Assembly: GCA_053919585.1 (NCBI GenBank)
Contig: CM132786.1
Reading direction: 5' to 3' (one strand)
Length of the DNA: 64,000 nt
From: Euprymna scolopes
Taxonomy: Eukaryota
Below, in pieces: positions 1 to 64,000 of the stretch. A model generated the notes under the pieces. The model was not told the origin of the DNA, made no database searches, and was given only the letters and a program-made list of their open reading frames with translations. The stretch's first letter is position 1, and each line of letters starts with the position of its first letter. A program made the position numbers and the translations under genes.

Positions 1-274
1 TCTCAGCGAAGCCATTACAGAGCTGAAATAAAATAAGCCACACAAACTGATATAGGGAAGCAGTAATCAGGATGCAGTTTGAGAAGAGCATACAATGTCA
101 AGCACTATCTAAGTGACTAGGACCAAATCCAAAGAATTCAAACTTCATATGGAAAACAAGCTGTTTATACAAGGTAGCTTCAATAAGTTTCCAGACTTTT
201 TTCGTTCAGGCATTTAAAATTGTTGTAGACTCTTGAAAATTCAGTAAGTTATTGCTATACATCTTATGAGATGA

Positions 275-636
275 GATTATGGCAGGTGCTCGTCTGAACT
301 CCAATCCCTGGTCCCCCCTCGCCAATCTTTCACGAAAAACACCCGTCTAGCTGAATCCACTGTGAAAAATTTCCCCCACTCTATATCTGTGCCTAAATCA
401 AAACGCGGATTCCATGAACAAAGATTCTTTCATAGAACTGCACGCCTGTGGAACTCTGTTCCATCTGCCTGCTTCCCTCCGGACTACAACTTGGATGTCT
501 TCAAGTCTAATGTTAACAAATTCCTAATGAACCGCCCCCTTAAGTAAACACTCCATCAAATCTCCACACTAACGTAATGTACTTGCAATAACCCTTGTCC
601 CTGAGTGGCTTCCGGCCCTTGATAAGTGATGATCAC

Positions 637-668
<32 letters not shown>
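275..668 (+). mobile_element. 5'-truncated CR1/L2-group LINE 3' end with poly(A), inserted in the mariner
   Basis: Encodes the RT C-terminus (RFFHRTARLWNSVPSACFPPDYNLDVFKSNVNKFL), then 3'UTR and a ~30-nt A tail. Flanked by an (A)GATGA duplication at 269-274 and 668-673. Near-identical to 38129-38410. Confidence 0.9.
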
Positions 669-670
<2 letters not shown>

Positions 671-1522
671 TGACCGACCAATTTTTATGATTTCAGGTTC
701 AAATGAAGAGTTACAGCCAGAATTGGAATACACCCTACTAAAGTCTGATTGTCACAGCTGGTGATTTCAAAAATGCAATCTGGATGTGAGGACACTTTAG
801 AAGAACGATATGCAATGAAATTCTGTTTTAAATTTGGAAAAAATGCTACAGAAACATATGGAATAGTTAAGAATGCTTTTGGACCATTTTGCATAAATCG
901 AGCATCAATTTTTGAGTGGTATAAGAGATTCAAAGAAGGCAGAAAGTCTGTGAGGAATGATGAGAAGTGCGGAGGAATAAAGAACACCGGGGCTGATTGG
1001 CCAAATAAAGAATTTCAGGGAAAAGAACCATCCCCTGTAGGAACATTAAGTGCACAGTTTGATGTCAATGCTGAAATTGTACACACAATTATTCATGAAG
1101 AATTGCAGACGTGGAAAATTTGCAAAATTTTGTCACAAGGGTGCTTAGAGAAGATCAGAAAAAGACGTCATAACAGGGAGATGGCCGAGCTGATCAATTC
1201 AGATCTCACAGTTCTTGATGCTCTGATGACCTGCAATGAAAGCTTGATCTACTGCTATGACCCAGAAATAAAGAGACAGAGTTCCCAAGAAGGCCAGATA
1301 GAGCAAATCCAGTTAGAAACTTATGATCCCTTTTTTTGACAGCACGGGCATGATTTACATGCACTGGGTTCTAACTGGACAGTCAACAAGGAATACTATG
1401 TTGAAGTTTTAAGGGAGTTCAGGAAGAGATTCTGTTGGAAGAGGCCAACATGCTTCAAATCAGGTCAGTGGCATTTCCACTAGGACAATGCACAAGTCCA
1501 CAACTCCATTCTTGTCACAGAC

Positions 1523-1633
1523 ATACTTACTTACTTGTACTTGAAACGACATTCACCCTGGAGGAGTTGAGTCGGCTTCATGAAGATGCACATCTCGTAC
1601 CACTGCGGCCCAAGCCCGGCGATCGGAGGCGAT
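1523..1633 (-). mobile_element. RTE-clade LINE extreme 3' end inserted in the mariner
   Basis: Interrupts mariner ACAGAC|TATTTGAC. Minus strand reads IASDRRAWAAVVRDVHLHEADSTPPG* then CAAGTACAAGTAAGTAAGTA, a short-repeat tail typical of RTE elements. Confidence 0.75.
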
Positions 1634-2765
1634 TATTTGACTAAGATGGGTATCAAGACAGTTCCTCACCTTCCCTATAGTTCAAATCTTGCTATCTGTG
1701 ACTTTTTGTTATTCCCTAAGCTCAAGGAAAACTTTAGAGGCTGTTGCTATGAGACAAGAGGAGATGAAAGAGACACTCACACAAGAGGACTTTTATGGGG
1801 CCTTCCAGAAGATGTTATACTGTTCCAACAAGTGCTTTGTTGGTACAGTATAATGAAACTTATAAACTAGCAACATTATTGGAGGAATTAATGACTTGAA
1901 TAATTTTCCTAATAGCAACCAGAAAAATGTATTACTTAAACTATTAAGCTAGCCAAGACTTACTGTCATTCTAGAATAAATTTACCAAGTTTGGAATTTA
2001 AAGTTAACTTTGCCTAAAAAAAGTTTTTTGTTGTTTAAAAAAAATATATAAATCCAAAGTTTAACTACAACTGACACACTAATAATTTATGTGAACATTA
2101 CAAAGTATTCTGATGCTACTGTCACAAACTGTTGATGTGTAAAAAAAAAATAAATAAATAAAAAAAAAACATTTTTTTTTTTTTTTAAAGCCAAGGAAAG
2201 GTAGAAAAAAGGGTAAATTGCCAAACAGAAAAACAAGGTGAAAAAAAAAAAAAAAATATAAGCCAAATGAGTGCCAGGTGAATTGTGTCAAAATTAGTGA
2301 TGAAAATCAATTTGAGGCAGTAACTCCTGACTAATATCTATAAAATTTATTTTGTCAAACTGAATTATTTCTTTAGAGAGAATCACCATGAGAAGAAATG
2401 TATTTGTTAAATGCTTTAAAGACTAATTTTTTTTAAATTGATTAAATAGTTACATATATACTAAACAAATATGTTGTGATTTTTAATTAAAAGAAAGAAT
2501 CTCAACCCAATATTCTTTTTATTATATCTAAAAATTTATGGAGGTACAAAGATGTTTGCAAAACAACCAACGGTAGCAAATATATTTTGACAACTAAATT
2601 AGCCACCAAATCATGACCATTCAAAGGTCATGGAAATTAGAAAATGTGGTGTCTTGTGCAGAAGTCACTTTTCAGTGCGTACCTAAAAATGTACGTTTTC
2701 AAACAAGTGAAAAATCCTTACAAGTACGTGGTTAATGAAAATGAAAGCAATAATTAATCAAATCA

Positions 2766-3162
2766 TTACTTGGATTCATTGGATTACTGTTCTTGGTTGA
2801 TGTAACCTCCGATCTTCTTCAGGTGTATCTTGTCAAACTCTGGAATTTGGACGGAATTTCAAATTTTACTTTACAGGTGTAACATGCTCTTGTTCGATCA
2901 GCTATGACTGGGTAGAGGTCCTAAGTAATTCACAATTGTATTTTTTGGTCGGCCACACCGATACACATGACCGACGGAACAAGAGCATGCTACATTCGTC
3001 CAAATTTCCGAGTTCGACAGAAACATTCCCGAAATCAACAAGATAAACACTGAAGAAGGTTGGCAGTTACATTAACCGAAATGTTGTGAAAATCAGACTC
3101 AAGTAGTCCGATGGATCCAAATACAAATAACCAATCCTCATCTCAAAAATTCAGAAACGTCC
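2766..3162. mobile_element. Penelope-like (PLE)-derived non-autonomous element with inverted arms
   Basis: Arms ~2768-2900 and ~2970-3123 are reverse complements. 11-bp direct repeat TAATCAAATCA at 2755-2765 and 3163-3173. Contains a CTGAAGA...GAAA core and shares TAGTCCGA and CTCATCTCAAAAA with 31535-31710. Confidence 0.7.
3048..3088 (+). ncRNA. Degenerate minimal type I hammerhead ribozyme (PLE-type)
   Basis: CA-CTGAAGA-A-GGTT(loop)AACC-GAAA-TGTT-GTG. Helix III is mutated relative to GAAACGTH. Confidence 0.5.
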
Positions 3163-5604
3163 TAATCAAATCAACCTAAACATTACACAGAATTTTATTA
3201 CTCCTTGAATAAAAAAAAAAAAGCACAAAAACGCCATAGAAACACAATTTTAACTGTTCAATTTAAGTTTAACCTCCAGTTTAATTTCAACAGCTAAGAT
3301 ATTGAATCTTCTTAATGATTCATAGCACTTTAGAAATAAAGTTAGATTTTTCTGTTAATAGTTAATCAATAAAACAAAAAGGCTTAGATTTGGATTATGT
3401 ACAACAATTTGATAACAGGGCAATCGCCATCACTGAAAATAGTAATCTAGCTTGCAGTAGGGTGGAGAAGAATTATTGACAAAAGAATTGTACATTTATA
3501 AAGAAAAAGGTAAACTTTTGTTTACATGTAAATTTTATCAAAATAACCCCAAAAAAATAAATATCGCATATATAACAAGTTTTTACTCTAGACTGCTTTG
3601 TGATACCAATTAAAAGTGAAGGTTTTTTTTAGTCAGACAAATCTGTATAATAAAGTTATTGACTTCTAATCATTAACTAAAAAGTTATTCTTAAAATTAA
3701 TCAGCATTTAGAATTGTAAGTATATAAGTAATAAACAATCTCTGATTATCTTTGAAATATTTGGGGGAAAGGAAAGGGCGGTTTATTTCATGATATGAAG
3801 ATCGGGTGTTAATAGGAACACAAGTCACATTTGATTCCCTCTTTTAGCTTTGACATTTTAAAATTATCAAAAGCAAAATTTAGAACATTTTAGGAGTTAA
3901 ATTGAGATTAAAAATCTTGATCAGAAGTTGAATATATTAATGTCTCAGATCAATAATAAAACAACAAAAAAATGCTTTATTCATATTGAACAAAGAGATC
4001 CCAAGATTTATTGAACCCTATACCATATTATTTGTTAATAGAATTTAAACGAAACAAAGCTTTGCTAAGGTTTCAGATACTTATAATTTATACATATTTT
4101 GGCCAACAAGAATTCAATGAAAGCAATGCAAAAGTATGATCTATATAAGCCCGTGTAAAACATGAGGTATTTCTAACAAATTGTACAAGTCCAAGATGAA
4201 AAGATTGTGTGTGAATACTTTGTCAAAAATTGAATAAATCAAATATCACACAAAGGTCATTGAGTGCATAAGTATTATGTTGTAATATTTAGAAAGAGCG
4301 AACAAAACTTTTATGAAAATACAAAAAATATGAATGAAAAAAAGTACAATGAATTAATAAAAGACACAGAATAGAAAATTTGTTTTTATTCATTTGAATA
4401 CATAATTTATGTTATCTTGAACTATAAATCAAAAGTGTCAATTCCTGCCCAGAATTCCCTCATATTAAAAAAAAAAAAAAAAAAAAAAGCAAAAATAAAA
4501 AATCTGTATGATGTACGTACCAGTGATGAAACAAAATATCATTCGAAAAATCACAAATTGACCAAATCGATTTATTTAAAAATAAGAAAATCAAATTTTG
4601 AGTATTCAAGAAGTGACCATATTACCCACTATTCTGAAAAAAAAAATCTCAAGAAACAAGAGAGATAACTCAACAATAATTCACACTTAACTATGAATTC
4701 CCATTAAATACTTAAAAATTATTTCCTTTCAAAAATAAAATTACTTGATCAGTTTACATAATTTTTGGAATATGATATTTTCATTTCATCACAGGTATGT
4801 ATATAATACATATTTTTCTTTGTTTTCTAACATTGGGATAATTCTGGACAAGAACCAAAGTGTCTATGTTCCAATAATTTTTTTTTTGTGTATTGATATT
4901 CATATTAAAACCCTTTTTTTCTATTTATTTTTTAAAAAAATACAAGTTTCTTATACAAGTCATGGAATTGCATTCATCTGCAAAAGACCTAGCTAATTTG
5001 CATATTCTTTTAAACATTTATTTTTAATTAATTTCCTATTAGTTTTTTGTTTTCTTATGGGATGATCATCTTTAGTTAACTATTACGTGTAATTATATTC
5101 ATGTAGATATTCTACATGATTTATATTTGCATAATATTTGCGTAAAAAGCTTATAGTAAACACAAACATTTTTCTATAAATATTTATGTATGCATATATA
5201 TATATATATATTTGCTTTAAAAATTTTGCCAACTAAACTCCTGTTAGCTTTTGATCTACAGGCATGAAACTTGATATACAGGGTATTCGAACTCATGCAT
5301 ACCTTTATATTTGGGTCTTAGCTGCAGAAAATCGATGCAAAAGTGTGAAAATTAAAAAAAATGGAACTTGCCAGGTGAAGGTCGAACCACAACATTACGA
5401 ATATGCATGCATAACGTAATAACTATTGGTTCAGGTTTTAATTTTTAGCTTTGCAACAAACATGTCTTCATAGCTCAGGCATTAACATCAAAGAAAAAAG
5501 TAAATTGTAAGCTAAACGTTTTTGGTTTTGATTCTTGGTGGTGGTGTACGAATCATTTTTTCTTTTTAACTTTAAATCATTACTATATATTGGGTCCAAT
5601 ATAA

Positions 5605-6428
5605 TCCATTTATCTAGAAAAGTGAAATTGTGTGTATGTGTGTACATTTCCCTACCAAACTATTGTAAATTTTCAATCTACAGACTCGAGATTTGGGAAA
5701 ATCTTTTTAATTGGTTTTCGACCAGAAATTTGTCTGTCAAGGGGTCAAAGTTTAACGATAATACTTTTGAAAACACTACCAAACTCCTCCACCAATTTTG
5801 AGTATAAACGCTTGAAATTTTAGATGTAGGTTGCTTGGACATAATTTGATTTGAGCTCAAAACAAAGGTTAAGGGGTCAAAATTTTAAAAAAATGACCAC
5901 TGCAGTTTCTACTAAATTATTCAGCCAATTTTTGGTCTAAACATTGGAAATTTTACATAAAGTGTATTCAAACATAGGGAGGGCAAGCTTTTTAATCGGT
6001 TTTTGGCACAAAATTTGGCTACCAAGGGGGAAAAGCTCAAAAGATTTTACCTTGGCGGTCTCTAGCAAACTATTCAGCCAATTTTGGGTCTAATCATTTG
6101 AAATTTTACATAAAGGGTATTCAGACATGCAGCAAGCTTTTTAATCAGTTTTTGGGTGAAAATTTGGCTGCCAAGAGGTCAAAGTTGGAAGAGTTGACCT
6201 TTGCAGACTCTACCAAACTCCTGACAATTTTGAGTCTAAACACTTGAAATTTTAGATGTAGGTTACCTGGACAGGAGTCAAACTTTAATATATATATGCA
6301 CATAAAGTTATGAACAGTACATAGGGCCCGAGCAAAGCTGGGCTGACCTGCTAGTATAATAATAAATACAAAATCTGCATTAATCAAAATATCATTTTAC
6401 GACTGGGCAATGCAGGGTGGCCTGCTAG
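5605..6428 (+). mobile_element. Non-autonomous Helitron with ~125-bp internal tandem repeats, followed by a second short Helitron 3' end
   Basis: 5' TC(C)ATTTATCTAGAAAAGTG plus (TG) tract. GC hairpin and CTAG at 6351-6354; second hairpin and CTAG at 6425-6428. Repeated blocks CCAATTTTGAGTCTAAACACTTGAAATTT. Confidence 0.7.
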
Positions 6429-6739
6429 TACATACTATTTATGGAAAAAATGATTAATTATTCTTTCAAATTTACATAAAATATTGTTAATTGTTAATAT
6501 AAATAGCAAAGAATGCAATAAGAAATCATATAAAAGAACTGTTTAAGAAAATATATTACTAAAACTAACCATTTACCTTTTCTGGCAATGAAAAAGAATC
6601 CAAATCACTTTGTTAAAAAAAAAAAAAAAAAAAAAAATTAATTTACAAAACAGTTTACATGCCATGTACTTAGAATCTTCAAACTTGTAATGAAATAATT
6701 GTATATTCTAAAATTTAAACAAATAATCCCTTTAATTTC

Positions 6740-8065
6740 TCATCCCTGCCGTGCTATTAAAAAAAAAAAAAAAAAAAATGCTCTGTTGAGATTGCTCCAA
6801 ACTCTTGAATAAATTCCTTACCAAATCTTGCTTTCCTGACTGCTGGAAAATTGCTTCTGTGATATTAGTTTTCAAGAATTTTGGTGGAAGAACTGACCCA
6901 CTCAATTACCGCCCCATTAGCTTCCTTCCTTTCTTCACCAAAATCTTTGAATCTTTAATCAATCACTAATACACTACCTCATAGATACTAAACTTCTTTC
7001 TGGCAGACACTATGGATTTAAGCAAGCTTCTTCTACTGCAGATATTCTAACTAATCTCCAAACATACATAACACACTGGATAAGGCAGGGGAGGTTAAGG
7101 CAAGTAGCCCTTGATATATCTAAAGTCTTTGGCAGGGTCTGGCACAAACGTCTTCTGATGAAAAATAAGTGGTATTACTGAATGAATACTCAATTTAATC
7201 AAATCCTCCTTCGACAAGAGAAAAATTCCAGGTTGTCCTTGATGATTGTAATTCAAACAGGATATAAATGTGGGTGTGCCACAGGGGTTGATTCTTGAAC
7301 CTTTATTATTCTTCATATTCAGAAATGACCTCTCTGCTGAAATAGTCTCTATACGAAACACGAGAGGAAAGCGAATGGGCACATGTCTAAGGCAATCACT
7401 GAAACATTAGTTTGTAGTGGAATGAAGACAAATGGATGGTAACATTTAATGCTCCTTAGATTAAACTTCTTTCCTTTAACAATTACAAAAATCCTTCTTA
7501 ACCACCGATTGCTAATAAAATGCTACCTGAAAGCTCTTTGTTCAAACTCCTCATCTTAACATTCATAGGCAACATGAATTGGAACAAATACATTGAATAC
7601 ATTGTCAAGCTTGCTGCAGAGAAGGTGGGCTCTGTACCATGCTAGAAAATTACACCTGAGAGTATTATGTTGACAATGCCACCATTCACATATGCATGAA
7701 GTATCGTTGCTACATCTGGGCTGGTGCATCTACTACTAGTCTCACATGGTTAAAAAAAAAAAAAAAAAAAAATCTCCCACACTATCAACCAAACTTCAAC
7801 TTCTGTCCAATCGCTGAAATGTTGCATCCCGATGCCTGTTTTACAAGTATTTTAATGAAATGTGCTCCAATAAATTTAAAGCACTAGTACTCCCCTCAAC
7901 GTAAATACCTCCAACTAACCTGACAAGCAGCAAAATCCCACCTCTACATTAGAGATCTTAAGTGTCGGAAAGCCTTCTATTATAATAGTTTCTCCATTCA
8001 AACTGCTAGACGTTGTAATTCCTTCCCAGGTTCCTGCTTCCCTGACTTTATTGACATGCAGTGTC
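6740..8065 (+). pseudogene. Degraded CR1/L2-group LINE reverse transcriptase region
   Basis: Frameshifted motifs SCFPDCWKIASV, DPLNYRPIS, LDISKVF, GVPQGLILEPLLF, MKYRCYIWAGA and CNSFPGSCFP. Confidence 0.85.
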
Positions 8066-8355
8066 TCTGTAGATTAAAAATGTGATACATTTTTTTTTTT
8101 AATTGACAATATCTTTGAGTAAAACTAAAAATTGAGAATATTTAGCTAAATCCAACACGGAATAAAAAAAAAAAAAAAAAAAAAACAATAGCATAATAGA
8201 GGAAATTAAATTTTTGCAAGAATAATGAAAGCAGCAGATAATTTTGAATTTCTGTTTTTACATCTGCAAGAAATAAAATATTGAAATATAAATTCTAAAA
8301 AGTAAACTAGCAAGGGGTGGGGCATAAAAAACAATTAAAAAGTTATGCTTTTACA

Positions 8356-8961
8356 TCTATAAATATAAAAGCGAAAATGTGTGTATGTATGTATGTTCGC
8401 TTTTTGTGTATGTCTGTAAAAAGGCTTTTTTTGCTGGACTTCTCGGTCAGCTCATTCCTTCTTAAAACTTTTTATATCGCATCTAAATGATAATATCTAA
8501 GAGTTATAAACGGGGGGGGGTCACCTGTCTATTTAATTTGCCTGACTTTTACTCGCTATTTTTTCCAGATTTTTGGAGCGTCCCATGTATCTTTCGCTTT
8601 TCAGTAAAAACAAGTGAAAACTGGCTTACAGCCGCGTTATGTTTCAAGGTCAAACATCACGTGACTTAAGTTTCTCGCACCTGTTAATTTCATTTTATAA
8701 ACGTTAAATTAAGATGCTTTTCATTCCTCATCTCTTGTGGCCGAGATGGTTAGGTCCCAGGGGTTTTTCCATTTCGTTTCCACCTCCACATCAAAGGTTC
8801 GTGTTTCAAGCCTACTTTCCTACTAAAACATTTTTTTTTCTTTTACATCTCTAAACACCCGACCAACGTTTTTTTTTTTTGAAACAGAGTTGTTTCGATC
8901 ACCCCCATCAACACACGACACACCTACAAACACCCGGGCCATGCCGGGTACCCCCCACTAG
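8356..8961 (+). mobile_element. Non-autonomous Helitron, unit 1 of a 3-unit head-to-tail array
   Basis: A|TCTATAAATATAAAAGCG start, (TATG)n tract, CCCGGGCCATGCCGGG hairpin, CTAG end. Confidence 0.88.
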
Positions 8962-9674
8962 TCTATATATATAAAAGGCAAAATGTGTGTATGTTTGTGT
9001 CTAACAAAAATTTTCCACACAGGTGACGGATTTTCACCAGATAGGTATCATTTTGAAGCTCGAACCTTCGGACGACAAATATCGAAAAATTGGCTAAAAA
9101 CACATTAATTCCTTCACCCTCAACGGGAACCTTTTCTACAGGGGGTGGGATGAGGGGGGGTAGCAAAAAATCATTCCTTCATGACAGTCTAGCCAAATGC
9201 CATATACGCATGCACAAAAAACGTTGTGTACTTGAATTAGTTTAAATATAAAAACGAACACAAATTCGCTCACGTGGTCATGGCACAATGGTCAAAGTGG
9301 CCACGTTGTTATCTTTAGATTGCAGGTTCAATCAGGAGATATCGGATAAATTTTTTTTTGATTTTGAAACAGGGTTATTATGCCATTTTTTTCATTTTTT
9401 TTCTTTATTTTTCCATCACGTTCGGTGTTTTTTTTTGTTTTTCCGATTTTTCTTTAAGAAGCTTTAACATCGTTCGTTTACACGTTTTTGTTTTTCATAA
9501 CGTTCACTATTTTTTTTTTTTCCTGATTCTTTTAAAAAGTTTAACATTTTTTAAATAATATTTAAACGAGGTTATTACTTCGCTTCTTCTTTAGTTTCCA
9601 TTTTGTTTTGATTTACCCCCACCACCAACACATACATCTCCAAACACCTGGGCAACGCCAAGCACCTCCACTAG
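8962..9674 (+). mobile_element. Non-autonomous Helitron, unit 2
   Basis: CTAG|TCTATATATATAAAAGG junction; ends CCTGGGCAACGCCAAG...CTAG. Confidence 0.88.
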
Positions 9675-10159
9675 TCTATATATATAAGGCAAAAGTAGCA
9701 CACGCGTTTTTGTAGGCCGGCGAAAAGCTTTTTGGCAGGGCGCTCGACCAAGTAAATTTTTTTTTTTTTTTTAGAACTTTCCTCAGTCTCCCTAGATTAT
9801 AATATCTACAATTTGCGAACGCACGTTGTCTCTACATTTATTTTGATCGACTTTTATAAAATTCCCTCTATTCCATCCTTTCGCATGTTTGTTTGTCTTT
9901 TTCGTATTAAAGAGAAACTATTCGGAGCAAAATAGGCCGCCTAGCTTTCCAGCTGGAACCTCCAAAACCGCAATTATCAATGTTGGGGAAACCCTTCATA
10001 TCAAACAATTGGGGCTGGTTTTCCCCAACATCGTTGGGAAGCAAAATACGGCAGAAACTGGCCTGCAGCCAACCTTCATTTCGTCAACTTTTTGTCAACT
10101 TTGACATCAATTGCCTACTATCACTTTTTTTTTCTTCAAATACCCGGGCACCCCACTAG
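9675..10159 (+). mobile_element. Non-autonomous Helitron, unit 3
   Basis: CTAG|TCTATATATATAAGG junction; ends ACCCGGGCACCCCACTAG|T. Confidence 0.82.
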
Positions 10160-10348
10160 TATAACATAAGAGGAATGGGGTTATTTATTAAAAAAAAAAA
10201 GGGAGGGGGGGGGGCTTTATGTCAATTTTTGTAGTAAAAGAATCATCAAATGGTAATAATTTAAAAGCAATTGCATTTAACCTTCGGATATGGCTCCTGC
10301 TAGTTATTTTATGGACTTTACAGATAATTCCCCCTAGTGATCCCCCCC

Positions 10349-10383
<35 letters not shown>

Positions 10384-10492
10384 CTTGGAAGTTCCTTTAA
10401 AACTATTAAAAAAACAAAAGTTTGCCCGTCGTTGGATCATCATTTTGTCACTAAGTCAATTAATCTCCATATTGCTGAATAGTTTTACTTAC

Positions 10493-10626
10493 ATGAACAA
10501 ACGATAGTACCAATGGTCTTAAAGGGATCATCAGTTGTTTACCATGAAACACTGTTTCTAGGATTTAAAAATAAAACAGTATATTAAATCATGGCTTCCC
10601 AGCAGTGTTGATCAAACACCACCTGC
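10493..10626 (-). other. Candidate exon of an unidentified minus-strand host gene
   Basis: GTAAGT donor (minus strand) next to 10493; pyrimidine-rich acceptors next to 10557 and 10626. Open frame (TVFHGKQL)MIPLRPLVLSFVH. Non-repetitive sequence, but no homology recognised. Confidence 0.3.
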
Positions 10627-10832
10627 CTTAAAACACATAAACAAAATTATTTTTAATATTGGATCTAGTTTTTATTCTAGATAAATTTAGGCTAACCAAT
10701 TCATGTCATTTAAAAAAGTATTTCTTATCTATGTCCCTTTTCCACAAGTTAATGTGCCTATTTACAAACTACTGTTTTTATATAGGGTTTGGTTAAATCC
10801 ATTCTACTAATTATAACCTCCCTTCTTTGTTA

Positions 10833-10902
10833 TTAGGTTGGTGCAAAAATAATGTTTTTTGACGATCAACTATAAATAAAAACCATTTTTGCACGAACCT
10901 AA
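10833..10902. mobile_element. 70-bp mariner-derived MITE (MADE1-like)
   Basis: TA-TTAGGTTGGTGCAAAA ... TTTTGCACGAACCTAA-TA. Confidence 0.85.
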
Positions 10903-10955
10903 TAGTATGATTTTTAGATATTTTCATTCTTATTTACTCGTACAATATCTATAAT

Positions 10956-10996
<41 letters not shown>

Positions 10997-11099
10997 AATA
11001 CGTATAAAATTAAAAATAATATAAATATAAACATTTTTTTTTCCACACATCATCCTTTATGTATTGTTCAGATATATACATTTTTAGATATATTATACA

Positions 11100-11559
11100 C
11101 TAGCCTGGGTGCCCGGCATTGCCCGGGTATTTGGAGGTGTGTGTTGAGCCAAAAAATAAAAATAGGAATAGTAAGCAGGCTCAAACTCGTAATCCGCCAG
11201 AGAAAAAACAGGTGGAAAAAAAAAAAAAAAAAAAGTCTTACCGATGTGCCTATCATGGTTGTGACGTCACGGGCGGTTAAAATAACGCCTTTTATGCAAT
11301 GTCGTTTATGCGAGCTTTGAATGACTTGCAAAAAATGTCAGCAAAAAAAAACAAAAAAAAACAAACGACCCTCTCTGCAGAAAACTGCCCAGTTGAGGGT
11401 GAAGCAATTAATGTTTTGGCCAATTTTTCGATATTTGTCATCCAAAGGGTCGAGCTTCAAAATGATACCGATTTCGTGAAAATCGGTCGCCTCTATCGAA
11501 AGTTTTTGCGAGACATACATACATACATTTAAACAAACGGGTGAAATTTATATTATAGA
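11100..11559 (-). mobile_element. Non-autonomous Helitron, 3'-most unit of a 4-unit array
   Basis: CTAG and CCCGGCATTGCCCGGG hairpin at left; ...ATATTATAGA (TC start on the minus strand) at right. Confidence 0.88.
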
Positions 11560-11701
11560 CTAGCGGGGGTACCCGGCGTTGCCCAGGTGTTTGGGGGTGT
11601 GTATGTAGGAGAGGGTGTCCCTGTTTTAATATTATATAAAAAAAAAACACGATGTTAAGAAAAATTGGAAAAACCAATACAAAGCAAAACAGTGAACAAA
11701 C

Positions 11702-11739
<38 letters not shown>

Positions 11740-12179
11740 AAAAGAGGAAAAAAAGTTTAGGCAGAAAGACAGGCTCGAACCTGAAACATTGAGGCTAAGG
11801 CAGAAAAAAAATGCCCGACACGTTACCCCTACGCCAAAGAGACATACACTTAATAATAGATAAAATTAAACCTTTAAAAACACTTGCAGGTGGTTAAAAC
11901 TAACGCAAACATTTTCTAGGTCAAACATGACGTCATTGTCGTAGTAGCAGGAGCAGAGAAAATGAAGGAACGATTTTTTCGGCACCCCTCCCTGTACAAA
12001 ACTGAGGATTTTAGGGTGAAGGAATTAATGTTTTTGGCCAATTTTTCGATATTTGTCGAGCGAAGGTTTGAACTTTAAAATGATACCTATTTGGCGAAAA
12101 TCCGTGACCCGTGTCGAAAGTTTTTGCGAGGCATACAAACACACATACATACACACATTTTCGCTTTTATATATATAGA
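11560..12179 (-). mobile_element. Non-autonomous Helitron, array unit
   Basis: GA|CTAG junctions at both ends, with hairpin and (CATA)n tract. Confidence 0.88.
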
Positions 12180-12300
12180 CTAGTGGGGGTACCCGGCGTT
12201 GCCCGGGTGTTTGGAGGTGTGTGTGCTCTTAAATAAAGAAGAAACCGGCGGGTTAGGATCAAACCCGAAGCCCTGAGGCAAAGTTTGAAAATAAAATGTG

Positions 12301-12331
<31 letters not shown>

Positions 12332-13280
12332 CGAACCTTTCGTCCAGCCAGAATGAGTTACTGAAAGATTTTTGAATTTATTTAAGTAAGAACCAAATTG
12401 ACAGGTGTCCGCACAGAAGTCGTAGGGCGTTACGACGACATAAGTAATAGCTATTCAGCAAATGAGGTCAATTACCAGGTTTGTTTGTTATAAGCGAAGT
12501 AAAAAAAAAAAGAAAACATAAAAACGAACCTTAAAACTTAAATGGGTGGGGGGTAATCAAAACATCGAAGAAAAAAAAACACAAAAAACTAACGTAAGGC
12601 AAACGAACGATGTTAAATGTAAAAATCGAAAAAACAAAAAATTTTTTAAAAAAACAGAAAAACGAAATAAATAAAACATGTGAAAAATGGCTTAAATAAG
12701 CCTGTTTCGATATTAAAATTTAAAAAAAAATCGGTGGGTACCCGGGTGTTTTGGGTGTGTGGTCAGGGGTGGATAAGCAAAGTAAAAAAAAGCAAAGTAA
12801 AAAAAAACAAAAAAAAAAAAAAAACAGAAAAACGAACGTTACGTGAAAAATGGCTCAAATAACACTGGTTCAATATTTAAATTTAAAAAATCGAAAAAAA
12901 GAAAAAGACATCTCACACTACGATTCGAACCCAAAACATTTAGAGAATGAACCAACGCGCTAACCAACTGAGCTAACGCGATGTACATGAAATTTAGTCA
13001 GTTCTTCAACTATTTAAAGAAAATCAGGTCATGACATCATCTGACATATACGTAGAACCGGTCGTCATCACGAGAGGACCGTTTTTGTTGACCCCAAACC
13101 CCCCCGTCGAAAATTGTCGATTTCGGGGTGAAAAAAATTAACGTTTCTGGCCAATTTTTCGAGCAAAGGATGGAGCTTCAATATGATATAGAGTTTGTGA
13201 ATTTTTGTCGTGTCTGTCGAAAGTTTTTAGCGGACACACAAACAAACATACATACATACATTTTCGCTTTTATATATATA
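12180..13280 (-). mobile_element. Non-autonomous Helitron, composite array unit
   Basis: CTAG/hairpin at 12180; internal degenerate 3' end near 12735; tRNA-like segment at 12917-12982. Confidence 0.85.
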
Positions 13281-13861
13281 CTAGCGAGGGGTACCCAGCG
13301 TTGCCCGGGTGTTTGTAGGTGTGTATGAAAAAAAAAAAAAAAAAAAAACAGGTGCCCGTGAAAACAAAAACAAAGCCTTGATGACGCGCAGTTGGAAAAT
13401 AGTAAAGTGTGAAAAAAAACAGGTGCGCGTTTTTGATTGACGTGACGGCAATAGGTATTCAGCAGTTAGCATTTTGTGCGGGACAGTTTTTAATGAGGTC
13501 AATAAATTGATTTGTTTGTTTTTAAAAACCCGCTCCCCCGTCTGATATGACGATGTCGACATTGACCAAACGTTCACTGGCTCTGGGCCTGTGATTAGAG
13601 TCGAGTTTCGCTTTTTGTTTATACCAAAAACTGAATGTAACGCGTGCCAATGCGGGAAATGTGGAATAATTAACCTTTGAAAATCAATAGACAGGCGAGC
13701 TCCGTGATTAAGTGTGAGATATTACAATTTATAGATGATATAAAAAGTTTTAAGAAGTTGTGAACCGAGCGAGCGCTTCTCTGAAAGAAGCCTTTTGTGG
13801 ACATCGAGGAAAAGCATACATACATACATACATTTTCGCTTTTATATATATAAATAGAAGA
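13281..13861 (-). mobile_element. Non-autonomous Helitron, 5'-most array unit
   Basis: CTAG/hairpin at 13281. The 5' region matches the starts of 8356-8961 and 15663-16420. Confidence 0.85.
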
Positions 13862-14086
13862 TTACTTATGTGATTCTGGATATTTCCTATTAATTTACTT
13901 TGTCTAAAGTAATATGATTTAAAAGGCATCAGGAAACCGAGTAAATGTTTTATTTAACTGTTTAAATAATGTTTTTTTTTTCATCACTTTGTTTAATCAT
14001 TCTTATTACTAAACTCGATACTGGGGGCATCAAATTTAGGGTAACACGAGCTATTCTGAAAAATTTGGACATAATGCTACCGTAAA

Positions 14087-14121
<35 letters not shown>

Positions 14122-14430
14122 GGGCATGTGCTAGTTTTATGTAAATATGCTAATTTGTGTGTTCATTCGTTGTTCAGCATTCACCCCAGGTTAGGTTGAA
14201 CCAGCTTTCTCTGAAGGAGGAAGTGTCAAGGAGTTATTAAATTTACAGGCAGACCCCAGTCACGTTGTGTCCCAGTTGTGAGTCATAGAAATCGATTAAA
14301 TTCAAATATGTTTTAATAAGCGTAAATTTTTCATGCAGGATTAAAATTTTCAATTCTATCTGGGCTCATTAAAGGCAATTATCTGTTAGATCCATATATA
14401 TGACTATTTTCTTTTTTCATTTATATTTTA

Positions 14431-15642
14431 CTAGCTGGCAGCCCAGCGTTGCCTGGTCATACAATACGCTTAAACATGATATATTAATTTATGTAGATTG
14501 TGTATGTATTATAAAATCAATCCTCTATTGATTATTATATACGTGCATGGCGTTGCCTGGGTGTTTGGAGGTGTGTGTTGAGCACAAAAAAAAAAAAAAA
14601 AAAAAAAAGAAAAGTGGTAGTAGGCTGGAAGGCTCAAATCCGTACTGCGAAGGAGGAAAAGAATGTGGATAAAAAAAAAAAAAAGTAACGTCTTTGCTGT
14701 TGTGCCCATCGCCAAACAGGAAGTGACATAGTTTAAATTAAGGCTAGTCAATCAAAAAGAGGGGATGACTTTTGAAAATATCAGCGAGAAAAGCGACCTC
14801 TCCCTGTAGAAAAGTGCCCAATTGAAGGTGAAGGAATGGATGTTTTTAGCCAATTCTTCGATATTTGTCGTCCGAAGGGATGAACTTCAAAATGATACTT
14901 AATCTCGTGATAATCTGACGCCTCTGTCAAAAGTTTTAGGCAGACATACATACATACATTTAAATAGACAGGTGAGATTTATATTCTAGGAGGAATAATT
15001 TGCCCGGTGGACTAATTTGCAAAAAAAAAAAATAAATGAAAAATAATAATGTCATTCATCAAATAACATCTGTGTTTGTTTACAATATCACGTCAGCTTA
15101 TATTTGGGCTTGAAGATGAATGCCCTGGAAAAGTCATTTCTGATTAATGTTTAGTTTTAAAATATGCAAACGAAAAAATGATTTGCAGTGATTTTAAATG
15201 GTACCTCTTATTGTAAATTGAACTCATAAGAAAAAATTAAAATAAAATGGTGAGGTACACCTGGGCTTGAACATGGAATCATTCAATCTGTAGTCGAATG
15301 CTCTATCACTAAGCTATATCACCAGATTATAATAAATCTGGGGGGGGGGGGGGTTCAGAAGAAATGATTTGCTGAAATTTTATTCTCCCTTGCCGGTGTA
15401 ACAAAATATTCCCCTGTAAAAATTATTTTTTATCTATAAGAGAGAAAAACTATTTTTAGGATCAGATTTTTTCGATTTTCAATACTTATTGGATGAATTT
15501 TTTATATAAAACATATCTAAGAACACTGCCAGATATATAAATTACCTTTGTGTGAAATTTGCAAAAAGATAGGCTCAGTCGTTTCGGCACCTGTGAGGAA
15601 GGAACTCTCACACAAAAAGTGACTTTTATATAATCGTAGAGA
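14431..15642 (-). mobile_element. Second-family Helitron containing a nested first-family Helitron (~14543-14989)
   Basis: The 3' end CTAGCTGGCAGCCCAGCGTTGCCTGG matches the uninterrupted copy at 50571. The 5' part matches 56393-56655 in reverse. Confidence 0.8.
15248..15323 (-). pseudogene. tRNA-Cys-derived pseudogene inside a Helitron
   Basis: Minus strand GGTGATATAGCTTAGTGATAGAGCATTCGACTACAGATTGAATGATTCCATGTTCAAGCCCAGGTGTACCTCACCA resembles metazoan tRNA-Cys, but the stems are degraded. Confidence 0.65.
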
Positions 15643-15662
15643 TTTTTATATTTTATATTGGA

Positions 15663-16420
15663 CTAGCGAGGGGGGGGGGGAGAGGTACCCGGCGTTGCCT
15701 AGGTGTTTGGAGGTGTGTGTGGTTTTGGGTAAATCAAAACTCTGAGGTGGGGCGGGGGTTAAAAGTTAAAATAAAAAAGTTTTGGTAGGTGAGTATGAGG
15801 ATCGAACCCGAACCCTTGAGGCGAAGTTGGAAATTAAAGTGTGAAAAAAAAAAAAAAAAGTGTGCGACTTCAACCATTGACCCACCGCGAGATACTAACG
15901 GAAACACGTTTGAATTTATTTAATTACTTAGATTTGGCAGGTGCACGTTTTAATGACTTAATGAGATCAACTTTCACTGCGGGATAGTATTTCATTTACT
16001 GCGGAAAGCTTTTTTTATTTTTGTTTCCCCAAGATGTTGGGGGGGGGGCAGCTCCCCTTGTCCAATTTGAATAGCAATTGTTTGATATAAGGAAAATATT
16101 TCCACATTGATCAAATCTGATTGTTTTCAGACATTTCCGCCGATAGACGGAAAATACCGCCAGAATTAGTATCGCTTTTATTATAGGAAAAAGACTAATC
16201 CACATGCGGCGAACGACTAATGTTGAATATCTTCCCGAAGTTGAGCAAATTAAATAGACAGGCAAGCTCTGTTGTTAACTCAGAGTAACTATAATTTCTA
16301 TGTGATATAAAAAGTTTTAAGTTGTGAGCCGACCGACCGCTTCTCTGAAAAAAGCCTTTCTTGGACATACACAAAAAGCGAACATACATACACATTTTCG
16401 CTTGTATATATATATATAGA
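15663..16420 (-). mobile_element. Non-autonomous Helitron
   Basis: CTAG and hairpin at left, TATATATAGA at right; split A/B box at 15795-15892. Confidence 0.88.
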
Positions 16421-17599
16421 TGAACAGTTAATTAAAAATGAAAAAGATTCATTTATTTTTTATTGAAATTATTTGAAATATTTCATCTAAAAGTAACAAC
16501 TGTGCCCGAAAATTTGATGATATAAATCTTAAAACAAAATCCAGCAAATGTAACAAGTTTTGCGAAAGACATACCAATTATTAAGGAAAATTAAAATTTT
16601 GAATATCCATTATTTCTTTTTTAAAACTATGCCAGAAAAGTTTACCTTTTATATTGATGAATAGAACAAGAATTAATGGCTGACCAAAACAGTTGAACAG
16701 AAAATAAAAATATGTTTCTGGTGCAGAGTTCAAGGTTTATGATTACTGTTCTTCCATAACGTTTTTAAAAAATACTTTCTGCAATATTTTTGAAACGGTT
16801 TATATGGCAAACTTTATTACATAACTCAGATCAAAGATGAGGTCTTACTAGAAAGATAGTTAGAAATAATATATGGATGGATTATAATAATCTAAAATGT
16901 CAGATAAAAAAAAAAAGGACTAAAATGAGTGTGACATTCTGGCTCAAAAATCTTATGCTTTTCTATTCTTGTCTTTTTCCTTCCTGATTTTATCCGTGAT
17001 TGTCCTAATTATAGTAATTGCTGGTGTTATTCACAGTAGGCACACAGCTCAAAAAAGAACATTAGAAAATGTAACATTGATGTCTAATATTTATAGAACC
17101 TCAAATTGGCAGAAACAAAAATCAACGATGCCATTTTGGGTGGTCGTTGGAATTCTGAGGGTTACACTCATTCACTCATTGCATAAAGATGCTTTCCACA
17201 TCCTCTCAATAATACATAGCTTTAATAGCAAATACATTTTTACATTTATAATTTCAAAACATTTAAAGTTTGAAGGAAAATCTCTATGATGTACATAACT
17301 GATGGAAAGAAATATCATTCACCAAAAACATGTAAATTGATCAAGTAGTTTTATTTTTAAATAAAATCAAATTTTGTGGCTGAACGAATAATGATATCAT
17401 GCTGTCATCTTGAAAACAAGGGAAATAACTCCAAATAATACAAACCTGCACGATTTTAGAAAGCCATTTTTAACATGGAGACAGTGGAAAAACTCAAATT
17501 TGCTTAAAAATGAATTTCTTTATAAAAATAAAATTACTTGAACATTTTACATGATTTTTGGAATACAAAAAATTTCCTCCATCACATATGTACATCATA

Positions 17600-17642
<43 letters not shown>

Positions 17643-17789
17643 CTAGACAAGTACCAAATCTACAAATCAGATTGAGACATCTACTTTGGCTGGCAAAACA
17701 ACCAACAATAATATTTGACAGTTAAATAAAAAAAAAAATTAAAAAAAAAAAAAAAAAAAAAATCAGCCCAGTTACAGATGAAAATTTAC

Positions 17790-17862
17790 AAGTACTTTTC
17801 CAATATATAAATATGGCAGATCAATCCAAAACTGGAGACAGAGTTATATGTGCAGCAGTGAA

Positions 17863-17896
<34 letters not shown>

Positions 17897-18175
17897 CATG
17901 ACAGCATCTATTTATAGTGCTGAAGCATCAGACATTGACTAGGGCACTAGATTTTATTAAAACCAGTGAAAAAGAGAATATCTTTACAGACAGTAAATCG
18001 GTATTAACTACACTGGAAAAAAGAGAAACAAATAATCTATTAACAATAAAAAATATTAAGTATTACATAGTTGAAATAATCACCAAAACCAAGGAAGTAT
18101 CTTCTGTTGGGTACCGAATATATTGGTGTACATAGCAACCACAAAACCAACACGGCAGCAAAACAAGCACTAAAA
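17790..18175 (+). pseudogene. RNase H domain relic of an I/R1-group LINE
   Basis: Frameshifted motifs SIYSAEA, ALDFIK, IFTDSKSVL, FCWVP and TAAKQAL. Confidence 0.7.
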
Positions 18176-18423
18176 CTTTTTTATAAAAATACTCAAAGTT
18201 TCTTTCAACAGTATATATTATTATAATGTCATGTTAGTTTTTGTGTATTCCATATTTACTTCAACACTATACATGATTATTTTATTATGAAAATATACCT
18301 ATGACAAATAACCTACACAGAAGCATCCATATTTCATTCCAGTAAGAAAGCATCAGCCTTATGATTTCCTATAGGAATGAAACATGGATGTTTCTGTGTA
18401 GCTTACTTGACATAAATAAATAA

Positions 18424-18474
<51 letters not shown>

Positions 18475-18475
<1 letters not shown>

Positions 18476-19240
18476 TAGCAAAAGTACCCGTCGCTGACTG
18501 GGTTCAAAAACAGCTTACAGAAAATGGACTCTGATTTATGAAAGTATGATAGGTTATGAAAAGGAAGAGTTGTAAAGAGATAGCTTTGAATTTGGGGGTA
18601 TCAAAACCAAAGCAAACCATGATAAAAATAAAAATAAAATAGATAAACCCCATAATTTATTATACCATACCTGTTCACACTGAAACACTTATCACAATAT
18701 TCTGTGGATCTATATTAAAAAACCTTGTTAAACTTTGTGACATATTTCCGTTCTATGGAGGTCAGGTGCGAACGAACACCCCATAATTTTATTATACCAT
18801 ATTTCTTCAAACTGAAACATAATTATCAAAGTATACTTATGCAGATAGATATAAAAAGTCTTTATTAAAGTTTGTGCCTATTTGCATTCTATGGAGGCCA
18901 GGTGCGAACGCAGACCCCACAATTTTATTATACCATCACTATTTAAGTTAAAACATACTTAAAGTATTATTATGCACATCTATATCAAAAACACTTGTAA
19001 ATTTTTTTTTTTAATTTTTAAATTTTTTATTTCCATACTTTGTGGACCAGGCGCGTACGCAGACCCCACAATTTTAATGAATCATCATTATGCCAGATCA
19101 AACATACCCATTCCTGTGTGTCGATACATCTATTATTATATGTGATCAGTTTTCTATAATAGTCAACCATATAGGAGCCTATTCATGACCAGACACACAC
19201 ACACACACAGACGTTCAGCTTTATATTATATATATATATA
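18475..19240 (-). mobile_element. Helitron with four ~130-150-bp internal tandem repeats
   Basis: CTAG plus CCCGTCGCTGACTGGG hairpin; repeated ACCCCATAATTTTATTATACCAT and GGTGCGAACG blocks; (CA)n near the 5' end. Confidence 0.7.
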
Positions 19241-19866
19241 CTTTGTGTGTGCATGTGTGAGTGAGAGAGTTTATTCTCCATGGCTGGGCTGATTTTTTGA
19301 AATTTCACATGAAAGTACTTGATGTATCTGGGAATGTCCTTGTGTAGGTCTTGTATTGAAATACGTCTAAGTATCAATAATAGATTATCAAAAAATCCGA
19401 TTAAAAATGGGAGTCCAATTTGAACCATAGTTAACACTTTTATACAACTTTACATCACAAGTGCATTTCAGAAGTTTTATCACCGCACAAGCAAAAAGGT
19501 CCAATCTATAAAATCAACTGTAGATTCTTTTATAAGTTCGAAATGAATGTTTCTGTTTAGAGCACAACTGAACCATAATACTTGACTTCTACAGTTTAAA
19601 TTTTAAGTGAAGCTCTTATTTACATATAATTTTATAAAATCAACAGCAAGTTCTCTACAGTGAATTGTATACTACAATGTACTGCGGATTAAGTCACTGC
19701 GGGGAGACGTGAAGCTTCCAGGGGGAGGGGGGCTAACAAGAACAGACAATCGATTTGATTTTACAAAAAAAAGAGCGACTTCACCGATTTCGTTATAAAA
19801 GTATGAGAGGATGAAACATTTGTTGATCTTTATTCAATCCCGGACAACGTCAGGTCTCCCTGCTAG
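19241..19866 (+). mobile_element. Degraded Helitron, head-to-head with the previous one
   Basis: (TG) tract at the start; ends CCCGGACAACGTCAGG...CTAG|T. Confidence 0.6.
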
Positions 19867-20620
19867 TATATATATGATATCTAGAATTTACAGATACAAG
19901 AAATCAATCTGCGCTTAAAAAAAAAAAGAAAAGAAAGCTTTGTAAAAAATAATATATTAGTTGATATTTTTCTGTTCTAACAAAAGCTTATTAATACAAA
20001 AAATAAAAAGCTTAAATCTAAATGCTGATTAATCTGATGTCCAGGTGTCACCAAATCTTTCTTTTGGAAAATAATTTTTTCTCGCTCATTGCAGCTGGTC
20101 ATATGATACTTTCTGCTGCCTGATCAAACACGAGGTGAATAGCATCCAGTTTCTTTCACTTCCTGTTCATTGCAAAGCTTAAGGCTGTTCTAATGTACAG
20201 ATCATATGATTAAAAAAAAAAAAAAATTCAAAGTAAATAAAAAAGAAAATGCACATTTTCTATTTGTTTATTTATTTTTTTTTGTATAAACCTTCTCAAA
20301 ATGTAAAGATTATGAAACAATGTCTACTAGTATGAAAGGCAAATGGTAAGGAGGAAATTATCCGAGTTTAGTTGCAAAGAATGGTGACCATTCAGAATGC
20401 CAAGGTTTCCTAATTTGGCTACCATTTGCTCTACTCACTGCTATCGATCTAACCATTGGAGGAAATTATTTTGAATTCGTCCATGATTGGTCTAACAATG
20501 ACAACATACATTTAACGTCAGTTTAGAATTGATTTTAGCAATTCTTAGAGCAACAGAAAAATCCAAAAAACTATGGAGTTGCTATAGTAATTGAAGCATT
20601 CCACAAAGATGCTCTGCTTC

Positions 20621-21132
20621 CAAACTTTCAGCAAATTAATTTAAATCCAAAACTGATTTTTTTATTTATATTTTCAGAAAATGTTTCAAGCCAACTTGAA
20701 AAGTCAAGTTTATTAATTCAGCTGATAATTTTGTCGTGTGACTACAAAACATGGGGATAATCTACTTTTGCATCCCTATATTCACTTGGCCTCAAGAGGA
20801 ACTGTTAAAAAAATAGAAAATGTAAAAGTAGATTATCCCCAGGTTTTGTAGTCACAAGACAAAATTATCAGCTGAATTAATAAAGTTGACTTTTCAAGTT
20901 GGCTTGAAATATTTTCTGAAAATACAGGATGTCCACAAAGTCTGGCTACATTATGTAGCCAGACTTTGTGGGCACCCTGTGTGTGTGTGTGTAATTATAT
21001 ATATACACACACACACACACAGGGTGTCCACAAAGTCTGGCTACATAATGTAGCCAGACTTTGTGGACACCCTGTATAAATAAAAACATCAGTTTTGGAT
21101 TTAAATTAATTTGCTAATAGTTTTGAAGTTTG
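20621..21132. mobile_element. Fold-back MITE (~145-bp arms) with a nested Tc1/mariner-type double mini-MITE at 20925-21074
   Basis: 20630-20775 is the reverse complement of 20820-20924 plus 21075-21115. The insert is bounded by TA and CAGGGTGTCCACAAAG TIRs. Confidence 0.85.
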
Positions 21133-21339
21133 AGCAAACAAATTTTAAATGGATACAAGAAAATACAACAGAATAGGAAGAATTTCAGCAGAAATTTTCA
21201 AAAAGCAAATTTTGTCTTTATGATATAGAATAAATTAGTTCTCATACTCTTTTCCAAAACAATCTTTAATTACAAAATCTGCTTTTCTCTTCCCTAGAGA
21301 TATATATACATACATTACATATAATAAAAGAGGCGCAAT

Positions 21340-21890
21340 TATTCCCCTCTGGACCAAAATACAGTAGGTTTCAAACAATGGATGCCATATACAAATTTCT
21401 TATATCAAGCCTATTAATCACTATCTTACATAACTTTATAAAGACTTTTCTGACACATCCAGGTGTTTAAATAAAATCCTAGATTACGTCTGAGGAGCTA
21501 CAGCATCACTATCGTATTAACCTACAGAGGAAGTAGTCCTGATTTTTACCCATTATCACTAAAGTCCTACCACCGCCACCAGTAAACACCGCAGATTGTT
21601 ATACACAGGGTATGGATACTGTGGTTTCACAAACTCATAGCAACGCCATTAAATTCCAGTCTGCCGATTCGAAAAATAATAAATTCTCCCTGAAAACCTT
21701 CCAGCTACTCATTGGCTTACACCAGAACGAACCCTTATTCCAGAATACAGTCCTATACACTAAAACGAACGATCAAGATGCTATCCAACATGGCATATCT
21801 ACAGATACACGCTTACTTAACTGCTGGGAATTAATTGCTTCTCCCTCCCTCTCTCTCTAAATGTGTTTTCCAGAGAGAGAAAGAGAGATT
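21340..21890. repeat. Unclassified dispersed repeat, diverged paralog of 57450-57935
   Basis: Colinear shared words ATTCCCCTCTG, GTAGGTTT, AGAGGAAGTAGT, ACCGCCACCAGT and CTCATTGGCT. The 3' end is shared with 24455-24520. Confidence 0.6.
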
Positions 21891-22814
21891 ACAAGTTGAT
21901 TTTTTCTTTTTAGATAATTGTTATTTTATCAACTTGCATGAAAAGAGCTATGTAAAAGATGTTTAAAACCGTTTGAATTATGCAAATACCATCAGTAGTT
22001 CAAAAGTTATGAGAATTTTAAGTGCCAAAATTTAGGCTTTTCCGTGGATATTTTTCTTTAGAAAAAGTGGGCTAAATTACAAACCTCAACATTTCAAGAA
22101 ATTTGGTAATTTCGCCACCATTTATTTATTTTTCAAGCTATTCTCATGAAACTTGGCACACTTATGTAAAATTGTGTGCTCTTTCTGATTATGCAGTTAA
22201 ATTTGATGTATCTCTTTATCATAAGCCATGAATTATAAATTCAGATGTACAAATTTCAATTTTTTTTAAACTGGCGTATGGTATCATACAGTGGGTGTCT
22301 GTCTATGAACAAAACTAAGTATTACAGTGGTATTTAAATATAGCTTTAATGAGAGCAAGCATTTTCTTGCCTCCTCACCAAAGGAGAGCTTAATCTTGGG
22401 TGTAGCCATTGAATGCCTAAAGAGCATTCATGGCCGATATTTACTACTATCCTCAAAGAAAAAAAAATTGAGTAGATATGAATTAATTTCAGAAATAAAT
22501 CGAAGAAAATTTTTCATATAGATTTTGGATTTCTGTAAAAGATGGAAATTCCTATAGTCGACCAGAGCTTATGCATTTTGGGATCAGTCCAATTTTCATA
22601 AATCCTCTCTATCTGGCCCAAAATATACCCCTATTTTCTGAGATGCAACCATAAATCGTACTCTATGTGAATCCTTGATGTAGCTTTCACAGTACCAGGA
22701 TACCAGGAATCCTGATAAATAACAACTATATATTCATCAGTTGATGGTAATTTTTGTCATTTCTATTCTGTTGTTTTACTGAAAATTCAACTATTGTAAC
22801 AAAGAAATAACACG

Positions 22815-23197
22815 GTAATTTTTTACCTTGTTTCCACATTAACATTTAAAATGATTATTTTTTTTAAAGGTTTTAGAGTATGCTGAAAACACATATCGCA
22901 TTTAAATTTTCTGCAAATAAGTAGTTTTCCGGATATTAAGCAATGTCATTTCTTATGTTATCGCTGGTGGCCATCTTGGTATGCACGAACACGCAAACCA
23001 TGAAACTATGTGCAAACACACATACCAAGATGGCCACCAGCAATAACAAGAAATGACATTGCTTAATATCCTAAAGGCTACTTATTTCCGGAAAATTTAA
23101 ATGTCAGATAAGTTTTCATTTTTAGCATATCCAAAAACCTTAAAAGATATTCATTTTAAAGAAAAATGTTAAAGTGGAAACAAGGTAAAAATTTACG
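22815..23197. mobile_element. Fold-back MITE, ~170-bp imperfect arms
   Basis: TTTTTACCTTGTTTCCAC...GCTGGTGGCCATCTTGGTATG pairs with CATACCAAGATGGCCACCAGC...GTGGAAACAAGGTAAAAA. Confidence 0.8.
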
Positions 23198-25263
23198 AAA
23201 TGCATCACAATGAAATTCTTTATCAAACCGCCTAATTTTTATTACTTTGACATCTTCAGTTAAAAAAAGAAAAAAAAAAAGGGTTTTGTTTTACAGAGTC
23301 GAAAAAAATGGTCTTGACAAGGAGTTAAAAATAAATTCAAGTTTCACAATATATTCAATATATTTTATTTAATTGCTAGGTGAAAGTACAGAATAGTTAA
23401 AACACCCTCCCTTTCCAATGTTAAGAATGGGTTTCTAAATAATATCATTATTTCAGCATGGTAGCATAAGTGCAAAAGTACCTTTTATTTTATATATATA
23501 TATATATATATATAATTTTTTTTTTGTTTTTACCACTAAAAAACAAACTCGTGTACTTAGTACATTTTGTTGTTGTTTTTTTTAACGCTTTTAGTACATG
23601 TGTACTACAAGCGTTAAAAACAAAATAGTATTGTTTGGAAATTAAATTTGAAAAATTTAACTTTTTAAATTGACAAACACAGAATAAAAAAGGAAACTTT
23701 TTTCTGCTTTCGTTTTGAAAGCAGAAAAAAAAGCAGTTTTCTATTTTAAGAGAATACAAACTCATTAATATGCTGATAGCAATGAGTAGAAACTGAAATC
23801 GTTTCCCTTTAAGCAATTTGAAATTCTATAAAGATAACATTTTAAAGAAATTTCCGCACAATTAATAATTATCAAATATTTACATAATATACATGAAAAC
23901 AATTCTGAAACTATTATCTATATGAAAATGGATGATATATACCGATTTATCTTATCAATTTTGAAATATTCTTTGTCAACTTTGCTCGGTCGTAACTTTG
24001 CTTCCTGTGCTCGTAAAAATCAAAATCAAACACCAGTAGAAATGGACTTCTTTGTTTATATAGCCTTTAAAATTTCAGCCATATCCAATCAAATTTAACC
24101 CCACACATATGTATCCAAATGTAACATGAAATGTAAACATTGAAAAAACTGTTTCCGTTTTTGCTGTCGTAATTTTTTACTGTTTTTTCATTTTTAACTT
24201 AGAGCATAAAAATATTTAACGCATAAAAGAAAAATAAATTATCATTGGAATGCTTATTCTATTCTCTTTTCATCAATGTAATTCTTTTAAAAATTGACCA
24301 ACAAATTAAAAAGATACGACTTGTCGAAGCACATTAGGTATGTAATATTGCCGATGTCCACAAAAATACAGCATACGCTTGTAATGCTAGATTTATATGT
24401 GCTTTGTTTACATTCTACCTCAGTATCGAACCGCCCGAAAAATAGATAGATAAAGCGCTTACTTAGCCGCTCAGAATTAATTGCTTCTCTCTCTAAATGT
24501 ATTTACTGAGACAGAGAGAGAGAGACAGACAGAGAGGAACAGAGCAAAAGCGACAGTGAGCTTACGGAACGTAAACAGAACGTTTTCACCCGTAAACAAA
24601 TGAATAATATATATTAAGAGTTTTAGATAAAAATAAATTCTTTTATTTTTAAAATAGAACTTTTACACAAATAAACAATGGCAGTTTTGCCGTTTAGTTA
24701 TACAGATAGCCTCGAACCCTGTTATCGAAAAAGGGACACGTTGGATCAGCACCAGTATATCGTAAACAGAAGTTTGTTTATATTTATGTGATTATTGAAA
24801 ATGTCATCTTGTAATTAAAATTTAATTAAACTTAATCACGTTGTTTAACACATAAAAGAAATAATGCAAGATGAAGTTTTAAAATGATTACGTGTTTTAT
24901 TTTATAAAATAATAACATCGAACAATATAAATAAAATGTTGGTTTTGTTCTCAAAAAGAAATAATGAAGTTAAATATTGTGGAGATGCACAAACAAGGAA
25001 GTAGTGTTTACACGCATCTGAGAACAATATAAAATTTAAAATCAAGCCAAAATCTTATTTGTAGTGCTCAATGTCTTAAATTAAAAATTTTAAATTATGA
25101 ATTAAAACACATTTAATCATTTTCTCTCTCTCGACAACTAAATGGATGGCTTTTTTTTTTCATATTTCTTTCATCATTCACTATAATACAGCTTCAAGCC
25201 TGCCTACCTGCTACTTTTTTCTTTCTTCTTTTCCACATCTCTACCTGGGCTGACTACTGCGTC

Positions 25264-25301
<38 letters not shown>

Positions 25302-25518
25302 TTCGCTGATATTTTTTTTTTTTTTTAATGGCTGGGGCTTGCTCAATATCCAAATAGGAGTTGGGGGTGTCTTGGGCAGCAACAACCGTACTTTACTTTT
25401 TTTTTTGCAGGGACACATGCTTCCATCGGTCAATGCCGGTTAGTGTGTACTGCTAGTACTATATAACCACATGGAACATTTGAGATATATTGCTACCAAA
25501 TAAAAAAACAAAAAATCT

Positions 25519-25751
25519 GGTGCTTCTATATTATTCAAACAAAAAATATTAAATTTTAAGTAAAACAAATGGTACCTATATAATTGTCATGTCACAAATA
25601 GTAACATATCCAAAAATTATGGAAAACAATAAGGTGGGAAAATTTCTGTAATTTTGGATATGTTACTATTTGAGATCTGACAATTACGTAGGTACCATTT
25701 CTTTCACTTGAAATTCAATATTTTTTTTTATTTGTATAATATAAAAGTGTC
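25519..25751. mobile_element. Fold-back MITE with GGTGCTT terminus
   Basis: ~105-bp inverted arms; shares AATAGTAAYATATCCAAAA with 63048-63471. Confidence 0.7.
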
Positions 25752-26794
25752 AAAAATTCTTTTTAAATAAAAAAAAAAATACAATTACATACAATCAGAT
25801 ATTTTGCAGACCAAGACAAACCTATATTTGAATAGATCTTTCAAAAATTAATGTTCATTTTAAATTACAAAAACTATTTGAATATTGTATCATAGATACA
25901 TAAATAAAATCTTAAATTCAATCAATAAATTTGACTCAAATTAAATGAAGAGGATTTTTGCTACTCTGTTATACAAAAGTTGCAAGAGACAACTACTTAC
26001 TGTCAAGACCCAAGAGAACAACTTTATGAAACCAAGAAACTCCCAGTCAAGCTAGAGGCACTCTGGTTCTTCTCAGAACCAGTCGCACAACACAAAGAAC
26101 AGGCAGCTAGTTTGAAGCTCCACATATTATGAAGATCACGTTTTCTCAAACTGTGATGGTGGGTGTGCATTTTAATCAAAGGTCCCATCATGCTGCCACT
26201 CATCTTTGAATGAATTTAACTGCATTTGAAAAAGGATTACATTTACTGAGTTTATGGCTCACACCTTTCATTTTTTGAGATAGATTCAAGAACTGAATTT
26301 TATTCAAGGGTTTTTGTTGTTTCAGAGGTTAACGTAGTTTGCTTGAAGCATTCTGGAATGTGTATATAAAAGAAATTTAGATTGATAGGACACAGAACAA
26401 TGCAGAAATGTAACAGATGGACTGAAATTGAAGTTACTTAAGATAATGATGGAATAGGCTATGCAATGTTTAGATTTTTTTACTATTCAGGGGGAGATGA
26501 CATTTTCATGGTTAAAAGAAGTCAACTGTGTTAATGGTTAATTAACTAGGTCACTCAATCATATCAGTTATTATAGGTGCCACAGGGCTTATGAAGAAGA
26601 ACCTGAAGTCCTACCTAACTAGTATTCCTAGAAAAACAAGTGCAAAAGAGATCCAGACAATTGCAATTAAGGGAACAGCAAGGGTACTTAAAAGAGCTCT
26701 CGGTTGGTTTCAATAAAAAGCAGGGCAATGTTGGCAGCTGGTTTGGCTGCTCCATACCCAGTATTACAATCTTAAAAAAAAAACATTTGTATAT

Positions 26795-26797
<3 letters not shown>

Positions 26798-26852
<55 letters not shown>
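26798..26852. repeat. (TG)n microsatellite
   Basis: About 27 perfect TG units. Confidence 0.97.
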
Positions 26853-26854
<2 letters not shown>

Positions 26855-28539
26855 TTGTTCAGTGTAGTCATTATGTGTTTATTTCATTTCTTTTTTTTTT
26901 TTGTATTAATCATAATTTTGTTTTTTTATTTATATCAAATGTGTTTTTATATCAAATGTTGGTATCATTTGTTTTTAATTTATATTACATATCTTTTTAG
27001 TAATTCTTTATATCAAGTGTTTTTTTATCAAATTTTTTTTATTATTTATATCAAATGCTTCCCCCCCCCCCCCGAAATAACATTTCTTTTAATAATTTAC
27101 CTACTGAATTTCATAACTCAAGGCTGTCAAAAGAAACCAGCTAATAATTCTACAACTAAATCTCACCACTCAAGTTCCATTTGTCAACCTTGCTCCACAT
27201 AACCTACTTTTATGACAACTGCCATCATCATTGACAAAAGCATTACTTATGATAAGTTCTGTGACACTTCTCTCTCGATCAGACTGAAGTGAGAAAATAA
27301 AAAGTGGTCCTTAGTATCAATGGGAAAACCTACAAATGAGCTTATAATCCACTATATTATTGTTTAATTTCATGCAAAAACGACTGGATAAAATTTACTT
27401 AGCTTTTTAGTCTTGGACATTCAAGCTGATTGATTCACTTGGCCCAGTCAAATGGAGTTTGTGAATACCGAAATACTAATCTATTCAAGAGGGTGGGGTG
27501 GGGGATTTAGGGATTAGGTCACTTTGTGAGCAAGTTTTCCTTTTTTTTGGGGCGCTGCCAATATTTCTTTGCATACATGTATCATTTTCACAGATATTAA
27601 TGCTTAAGAATAAACATGCGTTTCAGACATCATATAAAGGTGTTAAAAATTAATAAATAAAAGCATATATAACGTTCAAGTTGAAAACAGAAAACTGAAA
27701 AAGAGATTTATGCAAATACAAGTATAGATTGGGGCAAAGAATTTGAGTGATATTCACCGTAAAAACTAGTTTGGAATAAGTTTTAACCGCCTTCAAGGAA
27801 TGACCACAATAAATTGACGGTTGGTAGGGTTGTGAATTTATTTAATTCAATCAATCTAATTCATATTAAAAGTTGTTGTTTTTTTTTTTTTTAAATATAT
27901 GCATATTTAGACATGCAACAAGTCTGAATGTACAACTTGGAGGAAATGGTTTTGAAATAAAGTATTATCCACCATGTACTTAGAATTATTCTATTACTAG
28001 AAATATTCTAATTAGTTTTCAAAATATCAACAATATAAAAAAAAAAATCACTTTTATCAAATATATTCTAGGCTTATCTAGATATTTTGTTATTGTATGT
28101 CATATTGAAAAGAAATACAAGAAAATAAGAACGATATCAGTAGTCAGACACGCAGCGGCTAACAGAACAATCAACGATAATGATTTCCCGCCGCATAAAC
28201 TATGCCAACAACCAGCAACATACATCAGACATTCACATAAATATTTCCAATAAGCAATTCACAAAATGTTAATATTTTTGTGTAGTTTTGGCAAACTATT
28301 TGAGGCAAGTAAAAATCAGTCAATTGCTCTTCTAAAATCCATTGTTTCCTTTTTTTTTTTTTTACTTAATATTTTACTCAACATGGATGGTTTGAGAATA
28401 TCCCAGTATACAAATGATTTTAAATCCAATAACCAAAATATAAATAACCTATTTTGTTAGCATCTATAAAGCAAGAACATATATCTACCTATAATAGATG
28501 AAAAACAACATTTCTATCTTGTATTGCGGCATGTTTATG

Positions 28540-29038
28540 CCGTAGATGAAATAATGGTTAACATTCTCCATAGGCTTCGATCCATTGTTGGCCTGATTCC
28601 TCTGAAGACATCACATGATTTGAACATGGCAGAATACATGGGGTGGGCTGCCATTACCTTTCCAGTGCAGTGGCATCTGACTCGCCTGTTTGCACCTATT
28701 CATCGTCCTTTTTAGATCATCCGCATAGCTGCATTCGAATAATGTAACTCTTAATACCATAGAACCGTTGATCTGCTAGAGATTCATCCTCCTCCATGGC
28801 CACCCAACGTCAGTTACCTTCTCCTAGATACATGTCTTAACTAAGACTATGGGTGCAGCTCTCCCAGTGAATTAATGCACCTCCAGATTCCAATCTGGAA
28901 ATTTCTTATGACTCGGTGCAGTACATACAGCACGTAACCTTCCCAAATGGTCACCCATCTGGTACTGGCCAGGCTCATCATTGCTTAACTTTGGTGATCT
29001 GGAGGGAATCGGTGTGTCAACATGATTGTGCCGTATAT
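28540..29038 (-). mobile_element. 5S rRNA-headed SINE (SINE3), body type 1
   Basis: Minus strand 29038-28923 aligns with 5S rRNA (TACGGCAC..GATCACCAAAGTTAAGCA..AGTACCAGATGGGTGACC..GTGCTGTA). The body contains AAGGTAATGGCAGCCCACC, resembling an RTE/Meta-domain motif. Confidence 0.8.
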
Positions 29039-29214
29039 ATCAGAATAACTACTTAAATGATTCTCAACCAGAAATTCATATCGATGAGCACGATTTCTTT
29101 AATGCCACGATTGTCATATATTTTAACAAATTACGTTATAATTATATTGTTTGGTCATTATATTATTAGCTTAACAAAATTTTTAGAAAACTATTTTGTT
29201 AAGCTAATGTTTTG

Positions 29215-29908
29215 ATATCTATTTATTAAATGATTGGATGTAACGACAAACTTCTGATCTGAAATGGAAAACTTACATCAAATCAGTTGTCAAGGTTGCT
29301 GGAAAAATGGTTCTATCATTCTAGAAGGTATCTTATTTCTTACACAATCCTCTACCTTCATAAGAGTCAAATACATCCTAAAATGCAGTACTGTTACCAC
29401 ATATGGAGAAACATGCCTTGACAGTGTTCAAGGTAGGCTTCATAATCTAGTAGATAATCGCCTTTTCTCCTCTGTGCAACCTCTTTCCTTACAAAAGGGA
29501 CGTAGCAAGCCTGGTTCTGCTTTTCCATTATTTTCACAGCAGGTGCTTGTCTGAGCTCCAATCTATGTCCCCCACCCCGCTTGCCAAAAATTCACAAAAA
29601 AAACACTCGTCTAGCTACAATCACTATCAACAACTTCCCATACTATCTGTGCTCAAATCTAAACACAAGTTCCATGAACAAAGATTCTTTGCTAGAACTG
29701 CTCACATGTAAAACTGTTCTACTAATATGATTTCCAGCTGACTGATAGTCGTCTTCAAGTCCAATGTAAACAAGTTCTTGTTGAGCAAACCCTTTAAATA
29801 ATCAATTTCTACTCAATTTCCTTCACTAACAATTACTACGTTGTTTTCTCAATGACCATCACAAACTCATTAAGCCTTACCGTCGAGCGACTTCCTTGCA
29901 AAAAAAAT
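29215..29908 (+). mobile_element. Degraded CR1/L2-group LINE 3' portion
   Basis: Motifs KSQIHPKMQYCYHIW, LDSVQGRLHNLV and FSSVQPLS; 3'UTR related to 275-668; A tail. Confidence 0.85.
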
Positions 29909-30216
29909 AATTAGTTTTCAAAGCTTTCATCTTTTAATACATTGGGATTTGCTAAGAATTTTTAAGGCAGTTTTAATGACTTTCTAGTTAAAAGTAAAAG
30001 TATTAAATATTAGAAAAGTTTTCTAGTTAAAAGTAAAAGTAAAATATTAGAAAAAGCTCATTTGTTTATAAATAAACTGAAATGCATTCCATTGAATTTA
30101 ATTTTTAAATTAAAATGTTTTAACTATTTTTATTTCTTTTTATGTTCTGCTATTGCAATTTTTATATCAATAATCGCTTAATAAATAAAACAAGGTGTGA
30201 AACACACAATCAGTGA

Positions 30217-30339
30217 AACTTTAAATGCAATATAGAACTGCAACTTTAAATGCAATACAGAACTGCAACTTTAAATGCAATATAGAACTGCAACTTTAAA
30301 TGCAATATAGAACTGCAACTTTAAATGCAATATAGAACT
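30217..30339. repeat. 25-bp minisatellite, about 5 copies
   Basis: AACTTTAAATGCAATATAGAACTGC repeated head-to-tail. Confidence 0.95.
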
Positions 30340-30459
30340 AGTTGAATACTTGCCTATTTTGCTCAAATTGAAGAAATTATGGAAGATAGTGATAAATTGG
30401 AGAGAGGATGAGGGTCTCGAAAAATGTTTTTAATCTAAGAATTTGTTGGGATAGTTTCT

Positions 30460-30860
30460 TTTGTTTTTTTTAAACTCATGTTCATCCTTAACAAGGCATA
30501 TCACCACTCGGACATAATGGACTACTATTTGGGACAATACCTAGGAAAGATTAATAAGATGTTGGTTTATGTTACATTTAAATTTCTTCATATCAATGCA
30601 GTCAGGGAAGCAGGAAGGGAATTCCAAAGTCTAGGTGTTTGAGGGAAGAAACTATTAGAGTAGGAAGCTTTCTGGCATTTAGGGGCCTCAATAGTGAAGG
30701 GATGAGATTTTTTTGCTATGCGGGTTTGTTGGGGATATGTACGTCGAGGGGGCACAAGTGCAAGGAGTTCAGAGCACATTCAATTAAAATATTTGTAAAA
30801 CAGGCACAGAGATGCAACATTGCGGTGATGGGACAGGGGTTGGAGCTTAGTTCACAATTA
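30460..30860 (-). mobile_element. CR1/L2-group LINE 3' fragment
   Basis: CSELLALVPP...SHPFTIEAPKCQKASYSNSFFPQTPRLWNSLPAS. Confidence 0.85.
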
Positions 30861-31559
30861 GATTGACAATTAGATTGAAAACTCATTTTTGGACCTTATC
30901 CAAGCTAATAACAATTTTAAAAGAAAACACAAGATAATGCTAGGTGTTTCTTACAAGCAAAAAATTTTAAAACATAATCAGAATCTCTTTTAAAGATGCA
31001 AGAACATATCTTTAAATGTATGGCAAAACAATCAAATTAGAGAAAAAAAGACCATCTCTTCATTTTTTTTTTTTTTTAACTATCAGGCCACCCAGTGTTG
31101 CCCGGTCGTAAAATATGCATAAATATTATATTTTAATTCATACAGGAACTGAGACATGCATGTGAATATTATGTTTTTTTTTTCTAAACAATTCACTTAT
31201 TGTAAGAAAAAAGAAACTTGAGCTGAGATTAAAACCAAAACCTAAAGACAGAAAGTCAAGTACGATAACCATTAGGCTGGCTTGACATGATCTTTAAGTG
31301 TTTTCAAACTTACTTATTTTTAACATAATGAATTTGTCATGTGAACCATTCACGCATGCACATTTGTGTAATATTTAGCAAACAGATAAAACCTGACCTC
31401 CCCCTACATACCAATTTTTCAATTTTGACCCTTAGCAGCCAGTTTTCCCTGGATCAAAACCAATTAAAAAGTCTTCCACGTGTCTGAATATCCTATATAC
31501 TAAATATTAATTTTTTTTTAATTTTAAAAGTTAGGAGATTCGAAGTTCCTATCCGTCGC

Positions 31560-31609
31560 GGTTACCACCTGACGAAGGCCAGAGGAAGTTGGCCGAAACG
31601 TCGTGAACC
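31560..31609 (+). ncRNA. Minimal type I hammerhead ribozyme of a Penelope-like element pLTR fragment
   Basis: GGTT-ac-CAC / CTGACGA / A / GGCCA-gaggaagt-TGGCC / GAAACGTC / GTG-AACC. Core intact, helices I and II paired, palindromic helix III, predicted cleavage after C31602. Confidence 0.8.
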
Positions 31610-31718
31610 AATAAAAAAGATCCAAAAACAACAACTAATAAAGATGAGACTAATAGTCCGAAATAAAAATAAAAATTAATATATAATGCTCATCTCAAAA
31701 AACGAATTCCAATTAAGG

Positions 31719-31756
<38 letters not shown>

Positions 31757-31758
<2 letters not shown>

Positions 31759-31922
31759 TATATACTAAATGTCTATATGTCTGAATACCCTATATACTAA
31801 ATGTCTATATATCTGAATACCCTATATACTAAATGTCTATATGTCTGAATATCCTATATACTAAATGTCTATATGTCTGAATATCCTATATACTAAATGT
31901 CTATATGTCTGAATATCCTATA
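31757..31922. repeat. 32-bp minisatellite, about 5.2 copies
   Basis: CCTATATACTAAATGTCTATATGTCTGAATAY repeated; the partial source unit is at 31481-31505. Confidence 0.95.
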
Positions 31923-33274
31923 AGGCGGTAGATTCAAAACCCATCGAGTATATAGGTTGAGAAGTGTCTTCACACACACACACACATTCTCACTTTTATA
32001 GATATGTAGATTATTATTAATAAAAGGGATTATATAAATATTTTTTAAATCCATTTTTGTTATCAATATATACTATAGAAATCATTTTAAGAACTAAATA
32101 GTTTAAACTTTTAAACATATGTAAATATGTCAGAAATGTAAAATTTACTTTTATGAGAAACTGATATTGGGAAGGCAAATAGCAAACAACAGTTATATAT
32201 TAAAATAATGATAATGTCTGAACTGGAGTAACTGATGAAAAATAAAATAACACTTGGTTAGTCAAAATCAAATATTGATAAATCAGATAAATTGCTATAA
32301 AAAAATTCAATAACTTTATATATTACTAATAAGCCACTCAGCGTTATCCGGTTGTAAAATATATTTTAATTTATGCAAATTTCATATTTATTATGACAGT
32401 CAATTCTCTATTGATTATTATATTGTACCCAATATATAGTAGTGGCCACCCAGCATTGTCTGATTATAAAATGATATTCCAATCTATGCAGATTTCGCAT
32501 TTATTATTACAGCACCAATATGTGGCCAATACATAGTGATTTCAAAGGTTTTTAATACAGCTTTGGTGCCAAAAGATGTAGCTCTCCAGTCTTATCCGTT
32601 ATCATCTGACCTAAGTTCATACCTATACAAAAATTTTTTAAAATAATGTTGTTAAAGATATAAATGTATATTTGCGCATGCATAGAAATAACACATTTAG
32701 TTAACTTACACCTGCCAAGTTCTAATTTTTTCAATTTTAACCATTTAGTAGCTATTTTTACCAATTAAATATACACAAGAGCCATAAACCTTTAAACATA
32801 ATTCGGACATAAATTACTTTCTATTCAACAATTTTTAGGCTACAAAATTACTTAAAAATTGTTAAAAACAAATCAACTATTTTAATCTATTATTAAAAGA
32901 TGGTTATGATCCTTTACTATTATACACTTGAAATTTGTTAGTAATTTTAAAGTCTTTAAACATACAAAGAGAAAGTAATTTTTGGCTTTAAAAGTCAAGT
33001 ATTCTGCTTGTAAAACTAATGGAAAGAATTTTTTTTTCACTTATCAGACCCTAATAATTAATAGCATATTTATTTTTTTATATTTACCCAATTGTATAAT
33101 TATTATTGACTTTTGCAATTTTGTTTTTTTGCTTGAAAATAATTGTTTACTTTATATTTTATTTAATTTCACTTTTACATTTAAAAATTTGTTTCAAATC
33201 ATCTATTTTATACTCTGTTATTTGTTGTGTTGAATAAACAATTTAAAAATCTTGCATATTTAATTCTTAAAATG

Positions 33275-33573
33275 TTTGATGCCTCTGTTTAATCTCAAAA
33301 GACAAAGGATACCACCTTTAGGGCCAGCTGCGTGTGTAATTGTGAGGCAAGGGTTGCGCAATCCCCAACCACACCTCTCCTGAATCGGCATTGCTCGAGT
33401 CCAGTGGCAAGGAAAAGTCCAAGACGACTGGAAACAATGCCAAGATAAGTGGAGAACACATACAGCACCTGGAAGTCCCAAATGGTCACCCATTTAGTAC
33501 TGACCAAGTTCAATGTTGCTTAACTTTGGTGATCCAGTGGGAACCGACGTGTTAATGTGATTATGCCGTACTT
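33275..33573 (-). mobile_element. 5S rRNA-headed SINE (SINE3), body type 2
   Basis: Head at 33573-33458 is 5S-like and similar to the 29038-28923 head; the body is unrelated to type 1. Confidence 0.8.
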
Positions 33574-34616
33574 AAAAAAAATAAAAAAAGAAAATTTAAA
33601 AAAATACAACTTGCAATTAAGAATACTTCTGTGCTGCTATTCACATCTTATAAACTAAGTGTGTGAAAGAAATTCTTGTTGAAAATCTCAAAATTAAAAT
33701 GTTTTTAAATATTTTTATCTTGTAATAGCAGGGGGGTGGCTGATCTTACCAGTCATAGAATGTGCTTAAATATATTTTAATTCATGTAGATTTTGTATTT
33801 ATTATTACTGAGCCAATTCTCTATTCAATATTATATTGTACCTAATTTTGAACAGATTTCAAAAAAAAAAAAAAGACTGGAGTTCTATCAGCTAGAATCA
33901 AAACCAAAACATTTAGCACTTCAGCTGTGTTCCCTACCGTTTGAGCTAACCCGACAGACAGATAAGAAAGCTTTAACATTAAACCACTTTTAGCTATGAT
34001 TATTTTTACGCATGCTCAAACTAATAGAAATATGTCAGCAATTTGAAATTAACATTTTGCATTTCAACTTGCTGACTTCTGTATGCATTATTCATCCATC
34101 CAAACAAAGATTTTACTCGTTATAAACCATCCTTGGTGTATGATTACTATTTCCTGATAATTTCAGTGTTATGTGACCAATAGTTTAAGAGTTTATTGGT
34201 TAATTACACACACATACATCTACTGTTTTGTTTATATAGATAAGAATTTATTTTAAAACTAAAATATTGAGTCCGTGTGAAAAATATATAAAGCTATAAA
34301 ACCACTAAAAAGTATGTATATTAACGTTTTTCCATAATACAAATATCTAACTCATAAGATATACATCATAAAGAAAGTCTTGAGAAATGTTTCTGAAAGT
34401 GTTTTCATAAGTTCTTAAGAGTGTGTAACTATTTTAATGATGGAATTAGCACGTTTGTTCATGACAAAAATCTTTAAAACCATCAATACTATGGAAATGT
34501 ATTTTTATTTTTTTTGCACTTAAATTGTTAATATTGTGGAAAGAAATGTTGAATCATTGCATTATTTTTGTGAGACTGCAATTCAGAGGTAAATTATTGC
34601 ATTCCAAATACATATA

Positions 34617-35497
34617 CGAGGTGCCGTCAATAAGTTCCCAGACTTTTTTGTATGTGAACTTTTATTGATTGTATACAAATGAAACTGTAGTCCCCTTCAA
34701 AGTAATCTCTTCCGGCTGCAACAATTTCTGGAAGGCCTAATGAAAGTTTTCTTGTGTGAGCATGTCAATGACCCTTGTCACAGTCGCTTTCATCTCCTCG
34801 ATCATTTTATAACGACAGCCTTTAAGGTTTTCCTTGAGCTTAGGGAATAATTAAGAGTCACAGGGAGCACAGTCTGGACTATAGGAAGGCTGAGAAAATA
34901 TCTTGATGCCCATCTTAGTCAAATAGTCTGTCATAAGGATGGAATTGTGGAATGGTGCATTCGCACAAATCTTCCGCTTCTCCAGTTCCTTGGGAATAAT
35001 TGTGTACAGTTTCCACACTGACATTAAACTGTACACTTATTGTCTATGGACACACAACAGTCATTATCCATGAAATTTTGTTTTGCCAATCAACTGTGGT
35101 GTTCCAACTTCCTTACTCCTCCCACATTCGCTGCCTTCCTTGAATCTCTTATGCCACTCAAAAACTGATGCTCTATTCAAAAATGATCTAAAAGCAGTCT
35201 GAAGCATTCCATACATTTCTGTGCCAATTTTTCCAAGTTTAAAAATAGAATTTTATTTTCATTTTTCTAAAGTGTCCTCAAGAGTAGATTGCATTTTTGA
35301 AATTCACCAGCTGTGACAATCAAGCTTTAGTAGGGTGTATTCTAATTCCTGTTGTAGCTGCTTATTTGCACCTAACATCATAAAAATTGGTCAGTCATCT
35401 CATAAGATGTGTAGCAATAACATATTAAATTTTCCAGTCTACAACAATTTTAAATGCCTGTACAAGAAAAGTCTGAAAATTTATTTAAGGCACCTCG
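34617..35497 (-). mobile_element. Internally deleted mariner, both TIRs present
   Basis: TA-CGAGGTGCCGTCAATAAGTT ... AATTTATTTAAGGCACCTCG-TA. PSYSPDCAPCDS motif; the catalytic middle is deleted. Confidence 0.93.
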
Positions 35498-35675
35498 TAC
35501 TTGGAAATATGTAAAAGTAGACCCGAGGAATCAACTTGTATGCATTAACATTGAACATGTATTACTGTCACATTTTGAGAGTTCAGTATTGGCTGACAAT
35601 CATGATATTCCTAAGTTTTATGCATTCCCTAATCAGCCAAGTAGCCTCTGTCTATTGCTAATGGTTTTATGACCA

Positions 35676-36094
35676 TTTATTATATAAATCTCACCTGCCT
35701 GTTTAAATGTATGTATGTATGTATGTATGTTTGCTTAAAACTTTTGACAGAGGCGACAGATTTTCACAAGATTGGTATCATTTTGAAGCTCAACCGTTCG
35801 GACAACAAATAACAAAAAATTGGGCAAAAACATTAATTCCTTCACCCTTAACTGGGCACTTTTCTACAGAGAGTGGGTTACTTTTTTCACCAATATTTTC
35901 AAAAGTCACCCCTTCTTTTCGATTGTCTGGCCTTCCGATTTGCCGATGAGCGCAATAAAGACGCCACTTTTTTTTTTCTTTTTTTCACATTCTTTTCCTC
36001 CTTTGTGGCACAGGTTCGAGACTGCCTACTTTTTTTTTTTTTTTGCTCAACACACACCTCCAAACACCCGGGCAATGCCGAGTACCCAGGTTAG
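35676..36094 (+). mobile_element. Non-autonomous Helitron (same family as 11100-11559 and 54970-55438)
   Basis: ATAAATCTCACCTG/(TATG)n start; CCCGGGCAATGCCGAG hairpin; TTAG|T end. Confidence 0.85.
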
Positions 36095-36177
36095 TGGCTT
36101 AATAAAAGGTAAAAAAAGTAATTATTATTCAATTTGCTAACTTCATTAAAATCAAACAAGAAATATCTTTACTAGTA

Positions 36178-36364
36178 TTCTTACTTGGTCAAGATCAAAG
36201 TGTAGTATCTGTTCTTCAGATGCTGCACTTCATTTTCTTGTTCTCTTTCGGTGGAGGAGAAATCCTTCACGACTGAGACAATTTTTATTTTTGTACCTTT
36301 TCTCCAAGTTAAAAAACGACCCTGGTGTCTAACTGTCCCGTGGGGAGGCATAGTAAATAGGTAC
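36178..36364 (+). mobile_element. U2 snRNA-headed structured repeat, copy A (internal deletion)
   Basis: AAGATCAAAGTGTAGTATCTGTTCTT is identical to the invertebrate U2 5' region; the body aligns with 51659-52121. Confidence 0.85.
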
Positions 36365-38128
36365 TATCATTAGATATTTCGATAAATATTTCGATAAATA
36401 AGACCTAATTCGTAAACCTAATATCTGAAATCAAATTTTAAAAAAAAAGTATGGGAAATTTCCTAAACGGGTTATCATTTTTATAATGAAAAGATTTTCA
36501 TTGTTTTATGAACTATTTCAGTTTTTGAATTATTCAAGTAATGTACAAAGTTTATTTCATATAAACAATGACCTAAAAATAGCATTTTCTCTTCTGTACT
36601 AAATCTCCTATGTAAATAGCGCTTATAAATATACTTGATTTGAGATATACAAAGTCATATTCAGCAGCTTATTCAAAATGAAAACAATCTACCAAACACT
36701 ATCATCCCAAACTAAAACAATATTTTATGGAATACAATACAAATCTGTGCTGCTCTGGATGAATAATATCCAAAAAATTTTTTAATTATTCTTTGGCACT
36801 CAACTATTGAAAATTGGAAAAGAAAATGCTGACAATGAAAATGCAGAATTTATACGAGAATTGCCTGTATGTATGTCCAGAGAGAGAAAGGCAGAGGAAA
36901 AAAAAAATAGAGAGGGCGGTAGAAGTTTTGATATAGATAAGTTACATTTTTTCCCAGGGCTATGTTGAGCAACCACATTAGTTAATAATAATGGAAGCAA
37001 TAAATTATTAGATCAAGCCTGCTTAAGTATTGGGTAAAATCCATATACAATATAAATCCATATACAATATAAATCCATATATAATATAAAATCTATATAT
37101 TATGGATTGCCTTTACTTCTTGCATTACTTCTTGAGAGAAAAAAAAAAAAAAAAAAAAAACACAAAAGTGCAACTTTGTTTACATAAAGATTCATTTCAA
37201 CAGCTAATACATAGTCTTTTTAATATGATTCATAACATACTTTGATTTTTCAAGTTAAAAAAAAAAGCATTTTGTTTAACCATTTTCATGTCTTGAAAGA
37301 AATACTTGTATCTCATATTCTAAGATTAGATTTTATTGAACTTTTTAATTTAAAGAAAAATGAACATTCTTTTGCATACCTGTAACAAGTTGAAATTATT
37401 TTTTTGTTTCAATATTCTAATTGGTTGAAAAAGTTATCTCTCTTTCTCATATATATATATATAATTAATAAAATAGACAATTTTTCCTGTCCAGAATTAA
37501 ACATTATAGGAATACAAACGCAGACACCACATTCAAATTTCTATTATAGTTCTGAGGAGAGTCACTTTCCCAAACAAGTCATATTTACAGGTGGTAGTAG
37601 AAGTTACTCGCTCATTATTTTCTACTCTTATTCTCCTCACTAATACCAGAAACTTCTACACATTTGCCATATTTTTTTACAACCCCGGTGTTTGTGTTTA
37701 CTTTTTTTATTCCATACATTTTATATTAATTTTTATCTAACCTACATAAAAAGAACTAAAACTCTTCCTTCACAAGTTCCGATCAATTTGATTGGCTGTT
37801 AACATACGTTTATCAGATTAAGAGAATTTTGAATGGTTAAAAACACCTATCACGAATTAAACCACAAGGTGTCATCCAACAAAACAAACAATCAGATAAT
37901 TTGCACCTAACCAGATCAACTTTTTCGAAATAAACTTCACTTAGGATTTGATTACAGTTACAAGGAGCATTCCAGTTCAAATTCGGAACAGAATAAAAAG
38001 GAGGGAGGTGTTTCTACAGAACTTGAACCTAATCAGATCAACTTTTTTCAAAATAACCCTACGGAAAAAACTTTGCAGTGTCGCTTTTGAATACATTTAA
38101 CGAAACAAAAAATCCGTATAATTTTTCA

Positions 38129-38410
38129 TTTTTTTTTTTTTTTTTTTTACACAGTGGTCACCACTTATCAAGGCCCGGAAGCCACTCAGGGATAAGGGTT
38201 ATTGCAAGTACATTATGTTAGTGTGGAGATTTGATGAAGTGTTTACTTAAGGGGGCGGTTCATTAGGAATTTGTCAACATTGGACTTGAAGACATCCAAG
38301 TTGTAGTCAGGTGGGAAGCAGGCAGACAGAAACGAGTTCCACAGGCGTGCAGTTCTAAGAAAGAATCTTTGTTCATGGAATCCACGTTTTGATTTAGGCA
38401 CAGATAAAGA
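38129..38410 (-). mobile_element. CR1/L2-group LINE 3' end with poly(A)
   Basis: Near-identical to 275-668 (RFFLRTARLWNSFLSACFPPDYNLDVFKSNV). Confidence 0.9.
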
Positions 38411-39238
38411 TAATTCATACTTATAACTCGATTTTTTTCTGAATATATAATTTAAATACATCATTTCCCTTACTCATAGAAAAGCAGATATACAATTATT
38501 CATGCAACACGTTTTTATTTAAACCTATTCTGTACTTTCACCTAACAATTTGATAAAAGGATATCGTAGCAGGTTTCATAATTTTTATTTATACTAAAGA
38601 AAAAATACATAATTTTATTTTACAGATTTTCACTTGCATCTATCAATTTGATAAAAATTTAGCATAAACATTGCATTTAAACAATACAAATCATACCATA
38701 GCACCTTTAGCTATTTTTTTTTAATTTAAAAAAAAAAAAATAATAAATTATTTAATTTAAAATGGAATACTTTCACTTAATTTGATAAAAAGTTAATGTA
38801 AACATTTAATTTAACAATTTAATACAATGATATTGTAGCATATTCAATGTTTTATTCCAGTTCCAATTAGCATTCATCCAGGAGGTCTGGTTAGTGCTTT
38901 CTCTCCTTGGTCTTTTCATTCTCCTGGACCCTCCTCAAATATTTAGTGTGGTGCCTGTCGATGCTGAAATTATAATTTTATTATTATTATTATTGCTAAT
39001 ATTTTTATTAATAGTAATGGGGGGGAGGTATTTTGATTTATTACTGATTATATTATCATTCATTTATTATTAGTATTCTGATTATTTCTATTATTGGTTA
39101 TATTACCGTTATAATTATTATGTTTATTTGTCTTACTGTTATTAATAATATTAACATTGTTGTTTCATTTATTAACATTACCTTTAGTATTTTTTTTTAT
39201 TTTCTTAGTTAATATTAGTATTAGTTTTATCAATATAG

Positions 39239-39336
39239 TAGAGGTAGGGAGTACTGGGTCGGGTCTTCAGATTTTGGTGGAGACCCCCTCAGATCAAAAT
39301 ATGCACTAAACCTAGGTAAGAATCGAAAAAATTTTG

Positions 39337-39375
<39 letters not shown>

Positions 39376-42263
39376 AAATTCATCTGTTGGCGCCATTTTT
39401 TAGATTTTTAGGCTCCGGGGGCCCAAAAACGCCCATTTACCCATCTTTATAAAAGAAGGGATAAGAAATAGCAGTTGAAACTTAGGTATTTTCACTTCTT
39501 TTGACTTGGTCAATGAATTAGGATAGGAATGACACAATGTATAGCTAAATTGAGTTTTATTTTAGCATATAAAAGTCATTTTTTAGTACAAAATCGGGAT
39601 TTTAGCACAATTTTCACGGTGATTTACACCCTAGATGTCATTCATTTTGCAGAAAGAAATACCCTTAATCGTCCAGTGTTCCAAATCTGGTAAATTTTAC
39701 ATAAGAATGTTTCTTACAAAGCTTCATACAAAAATTGTAAGTGTTATTTAACTAGTTTCCCAAGGGGCTTGGGGACTAGTACTAGTAGAATCGAATGATT
39801 GATAACATTGCAGTGTTATCTGAGAAAGGAGTTGTTTTGTTTATTTGGTCAGTTCAAAATGAGACTCTGAAATGTAGAGTCTCCTTGCTATGTTATTTTT
39901 ATCATAATCATAGCACACAGTTGAAATCTCCTTCTCCTTGGGTCCATTCATATTTTTATTTGGGTCCATTTTGAATACCCTGACACAGTTATATTTCTCT
40001 TTCAGGATTGTATTGAAGAGTCAGCCGGTAGAATGAGTAGTGTTGCAGAGCAGTCCACCACTTTCTCTTTTGGTGATGTTCTTCCTTCAGAATATGAAGT
40101 CATTGCTAAAATTCTTGAAGTCGCACCATCTGGACAACCAACTGAAGAGAAAGAGACTAGACTCAGAAAACAAGCTGTGTCAGATTGCGCCAAGGGATTA
40201 ATGATAACCTGGTCGAAGGCGTTCTCCGCATATAATGTTCTGTCTGCGAAATCGGTGAAGAAGAAGATTCGCAAATCTTTGCAGTCATACTACAATGCTG
40301 TTACAACCAGCAAGAAGAAGAAAAGACGTGCAGAGATGGAGTTTAAGAAGGAACATTCCGAACTCTTCAACATCAAAGGCATGGCGGTAGATCCTGAGAA
40401 GTTTGCTCCAGCGGAAAAGACATTCTACTATGATCAGTTGAAAATGAATCGAAATTGGGGAATCGACTTGACACAAGTAGACGAGGAGTTTGAAAAAGAG
40501 ATGGAGGACATGCGACAAAAAGAAGCAGCTGAAGTAGAAATGATGGAGGATGAGCTTTCATACATCATGGATGAGGTGGTTGACACACTCAACAGTACTA
40601 CAGTAGGTAGTGAAAAGAACAGTCAAGAAGGAGTTAGCATGACTCGTTCAGGTCTGGTTCGAGTTCTTGTAGATTGCGCTGACGCTGCGTCACAAACAGA
40701 CCAGTCTTTCATACCCCAGCCAGAGATTCGTAAGATTCGAAACTGCACTGAAGCCATCAAAAAAGTTTGTGTGGAAGTCAGTGTGAAGTGTGGAATCTCA
40801 GTGAAAAAAGCTATTCTAGCTGTTCAAATAGTCTGCAAAATTCTGTATGGACATGATTTTTATTTGAACAAGGAAGAGGCAGACAAAGCTAATCCTTCTC
40901 CTTGCACGTCTTCAACTCCCCCAGAAGTGAGTGATGAAATAATTGAAGATGATGAAGCACCATGTAAAAGAAGGCCAAGTTAAATCGAAAACCCATGCCC
41001 CATTCCAAATCAGATTGGGAAGGTTATAAGAATGTTTTGCCAGCACCAAGAACAATAACTGATTACAAACAAATAATGGCAATTCAAGCCGAATCTGCTG
41101 CTGCCAACTTTCTTTATAACAACTCCGACAATTTGAAGTGCCACTTACATTATGACACAACATCACGATGTAAAATTGATGGTGAATGGCCAGCCATTAT
41201 ATTCAATTTCTCTGGAAAAAAGAGGTTCTCGCTCCGTCCCCTGTTCTTTACCTACGAGGATAGAAAGCAAATAGTGAAGCTGCTTGTCGAAACGTTCCGT
41301 CGTCTAGCAGTTTTGATGATACTATCGATGCAGATCAAATTGTCGAATGCGAAATCAACGGAGACTGGGATGTTCTTTTGGACCGAAACATGCAATTTAC
41401 ACTGCACAACCACAAAGAGATTGCAGCCAAGTTTGATGGATTATTGTAGTGCTTGTAGTGTATATCTGAGTCACTTTTGTTAAGTCTGTTAAGCACTTGG
41501 AAATCATAAAAGGACGGGATTATGTCGATTTCGGCCTATTTTCAGCAATTTTAGGTCCAATTTGGCCAAATTCACCCCTAAAATTGCCCTTAAAGACCCC
41601 AAGACCTGTCAATAATCATGGTTCTCTGCCTTATATGTGTGTCTGAAGTCATTCATATCCATTGGGAATGAACAAGGATCGATTAAGTGACCGAGAACAG
41701 GATTTTGGCAATTTCGTCCTATTTTTGGCAATTTTGGGTCAAAATTTGGTCTATTTCTCTTCAAAAAAGGCCCAAAAAGATCTGAGACCTGTATATAATC
41801 GTACTCCAATGTCTATTTTAGGTATCTACAGCAATATATACCTTTATAAAGGTAGACGAGGATAATTTGTGACCCAAGATGGTTTTTGTGATTTTTGCCT
41901 GTTTTTCGGCCAATTTATGGCCAATTTTGGCCATTTTTTGACCGAAATTGACCAAGAATACCACAAAACCTGTTTAAATACATGACCCTGTGTCATTTGA
42001 AACTATTTATATCCATTAATGGGCATTGGAGATACACAAGAAGCAAAATTATGCCTTGAAATCACTCATATTGACATTTCGGACACATATTTCTTGAAAA
42101 ACCAGCCCCAGATCTAAAAAATGCCGCCAACAGATGCAAAAATTTTTTTTTTTCAAATTTTTTTTCGATTTTGACCTAGATACACCTTATATTTTGATTT
42201 GAGGGGGTCCCCACCAGATTTTGAAGATGTGACCTTTTTTTGACCCAGTACTCCCTACCTCTA
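39239..42263 (+). mobile_element. hAT-like DNA transposon with 7-bp TSD, internally deleted
   Basis: Perfect 22-bp TIR TAGAGGTAGGGAGTACTGGGTC, extended imperfectly to ~175 bp. AATATAG at 39232-39238 and 42264-42270. Inserted in a (TTA)-rich tract. Confidence 0.88.
40033..41449 (+). pseudogene. Disrupted transposase (frameshift near 40968, internal deletion near 41312)
   Basis: The 316-aa and 162-aa ORFs join by a single frameshift. LHYDTTSR is a plausible first catalytic Asp strand. A third-frame tail DDTIDADQ...KFDGLL* ends at 41449. Lies between the TIRs. Confidence 0.75.
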
Positions 42264-44227
42264 AATATAGTTCTATTAGTATCATTATGAGTATTGCTAT
42301 CAGTATTATTTGTATTATCTCTTTCTCAGTATTATTATTATTAACACCATTATTACTCTTTATTCTTACTATTATCAATGCTATTAATATAAGTATTATT
42401 AGTAATAGTATGCCGGGACACAGGAAGGCTAGTTAGTAATTTAAAAAAATGATTACAATCTGATTCAAAACATACAATGAAACAAATTTACTCTTCTGTC
42501 TTTCTCCCTTTCTATCAAGGGTATCAAGCACGACTAGATTCAACATAAGTCAAGAGTAATATTATAACACATACAAACTGTATCGAGTACATCTGGATTC
42601 AGCATCTACAATGTCCCAATTAGCCTAATGCTCTATTGCACACACTTGTTACATCTAAGGAAATGAGCACTATTTTATGTAGTGTATACAATTTACTACT
42701 ATATTATTAATTTATTGCTCCAGAATTAAAAAAAAAAGTGTGCTTAACATATTTCTGTTAAAACATCTCATTATCCTAGAACTCATTTGTTTTAAAACCA
42801 GGTTGTTTTAAAACCAGGTTTGCTTTTTAGCAAAATATAAAAAAAATTTCATAAGTGAGTAGTGAAAAAAAAATGTCAGGAGGCCTCTAGTGTGCTAGTA
42901 AAAGCAATTTATTAAGTACCTCCTGCAGAAGGGAAATTATTTTAAGTGAGCAGTAAAAAAAAAAAATAAATAAATAAATTATATATAACTACTGAAGACA
43001 CAGAGTGGTCTCAAGTGGATAGTTATTTGAATTTTTTGCAACTTTCCCAAATGACTTGGAGACTTGGATATTTGAAAAGTTCAATTTCTGTAGTATCAAA
43101 AGCCGTTTCTTTTTTTGTCTCCTAATTCTTAATACTTCTCCAGATATGGCCATCTTAAGTTTGCGAATCCCAGATTTTTGTAACTCAACAAATCTGATGA
43201 TTTAACCGACTGGGAAAATCAGGTGCACCTCTTTATTTTGCCAAAAATTGTCCCAAAAGCCGCTAAACCTCCATGTAAACATCAAATAAATCTACAGATA
43301 CATAAAATTAAATGTATAAAATTTAAATCATTTGAACAATTTTCTAACAATCGTACAGATTTTTTTTTTTTTTATAAACAAATATCTTTAAATTAGCATT
43401 TTTTTGGCTAAAATAGGACTAAACTTTGGAGCCAGCAAATATATTTAAATAAAGGATTGCAAAAAAAACCTAGATATTAATTTATTCAAGCGTCACAATT
43501 GTGAATTTGAATCAGATGGTAAGCTGTCTAAAACTGTTTGGATGGACAAAAAAATAATCACTCAAGAACTATTTTAATTTAATTACAATGCAAAAATTTT
43601 GACTGAGCCATTTTTTTTCCATTCTGACTGCAAATTGCAATTGTCAAATCCAAAATTAAATTATCTAATTCGAGCAATTCTCCTCCAAATTTTATGATCC
43701 AGACTTCTATCTCTATGGGTTTTTTTTTGGGGGGGGGGGGGATATAATTTTAGTAGCTAGAAGCTCATAATTTGCACCATCTTTCTTCAAACATTGTTAG
43801 AATTTTTTTGTTTGCCTATTTTAGCTAAAATTTAACCATAAATAAGAAAATATCCTCAGTATTCCCAATTTTATTAATAACTTCAATCAATTTAGACACA
43901 TTTTAATTCAGGATAATTCACTTATTCTTCTTTTCCCAACCCTATATCTAATATGATGCTAAACAGCTTAGTTACTAATCACTTCTGGAGATGATGCAAT
44001 GCAGCTTAGTAAACATTTACAAAATATTATAGAAAAAGATTTTTATGGGTACATAATTTTATAATACTTTTAAAGAACACCGAACGTAGTGCCATAATTA
44101 ATTACAGAGGTTTTTTTTTTGTAATTTAAACAAACCATTAAAAAGAAACTTTCAAAAAGACCAAAATACACTTATATTTCTCCTTAGCCTACATTGAATA
44201 AAGAGGATAAATAAATGGTGGGGCAAG

Positions 44228-44261
<34 letters not shown>

Positions 44262-44357
44262 GTTTAATGGTCTGGCAAAGCCAGAAGGGAGACAACCAAG
44301 GAAAAAAAAAAAAAAAAAACTAAGCAAAATTCATCCAAAAGCAGCGATTAAAACTAA

Positions 44358-44394
<37 letters not shown>

Positions 44395-44742
44395 TACAAA
44401 TGTAGGCAAATTTGGGCATATTTGATTGGTTTGAAAATATAGGTTCTTTTTTACCAATTGTCATAAAATTTTAAATACAGAATAGTTTTATAATCTTCAA
44501 AAAGCCTGCAAATTTTCATGTAGTTTCATCCTATAGAACCAAAGATATGAACATCTTAATATTCAATTTGGCTATGAGTTTAGATATATCCATATAAAAT
44601 AGACCACCTTTTTTGGCAATTTTATAAGTTTAAAATCTGTGACTACTGATCAGAATTTAACAAATGAAGGTTCATTGAAAATCTAATGACCTGAATTGTA
44701 TAGTGGGCTATATCACATTGCTCTTAAGGTCGCACATTATTG

Positions 44743-44877
44743 TTTCAAAAAGTGGGGGATCACTTTTCTATATTAATTTAATGTAAAATGAGCACCCACT
44801 TTATGGCTACCTTGTCTATAAAGTAGGTTTATTTTACGTTAAATTAATATAGAAAAGTGATCTCCCACTTTTGAAAA
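44743..44877. repeat. Inverted repeat, ~55-bp arms
   Basis: AAAAGTGGGGGATCACTTTTCTATATTAATTTAA pairs with TTAAATTAATATAGAAAAGTGATCTCCCACTTTT. Confidence 0.85.
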
Positions 44878-45063
44878 ACTATAATTTATCCATATCATTG
44901 AAATTAGTAATTTCCTGGGATTTTAACTTGTTTTCATTTTCAGCACCCTCGAAAACCTATTATAGTGCTAATTTTAAAGGACTTTTTGTGAGTGGAAAGA
45001 TACTGCACCTTTACCAATATTTCAACCAGTCATTTGCTTAGTTTTGCATATGAATTACAAAAT

Positions 45064-45368
45064 ATCTAGCCTTGATAGAGGGGAGACAAACTAGCTGCTA
45101 TGGTTTAAAATGATTTGAAATAACAACAAGGGGAGACTTGATTCCAAATATTTCTTGTATGTTATATCTCTCCTCTTTGGTTTTCATACATAAAGTAAAT
45201 TTCACCGAATGTAAAGTATTTGATACTGGAGATATTTATGATCGTATCCTATTTCCAAAAGAATGGGGATATAACATATGAGAAATATTTAGAATCACGT
45301 CTCCTCTTGCTGTTATTTCAGATCATTTGAAACAGCAAGTTTTAGTCTCTCCTCCATCAAGGTCAGAG
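45064..45368. mobile_element. Fold-back MITE, ~120-bp arms
   Basis: CCTTGATAGAGGGGAGAC pairs with GTCTCTCCTCCATCAAGG, and the pairing continues inward. Confidence 0.75.
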
Positions 45369-45507
45369 GTTTTAGAGGAATATATATATAAGCTTATATG
45401 TTTATATGTAATTAAACTACTTGGGATAGTAATGACATGAATAAATAATAATGTTCTCTTTTAGATAGCTCAATAGTGCGATACTGGAGCTATAAGTATT
45501 TTCTTAA

Positions 45508-46421
45508 AGATACCACATTAAAAGTAATAGATACACAAGTATTTACTCATTTTCAAAATGTTGGTCTTTTATTGGTAACAACTTGCTACAATTGTTTCAG
45601 TCTCCAATGTTGGCATACAAGTATATAACAGTTCATCAATTATAATTTTGCACAAATGAGCTTCACCAGCACATAGGACAAAGAAAAATATTTTTCAAAA
45701 GTTTCAAGCCCACGAATAGGATCGTTCTTATTAACACAACAAGTGTATATATCTTTTTATCCACAACATATAAAGTGTCAAAAAGGCTTTATCTATATTT
45801 TAAATTAAACACACTTTCCTTGCAATGAAATAATCCCTTGAATTCTGTAGTAGTAGATAATTGGGCATTTCTTTTCTATTTATTGTACATATTTCATTTT
45901 TTCAGACTTCTGGTAATCACAGGCTTAAATTGTTGGGTTTGTAGCAGGTTATAATAATTCAATTTATTTTCTATTGATGAATTTTTCAAATTATTATTTA
46001 ATTTTTTTTTCAATACATGTTATTTCCAATAAATTGCAAATAATAGCATGCTTGTTGAAAAATTGAATGAAGAAAATAAATGCCAACTACCTACTACAAC
46101 GGAATTTGAGGGATTATTGCATTACAAGGCAAGTGTGTTTAATTTCCAATGCAGATAAAGCCAGTTTGAAACTTTATGTTGTGGATGAAAAAAAAGAAAG
46201 TTTTAAATGAATACCCACTGATCCTATACATGGGCTGTGAAACTTGAAAAAGATTTTTTTCCTCTATGCTGACAAAGCCAAGTTGTGCAAAATTGTAATT
46301 GAACGGTTATATACTTGTATGCCAACAATGCTGAAACAATTGTAGCAAGTTGTTACCAATAAAGGAACAACATTTCAAAAATAAGTAAATACTTGTGTAT
46401 ATTACTTTTAATGTGGTATCT
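45508..46421. mobile_element. Kolobok-like fold-back element, ~370-bp arms
   Basis: TTAA|AGATACCAC ... GTGGTATCT|TTAA; TTAA TSD with AG..CT termini. Confidence 0.75.
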
Positions 46422-46452
46422 TTAAGAAATATATTATGGCATACGTAATAAA

Positions 46453-46621
46453 TAGGGCTATGACAACAGAATATTCTTATTGTTTTGACTCTCGAGTATA
46501 TATCTGACACAGTTAAATCAACCGTGAAGCACACCACTCTATATAAAAGCATATAAGATATCAACAGATACACACTTGAGAGTAAAAACAATGAAAAGAA
46601 TATGCTGTTGTCCTAGCCCTA
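46453..46621. mobile_element. hAT-type MITE
   Basis: TAGGGCTA..TAGCCCTA termini, ~55-bp arms, perfect 8-bp TSD GTAATAAA. Confidence 0.9.
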
Positions 46622-46649
46622 GTAATAAATCAGTTCTAAGAGACTAAGA

Positions 46650-47055
46650 ATTATTTATTTATTTTTTTACATAGGCATCACCACTTATCAAGGCCCAAAG
46701 ACCACTCGAGGATAAGGGTTAAGAGTGTACAGTAGTCAATTGAACAATATAGTAATTGTTAGTAATGGAAAGTTGGTAAATTTGTTAACAAGTGGAACGG
46801 CTTATCAAAAACTTGTTTACATTGGACTTGAAAACAATCAGATTGTAGTCAGCTGGAAAGCAGGAAAACGGAAGTCAGTTCCACAGGCATGCAGTTCTAA
46901 GAAAGAAGCTTTTTTTCATGGAATCTACGTTTAGGTACAGATAAAGAGTGCAGGGAATTATTGATAGTGTTTTCAGCTAGACGAGGATTTCTTGTGAAAG
47001 TTTGACAAGGGGGGGACCATAGATTGAAGCTCAGTCGAGCACTTGCCATGAATTA
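46650..47055 (-). mobile_element. Older copy of the CR1/L2-group LINE 3' end
   Basis: Aligns with 275-668 in reverse (CACTTATCAAGGCCC, CATTGGACTTGAA, GTTCCACAGGC). Confidence 0.85.
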
Positions 47056-47127
47056 CTTAAGACTTCTACTCCATTAGGGTTGACAAAATGGGAGCAAGCT
47101 ACCCTTGTGAATTGAATAAAGGGTTTC

Positions 47128-47330
47128 ATTCAAAATTCTGTACAGCTTCAAGAACTCAACAAAATACACTTTAAGAAAGTTGGAGGTTACATCAACTGAT
47201 GTAACTCCAAGATAAACAAGTAGATTAAAATAAAAGTTCCATTTAAAATTCCTTACAAGTTCTAGATTTCACATTACAGAGGTTGAGAAGACACCTGAAG
47301 ATCAGACGTAATATAAAAATGGGAGAATAA
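47128..47330 (+). mobile_element. Decayed Penelope-like fragment
   Basis: GGAGGTTACATCAAC and ACACCTGAAGA are shared with 2766-3162. Confidence 0.5.
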
Positions 47331-48677
47331 TATAAAAAAATGAGTAGTGTTCTAAACAATCTAAATAATACAGATCACCGATATAATATCTATCTTTTTC
47401 ACAAGACATAAAATCAAACAGATTCAATTACAGTTAAGAAATGTTATTGAAAACAAAAGTTATTGAGAAAGGGATGGATGCTTCACAGCATATTTTCAAT
47501 AAATGTTAAAATACTTTTATATTTTATCTTTAAAAAAAAAAAAAAAAGTGTTTATGTATTTATGTATGTATTTATTGTTTGCTTTCAAATGTGTTTAAAA
47601 TAGATTTAAATTTTCTTTCAGATAAAATCAAGTCAAGACTACTTAACCCTTTACTGTCAAATTGTACTTTAAAGTCACCTTTCAAAAAAGAAATATTTCT
47701 TACTCTTATGACTTGTCAGCCCAACTGGTCTTCCAAGTACAGGTCTATGCATGGTTCAACAAGTGAATGAGGAGTTTGTTTATGTTTGTGCGTCAGTTGC
47801 ATGCTAACTTCCATCACCTGTAGGTTTCAGGATTAAAAAATTTATTTATTGCATTAAAAAATTCTGTCTGTAAAGGTGAAAAAAAAAAAAAAAAAAATCC
47901 TTATTTCATGATTTTGAATACATTGTTGGATACAAAAATTAAGCATTATGCTAATGTGGATTTTGTGCAGAAGACGCAAGGTTTTTGATGAATTTGTTAA
48001 ATTGTAATTAAAATCAAGTTTGTTATGCAAAAGGAGTTAGTTTGTTGAAATATTTTTAGTAAACATGAAAAATTTATCCCAAATATTATATTTGATGAGA
48101 AAACGAGGAAAAATATTAAGCATAGTAATTGTTAGTGAATATTTACCAACCAAACTGACCAGTTTTAAACAGTTATTTAGATTGAGGAACAGCAGTTGAA
48201 AACATGCTCAGTCAGACAACACTACAAAATGCAACAAAGTTATGACAGTCATCGTCAAAAACGTCTTTGATGATTTGGGCATGCAGATTGAGAAAGTTAA
48301 TTCATGATGCAAGCTTCTTCTCTGCAAATGAAGGATGATATTCTATAGGATCATGTATCCAAAAATCATATACACAGTCTTTGGAAAAAAAAATTAAATA
48401 AAATGGATTGGAAACGTCTTTAAAACGAGAACTATTTTCATATTTTATAGCAAAATTTAAAACTTCATGATTTTTGTAAATTATCCTTTACATGATTTGG
48501 TTTGTTGAAAACTTGAGCTTTACTGGATTTGTAATCAAATTCAAATTTTCAGTCTTAAACTTGAGGTTTTTTTTGTTTTTTTTTTTTTTTTACACACAGA
48601 ATTTACAAAGAATAATTATCAAAAATATGACGAGAGTGAACATATTTTTAATAGTATATACAACAAATGTAGATATA

Positions 48678-48840
48678 CATTACCCCTCACCAAAGATTGA
48701 GGTAATGCCAGGGAATATAGTCTTATGACAACGGAACAGACTGATGAGAGAATAGCAACACTACAAAACAACTGCCCCTCCCTGAAAAGGAGGTAATGCC
48801 TGGTAAGATGATCTCATGACAACAGGACAGATACTACACT
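48678..48840 (-). repeat. Duplicated ~70-bp unit ending in antisense U2 branch-point-recognition sequence
   Basis: ACAGATACTACACT at 48827-48840 is the reverse complement of U2 AGTGTAGTATCTGT; units start near 48678 and 48770. Confidence 0.55.
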
Positions 48841-48931
48841 CCCCATTCTCTTTGAATTGAGCATTGAAAGATAGTAACAGTATGATTCTGACTTCAGACA
48901 CATCAAATCTCCACGAGTAATAGATAATATA

Positions 48932-50231
48932 CGAGGTGCCTTTAATAAGTTTCCTAACTTTTTTGTACATGTATTTAAAGTTGTTGTAGACTCTTGAAAA
49001 AAATCAATATGTTATTGATACACATTTTATGATCAATTTTTATGATTTCAGGTTCAAATGAACAGTTACAACAGGAATTGGAATACACCCTACAAAAGCC
49101 CGATTTTCACAACTGTTGAATTTCAAAAATGCAATCTGAACATAAAAACACTTTAGAAGAATGATATGCAATAAAAATTGTTTTGAACTTGGAAAAAAAT
49201 GCCACAGAAACATGAAATGCTTCATACTGCTTTTGGATCATCTTGCATGAATCAAGCATCAGTTTTTGAGTAGTATAATAGATTCAAGGACGACAGGGAG
49301 TCTATAAGGGGTGATGAGAGGTGTGGAAGGAGTAAAGAAATCAGAACACGAGTTGATTGGCCAGATAAAGAATTTCATGGATAAGGACTATAGTGTGTCT
49401 ATAGAGACAATAAGTACACAGTTTGATGTTAGTGTGGGAACTGTACACACAATTATTTATGAGGAACTGAAGATGCAGAAAATTTGTGCGAAGTTTGTCC
49501 CAAGGGTGTTCAGAGAAGATCAGAAAGAAAAACGTCATAACAAGGAGATGGTTGAACTAATCAATTCAGATCCTGCAGTTCTTGATGCTCTAGTAACCTA
49601 TAATGAAAACTGGATCTACTGCTATGACCCAAAGACCAAGAGAGAGTTCCCAGTAGAAGCATGCTGGCTCTCCCAGACCCATGAAGGCCAGACAGAACAA
49701 ATCCACTTAGAAACTTATGATGATCCCTTTTTGACAGCATCGGCATGATTTACATGCACTGGGTTCTAACTGGACAGTCAAAATGGAATACTATATTGAG
49801 GTTTTAAGTTCAGAAAGAGATTCTGCCGGAAGAAGCCAACACTCTTCAAATCGGATCAGTGGCATTTCCACTAGGACAATGCACCAGTCCACAACTTGTT
49901 ACAGACTATTTGACTAAGATGGGCATCAAGACAGTTCCTCACTTTCTCTTTAGTACAAACCTTGCTCCCTGTGACTTAGTTATTCCCTAAGCTGAAGGAA
50001 AACCTTAGAGGCTGTCGTTATGAGACAATCGAGAAGATGAAAAGGGCTGTGACAAGGGTCATTGATACGCTCACGCAAGAGGAATTCTATAGGGCCTTCC
50101 GGAAGTTATTAGAACAGTACAAGTGCTATGCAGCCGAAGGAGATTACTTTGAAGGGGACTACAGTTTCATGTTTGTACTATCAATAAGTGTCCATACGAA
50201 AAAAATGTGGAAACTTATTTAAGCTATTTCG
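48932..50231 (+). mobile_element. Near full-length degenerate mariner
   Basis: TA-CGAGGTGCC TIR and GGAAACTTATTTAAGCTATTTCG-TA. Motifs ICAKFVPRV, VTYNENWIYCYDP and GDYFEGD, with multiple stops and frameshifts. Confidence 0.95.
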
Positions 50232-50240
50232 TAAATTACA

Positions 50241-50450
50241 TTTTGGCATTTAGACCAGGAGCCAAGTGTAGTATCTGTTCTGATGCTATACTTAATCTTT
50301 TCTGTCCTCAATCAGTGAAGGAGAAATTTTTAGGAAATTTTTACTTTCGTTCCAATCTAAAGTGGCCCTTAGGGAACTCGATTATCCCTACATTAAAAAC
50401 TGACCTAATGTCTAACTGTGTTCTCATGCGGAGACAAGTAAATAGAAATA
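50241..50450 (+). mobile_element. U2 snRNA-headed structured repeat, copy B (diverged)
   Basis: AAGTGTAGTATCTGTTCTGATGCTATACTT and a body colinear with copies C and D. Confidence 0.8.
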
Positions 50451-50570
50451 TTGCATTTTTTTTTTTTAAACAAATTTTCAAACATTGTATGGAGGAAATT
50501 GGTATATTTTATTTGAGGTACGTACAAAATTAGCCATCTTCACCTCCCCCCAATTAATATTTACAATTTA

Positions 50571-50800
50571 CTAGCTGGACGCCCAGCATTGCGCGGTAGT
50601 ACAATATGCTTAAACAGGATATTTTAATTTATGCAGATTGTGTATGTATTTTTATAGAATCAATCCTTTATTGAATATATTACGAGGAGTAATTTGCCCA
50701 ATAGACTAATTCACAAAAAAAAATTAAAAATTAATGATAATATTGTTCATCAAATTCTGTTTGTGATAGTTTACAATATCACGTCAGCTGATATTTGCTG
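50571..50800 (-). mobile_element. Second-family Helitron 3' part
   Basis: CTAG and hairpin; matches 14431-14540 plus 14990-15110. Confidence 0.75.
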
Positions 50801-51658
50801 AAGAATTTGTGTAATAATGTTCTTTCAAAATAATCGATAAGGTGAGAAATAGAAAATGTTGTCAGAGTTAGCATCAGCTTTTTTTTTTGTTAATTTGTAA
50901 ATAGATTAAAGTCAAATTTCTTTCAGCTAACTTTCCACCTCTGATAAATATACTAATTTGAAATAGTAGATTAGTAGAATGAAAAAAAAAAAAAAGTGTG
51001 GGGGGGGGGGTAACTAACAGCTTCAACCATACACACGCTACAAAAAAATGATATTTAATCAAAGATGAATCTATTCATGCAATCATTAGATGTTATTCAA
51101 ACTTATACATTATTGCTTTACAAGAATTTCTCAAATGAGGATGAAACTAAAACTATGAAAAAAAAATAATTTCAATAAATAGGTTAGTTTTTTGGAATGA
51201 AAGAATCCTTCAGAATGGCAGATGTTACTATCAAGAAGGAATACATGAATAAAAGAGAGAATATTGATGGAAACATTTTTAGAATGCTTTAAAAATTTCA
51301 GCAATCTAATGTGATAATCATTAAGTTTTAAATTATTGGAAAGTAATCCATGTTAAGTGGATTGCCCTAAGAAACTATCCTTGTGTGGATTAGACAAGTG
51401 TGGACAAAGATTTTAGCCAGGTGTTAGTTATAATTTAGATAAGCCATGGATAAAAGATAACACCATAAAAAACTGACCCCATTTTAAGAGACACTGGATA
51501 CCCCCTGAAAGTTGCCTCCTGCATAAGGAGAAGGGATTTAGTAAAAATAAGGGTAGCGCAATTACAAACCATGCTTTTCCTGACCCACAACATTTCTAAG
51601 CTTTGTGGCACAGAGAAATTCAAAGTGATCAGAAACAATGCTCATATAAACAGAAAAA

Positions 51659-51889
51659 TTTTCTTGGCCTTCGGGCCAAGATCACAGTGTAGTATCTGTT
51701 CTGATGTTACACTCCACCTTTTCTGCCCTCGCTTAGGGAAGGAGAAATCCTTTATAGGAAAGACAATTTTTATTTTTGTTCCTATCCAGAGTACCCCCCT
51801 TTTGGGGAGCTGGATTTTTCCCACATTAAAAACTGACTGTTTCTAACTCTGCCCTCGTGAGGAGGCAAGCAAATAGAAACAGATAAAGG
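51659..51889 (+). mobile_element. U2 snRNA-headed structured repeat, copy C
   Basis: TTCTTGGCCTTCGGGCCAAGATCACAGTGTAGTATCTGTTCT followed by a non-U2 body. Confidence 0.9.
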
Positions 51890-52121
51890 TTTTCTTAGCC
51901 TTCGGGCTAAGATCACAGTGTAGTATCTGTTCTCATGCTACACTTCACCTTTTCTGTCCTTACTCAGTGAAGGAGAAATCCTTCATGGCTGAGACAATTT
52001 TTATTTTTGTTCCTATCCAGAGCGCCCCTTTTTGGGGAGCTGGATTTTCTCTACATTAAAAACCGACATTGTGTCCAACTCTGCCCTCATGGGGAGGCAA
52101 GTAAATAAGAACAGATAAGGA
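51890..52121 (+). mobile_element. U2 snRNA-headed structured repeat, copy D (tandem with C)
   Basis: TTCTTAGCCTTCGGGCTAAGATCACAGTGTAGTATCTGTTCT ... ATAAGAACAGATAAGGA. Confidence 0.9.
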
Positions 52122-52449
52122 TTGTTATTTCGGTTTCTTCTAGACTAGTTGTCCCTAACAAAGCTTGAAAGTTTAGTCTTTCTTACTATTTTACACATAA
52201 ATGAGGGGGAGGGGTAGATTTCCTAATGGTATTAGAAAAATTAACTTTACACCCAATTCCAAATGTACAGTATGTGGTCTTTTTAAATACTCTAGCCTAT
52301 AAATACTGAGCAGACTTAACATTACTTAATCTCATGATCTGAAGAGGCATTTCAATACGACATAAAAGTAACTATAACTCTTACAAATGACATTTTTAGT
52401 ATTTGTTGTTGTTTTTTTGACAAAGAATTGTTGCAATGGTGCTCACCCT

Positions 52450-52720
52450 GGTTGGGTTGAGTCAGCTTCTTTCTTGAATAATGGCAACCACATGCAAAGT
52501 TCTAAGACAGTTAATCATGATTACACGATTGAAAACCAACTACTTGTGTGTACCTGAGGTCAGCTAATTCCTCTCTAATGATTATCATACGCATCTTCAG
52601 CTTCCCACTGATACGTTTGTGTCAATAAGGTTACAGAAGGAGTTGCATATTTCTGGGAAATCATTTTCTAGTTTCTTTATCCTAATAAGTTTGTAAAATG
52701 GTTGAATATTCAAGACAGAA
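52450..52720 (-). pseudogene. Possible hAT transposase C-terminal dimerisation domain relic
   Basis: LENDFPEICNSFCNL..NVSVGS resembles the FP..L..L..PVS.AS.ER motif, but is heavily degraded. Confidence 0.35.
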
Positions 52721-53621
52721 AATTTTTTAACATAATCAGTGAGATTAATATTATTTATTTTAATTGGTTTTAAGGAAAAAAGATTAGTTTTATTGTAGAT
52801 ATGATTTTGCATATTAGGAGTAAAATAATTTGGTTAACTGCTCTAAAAAGCTAGAATGGACTGGAAATGGAGGGGGGGTTACGTTAAACCTATTCTCTCC
52901 TCTAAATTCTAAAATAATTGTTTTATATTTTTCTTTTACTAAGTTTTTTAGTGGGTTCACACATAATTGCCTAACCAAAAAAAGTAGAATCACGTTTGGA
53001 AGAGGGGGGAAAGGGTCAATGAACAAATCCACCAAAATAGTTTTGCAAAATATATGCTGTTTTCAATCATCAAAATATTTTGGCTTTTGACCTGCAGCTA
53101 TCAAGTATTCCGTATCCTTTAAATACAGTCAGCATGTTTGATAAAATTTCTATCATCAGATGAGGAATATTGAACAGCAATGAAATCTATAATTGGAATC
53201 AGAGTGGACAATTCAAAATGAAATATAGAAAATCAATGAGTTCCTGACCTTGAACTAATGAGTAAAAACAAATTCAATGCATCTCACAAGATCCATTCGT
53301 TCTCAGTTAATATAAATAGTAAACTGACAAACTTGGATTTGGATATGCATCAATTTATATGCCAACATTGGATTTTCAAAACAATTTATAGACAAAATGA
53401 TTAAATGCAATAATTTTTGGATTCACAAACCATTTCTATCTCTAAGACAAATCTTTATATCAGTGAGAAATACAAAACATTTGAAAGGCGTGAACATCTT
53501 CACAATAAACTAAGTCTAGAAGATGAACATTTTTTTTTTTTTTTTTTTTTACTTTTGATCACCTCAAACAGGGCATATTGCTACTGAAGCAAAGAATTTC
53601 TGTGATAAATTTATAGAAGGA

Positions 53622-53668
53622 CTAGCTTGGGTTCCCAACGTTGCCCGGGTGTTTAGGGGTGTGTGTTG

Positions 53669-53703
<35 letters not shown>

Positions 53704-53843
53704 TAGTAGGTAGGCAGGCTCGAACCCGTACCACGAAGGAGGAAAAGAACACGAAAAAAAAAACTTGACATGTTTGCTGTTGCATCCATCACCAAACCAG
53801 AAGTGATATAAGTTCAAATTAAGGCTGAGATTTATAGAATAGA
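53622..53843 (-). mobile_element. Internally deleted Helitron
   Basis: CTAG/hairpin at left, GAGATTTATAGAATAGA at right. Confidence 0.8.
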
Positions 53844-53849
53844 TAATCT

Positions 53850-54220
53850 ACGCGAGGATTTAGGCAGCAAGATATTTATTCACATTACATTTAAATTTCT
53901 GCATGTATATAAAATTGAGGGAAATAGGGAGCAGCAAAGGAATTTCAGGAACAAGCAGTCTGAGAAAAGTATGACCAGGAAATCTTGTCATTTACGGACC
54001 TCTACAGTTAAGGGGTGGGATTTACTGCTAGTCAGGTAAGGCAGGTATTTACATTGATGGGGGAGTACAGATGCAGTAAATTCTGAGAACATTTGCAAGT
54101 ACTTGTATAAACCAATCAGAGATACAACGCTGTGACAAATTGACAGGAGTTTAAGATTGGCAGACCATGTGGAACATGGCTAGTGGTTGCTGCACCAGTC
54201 CAGATAAGAGATATGCGTGT
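53850..54220 (-). mobile_element. Degraded CR1/L2-group LINE 3' fragment
   Basis: Reverse match to 7700-8060 (IWTGAATTS; AAATCCCACCC). Confidence 0.7.
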
Positions 54221-54969
54221 TCACTTATCCTCTTACTACTACTACTTTTATCTTATTGAACCTAGGAACATGAAATTTGGTAGGTCTGGCCCTATAACTA
54301 TGCAGTTTACCCTAAGGTTATATCTTTTCACAAGAAATAATGAAACTTCACCAAAATGTTGCTTATTTCTGATTTAACTAAAATTTAAACTAAAAATGAC
54401 CAACAACTACCCTCAAATGAAGACTCACCAAAATTAAAACTTTCAGTAATGAAAACTCGATTGCCATAGATCCATTTAGAAGTGTGTTTGGGAGAAGGGT
54501 AAGATAAACCTCTTATTTCAGTATTAAAAACACATCCTGAGAAAGATAATCCAGCTAGTATGTAATATTCAAAATATAAAAAGAATATAGCAACATCAAA
54601 TTGTATTTTGAATTGCCATCTTTATCTGTTTGGTATAACATTATTTTGTACTAAAGAGCTTTCTTTAAAGGTTTCATAAATCAAGGAAATGGAACCCTTT
54701 CATCTGTTCAAAAAGGTTAATATTTTTCATGGTTATATATGTATATATATTTTTTTTTCTTTCTTTCTTTCTTTCCATCATTCTTCTTAGACTTTAAACT
54801 AAATAAACAATTTTTTTTTTTATATATTACAACGCTTAATGATATTTAATATTATGTTTAAGGTCATCATCATTTAACAGTAATCAATGGGTGAAAATTA
54901 TTGTTTGGTTGTTTAAAATTTAGTTCATTACAAAGTAAAAGAAAATCTTTTTTTATACCTTAGTAAAGA

Positions 54970-55090
54970 CTAGCCTGGATGCCTGGCATTGCACGGATGT
55001 TTGGAGGTTTGTGTTGAGGAAAAAAAAAAAAAAAAAGTGGTAGTAGGCAGGTAGGCTCGAACCTGTACCGCAAAGGAAGAAAAGAATGTG

Positions 55091-55124
<34 letters not shown>

Positions 55125-55438
55125 GTGACGTCTTTGCTGTTGCAACCATCGCCAAACCAGAAGTGCGAATATTGGAATTTTATTAAAGCTAGTCAATCGA
55201 AAAGAAGGGATGACTTTCGAAAATATCGGCAAAAAAACAACCCCTCCCTGTAAAAAAAGTGCCCAGTTGAGGTGAAAGAATGTTTTTAGCTAATTTTTCT
55301 ATATTTGTCGTCCAAAGTAGGGGGGGGGGCTTCAAAATGATACCAATCTCGTGAAAATCCATCGCCTCTGTTGAAAGTTTTAAGCAGACATACAAACATA
55401 CATACATTTAAACAGATAGGTGAGATTTATATTAAAGA
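54970..55438 (-). mobile_element. Non-autonomous Helitron
   Basis: A|CTAG ... GA|T termini; same family as 11100-11559. Confidence 0.88.
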
Positions 55439-56392
55439 TGGTGCCAAGGTTTCATATATATATATATATATATATAATATATTTATTTGTACAATAATGT
55501 TTGTATGATAAATAAACCTACTATAAACACAGTGTTCGTTCATTAAGCACTTTTTAATAAATATAGGAGTTTCAGTGAATTTACATCTAGGAAACTAAAA
55601 TATACGACCATTATATATATATAGTAATGCAAATAGTTTGTTGGTAAGACGTTTAGGTTTTTTTTTATATAAACAACTAGTTGTCTTGACTGCTTTGTTC
55701 AGGAGTATATGGCATTGTTTATATTTTGAATAAAATATCTTTTTGAAACTAGTTATTTTCAACTAAGAATTTAATAAAAATAAAATGGTTGGAATATAAT
55801 TTTGGAAGGCTTTGCAAAATTGCATGTTTTTTTTAAGTGAAAATAAATGTGTATTGAACTTCAAAATGTGAGCAATGAAAAATTAAAAGAAAAAAAAAAC
55901 ATGGAAACTTTTGTTTGTGCATGGACAAAATAATCTGTACCTAAGTGCAGATACAATTTGCAACATACAGAAGTTGCCTGTGTATGTCTCAATCAGTATA
56001 CCAGGTCATGTCTAGTATATAATCAATTAAATTGATTAGAATTTAAATTTTCAACAGTAGAGTACAGAAAATTATGACCTAATTGAATAATCAGAATCAA
56101 ATATCGCTGCATTGCTGTTTAGGTCCAACAAGGAAAATCACACAACTATATATGCTAGGGTAGTACGAAGATATGACCACATGCATTGTCATTACATTGT
56201 GATTAATATTCATGAAATTAAATTCTTTTTAACATTGGAATTTGAAAGTTTTCTTTTACCTTATAACATTTGATATTAATATTCAAATAAAAATAATTGA
56301 ATGCAAGTTTTTTGGTTTTTATTAATTACTCATTAAAGTGAAATGATTTTTTATAAGGATTTTGAAACTTTAATTGAACAAATATTTATCTA

Positions 56393-56655
56393 TCTACTAT
56401 TATTAAAAGTCACTTTGTGTGTATGGGTGGGAGTTCCAAAACGGCTATCTTTTGCAATTTTCACACAAAGCGAATTTATATGCCTGATAGTGTTCTTAGA
56501 TATGTTTTGTACAGAAATTCATTTGATAAGTATCGAAAAAAATCCGATCTTAAAAATAGCTTCTCTCTCTTATAGATAAAAAGAATTTTTACAAGGGAAT
56601 ATTTTACATTACACCGGCCAAGGAAGATAAAATTTCAGCAAACCATTTTTTCTTT
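56393..56655 (+). mobile_element. Second-family Helitron 5' part
   Basis: TCTACTATTATTAAAAGTCAC start; reverse match to 15360-15640. Confidence 0.7.
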
Positions 56656-56658
56656 ATA

Positions 56659-56695
<37 letters not shown>

Positions 56696-57449
56696 AAAAA
56701 TTTTTTTCAACTTTCAAAACTATAAAAAATCCATTAAAAGCATTGAAACTAAATTGGTTCCAATGCTTTTATTAGGGTTTTTATAAGTGCTAAGGAACAC
56801 AAGTAATTTTAGTAGAGTACTATTTCTTCACTCATATTTAGGACAATATCTATTATTGTTTATTAGGGATTTCCAAATACTTGTGTAAAATTACCAGCAT
56901 TTTACGCCATGTCATTATTTTTATTATTATCTTATAATTGTGCATACTTTTTATGGATGCCGCTAGTCGCTTTAATTGAATCAAGCAGTGTGTTTTTTGG
57001 GGTTTTTTTGCTATTTTTATGTTAATTTTATTAATTAGAGATTTCTGTACATTTTTTTTGGAAAATAGGTGTCAAAATCAAGTTGATCCCACCAAGAAAT
57101 AAGCACCTTTTAACACTTAAAATAATTTCAAGTTGTAGTTGAATTTGCTATTTCATAAGTGCCAATAGTCATTTTTTTTATATTATGTGAAAATATATAT
57201 TTTTTAATTTGAAATCCTTACTAAAAAATCTATGTTTAAACTTTATATCGCGGAATATTGGAATTTTATTCAATTTAAATCTTAAAAATTAATATAGAAT
57301 TCTGTTTTTTGTTGTAATTTAATTATAGTACATATTATTGAGAAAAAAACGATTTCTTGAAACAATGATTTTATGTGCTTATTTTATTTATCACTTCAAG
57401 GTAAGTAAAATAAGTAATGAGTTTATATCTATAATATTTTCATTGCAGA

Positions 57450-57935
57450 AATTCCCCTCTGAGCCAAATTACTGTAGGTTTGCAATAACAGATGCCGGAT
57501 AGAAATTTATTATGCCTAAACTATTATCCACCATCTTACGTAACTTTAGAACACCGTATCATACACATTTATTCATTATATTAAAATCCTACATTTCTTC
57601 CTAGGAGAAACATCACGATCAACATATTTAGAGGAAGTAGTTACTACTTTTCTCTCTAAATCTTAAGTCCTCATACCGCCACCAGTGTACACCGGGAACT
57701 AATCTATACATTATACATATACCACCCTGTCTAACTTCATAACTGGCTCATAAACTCGTACACAAACCATTAACTTTCCTTTTTCAGTTACAAAACAAAT
57801 AATTTCTCCCTCATCCAGTCCCAACAAATCTCATTGGCTGCAAGTTGTACAATCTCTTATCCGGGAATACAACTCTTAAATAAACAAACACGCTAGACCT
57901 TATCGAGCTGCAATCATTATAACCTACAACACACC
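57450..57935. repeat. Unclassified dispersed repeat, paralog of 21340-21890
   Basis: Colinear shared words as listed for 21340-21890. Confidence 0.6.
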
Positions 57936-60900
57936 AATTGTTTTTCCCCCTCTTTTTTCCCCTAAATTCTAGCCATATACGCTGCTTATAAAATTTACCA
58001 CAACCAATAACACGATTATTAAAGTTGAGACCCAAATTTTGTGTGCTTTAGAAACCTCTAAACTTTCCAGACCGTTTGATTTCTTCCACCTTTTCTACCA
58101 TCTACATAAACCAGACTAAAGTTCTTTCTATATACCCTACATATAATAAAAAAAAACAAAAAAAAACGATTACGTCTACAATTTTACAGTAGACATTTTT
58201 CTCACAAACAAATACTGCGGGATAAAGTTTTACAATGATTTACTGTTTTTTCACTTTCTTACCATTGAACACTGAAAATATGCTAGTTTAATTACACAGT
58301 AGATAACCTTCTGTTTACATTAGTTGATTTTTGTTAGATTTTTTAAACACGAGCATATTTACGCTTTCAAAAATATCACTACATAAAAATGTTTTAAGGC
58401 GTCAACAATGTAAACACGATTTTGGTCTCGCATTTTCATTATTTCCGTATGCAGGAAAAATGTTTTAAATATTACTAGTTTATTTAAAACTTCTTTTAAA
58501 CGGTACAAAAATTATATTAAATTAAATTACAGTTACATATGGGAGGGAGGTAAGTCTGTGTCTCGCGTTGGAGGAACACATTTTTGTTTTTTTATTTTTT
58601 TTTATTTCAGAAATGTCATAGGAATAACAAATAAATGATACAAGCTTACAATAATCGAAAATATTTCAAACTTATGTCATCAAAAGAAAATATTTGAAAA
58701 TAAATTACTTAAAAGCACGAAAATTTACAAAGAAAAACCTTTTCAAATATTTGATTAAATGTGCAAAGGAAACTTATGTAAAGGTTGCTGGTTGCTTTTA
58801 TTGGAGGGGGTGGGTAATAAAATATAAAACTAACCATTTTAAAAATGTGACTAAATATTGTATTATTTTTTTAAATTTTAAATCAATAGTTGTACAACGG
58901 GCTAGTAGTCATGCTGTAATAACAATAGAAAAAAAAAGGAATATGAGGAAGGGGGAGAGGAGGAGTATGGAGAGAGTTAGAGAGGGGGAAAGAGAGAAAA
59001 ACAGCTGCCACCAAAATGGACAATAATAACTGAGAAACAAAGTGATTACAACAATTTGAGGAAACAAAAATCAAATGTCTGATTTACACCATCTTTTTTG
59101 TTCTGATGTTTTGTTTAAAAAAAAAAAAAAGCTCTAAAAGAGATATTTGATTTAAATAACAATTATATCAACAGTTACACATAAAACATTAAGTTTGTTT
59201 GTTTTGTGTGTTTTTTTTTGTTTTGTTGTTGTTTTTTTTTGTTTGTTTTTTTTTTTGTTTTTTACTGTCTTACTCAGTAATCTGTTCGATAAACATTCAG
59301 ACCGATTTTTACAGAATTGGCATGTTCGTATTTATTTTCTTCAAAGGTTCCTCTCTTCTTGTCAATCTTTACTAAATATCTGGGGTCAAGGACAACAAAA
59401 TTAAATTGCGGTATAAAGCAAACTAATAAAAAATAAAAGCATTCCTAAAAAAATAGTAGAGTGCTACGTCACGACTGCTACGTTATTTAAATAAAGACCA
59501 CACACAATCATAAACACTTCTAAAAATATTTTTTATGAACAAAAATGTGCAAAAAGGGTTGTTACCTTTTTTTTTCTTAAATCACAAGAAAAAAAAGAGC
59601 AGCTAGCTGGCTGTTGTCAAGGGCACAAAGTTAGAAAGAATTGTTTTGACTACATAGGAAAAGCAAACACGAGAAATCTAAAATAGAAAGCGTTACAATA
59701 TACAAGTCCTTTAAAAGGTACATAAAAAATGTCGGACAATTTTAGAATCTGAGAAATTTTAAGGGTAAAAAAGAAACTATTAGTGATCTGATCGACGTAA
59801 AAGATTGAATCGAAATGACAACAAAGAGAAGGATGTGTTAACAAAGGTGGGAGGGGGGTATTTATTTGCTTTTTTTTTTTTTTAAACAAGGAGTGAATAA
59901 ACACGAAAATACCTTAAACAATAGCAAAGTTCCATCTACACGCAGAACAGTTATTATTAGAAAAAAAAAAGACGTCGTGCAAAAGAGCTAATTGAAGATA
60001 TAAACGTTTGAAAAAAAAAAAACGATAGAAATGCAAATCCTACACGAACATCCAACGAACAATGATTTTAAGTAAAAGCTCTAGTAAAGATGACATTATA
60101 AATGTGTGAAAGAGAAGAGGAGGACATCATCTATAAATAGAGCCGATGGAGAAAAATGAATGTTTACAAATAAACGAAAAGCCGAAACGAATAATAGAAT
60201 AAAGACCGGAAGGATGCGAAGTTCTGGTTAAAAATAAACATTAGCAAAACAGATTAGAAGAAAACTGACTAGCTAATAGTTTTCTTGGTTAAAAAACAAA
60301 AAATAAAAATAACCGAACCAACTTCCTACGGTAACTGGAAACGTATTTTCAGCTTGAATTGGATCTAAGAATTATTTTATGAACTGTATAGATTTAAAAA
60401 TAGAACTGCACTAAATGTAAGCGTCATTAGGGTAATAGAGTGCAAACACACAAAGACTGACAACCTTGAATCAATTTATTTAAAATAAATACAATGGATT
60501 TTTAGAGAAATATATTTAAATACTCAAGAAAAATACATTAAAAGGTATTTCGATTAATAAGATTGATTTTGAAAATTTCTGAAAAACAAATGATTGTTCG
60601 CCATTGTCAGATTAAGTTTGTTTTGTATTTTTTTTTTTTTAATTTGTTAAACAGCAATCAATATTAGTTTTGCCTTAGATAACATTTTATAAGCTTTTTG
60701 ATAACTTAACCGCTGATCCTAAAATCTTAGTTCTTAGCGACCAAAATAAAATAGCATTCAGGTTTTGAATTGTTTTAATTCAATATTGGCGACAAATGAA
60801 ACAATATTGTTTGGAGTTGTTTGGAATTAGCCAGTAATGCGTCATTTGATCAATATTTATTAATATAATTTTTACTTTTGAAGCATTCTTTCACAAGCTT

Positions 60901-60974
60901 AAACAATATATTCCATCGTAAAAGTAAGAAAAATAAACAAAATAACACCCACGCCCATGTGACTGGAAAGGCAA

Positions 60975-61772
60975 ACGGATATTTTAATTTATATTTTTTT
61001 AATCCAATAAAAATCATCGGCATGATCAAATGTTTTGTTGGCATCCGTCGATATCGGACGGAATACCCTTGCCAAAATCACCGCTTAAAAAATCGTCCAC
61101 ACATAAAACTTAAAAATCGAATCGGAAACTCGAAAACAAAATGAAACGAACTTTATTTTTATTATTACCAGAAAAGATGTATTTCCCCTGTTATTTCAGT
61201 AAGAACGAATTAACTATTTCGTTATCCTTCTTACTAAAATAAAATTAATTCATTTTATTTTTTCCATGCGTACCTGCTAATTATGTTAATATTTTTTTTT
61301 TACTTTATAAAAATCCAATGTTGTTTTCATTACGAAATTGTTTTATGAAAATTATATTTTCTTACGCAGACTTTAAAATAAATGTTTTTACAATTATATA
61401 TTGATACATTTTTATACAATAAATGTTTTGGTTTTCAAATATTTTGTGTTCGGCAAAAAAAATTCTTCTTTGTTACTTACTTGTGTTTTGACCAAGCAGA
61501 AATTGGAGTTTTTTTTTGGGGGGGGGGTTATTTCGTTATTTCATTTTCAGTGAAAAAAAATTAAAATTAATTATATTTTATTTTAGTAAGAAAGATAATT
61601 AAATAGTAATTCGTTTCAACTAAAATAATAATAGGTCGCATGAGAAACAAAAAAAATGTTCGTTTTATTTTATTTTCAAGTTTCCGGTTCGATAAATGCG
61701 CAGACGATGTTTTTACGGTGATTTTGATTTGGCCAGGGTATTCCGATATCGACGTATGCCTGTTTTGTTTTT

Positions 61773-61806
<34 letters not shown>

Positions 61807-61825
61807 TTTTTTTAATTTCCGTTAA
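60975..61825. mobile_element. Fold-back element with diverged ~250-bp arms
   Basis: GGCATCCGTCGATATCGGA...AAAATCACCG pairs with CGGTGATTTT...TCCGATATCGACGTATGCC. Confidence 0.75.
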
Positions 61826-61901
61826 ACGTCAAAAATTAAGATGACTTCGGATCTTAGTTTTTATTCATAAATACAAAAAATAAAAATTTATAAAAACAAT
61901 T

Positions 61902-62090
61902 GGTGCTTATGCACTTATGTTACTGTGCTATTTTTTAATTAGTATTTTTAAGTTAAATTCAAATTTCACGATATCTCCTTTGTTAAATTGTTAGGTGAAA
62001 GCACAGAATAGTCACAAAACATGTTAAGAACGGCATTCTAAACACTAACATTATTATTTCAGCACGGTAACATAAGTATGCATAAGCACC
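61902..62090. mobile_element. MITE with GG termini and 8-bp TSD (Merlin-like)
   Basis: GGTGCTTATGCA..TGCATAAGCACC; AAACAATT on both sides; partial copy at 23372-23481. Confidence 0.85.
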
Positions 62091-62157
62091 AAACAATTTC
62101 TTACTAGTGAAAATAAATTATTTCTAAGTTTCATTTTGAATATTTAAAAAATAAAGT

Positions 62158-62752
62158 AGGTTTGTATTACTGTACACTACACATAGATTCGAAAAAGTTG
62201 TCAAAAAACAAATATATAACAAATAAATGTTATCAAAGGCAAGATAAGTTACTTTTCTACCAAACTGGATATATTTTTGTGTTCAATGTAACATTTATTC
62301 AGCTCGAAAAACATGCAGTGTTTACCGATGTATTGGACAATTCAAAATGGCGGCCGACTCTCTCTTAAACACGGTAATTTCGAGAAAAGGTGTTATAAAT
62401 AATAAGCTAGACAAAATACTATTAAAAAAACACCGAATATATGTTAACCTATGTCACGGTAATATATATTGAGCGAATTTCTAAAAGTATTTTGTCTAGT
62501 TTATTATTTATAACACCTTTTCCCGAACTTACCGTGTTTAAGAGAGAGTCGGCCACCATTTTGAATTTTCCAATACATCGGTAAACACTGCATGTTTTTC
62601 GAGCTGAATAAACATGTTACATTGAATAAAAACACGAAAATTATATCCAGTTTGGTAGAAAAGTAAGTTATCTTGCCTTTGATAACATTTATTTGTTATA
62701 TATTTGTTTTTTGATAACTTTTTCGACTCTATGTGTACAGTAATACAAACCC
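62158..62752. mobile_element. Young fold-back MITE, ~265-bp arms, 7-bp TSD
   Basis: Near-perfect inverted arms; ATAAAGT at 62151-62157 and 62753-62759. Confidence 0.88.
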
Positions 62753-62823
62753 ATAAAGTTATTCGTTTACACTAATACTAAAATAGAACAGTACAAACAA
62801 ACCTCTCTTTAACTTATGCCATA

Positions 62824-63011
62824 ATGGCAGTCGGATTTGGATTACAGTGTATTATCTGTTTCGTCAGAGGAAGCGAAAAAGTTTGTGAATTTTTTTTTTT
62901 TTTTTTTTTTTTTACTTATCCAGCTACCTTGATCTGATACCTTTTTAATCAAAAACTCCCTAAATTTTCCCTCGTGGGGATGATGGGGCAAGTAAATAGG
63001 GACAATAAGGA
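62824..63011 (+). mobile_element. U2 snRNA-headed repeat, copy E (highly decayed)
   Basis: GGATTACAGTGTATTATCTGTT, poly-T then TATCCAG, and CCCTCGTGGGGA..GGCAAGTAAATAGGGACAATAAGGA. Confidence 0.65.
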
Positions 63012-63047
63012 CAAAGAAAATGAATACAAGGTTTTAAAACGATCTTT

Positions 63048-63471
63048 GGTGTTTGTTAAGAAAGAATCGACAGATCGATTTTTTTTTTAAATATGTGGTT
63101 TTAAGGAAAAACAACTACTTACATGCCACGACGAAAATAGTAATATATCCAAAAAAATAGGAAAGTTCGAGTAGAAAATTATTTATAGTTAAAAGTAATT
63201 TTTACGGAAACTTGGGGGAAATTGCCTTTTCTCTAGATGTAAACACCTTGAGAATTACGAATACAGGGTGCATATTTATCTCCCCTTTCATAGCGTATTT
63301 TTTTTTTTTTTTTTTTTTTTACTAAAAACAATAGCTGTTCTACTCTATGAATTTTCATAATTCTTGGATATATTACTATTTTCGACGTGAAAAGTAAGTA
63401 TTTTGCTTAAAAGGACATTTTAAAATGAAAAAAAAAATCGATCTGTCGACTATCTTAACAAGCAAAGCACC
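63048..63471. mobile_element. Fold-back MITE with GGTG/CACC termini and ~8-bp TSD (Merlin-like)
   Basis: ~145-bp arms; flanks CGATCTTT and CGATCTTC. Confidence 0.8.
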
Positions 63472-64000
63472 CGATCTTCTTTGAAAGTTGAAGCGAGAAA
63501 CAGGAAGTGGCAGATGGGATGGAGAACAAAAAAAAGTGAATTTATTGTATTTGAAAAAAAAAAAAAAAAAAAAAATTAAACAACCATGCAATAAATGAGT
63601 TTTTATACTGGTGAATGATAATAATCCGATTTGTGTTTTTGTTCTGAAATGTTGCGTTAAAACTTTAAAAGCACAAAACTTCTGGTAAAGGTTGCGTGTT
63701 TAAACAGATAAATGATGAACGAACATAAAAAAAAAATAAATGAAAAACAAAAAAACATTGTACATAAAAACTTATATCAATATTTTTAGTAGTCGTTGCA
63801 ATTACTCGATGTCACTCGGAAGTATTTACTTTTATTTTGTGGGTACTTCTGCAGTTTACGAAATAAGTGAAATAGCGTTATTATTCAGATTCTTATCATG
63901 GGAGAGGGGGGTTGTAAATGCACGTAACAATTTAAAAGATATCGTAAAAATTGATTTTATCTTAAAAATCCTATCTAAAAACTAGCACGGTTCATAAACT

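What the first reader, a model, noticed from the sequence alone, without database searches (positions are those of the whole stretch)
51659..52121. Mobile ~230-bp family built on the 5' end of U2 snRNA: U2-headed structured RNA, or a Helentron-type element using antisense U2 as its terminus
Seen: five plus-strand copies (36178, 50241, 51659, 51890, 62824) start with U2 nt ~5-47 (stem I, branch-point recognition sequence GTGTAGTA, TCTGTTCT) and then diverge from U2. Stem I has become a perfect TCTTRGCC-TTCG-GGCYAAGA hairpin with a compensatory G-C/A-T swap between copies C and D. The body has GATGCTACAC, which folds back on the branch-recognition sequence; a GAAA-tetraloop stem (CTCAG-TGAAGGA-GAAA-TCCTTCA-nnn-CTGAG); an Sm-site-like AATTTTTATTTTTG; two further hairpins; and a terminal ATAAGAACAGATA, the exact reverse complement of U2 TATCTGTTCTTAT. 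No poly(A) tail or TSD was seen. Known: SINEU are U1/U2-headed SINEs of crocodilians; Utopia and Keno are non-LTR elements that insert into U2 near this position; Helitron2/Helentron/DINE-1 elements have a 5' subTIR starting with T, an internal partial inverted repeat, and a 3' subTIR followed by a hairpin. Inference: the minus strand fits the Helentron layout (5' TCCTTATCTGTTC, internal ATAGGAACA, 3' AGAACAGATA, hairpin, then TTTTT in copy C). This suggests a rolling-circle element that co-opted U2 stem I as its terminator. The alternative is a U2-mimic RNA mobilised by retrotransposition. I do not know of a description of this family.
Basis: partly seen in the sequence, partly recalled or inferred. 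Interest (0 to 1): 0.88.

Follow-up and report, generated by a model that had tools for sequence, protein, structure and literature searches.

The report
U2-headed short retroposon family in mollusc
The repeats are copies of a very abundant short retroposon (copy-and-paste via RNA) whose first ~45 letters were taken from U2 spliceosomal RNA, a type published only for crocodilians; the rolling-circle (Helentron) reading is refuted, and this scan had already met the family elsewhere in this genome.

Summary
Five plus-strand copies are present and all begin with U2 nt ~3-47; two of them (C, D) are full-length and in tandem. The family has a 223-nt consensus and at least 10^4 copies in this 5.9-Gb mollusc genome. 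Only the head is U2: the body alone gives no U2 signal, and genuine U2 genes lie elsewhere.

The copies have a sharp 3' end (consensus ...AATAGGAACA), ragged 5' truncation, no poly(A), and target-site duplications of 7-18 bp that begin at AACA. Copy D is flanked by AACAGATAA(A)GG. This is target-primed reverse transcription, not a Helentron.

- The "antisense U2 terminus" is partly flank and duplication.
- The stem I "compensatory swap" is unique to copy D.

The same genome holds a young 7.07-kb LINE (endonuclease plus reverse transcriptase) that carries the same U2 leader ending at nt 47. In 24 of 24 independent loci it sits inside U2 heads of older short elements. A sister family (B) also piles into such heads, whereas family A lands at ordinary sites.

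Family A's own partner LINE, its promoter and a discrete RNA were not found.

It is a new variant of the SINEU kind. This scan had already found the family on other DNA of this genome.

The parts
51890..52113 (+). Copy D: full-length member of family A, 93% identical to the 223-nt consensus
   Evidence: BLAST against the consensus covers positions 1-223; Rfam U2 42.6 bits; fold z = -3.8
51656..51881 (+). Copy C: full-length member of family A, 89% identical to the consensus; the older member of the tandem pair
   Evidence: Copy D's duplication includes C's last four bases, so D inserted at C's 3' end.
51891..51933 (+). U2-derived leader of copy D (U2 nt ~5-47): stem I hairpin 51893-51912, branch-point recognition sequence GTGTAGTA 51918-51925, ending ...TCTGTTCT
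   Evidence: Consensus positions 2-46 are 87% identical to the genome's own U2. The Rfam signal disappears when the leader is removed.
51934..51943 (+). First non-U2 bases (CATGCTACAC), which pair back onto the branch-point recognition sequence
   Evidence: Minimum-energy fold. The stem is kept in the old subfamily, with one U-G pair becoming U-A.
51963..51993 (+). GAAA-tetraloop hairpin. Pair 76-96 is A-T in the young subfamily and G-C in the old one.
51996..52009 (+). T-rich tract AATTTTTATTTTTG. It resembles an Sm site, has no statistical support as U2 homology, and would terminate RNA polymerase III.
52017..52043 (+). Hairpin within a ~31-nt segment that is absent from the old subfamily
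52081..52113 (+). Tail hairpin and 3' terminus ...AGTAAATAAGAACA. The family's 3' end is sharp. The terminal GG(A/T)ACA covaries with the internal TGT(T/A)CC.
51878..51889 (+). Target-site duplication of copy D, upstream copy (AACAGATAAAGG). Its first four bases are the end of copy C.
   Evidence: read directly from the sequence
52110..52120 (+). Target-site duplication of copy D, downstream copy (AACAGATAAGG)
51648..51654 (+). Probable short duplication of copy C (AAACAGA, repeated at 51877-51883). Weak evidence.
36180..36365 (+). Copy of the older A subfamily: head with CAAAG, TCA after nt 47, no ~31-nt hairpin segment, tail ending ...AATAGGTAC
50241..50450 (+). Decayed family A copy, 77% identical to the consensus
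62824..63004 (+). Strongly decayed copy. Only the head core and the last ~45 nt are recognisable, with a poly-T tract inside.

Best explanation
Family A is a non-autonomous non-LTR retroposon (a SINE in the broad sense, of the SINEU type).

What is shown:
- Its RNA starts with an inherited leader copied from U2 snRNA nt ~3-47.
- The leader is followed by a ~175-nt non-U2 body of several hairpins, and the RNA ends ...AAAUAGGAACA without poly(A).
- New copies insert at ordinary genomic sites that carry AACA. The nicked bottom strand would end ...TGTT, which can pair with the RNA's 3' end.
- Insertion produces 7-18-bp target-site duplications and frequent 5' truncation.
- The end of a resident copy is itself a perfect AACA site, so copies sometimes land head-to-tail. 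That is how the C-D pair in this window arose.

What is inferred:
- Copying is done by a LINE's endonuclease and reverse transcriptase through target-primed reverse transcription.
- The U2 leader is not a promoter. It is most likely a piece of target site captured when an ancestral U2-homing LINE, or a deletion derivative of one, was transcribed from a U2 sequence it had inserted into. The basis is that a young LINE in this genome carries the same leader ending at the same nucleotide and lives inside U2 heads.
- By spreading U2 heads through the genome, family A supplies landing sites for that LINE and for sister family B.
For: Copy number:
- At least 5,317 first-look candidates, with scored copies 88-91% identical.
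- 8,470 head and 5,801 tail 30-mers at 2 mismatches or fewer, with 0 in reversed controls.

Ends and duplications:
- Sharp 3' end and ragged 5' end in 31 aligned copies.
- Anchored duplications of 7 bp or more in 13 of 30 copies against 3.8% of controls, Mann-Whitney p = 6e-5. Most begin with AACA.
- Two independent cases of a copy inserted exactly at the AACA end of a resident copy: window C-D and L017.
- Family A tails are followed by non-U2 DNA in about 45 of 47 cases.

Only the head is U2:
-.
- Genuine U2 is a 764-bp tandem array on another contig, at 161 bits.

The LINE:
- 7,068 bp with Exo_endo_phos, RVT_1 and zf-RVT domains. Its nearest solved relative is L1 ORF2p.
- Copies are 97-99% identical.
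- 28 of 28 fetched loci (24 independent places) have 3' ends followed by U2 nt 28-47 and then the body of another U2-headed element.
- 5'-truncated copies are preceded by SINE-type U2 heads, and both full-length copies start right after ...ATCTGTTCT.

Structured RNA:
- Fold z = -3.8.
- Two pairs changed on both sides between the young and old subfamily consensuses, and both changes preserve pairing.
Against: - No LINE with family A's tail was found in the 269 kb I hold. The body does not match the young LINE's ends better than shuffled sequence.
- No discrete family A RNA is shown. Poly(A) RNA reads over the repeat come from both strands about equally, about 98% run on into other sequence, and there are no defined starts or ends.
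- No canonical U2 gene fused at nt 47 to the LINE 5' UTR or to the family A body exists at 2 mismatches or fewer, so the co-transcription origin is unobserved.
- The short families share sequence just after the head (GATGCTGCA-like), so their common breakpoint is partly shared ancestry rather than repeated events.
- 17 of 30 copies lack a duplication of 7 bp or more.
- One related LINE copy from another assembly (63% identical) has no U2 nearby.
- Both strands fold equally well.
Confidence: 0.85

Rival explanations
1. A Helentron/Helitron2-type rolling-circle element read on the minus strand, with antisense U2 stem I as its terminal hairpin.
For: On the minus strand, copies C and D begin TCCTTATCTGTTC. 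They have an internal ATAGGAACA and end with a hairpin. Copies occur in tandem, as Helentron derivatives often do.
Against: - Target-site duplications are present.
- The end bearing the hairpin is ragged and truncated at many positions.
- The 'TCCTTATC' start is flank and duplication, not family sequence.
- Tandem junctions carry a duplicated target.
- Arrays mix the element with an endonuclease/reverse-transcriptase LINE.
Confidence: 0.02
2. Genuine variant U2 snRNA genes or ordinary U2 retropseudogenes.
For: The Rfam U2 model aligns end to end at 45 and 42.6 bits, just under the gathering score of 46. An Sm-like tract sits at about the right distance.
Against: - The body alone gives no U2 hit.
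- Upstream flanks are unrelated between copies, so there is no shared proximal sequence element.
- There are at least 10^4 copies.
- Real U2 genes score 161-179 bits elsewhere.
Confidence: 0.02
3. Not a family with source genes, but many independent chimeras made when a LINE reverse transcriptase switched template onto U2 snRNA. A weaker version: one such switch plus an internal deletion created the head, which is Kojima's model for SINEU.
For: Template switching onto snRNAs is documented for L1 and is proposed for SINEU (PMC4494074). Some arrays, such as L017, are bracketed by a single duplication, as one multi-template event would give.
Against: - All copies share one head/body junction, one body and subfamily-diagnostic changes. 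That excludes independent chimeras.
- The head stops at U2 nt 47. A switch onto U2 snRNA should start at its 3' end.
- The LINE carries the same leader.
- The single-event version cannot be excluded.
Confidence: 0.12

Closest known systems
SINEU (SINEU-1, -2 and -3 of crocodilians; Kojima 2015, PMC4494074)
   Same: Short non-autonomous retroposons with a U2-derived 5' head. They contain internal oligo-T runs that argue against Pol III, they have no known promoter, and they coexist with LINEs that carry U2-derived 5' ends.
   Different: - SINEU all have poly(A) tails. This family ends ...AATAGGAACA with no A-tail and shows AACA microhomology at its targets.
- SINEU is reported only from crocodilians. 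This genome is a mollusc's.
- SINEU prefers a Mariner element as target. Family A lands at generic sites.
- Here the head is always U2 nt ~3-47.
- Sequence homology to SINEU consensuses was not tested, because no Repbase or Dfam copy was available.
Keno (Tx1 clade, APE endonuclease) and Utopia (restriction-like endonuclease), the U2-gene-specific non-LTR retrotransposons (PMC4640811)
   Same: The young LINE found here encodes an APE endonuclease and a reverse transcriptase and is found only inside U2 sequence. Sister family B is followed by U2 starting at nt 39, the classic Keno/Utopia junction. The ~20-bp duplications resemble those of reptile Utopia.
   Different: - The LINE's downstream U2 starts at nt ~28, not nt 39.
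- Its targets in my sample are U2 heads of short retroposons, not U2 genes.
- Tx1-clade placement by reverse-transcriptase phylogeny was not done.
- Family A itself is not U2-targeted.
Stringent-type LINE/SINE pairs, in which the SINE carries the partner LINE's 3' end and has no poly(A)
   Same: A defined, structured, non-poly(A) 3' tail with a hairpin, a sharp 3' boundary, 5' truncation and target-site duplications.
   Different: The partner LINE with this tail has not been identified. The head is an snRNA piece rather than a tRNA, 5S or 7SL sequence with an internal promoter.

Membership tests
SINE (classical definition) | Short, non-coding, high-copy and dispersed | tested here: met
   223-nt consensus with at least 10^4 copies on many contigs
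SINE (classical definition) | Integration by LINE machinery: target-site duplications, 5' truncation, defined 3' end | tested here: met
SINE (classical definition) | Internal Pol III promoter in a tRNA, 5S or 7SL head | tested here: not met
   The head is U2, whose promoter is external (PMC4494074). The body has T5 runs at 51998-52008 that would stop Pol III. No discrete transcript was seen.
SINE (classical definition) | 3' tail shared with a partner LINE | tested here: inconclusive
   The tail is ~78% similar to family B's tail. No LINE with this tail was found in 269 kb, and there is no match to the young LINE's ends.
SINEU | Head derived from U1 or U2 snRNA | tested here: met
SINEU | 3' poly(A) tail | tested here: not met
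   No A-tail in 31 aligned copies
SINEU | Coexisting LINE family with the same U2-derived 5' end | tested here: met
   The LINE 5' UTR is preceded by ...ATCTGTTCT in both full-length copies. Clade not determined.
SINEU | Sequence relatedness to crocodilian SINEU consensuses | not testable with these tools
   No Repbase or Dfam library available
Helentron / Helitron2 non-autonomous element | No target-site duplication; insertion between T and T | tested here: not met
   Duplications of 7-18 bp. Targets begin with AACA.
Helentron / Helitron2 non-autonomous element | Family-wide terminal and subterminal inverted repeats | tested here: not met
   The proposed 5' terminus is flank specific to copies C and D, and the other end is ragged
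Helentron / Helitron2 non-autonomous element | Autonomous partner encoding Rep/helicase with the same ends | not tested
U2 snRNA gene (Rfam RF00004) | Score at or above the gathering threshold over the whole model | tested here: not met
   45 and 42.6 bits against 46. The body alone gives nothing. Real U2 scores 161-179 bits.
Keno / Tx1-clade U2-specific LINE (applies to the associated LINE, not to family A) | APE endonuclease plus reverse transcriptase, with insertion confined to U2 sequence | tested here: met
   (24 of 24 independent loci)
Keno / Tx1-clade U2-specific LINE (applies to the associated LINE, not to family A) | Same insertion site as Keno (downstream U2 from nt ~39) | tested here: not met
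   Downstream U2 starts at nt ~28. Family B uses nt 39 in about 7 of 22 cases.
Keno / Tx1-clade U2-specific LINE (applies to the associated LINE, not to family A) | Reverse transcriptase groups with the Tx1 clade in a phylogeny | not tested
   No reference sequences. The homology search returned unnamed proteins. The nearest solved structure is L1 ORF2p.

The most novel reading that the evidence does not exclude
A two-tier 'landing-pad' system with signs of conflict.
- Family A disperses U2 target sequence to tens of thousands of ordinary sites.
- A U2-homing LINE and its short dependant, family B, then colonise those heads and build head-to-tail stacks.
- The young A subfamily carries an A-to-C change (CAAAG to CACAG) right at the LINE's nick site. 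It received 0 of 24 independent LINE insertions, against about 10 in old-A heads. The change may therefore make young A refractory to colonisation.
- Separately, in families A (old and young) and B and in the LINE, the first bases after the leader pair back onto the branch-point recognition sequence, in different registers. This may hide a splicing-active motif or form a recognition hairpin.
Probability: 0.22. Interest if true: 0.7.

Novelty: new variant of a known kind. Interest (0 to 1): 0.5.

Why it matters
How SINEs acquire heads that carry no promoter is an open question raised by the SINEU paper. This genome holds three things together: a very abundant U2-headed retroposon, sister families, and a young, probably active LINE with the same leader that lives inside U2 sequence. 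The idea that the head is captured target site can therefore be tested here. The system also shows how a site-specific LINE can escape the scarcity of its natural target by using target copies that a short retroposon has spread. For annotators, these elements score just under Rfam's U2 threshold and could be miscalled as U2 genes or pseudogenes.

Tried and rejected
- The Rfam family search of the whole genome failed twice. I replaced it with pattern searches.
- Vertebrate-type U2 patterns found nothing. This species has GATCAAAGTG.
- Family A body against the LINE's 5' and 3' 300 nt: no better than shuffled sequence.
- Body-only Rfam search: no U2 hit.
Truncation and target statistics therefore rest on the 30 best copies plus incidental ones.
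- Canonical U2 nt 1-47 joined to the LINE or family A start: no hit at 2 mismatches or fewer.
- Expression: the poly(A) libraries are uninformative for a small non-adenylated RNA. This locus's unique flanks have zero depth.
- Homology search with the reverse transcriptase: 892 relatives, none named, so no clade or species label.
- A related LINE in another assembly has no U2 nearby in the one copy with DNA. A second contig shows tandem LINEs but gave no DNA.
- Folding energy does not separate the strands.
- No structure or complex prediction was run, because no claim depends on one.

Full report
**Observation**

The window holds five plus-strand elements, at about 36180-36365, 50241-50450, 51656-51881 (copy C), 51890-52113 (copy D) and 62824-63004. 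No other family member, family B copy or LINE fragment is present. C and D are full-length and adjacent, and the other three are an older subfamily or decayed copies. All carry the U2 5' region. Rfam's U2 model aligns end to end to C and D at 45 and 42.6 bits against a gathering score of 46. The opposite strand folds just as well, with z = -4.0, so folding energy does not indicate a strand.

**What is U2 and what is not**

- The genome's real U2 is a 199-nt gene in a 764-bp tandem array on contig C9. It scores 161 bits and its motif has about 1,180 exact hits.
- Two further U2 genes scoring 179 bits lie 113-140 kb from this window.
- Family A consensus positions 2-46 are 87% identical to U2 nt ~5-50.
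- Without the head, copy D gives no U2 match at E <= 10.

Only the leader is U2. The Sm-like T-run has no statistical support as U2 homology.

**Family properties**

- The query found at least 5,317 first-look candidates in a 5.9-Gb genome, and the scored copies are 88-91% identical to it.
- Motif counts at 2 mismatches or fewer are 8,470 for the head and 5,801 for the tail, with zero in reversed controls. The exact 23-nt tail occurs 1,278 times. Given ~8% divergence, this means roughly 10^4 copies or more.
- In an alignment of 31 copies with flanks, the 3' end is sharp (...GGCAAGTAAATAGGAACA) and the 5' end is ragged within stem I. There is no A-tail, and flanks are unrelated between copies.
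- With the downstream repeat anchored at the element's end, 13 of 30 copies have duplications of 7 bp or more, against 3.8% of mismatched flank pairs (p = 6e-5).
- Most duplications start with AACA, the element's last four bases. This fits priming by a nicked strand ending ...TGTT that pairs with the RNA's 3' end.

**The tandem pair**

Copy D is flanked by AACAGATAAAGG and AACAGATAAGG, and the first four bases of the upstream repeat are the end of copy C. The same arrangement occurs in L017, with an 18-bp duplication. Tandem dimers therefore arise because a resident copy's end is an ideal target. These features are those of target-primed reverse transcription and contradict the Helentron model.

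- The 'terminal reverse complement of U2' includes GATA, which is flank and duplication. The family ends AATAGGAACA.
- The stem I G-C/A-T swap is unique to copy D among 36 exact stem I sequences: 30 G/C, 3 G/T, 2 A/C and 1 A/T. It is two transitions in one dead copy.
- A better test compares the consensuses of the young and old subfamilies, because those changes passed through active source genes. Exactly two predicted pairs changed on both sides, and both keep pairing. One is in the GAAA-loop stem. The other is between the internal TGT(T/A)CC and the 3'-terminal GG(A/T)ACA. This is modest support for a structured source RNA with a paired 3' end.

**Context found by following arrays next to fetched copies**

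- L002 and L017 contain other elements with the same U2 leader.
- One of them proved to be the 3' UTR of a 7,068-bp LINE (full copy L069:1662-8729). It has Exo_endo_phos, RVT_1 and zf-RVT domains and its nearest solved relative is L1 ORF2p. Its copies are 97-99% identical.
- In all 28 fetched loci (24 independent places) the LINE's 3' end is followed by U2 nt 28-47 and then the body of a different U2-headed short element.
- 5'-truncated LINE copies are preceded by SINE-type heads. Both full-length copies begin immediately after ...ATCTGTTCT, the same boundary as in family A.
- Sister family B has a tail ~78% similar to A's. In about 19 of 22 cases its tail is followed by U2-head sequence, starting at nt 39 (the published Keno/Utopia junction, PMC4640811), at nt 27/28, or at the head's start.
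- Family A tails are followed by ordinary DNA in about 45 of 47 cases. In stacks, family A is always the 3'-most member.

Family A thus seeds U2 heads at generic sites, and the LINE and family B home into them.

**What remains inferred or open**

- The leader's origin as captured target site is an inference. No canonical U2 gene joined at nt 47 to the LINE or to family A was found.
- The short families share sequence just after the head, so their common breakpoint is partly shared ancestry.
- Family A's partner LINE is unidentified.
- Poly(A) RNA reads over the repeat come from other copies, on both strands, without defined ends. The locus itself is silent in those libraries.
- A 63%-identical LINE from another assembly shows no U2 nearby in the single copy with DNA.
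- Irregular 7.9-8.4-kb steps in the C9 U2 array might be LINE insertions, but the DNA could not be fetched.

**Comparison with what is known**

SINEU (PMC4494074) is the closest known kind. Shared features are a U2 head, internal T-runs, an unknown promoter, and LINEs with U2-derived 5' ends. This family differs by having no poly(A) tail, by AACA-microhomology targets, by a fixed nt ~3-47 head, and by its host phylum. My literature searches found no report of snRNA-headed SINEs in molluscs. Run labels ('mollusc metagenome') indicate a mollusc. That it is a cephalopod is only my guess, from the genome size and the contig numbers reaching at least 46.

Earlier agents of this scan had already described this family and its LINE on other windows of the same genome. 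I used those notes as leads and re-derived the main points here.

**Verdict**

The feature is real. It is a retroposon, not a Helentron, and it is a new variant of the SINEU kind. It is of moderate interest, mainly for the question of where snRNA heads come from and for the landing-pad relationship with a U2-homing LINE.

Noticed in passing
window 28922-29038 (-) and 33457-33573 (-): Two 5S rRNA-like sequences (57 and 50 bits, above the Rfam threshold), 79% identical to each other and 4.5 kb apart. They may be 5S-derived retroposons or pseudogenes rather than genes.
   Followed up: no
window 11090-15740 and 53612-55165: At least eight copies of another short repeat with a conserved core (...GGTACCCGGCGTTGCCCGGGTGTTTGGAGGTGTGTG...) followed by long A-runs. 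It looks like a poly(A)-tailed SINE family. A borderline tRNA-like hit at 15252-15323 (-) lies in this region.
   Followed up: no
L033:1471-1666 (+) and L034:1358-1553 (-), i.e. contig C4 about 113 kb and 140 kb downstream of the window: Two dispersed U2 genes in opposite orientation score 179 bits, higher than the C9 array genes at 161 bits. Their stem I loop is TTAT instead of TTTT. This is a second U2 gene type.
   Followed up: partly
contig C9, about 168,876,484-168,979,695 (outside the window): The regular 764-bp U2 array has five steps of 7.9-8.4 kb, close to one repeat unit plus a 7.07-kb LINE. One unit next to a gap keeps U2 nt 30-52 but lacks nt 1-26. The DNA could not be fetched.
   Followed up: partly
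L069:1662-8729; also L046 and L043-L070: A 7.07-kb LINE with endonuclease and reverse-transcriptase domains, 97-99% identical between copies, with ORFs of up to 822 aa open. It is probably recently active. L046 shows two copies joined head-to-tail through a 23-nt U2 stub.
   Followed up: yes
contig of protein P0004 (ENA assembly ERZ21867824, no DNA served): A related LINE (62-63% identity) occurs as a head-to-tail tandem array with a ~6.8-kb period. ORF1 of 718 aa and ORF2 of 1,155 aa are repeated at least three times.
   Followed up: no
window 48826-48840 (-): An isolated minus-strand match to the U2 head core (AGTGTAGTATCTGTC) with no recognisable family body around it. It is either chance or a very old fragment.
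   Followed up: no
L045-L070, downstream flanks of the LINE: At least three further U2-headed short families are seen only as LINE targets. After the head they continue TTAGAATTAAAGCGG..., TGCTGCACTTAAGATAA..., and TTATCAGCTACGAAAC... (the last with the head reaching U2 nt ~56).
   Followed up: no
runs X8-X12 ('organism B'): Runs of a second, coded species hold about 14% of the sampled 31-letter words of the 1.2-kb stretch. This is probably the repeat itself, which suggests the family also exists in a related species.
   Followed up: no
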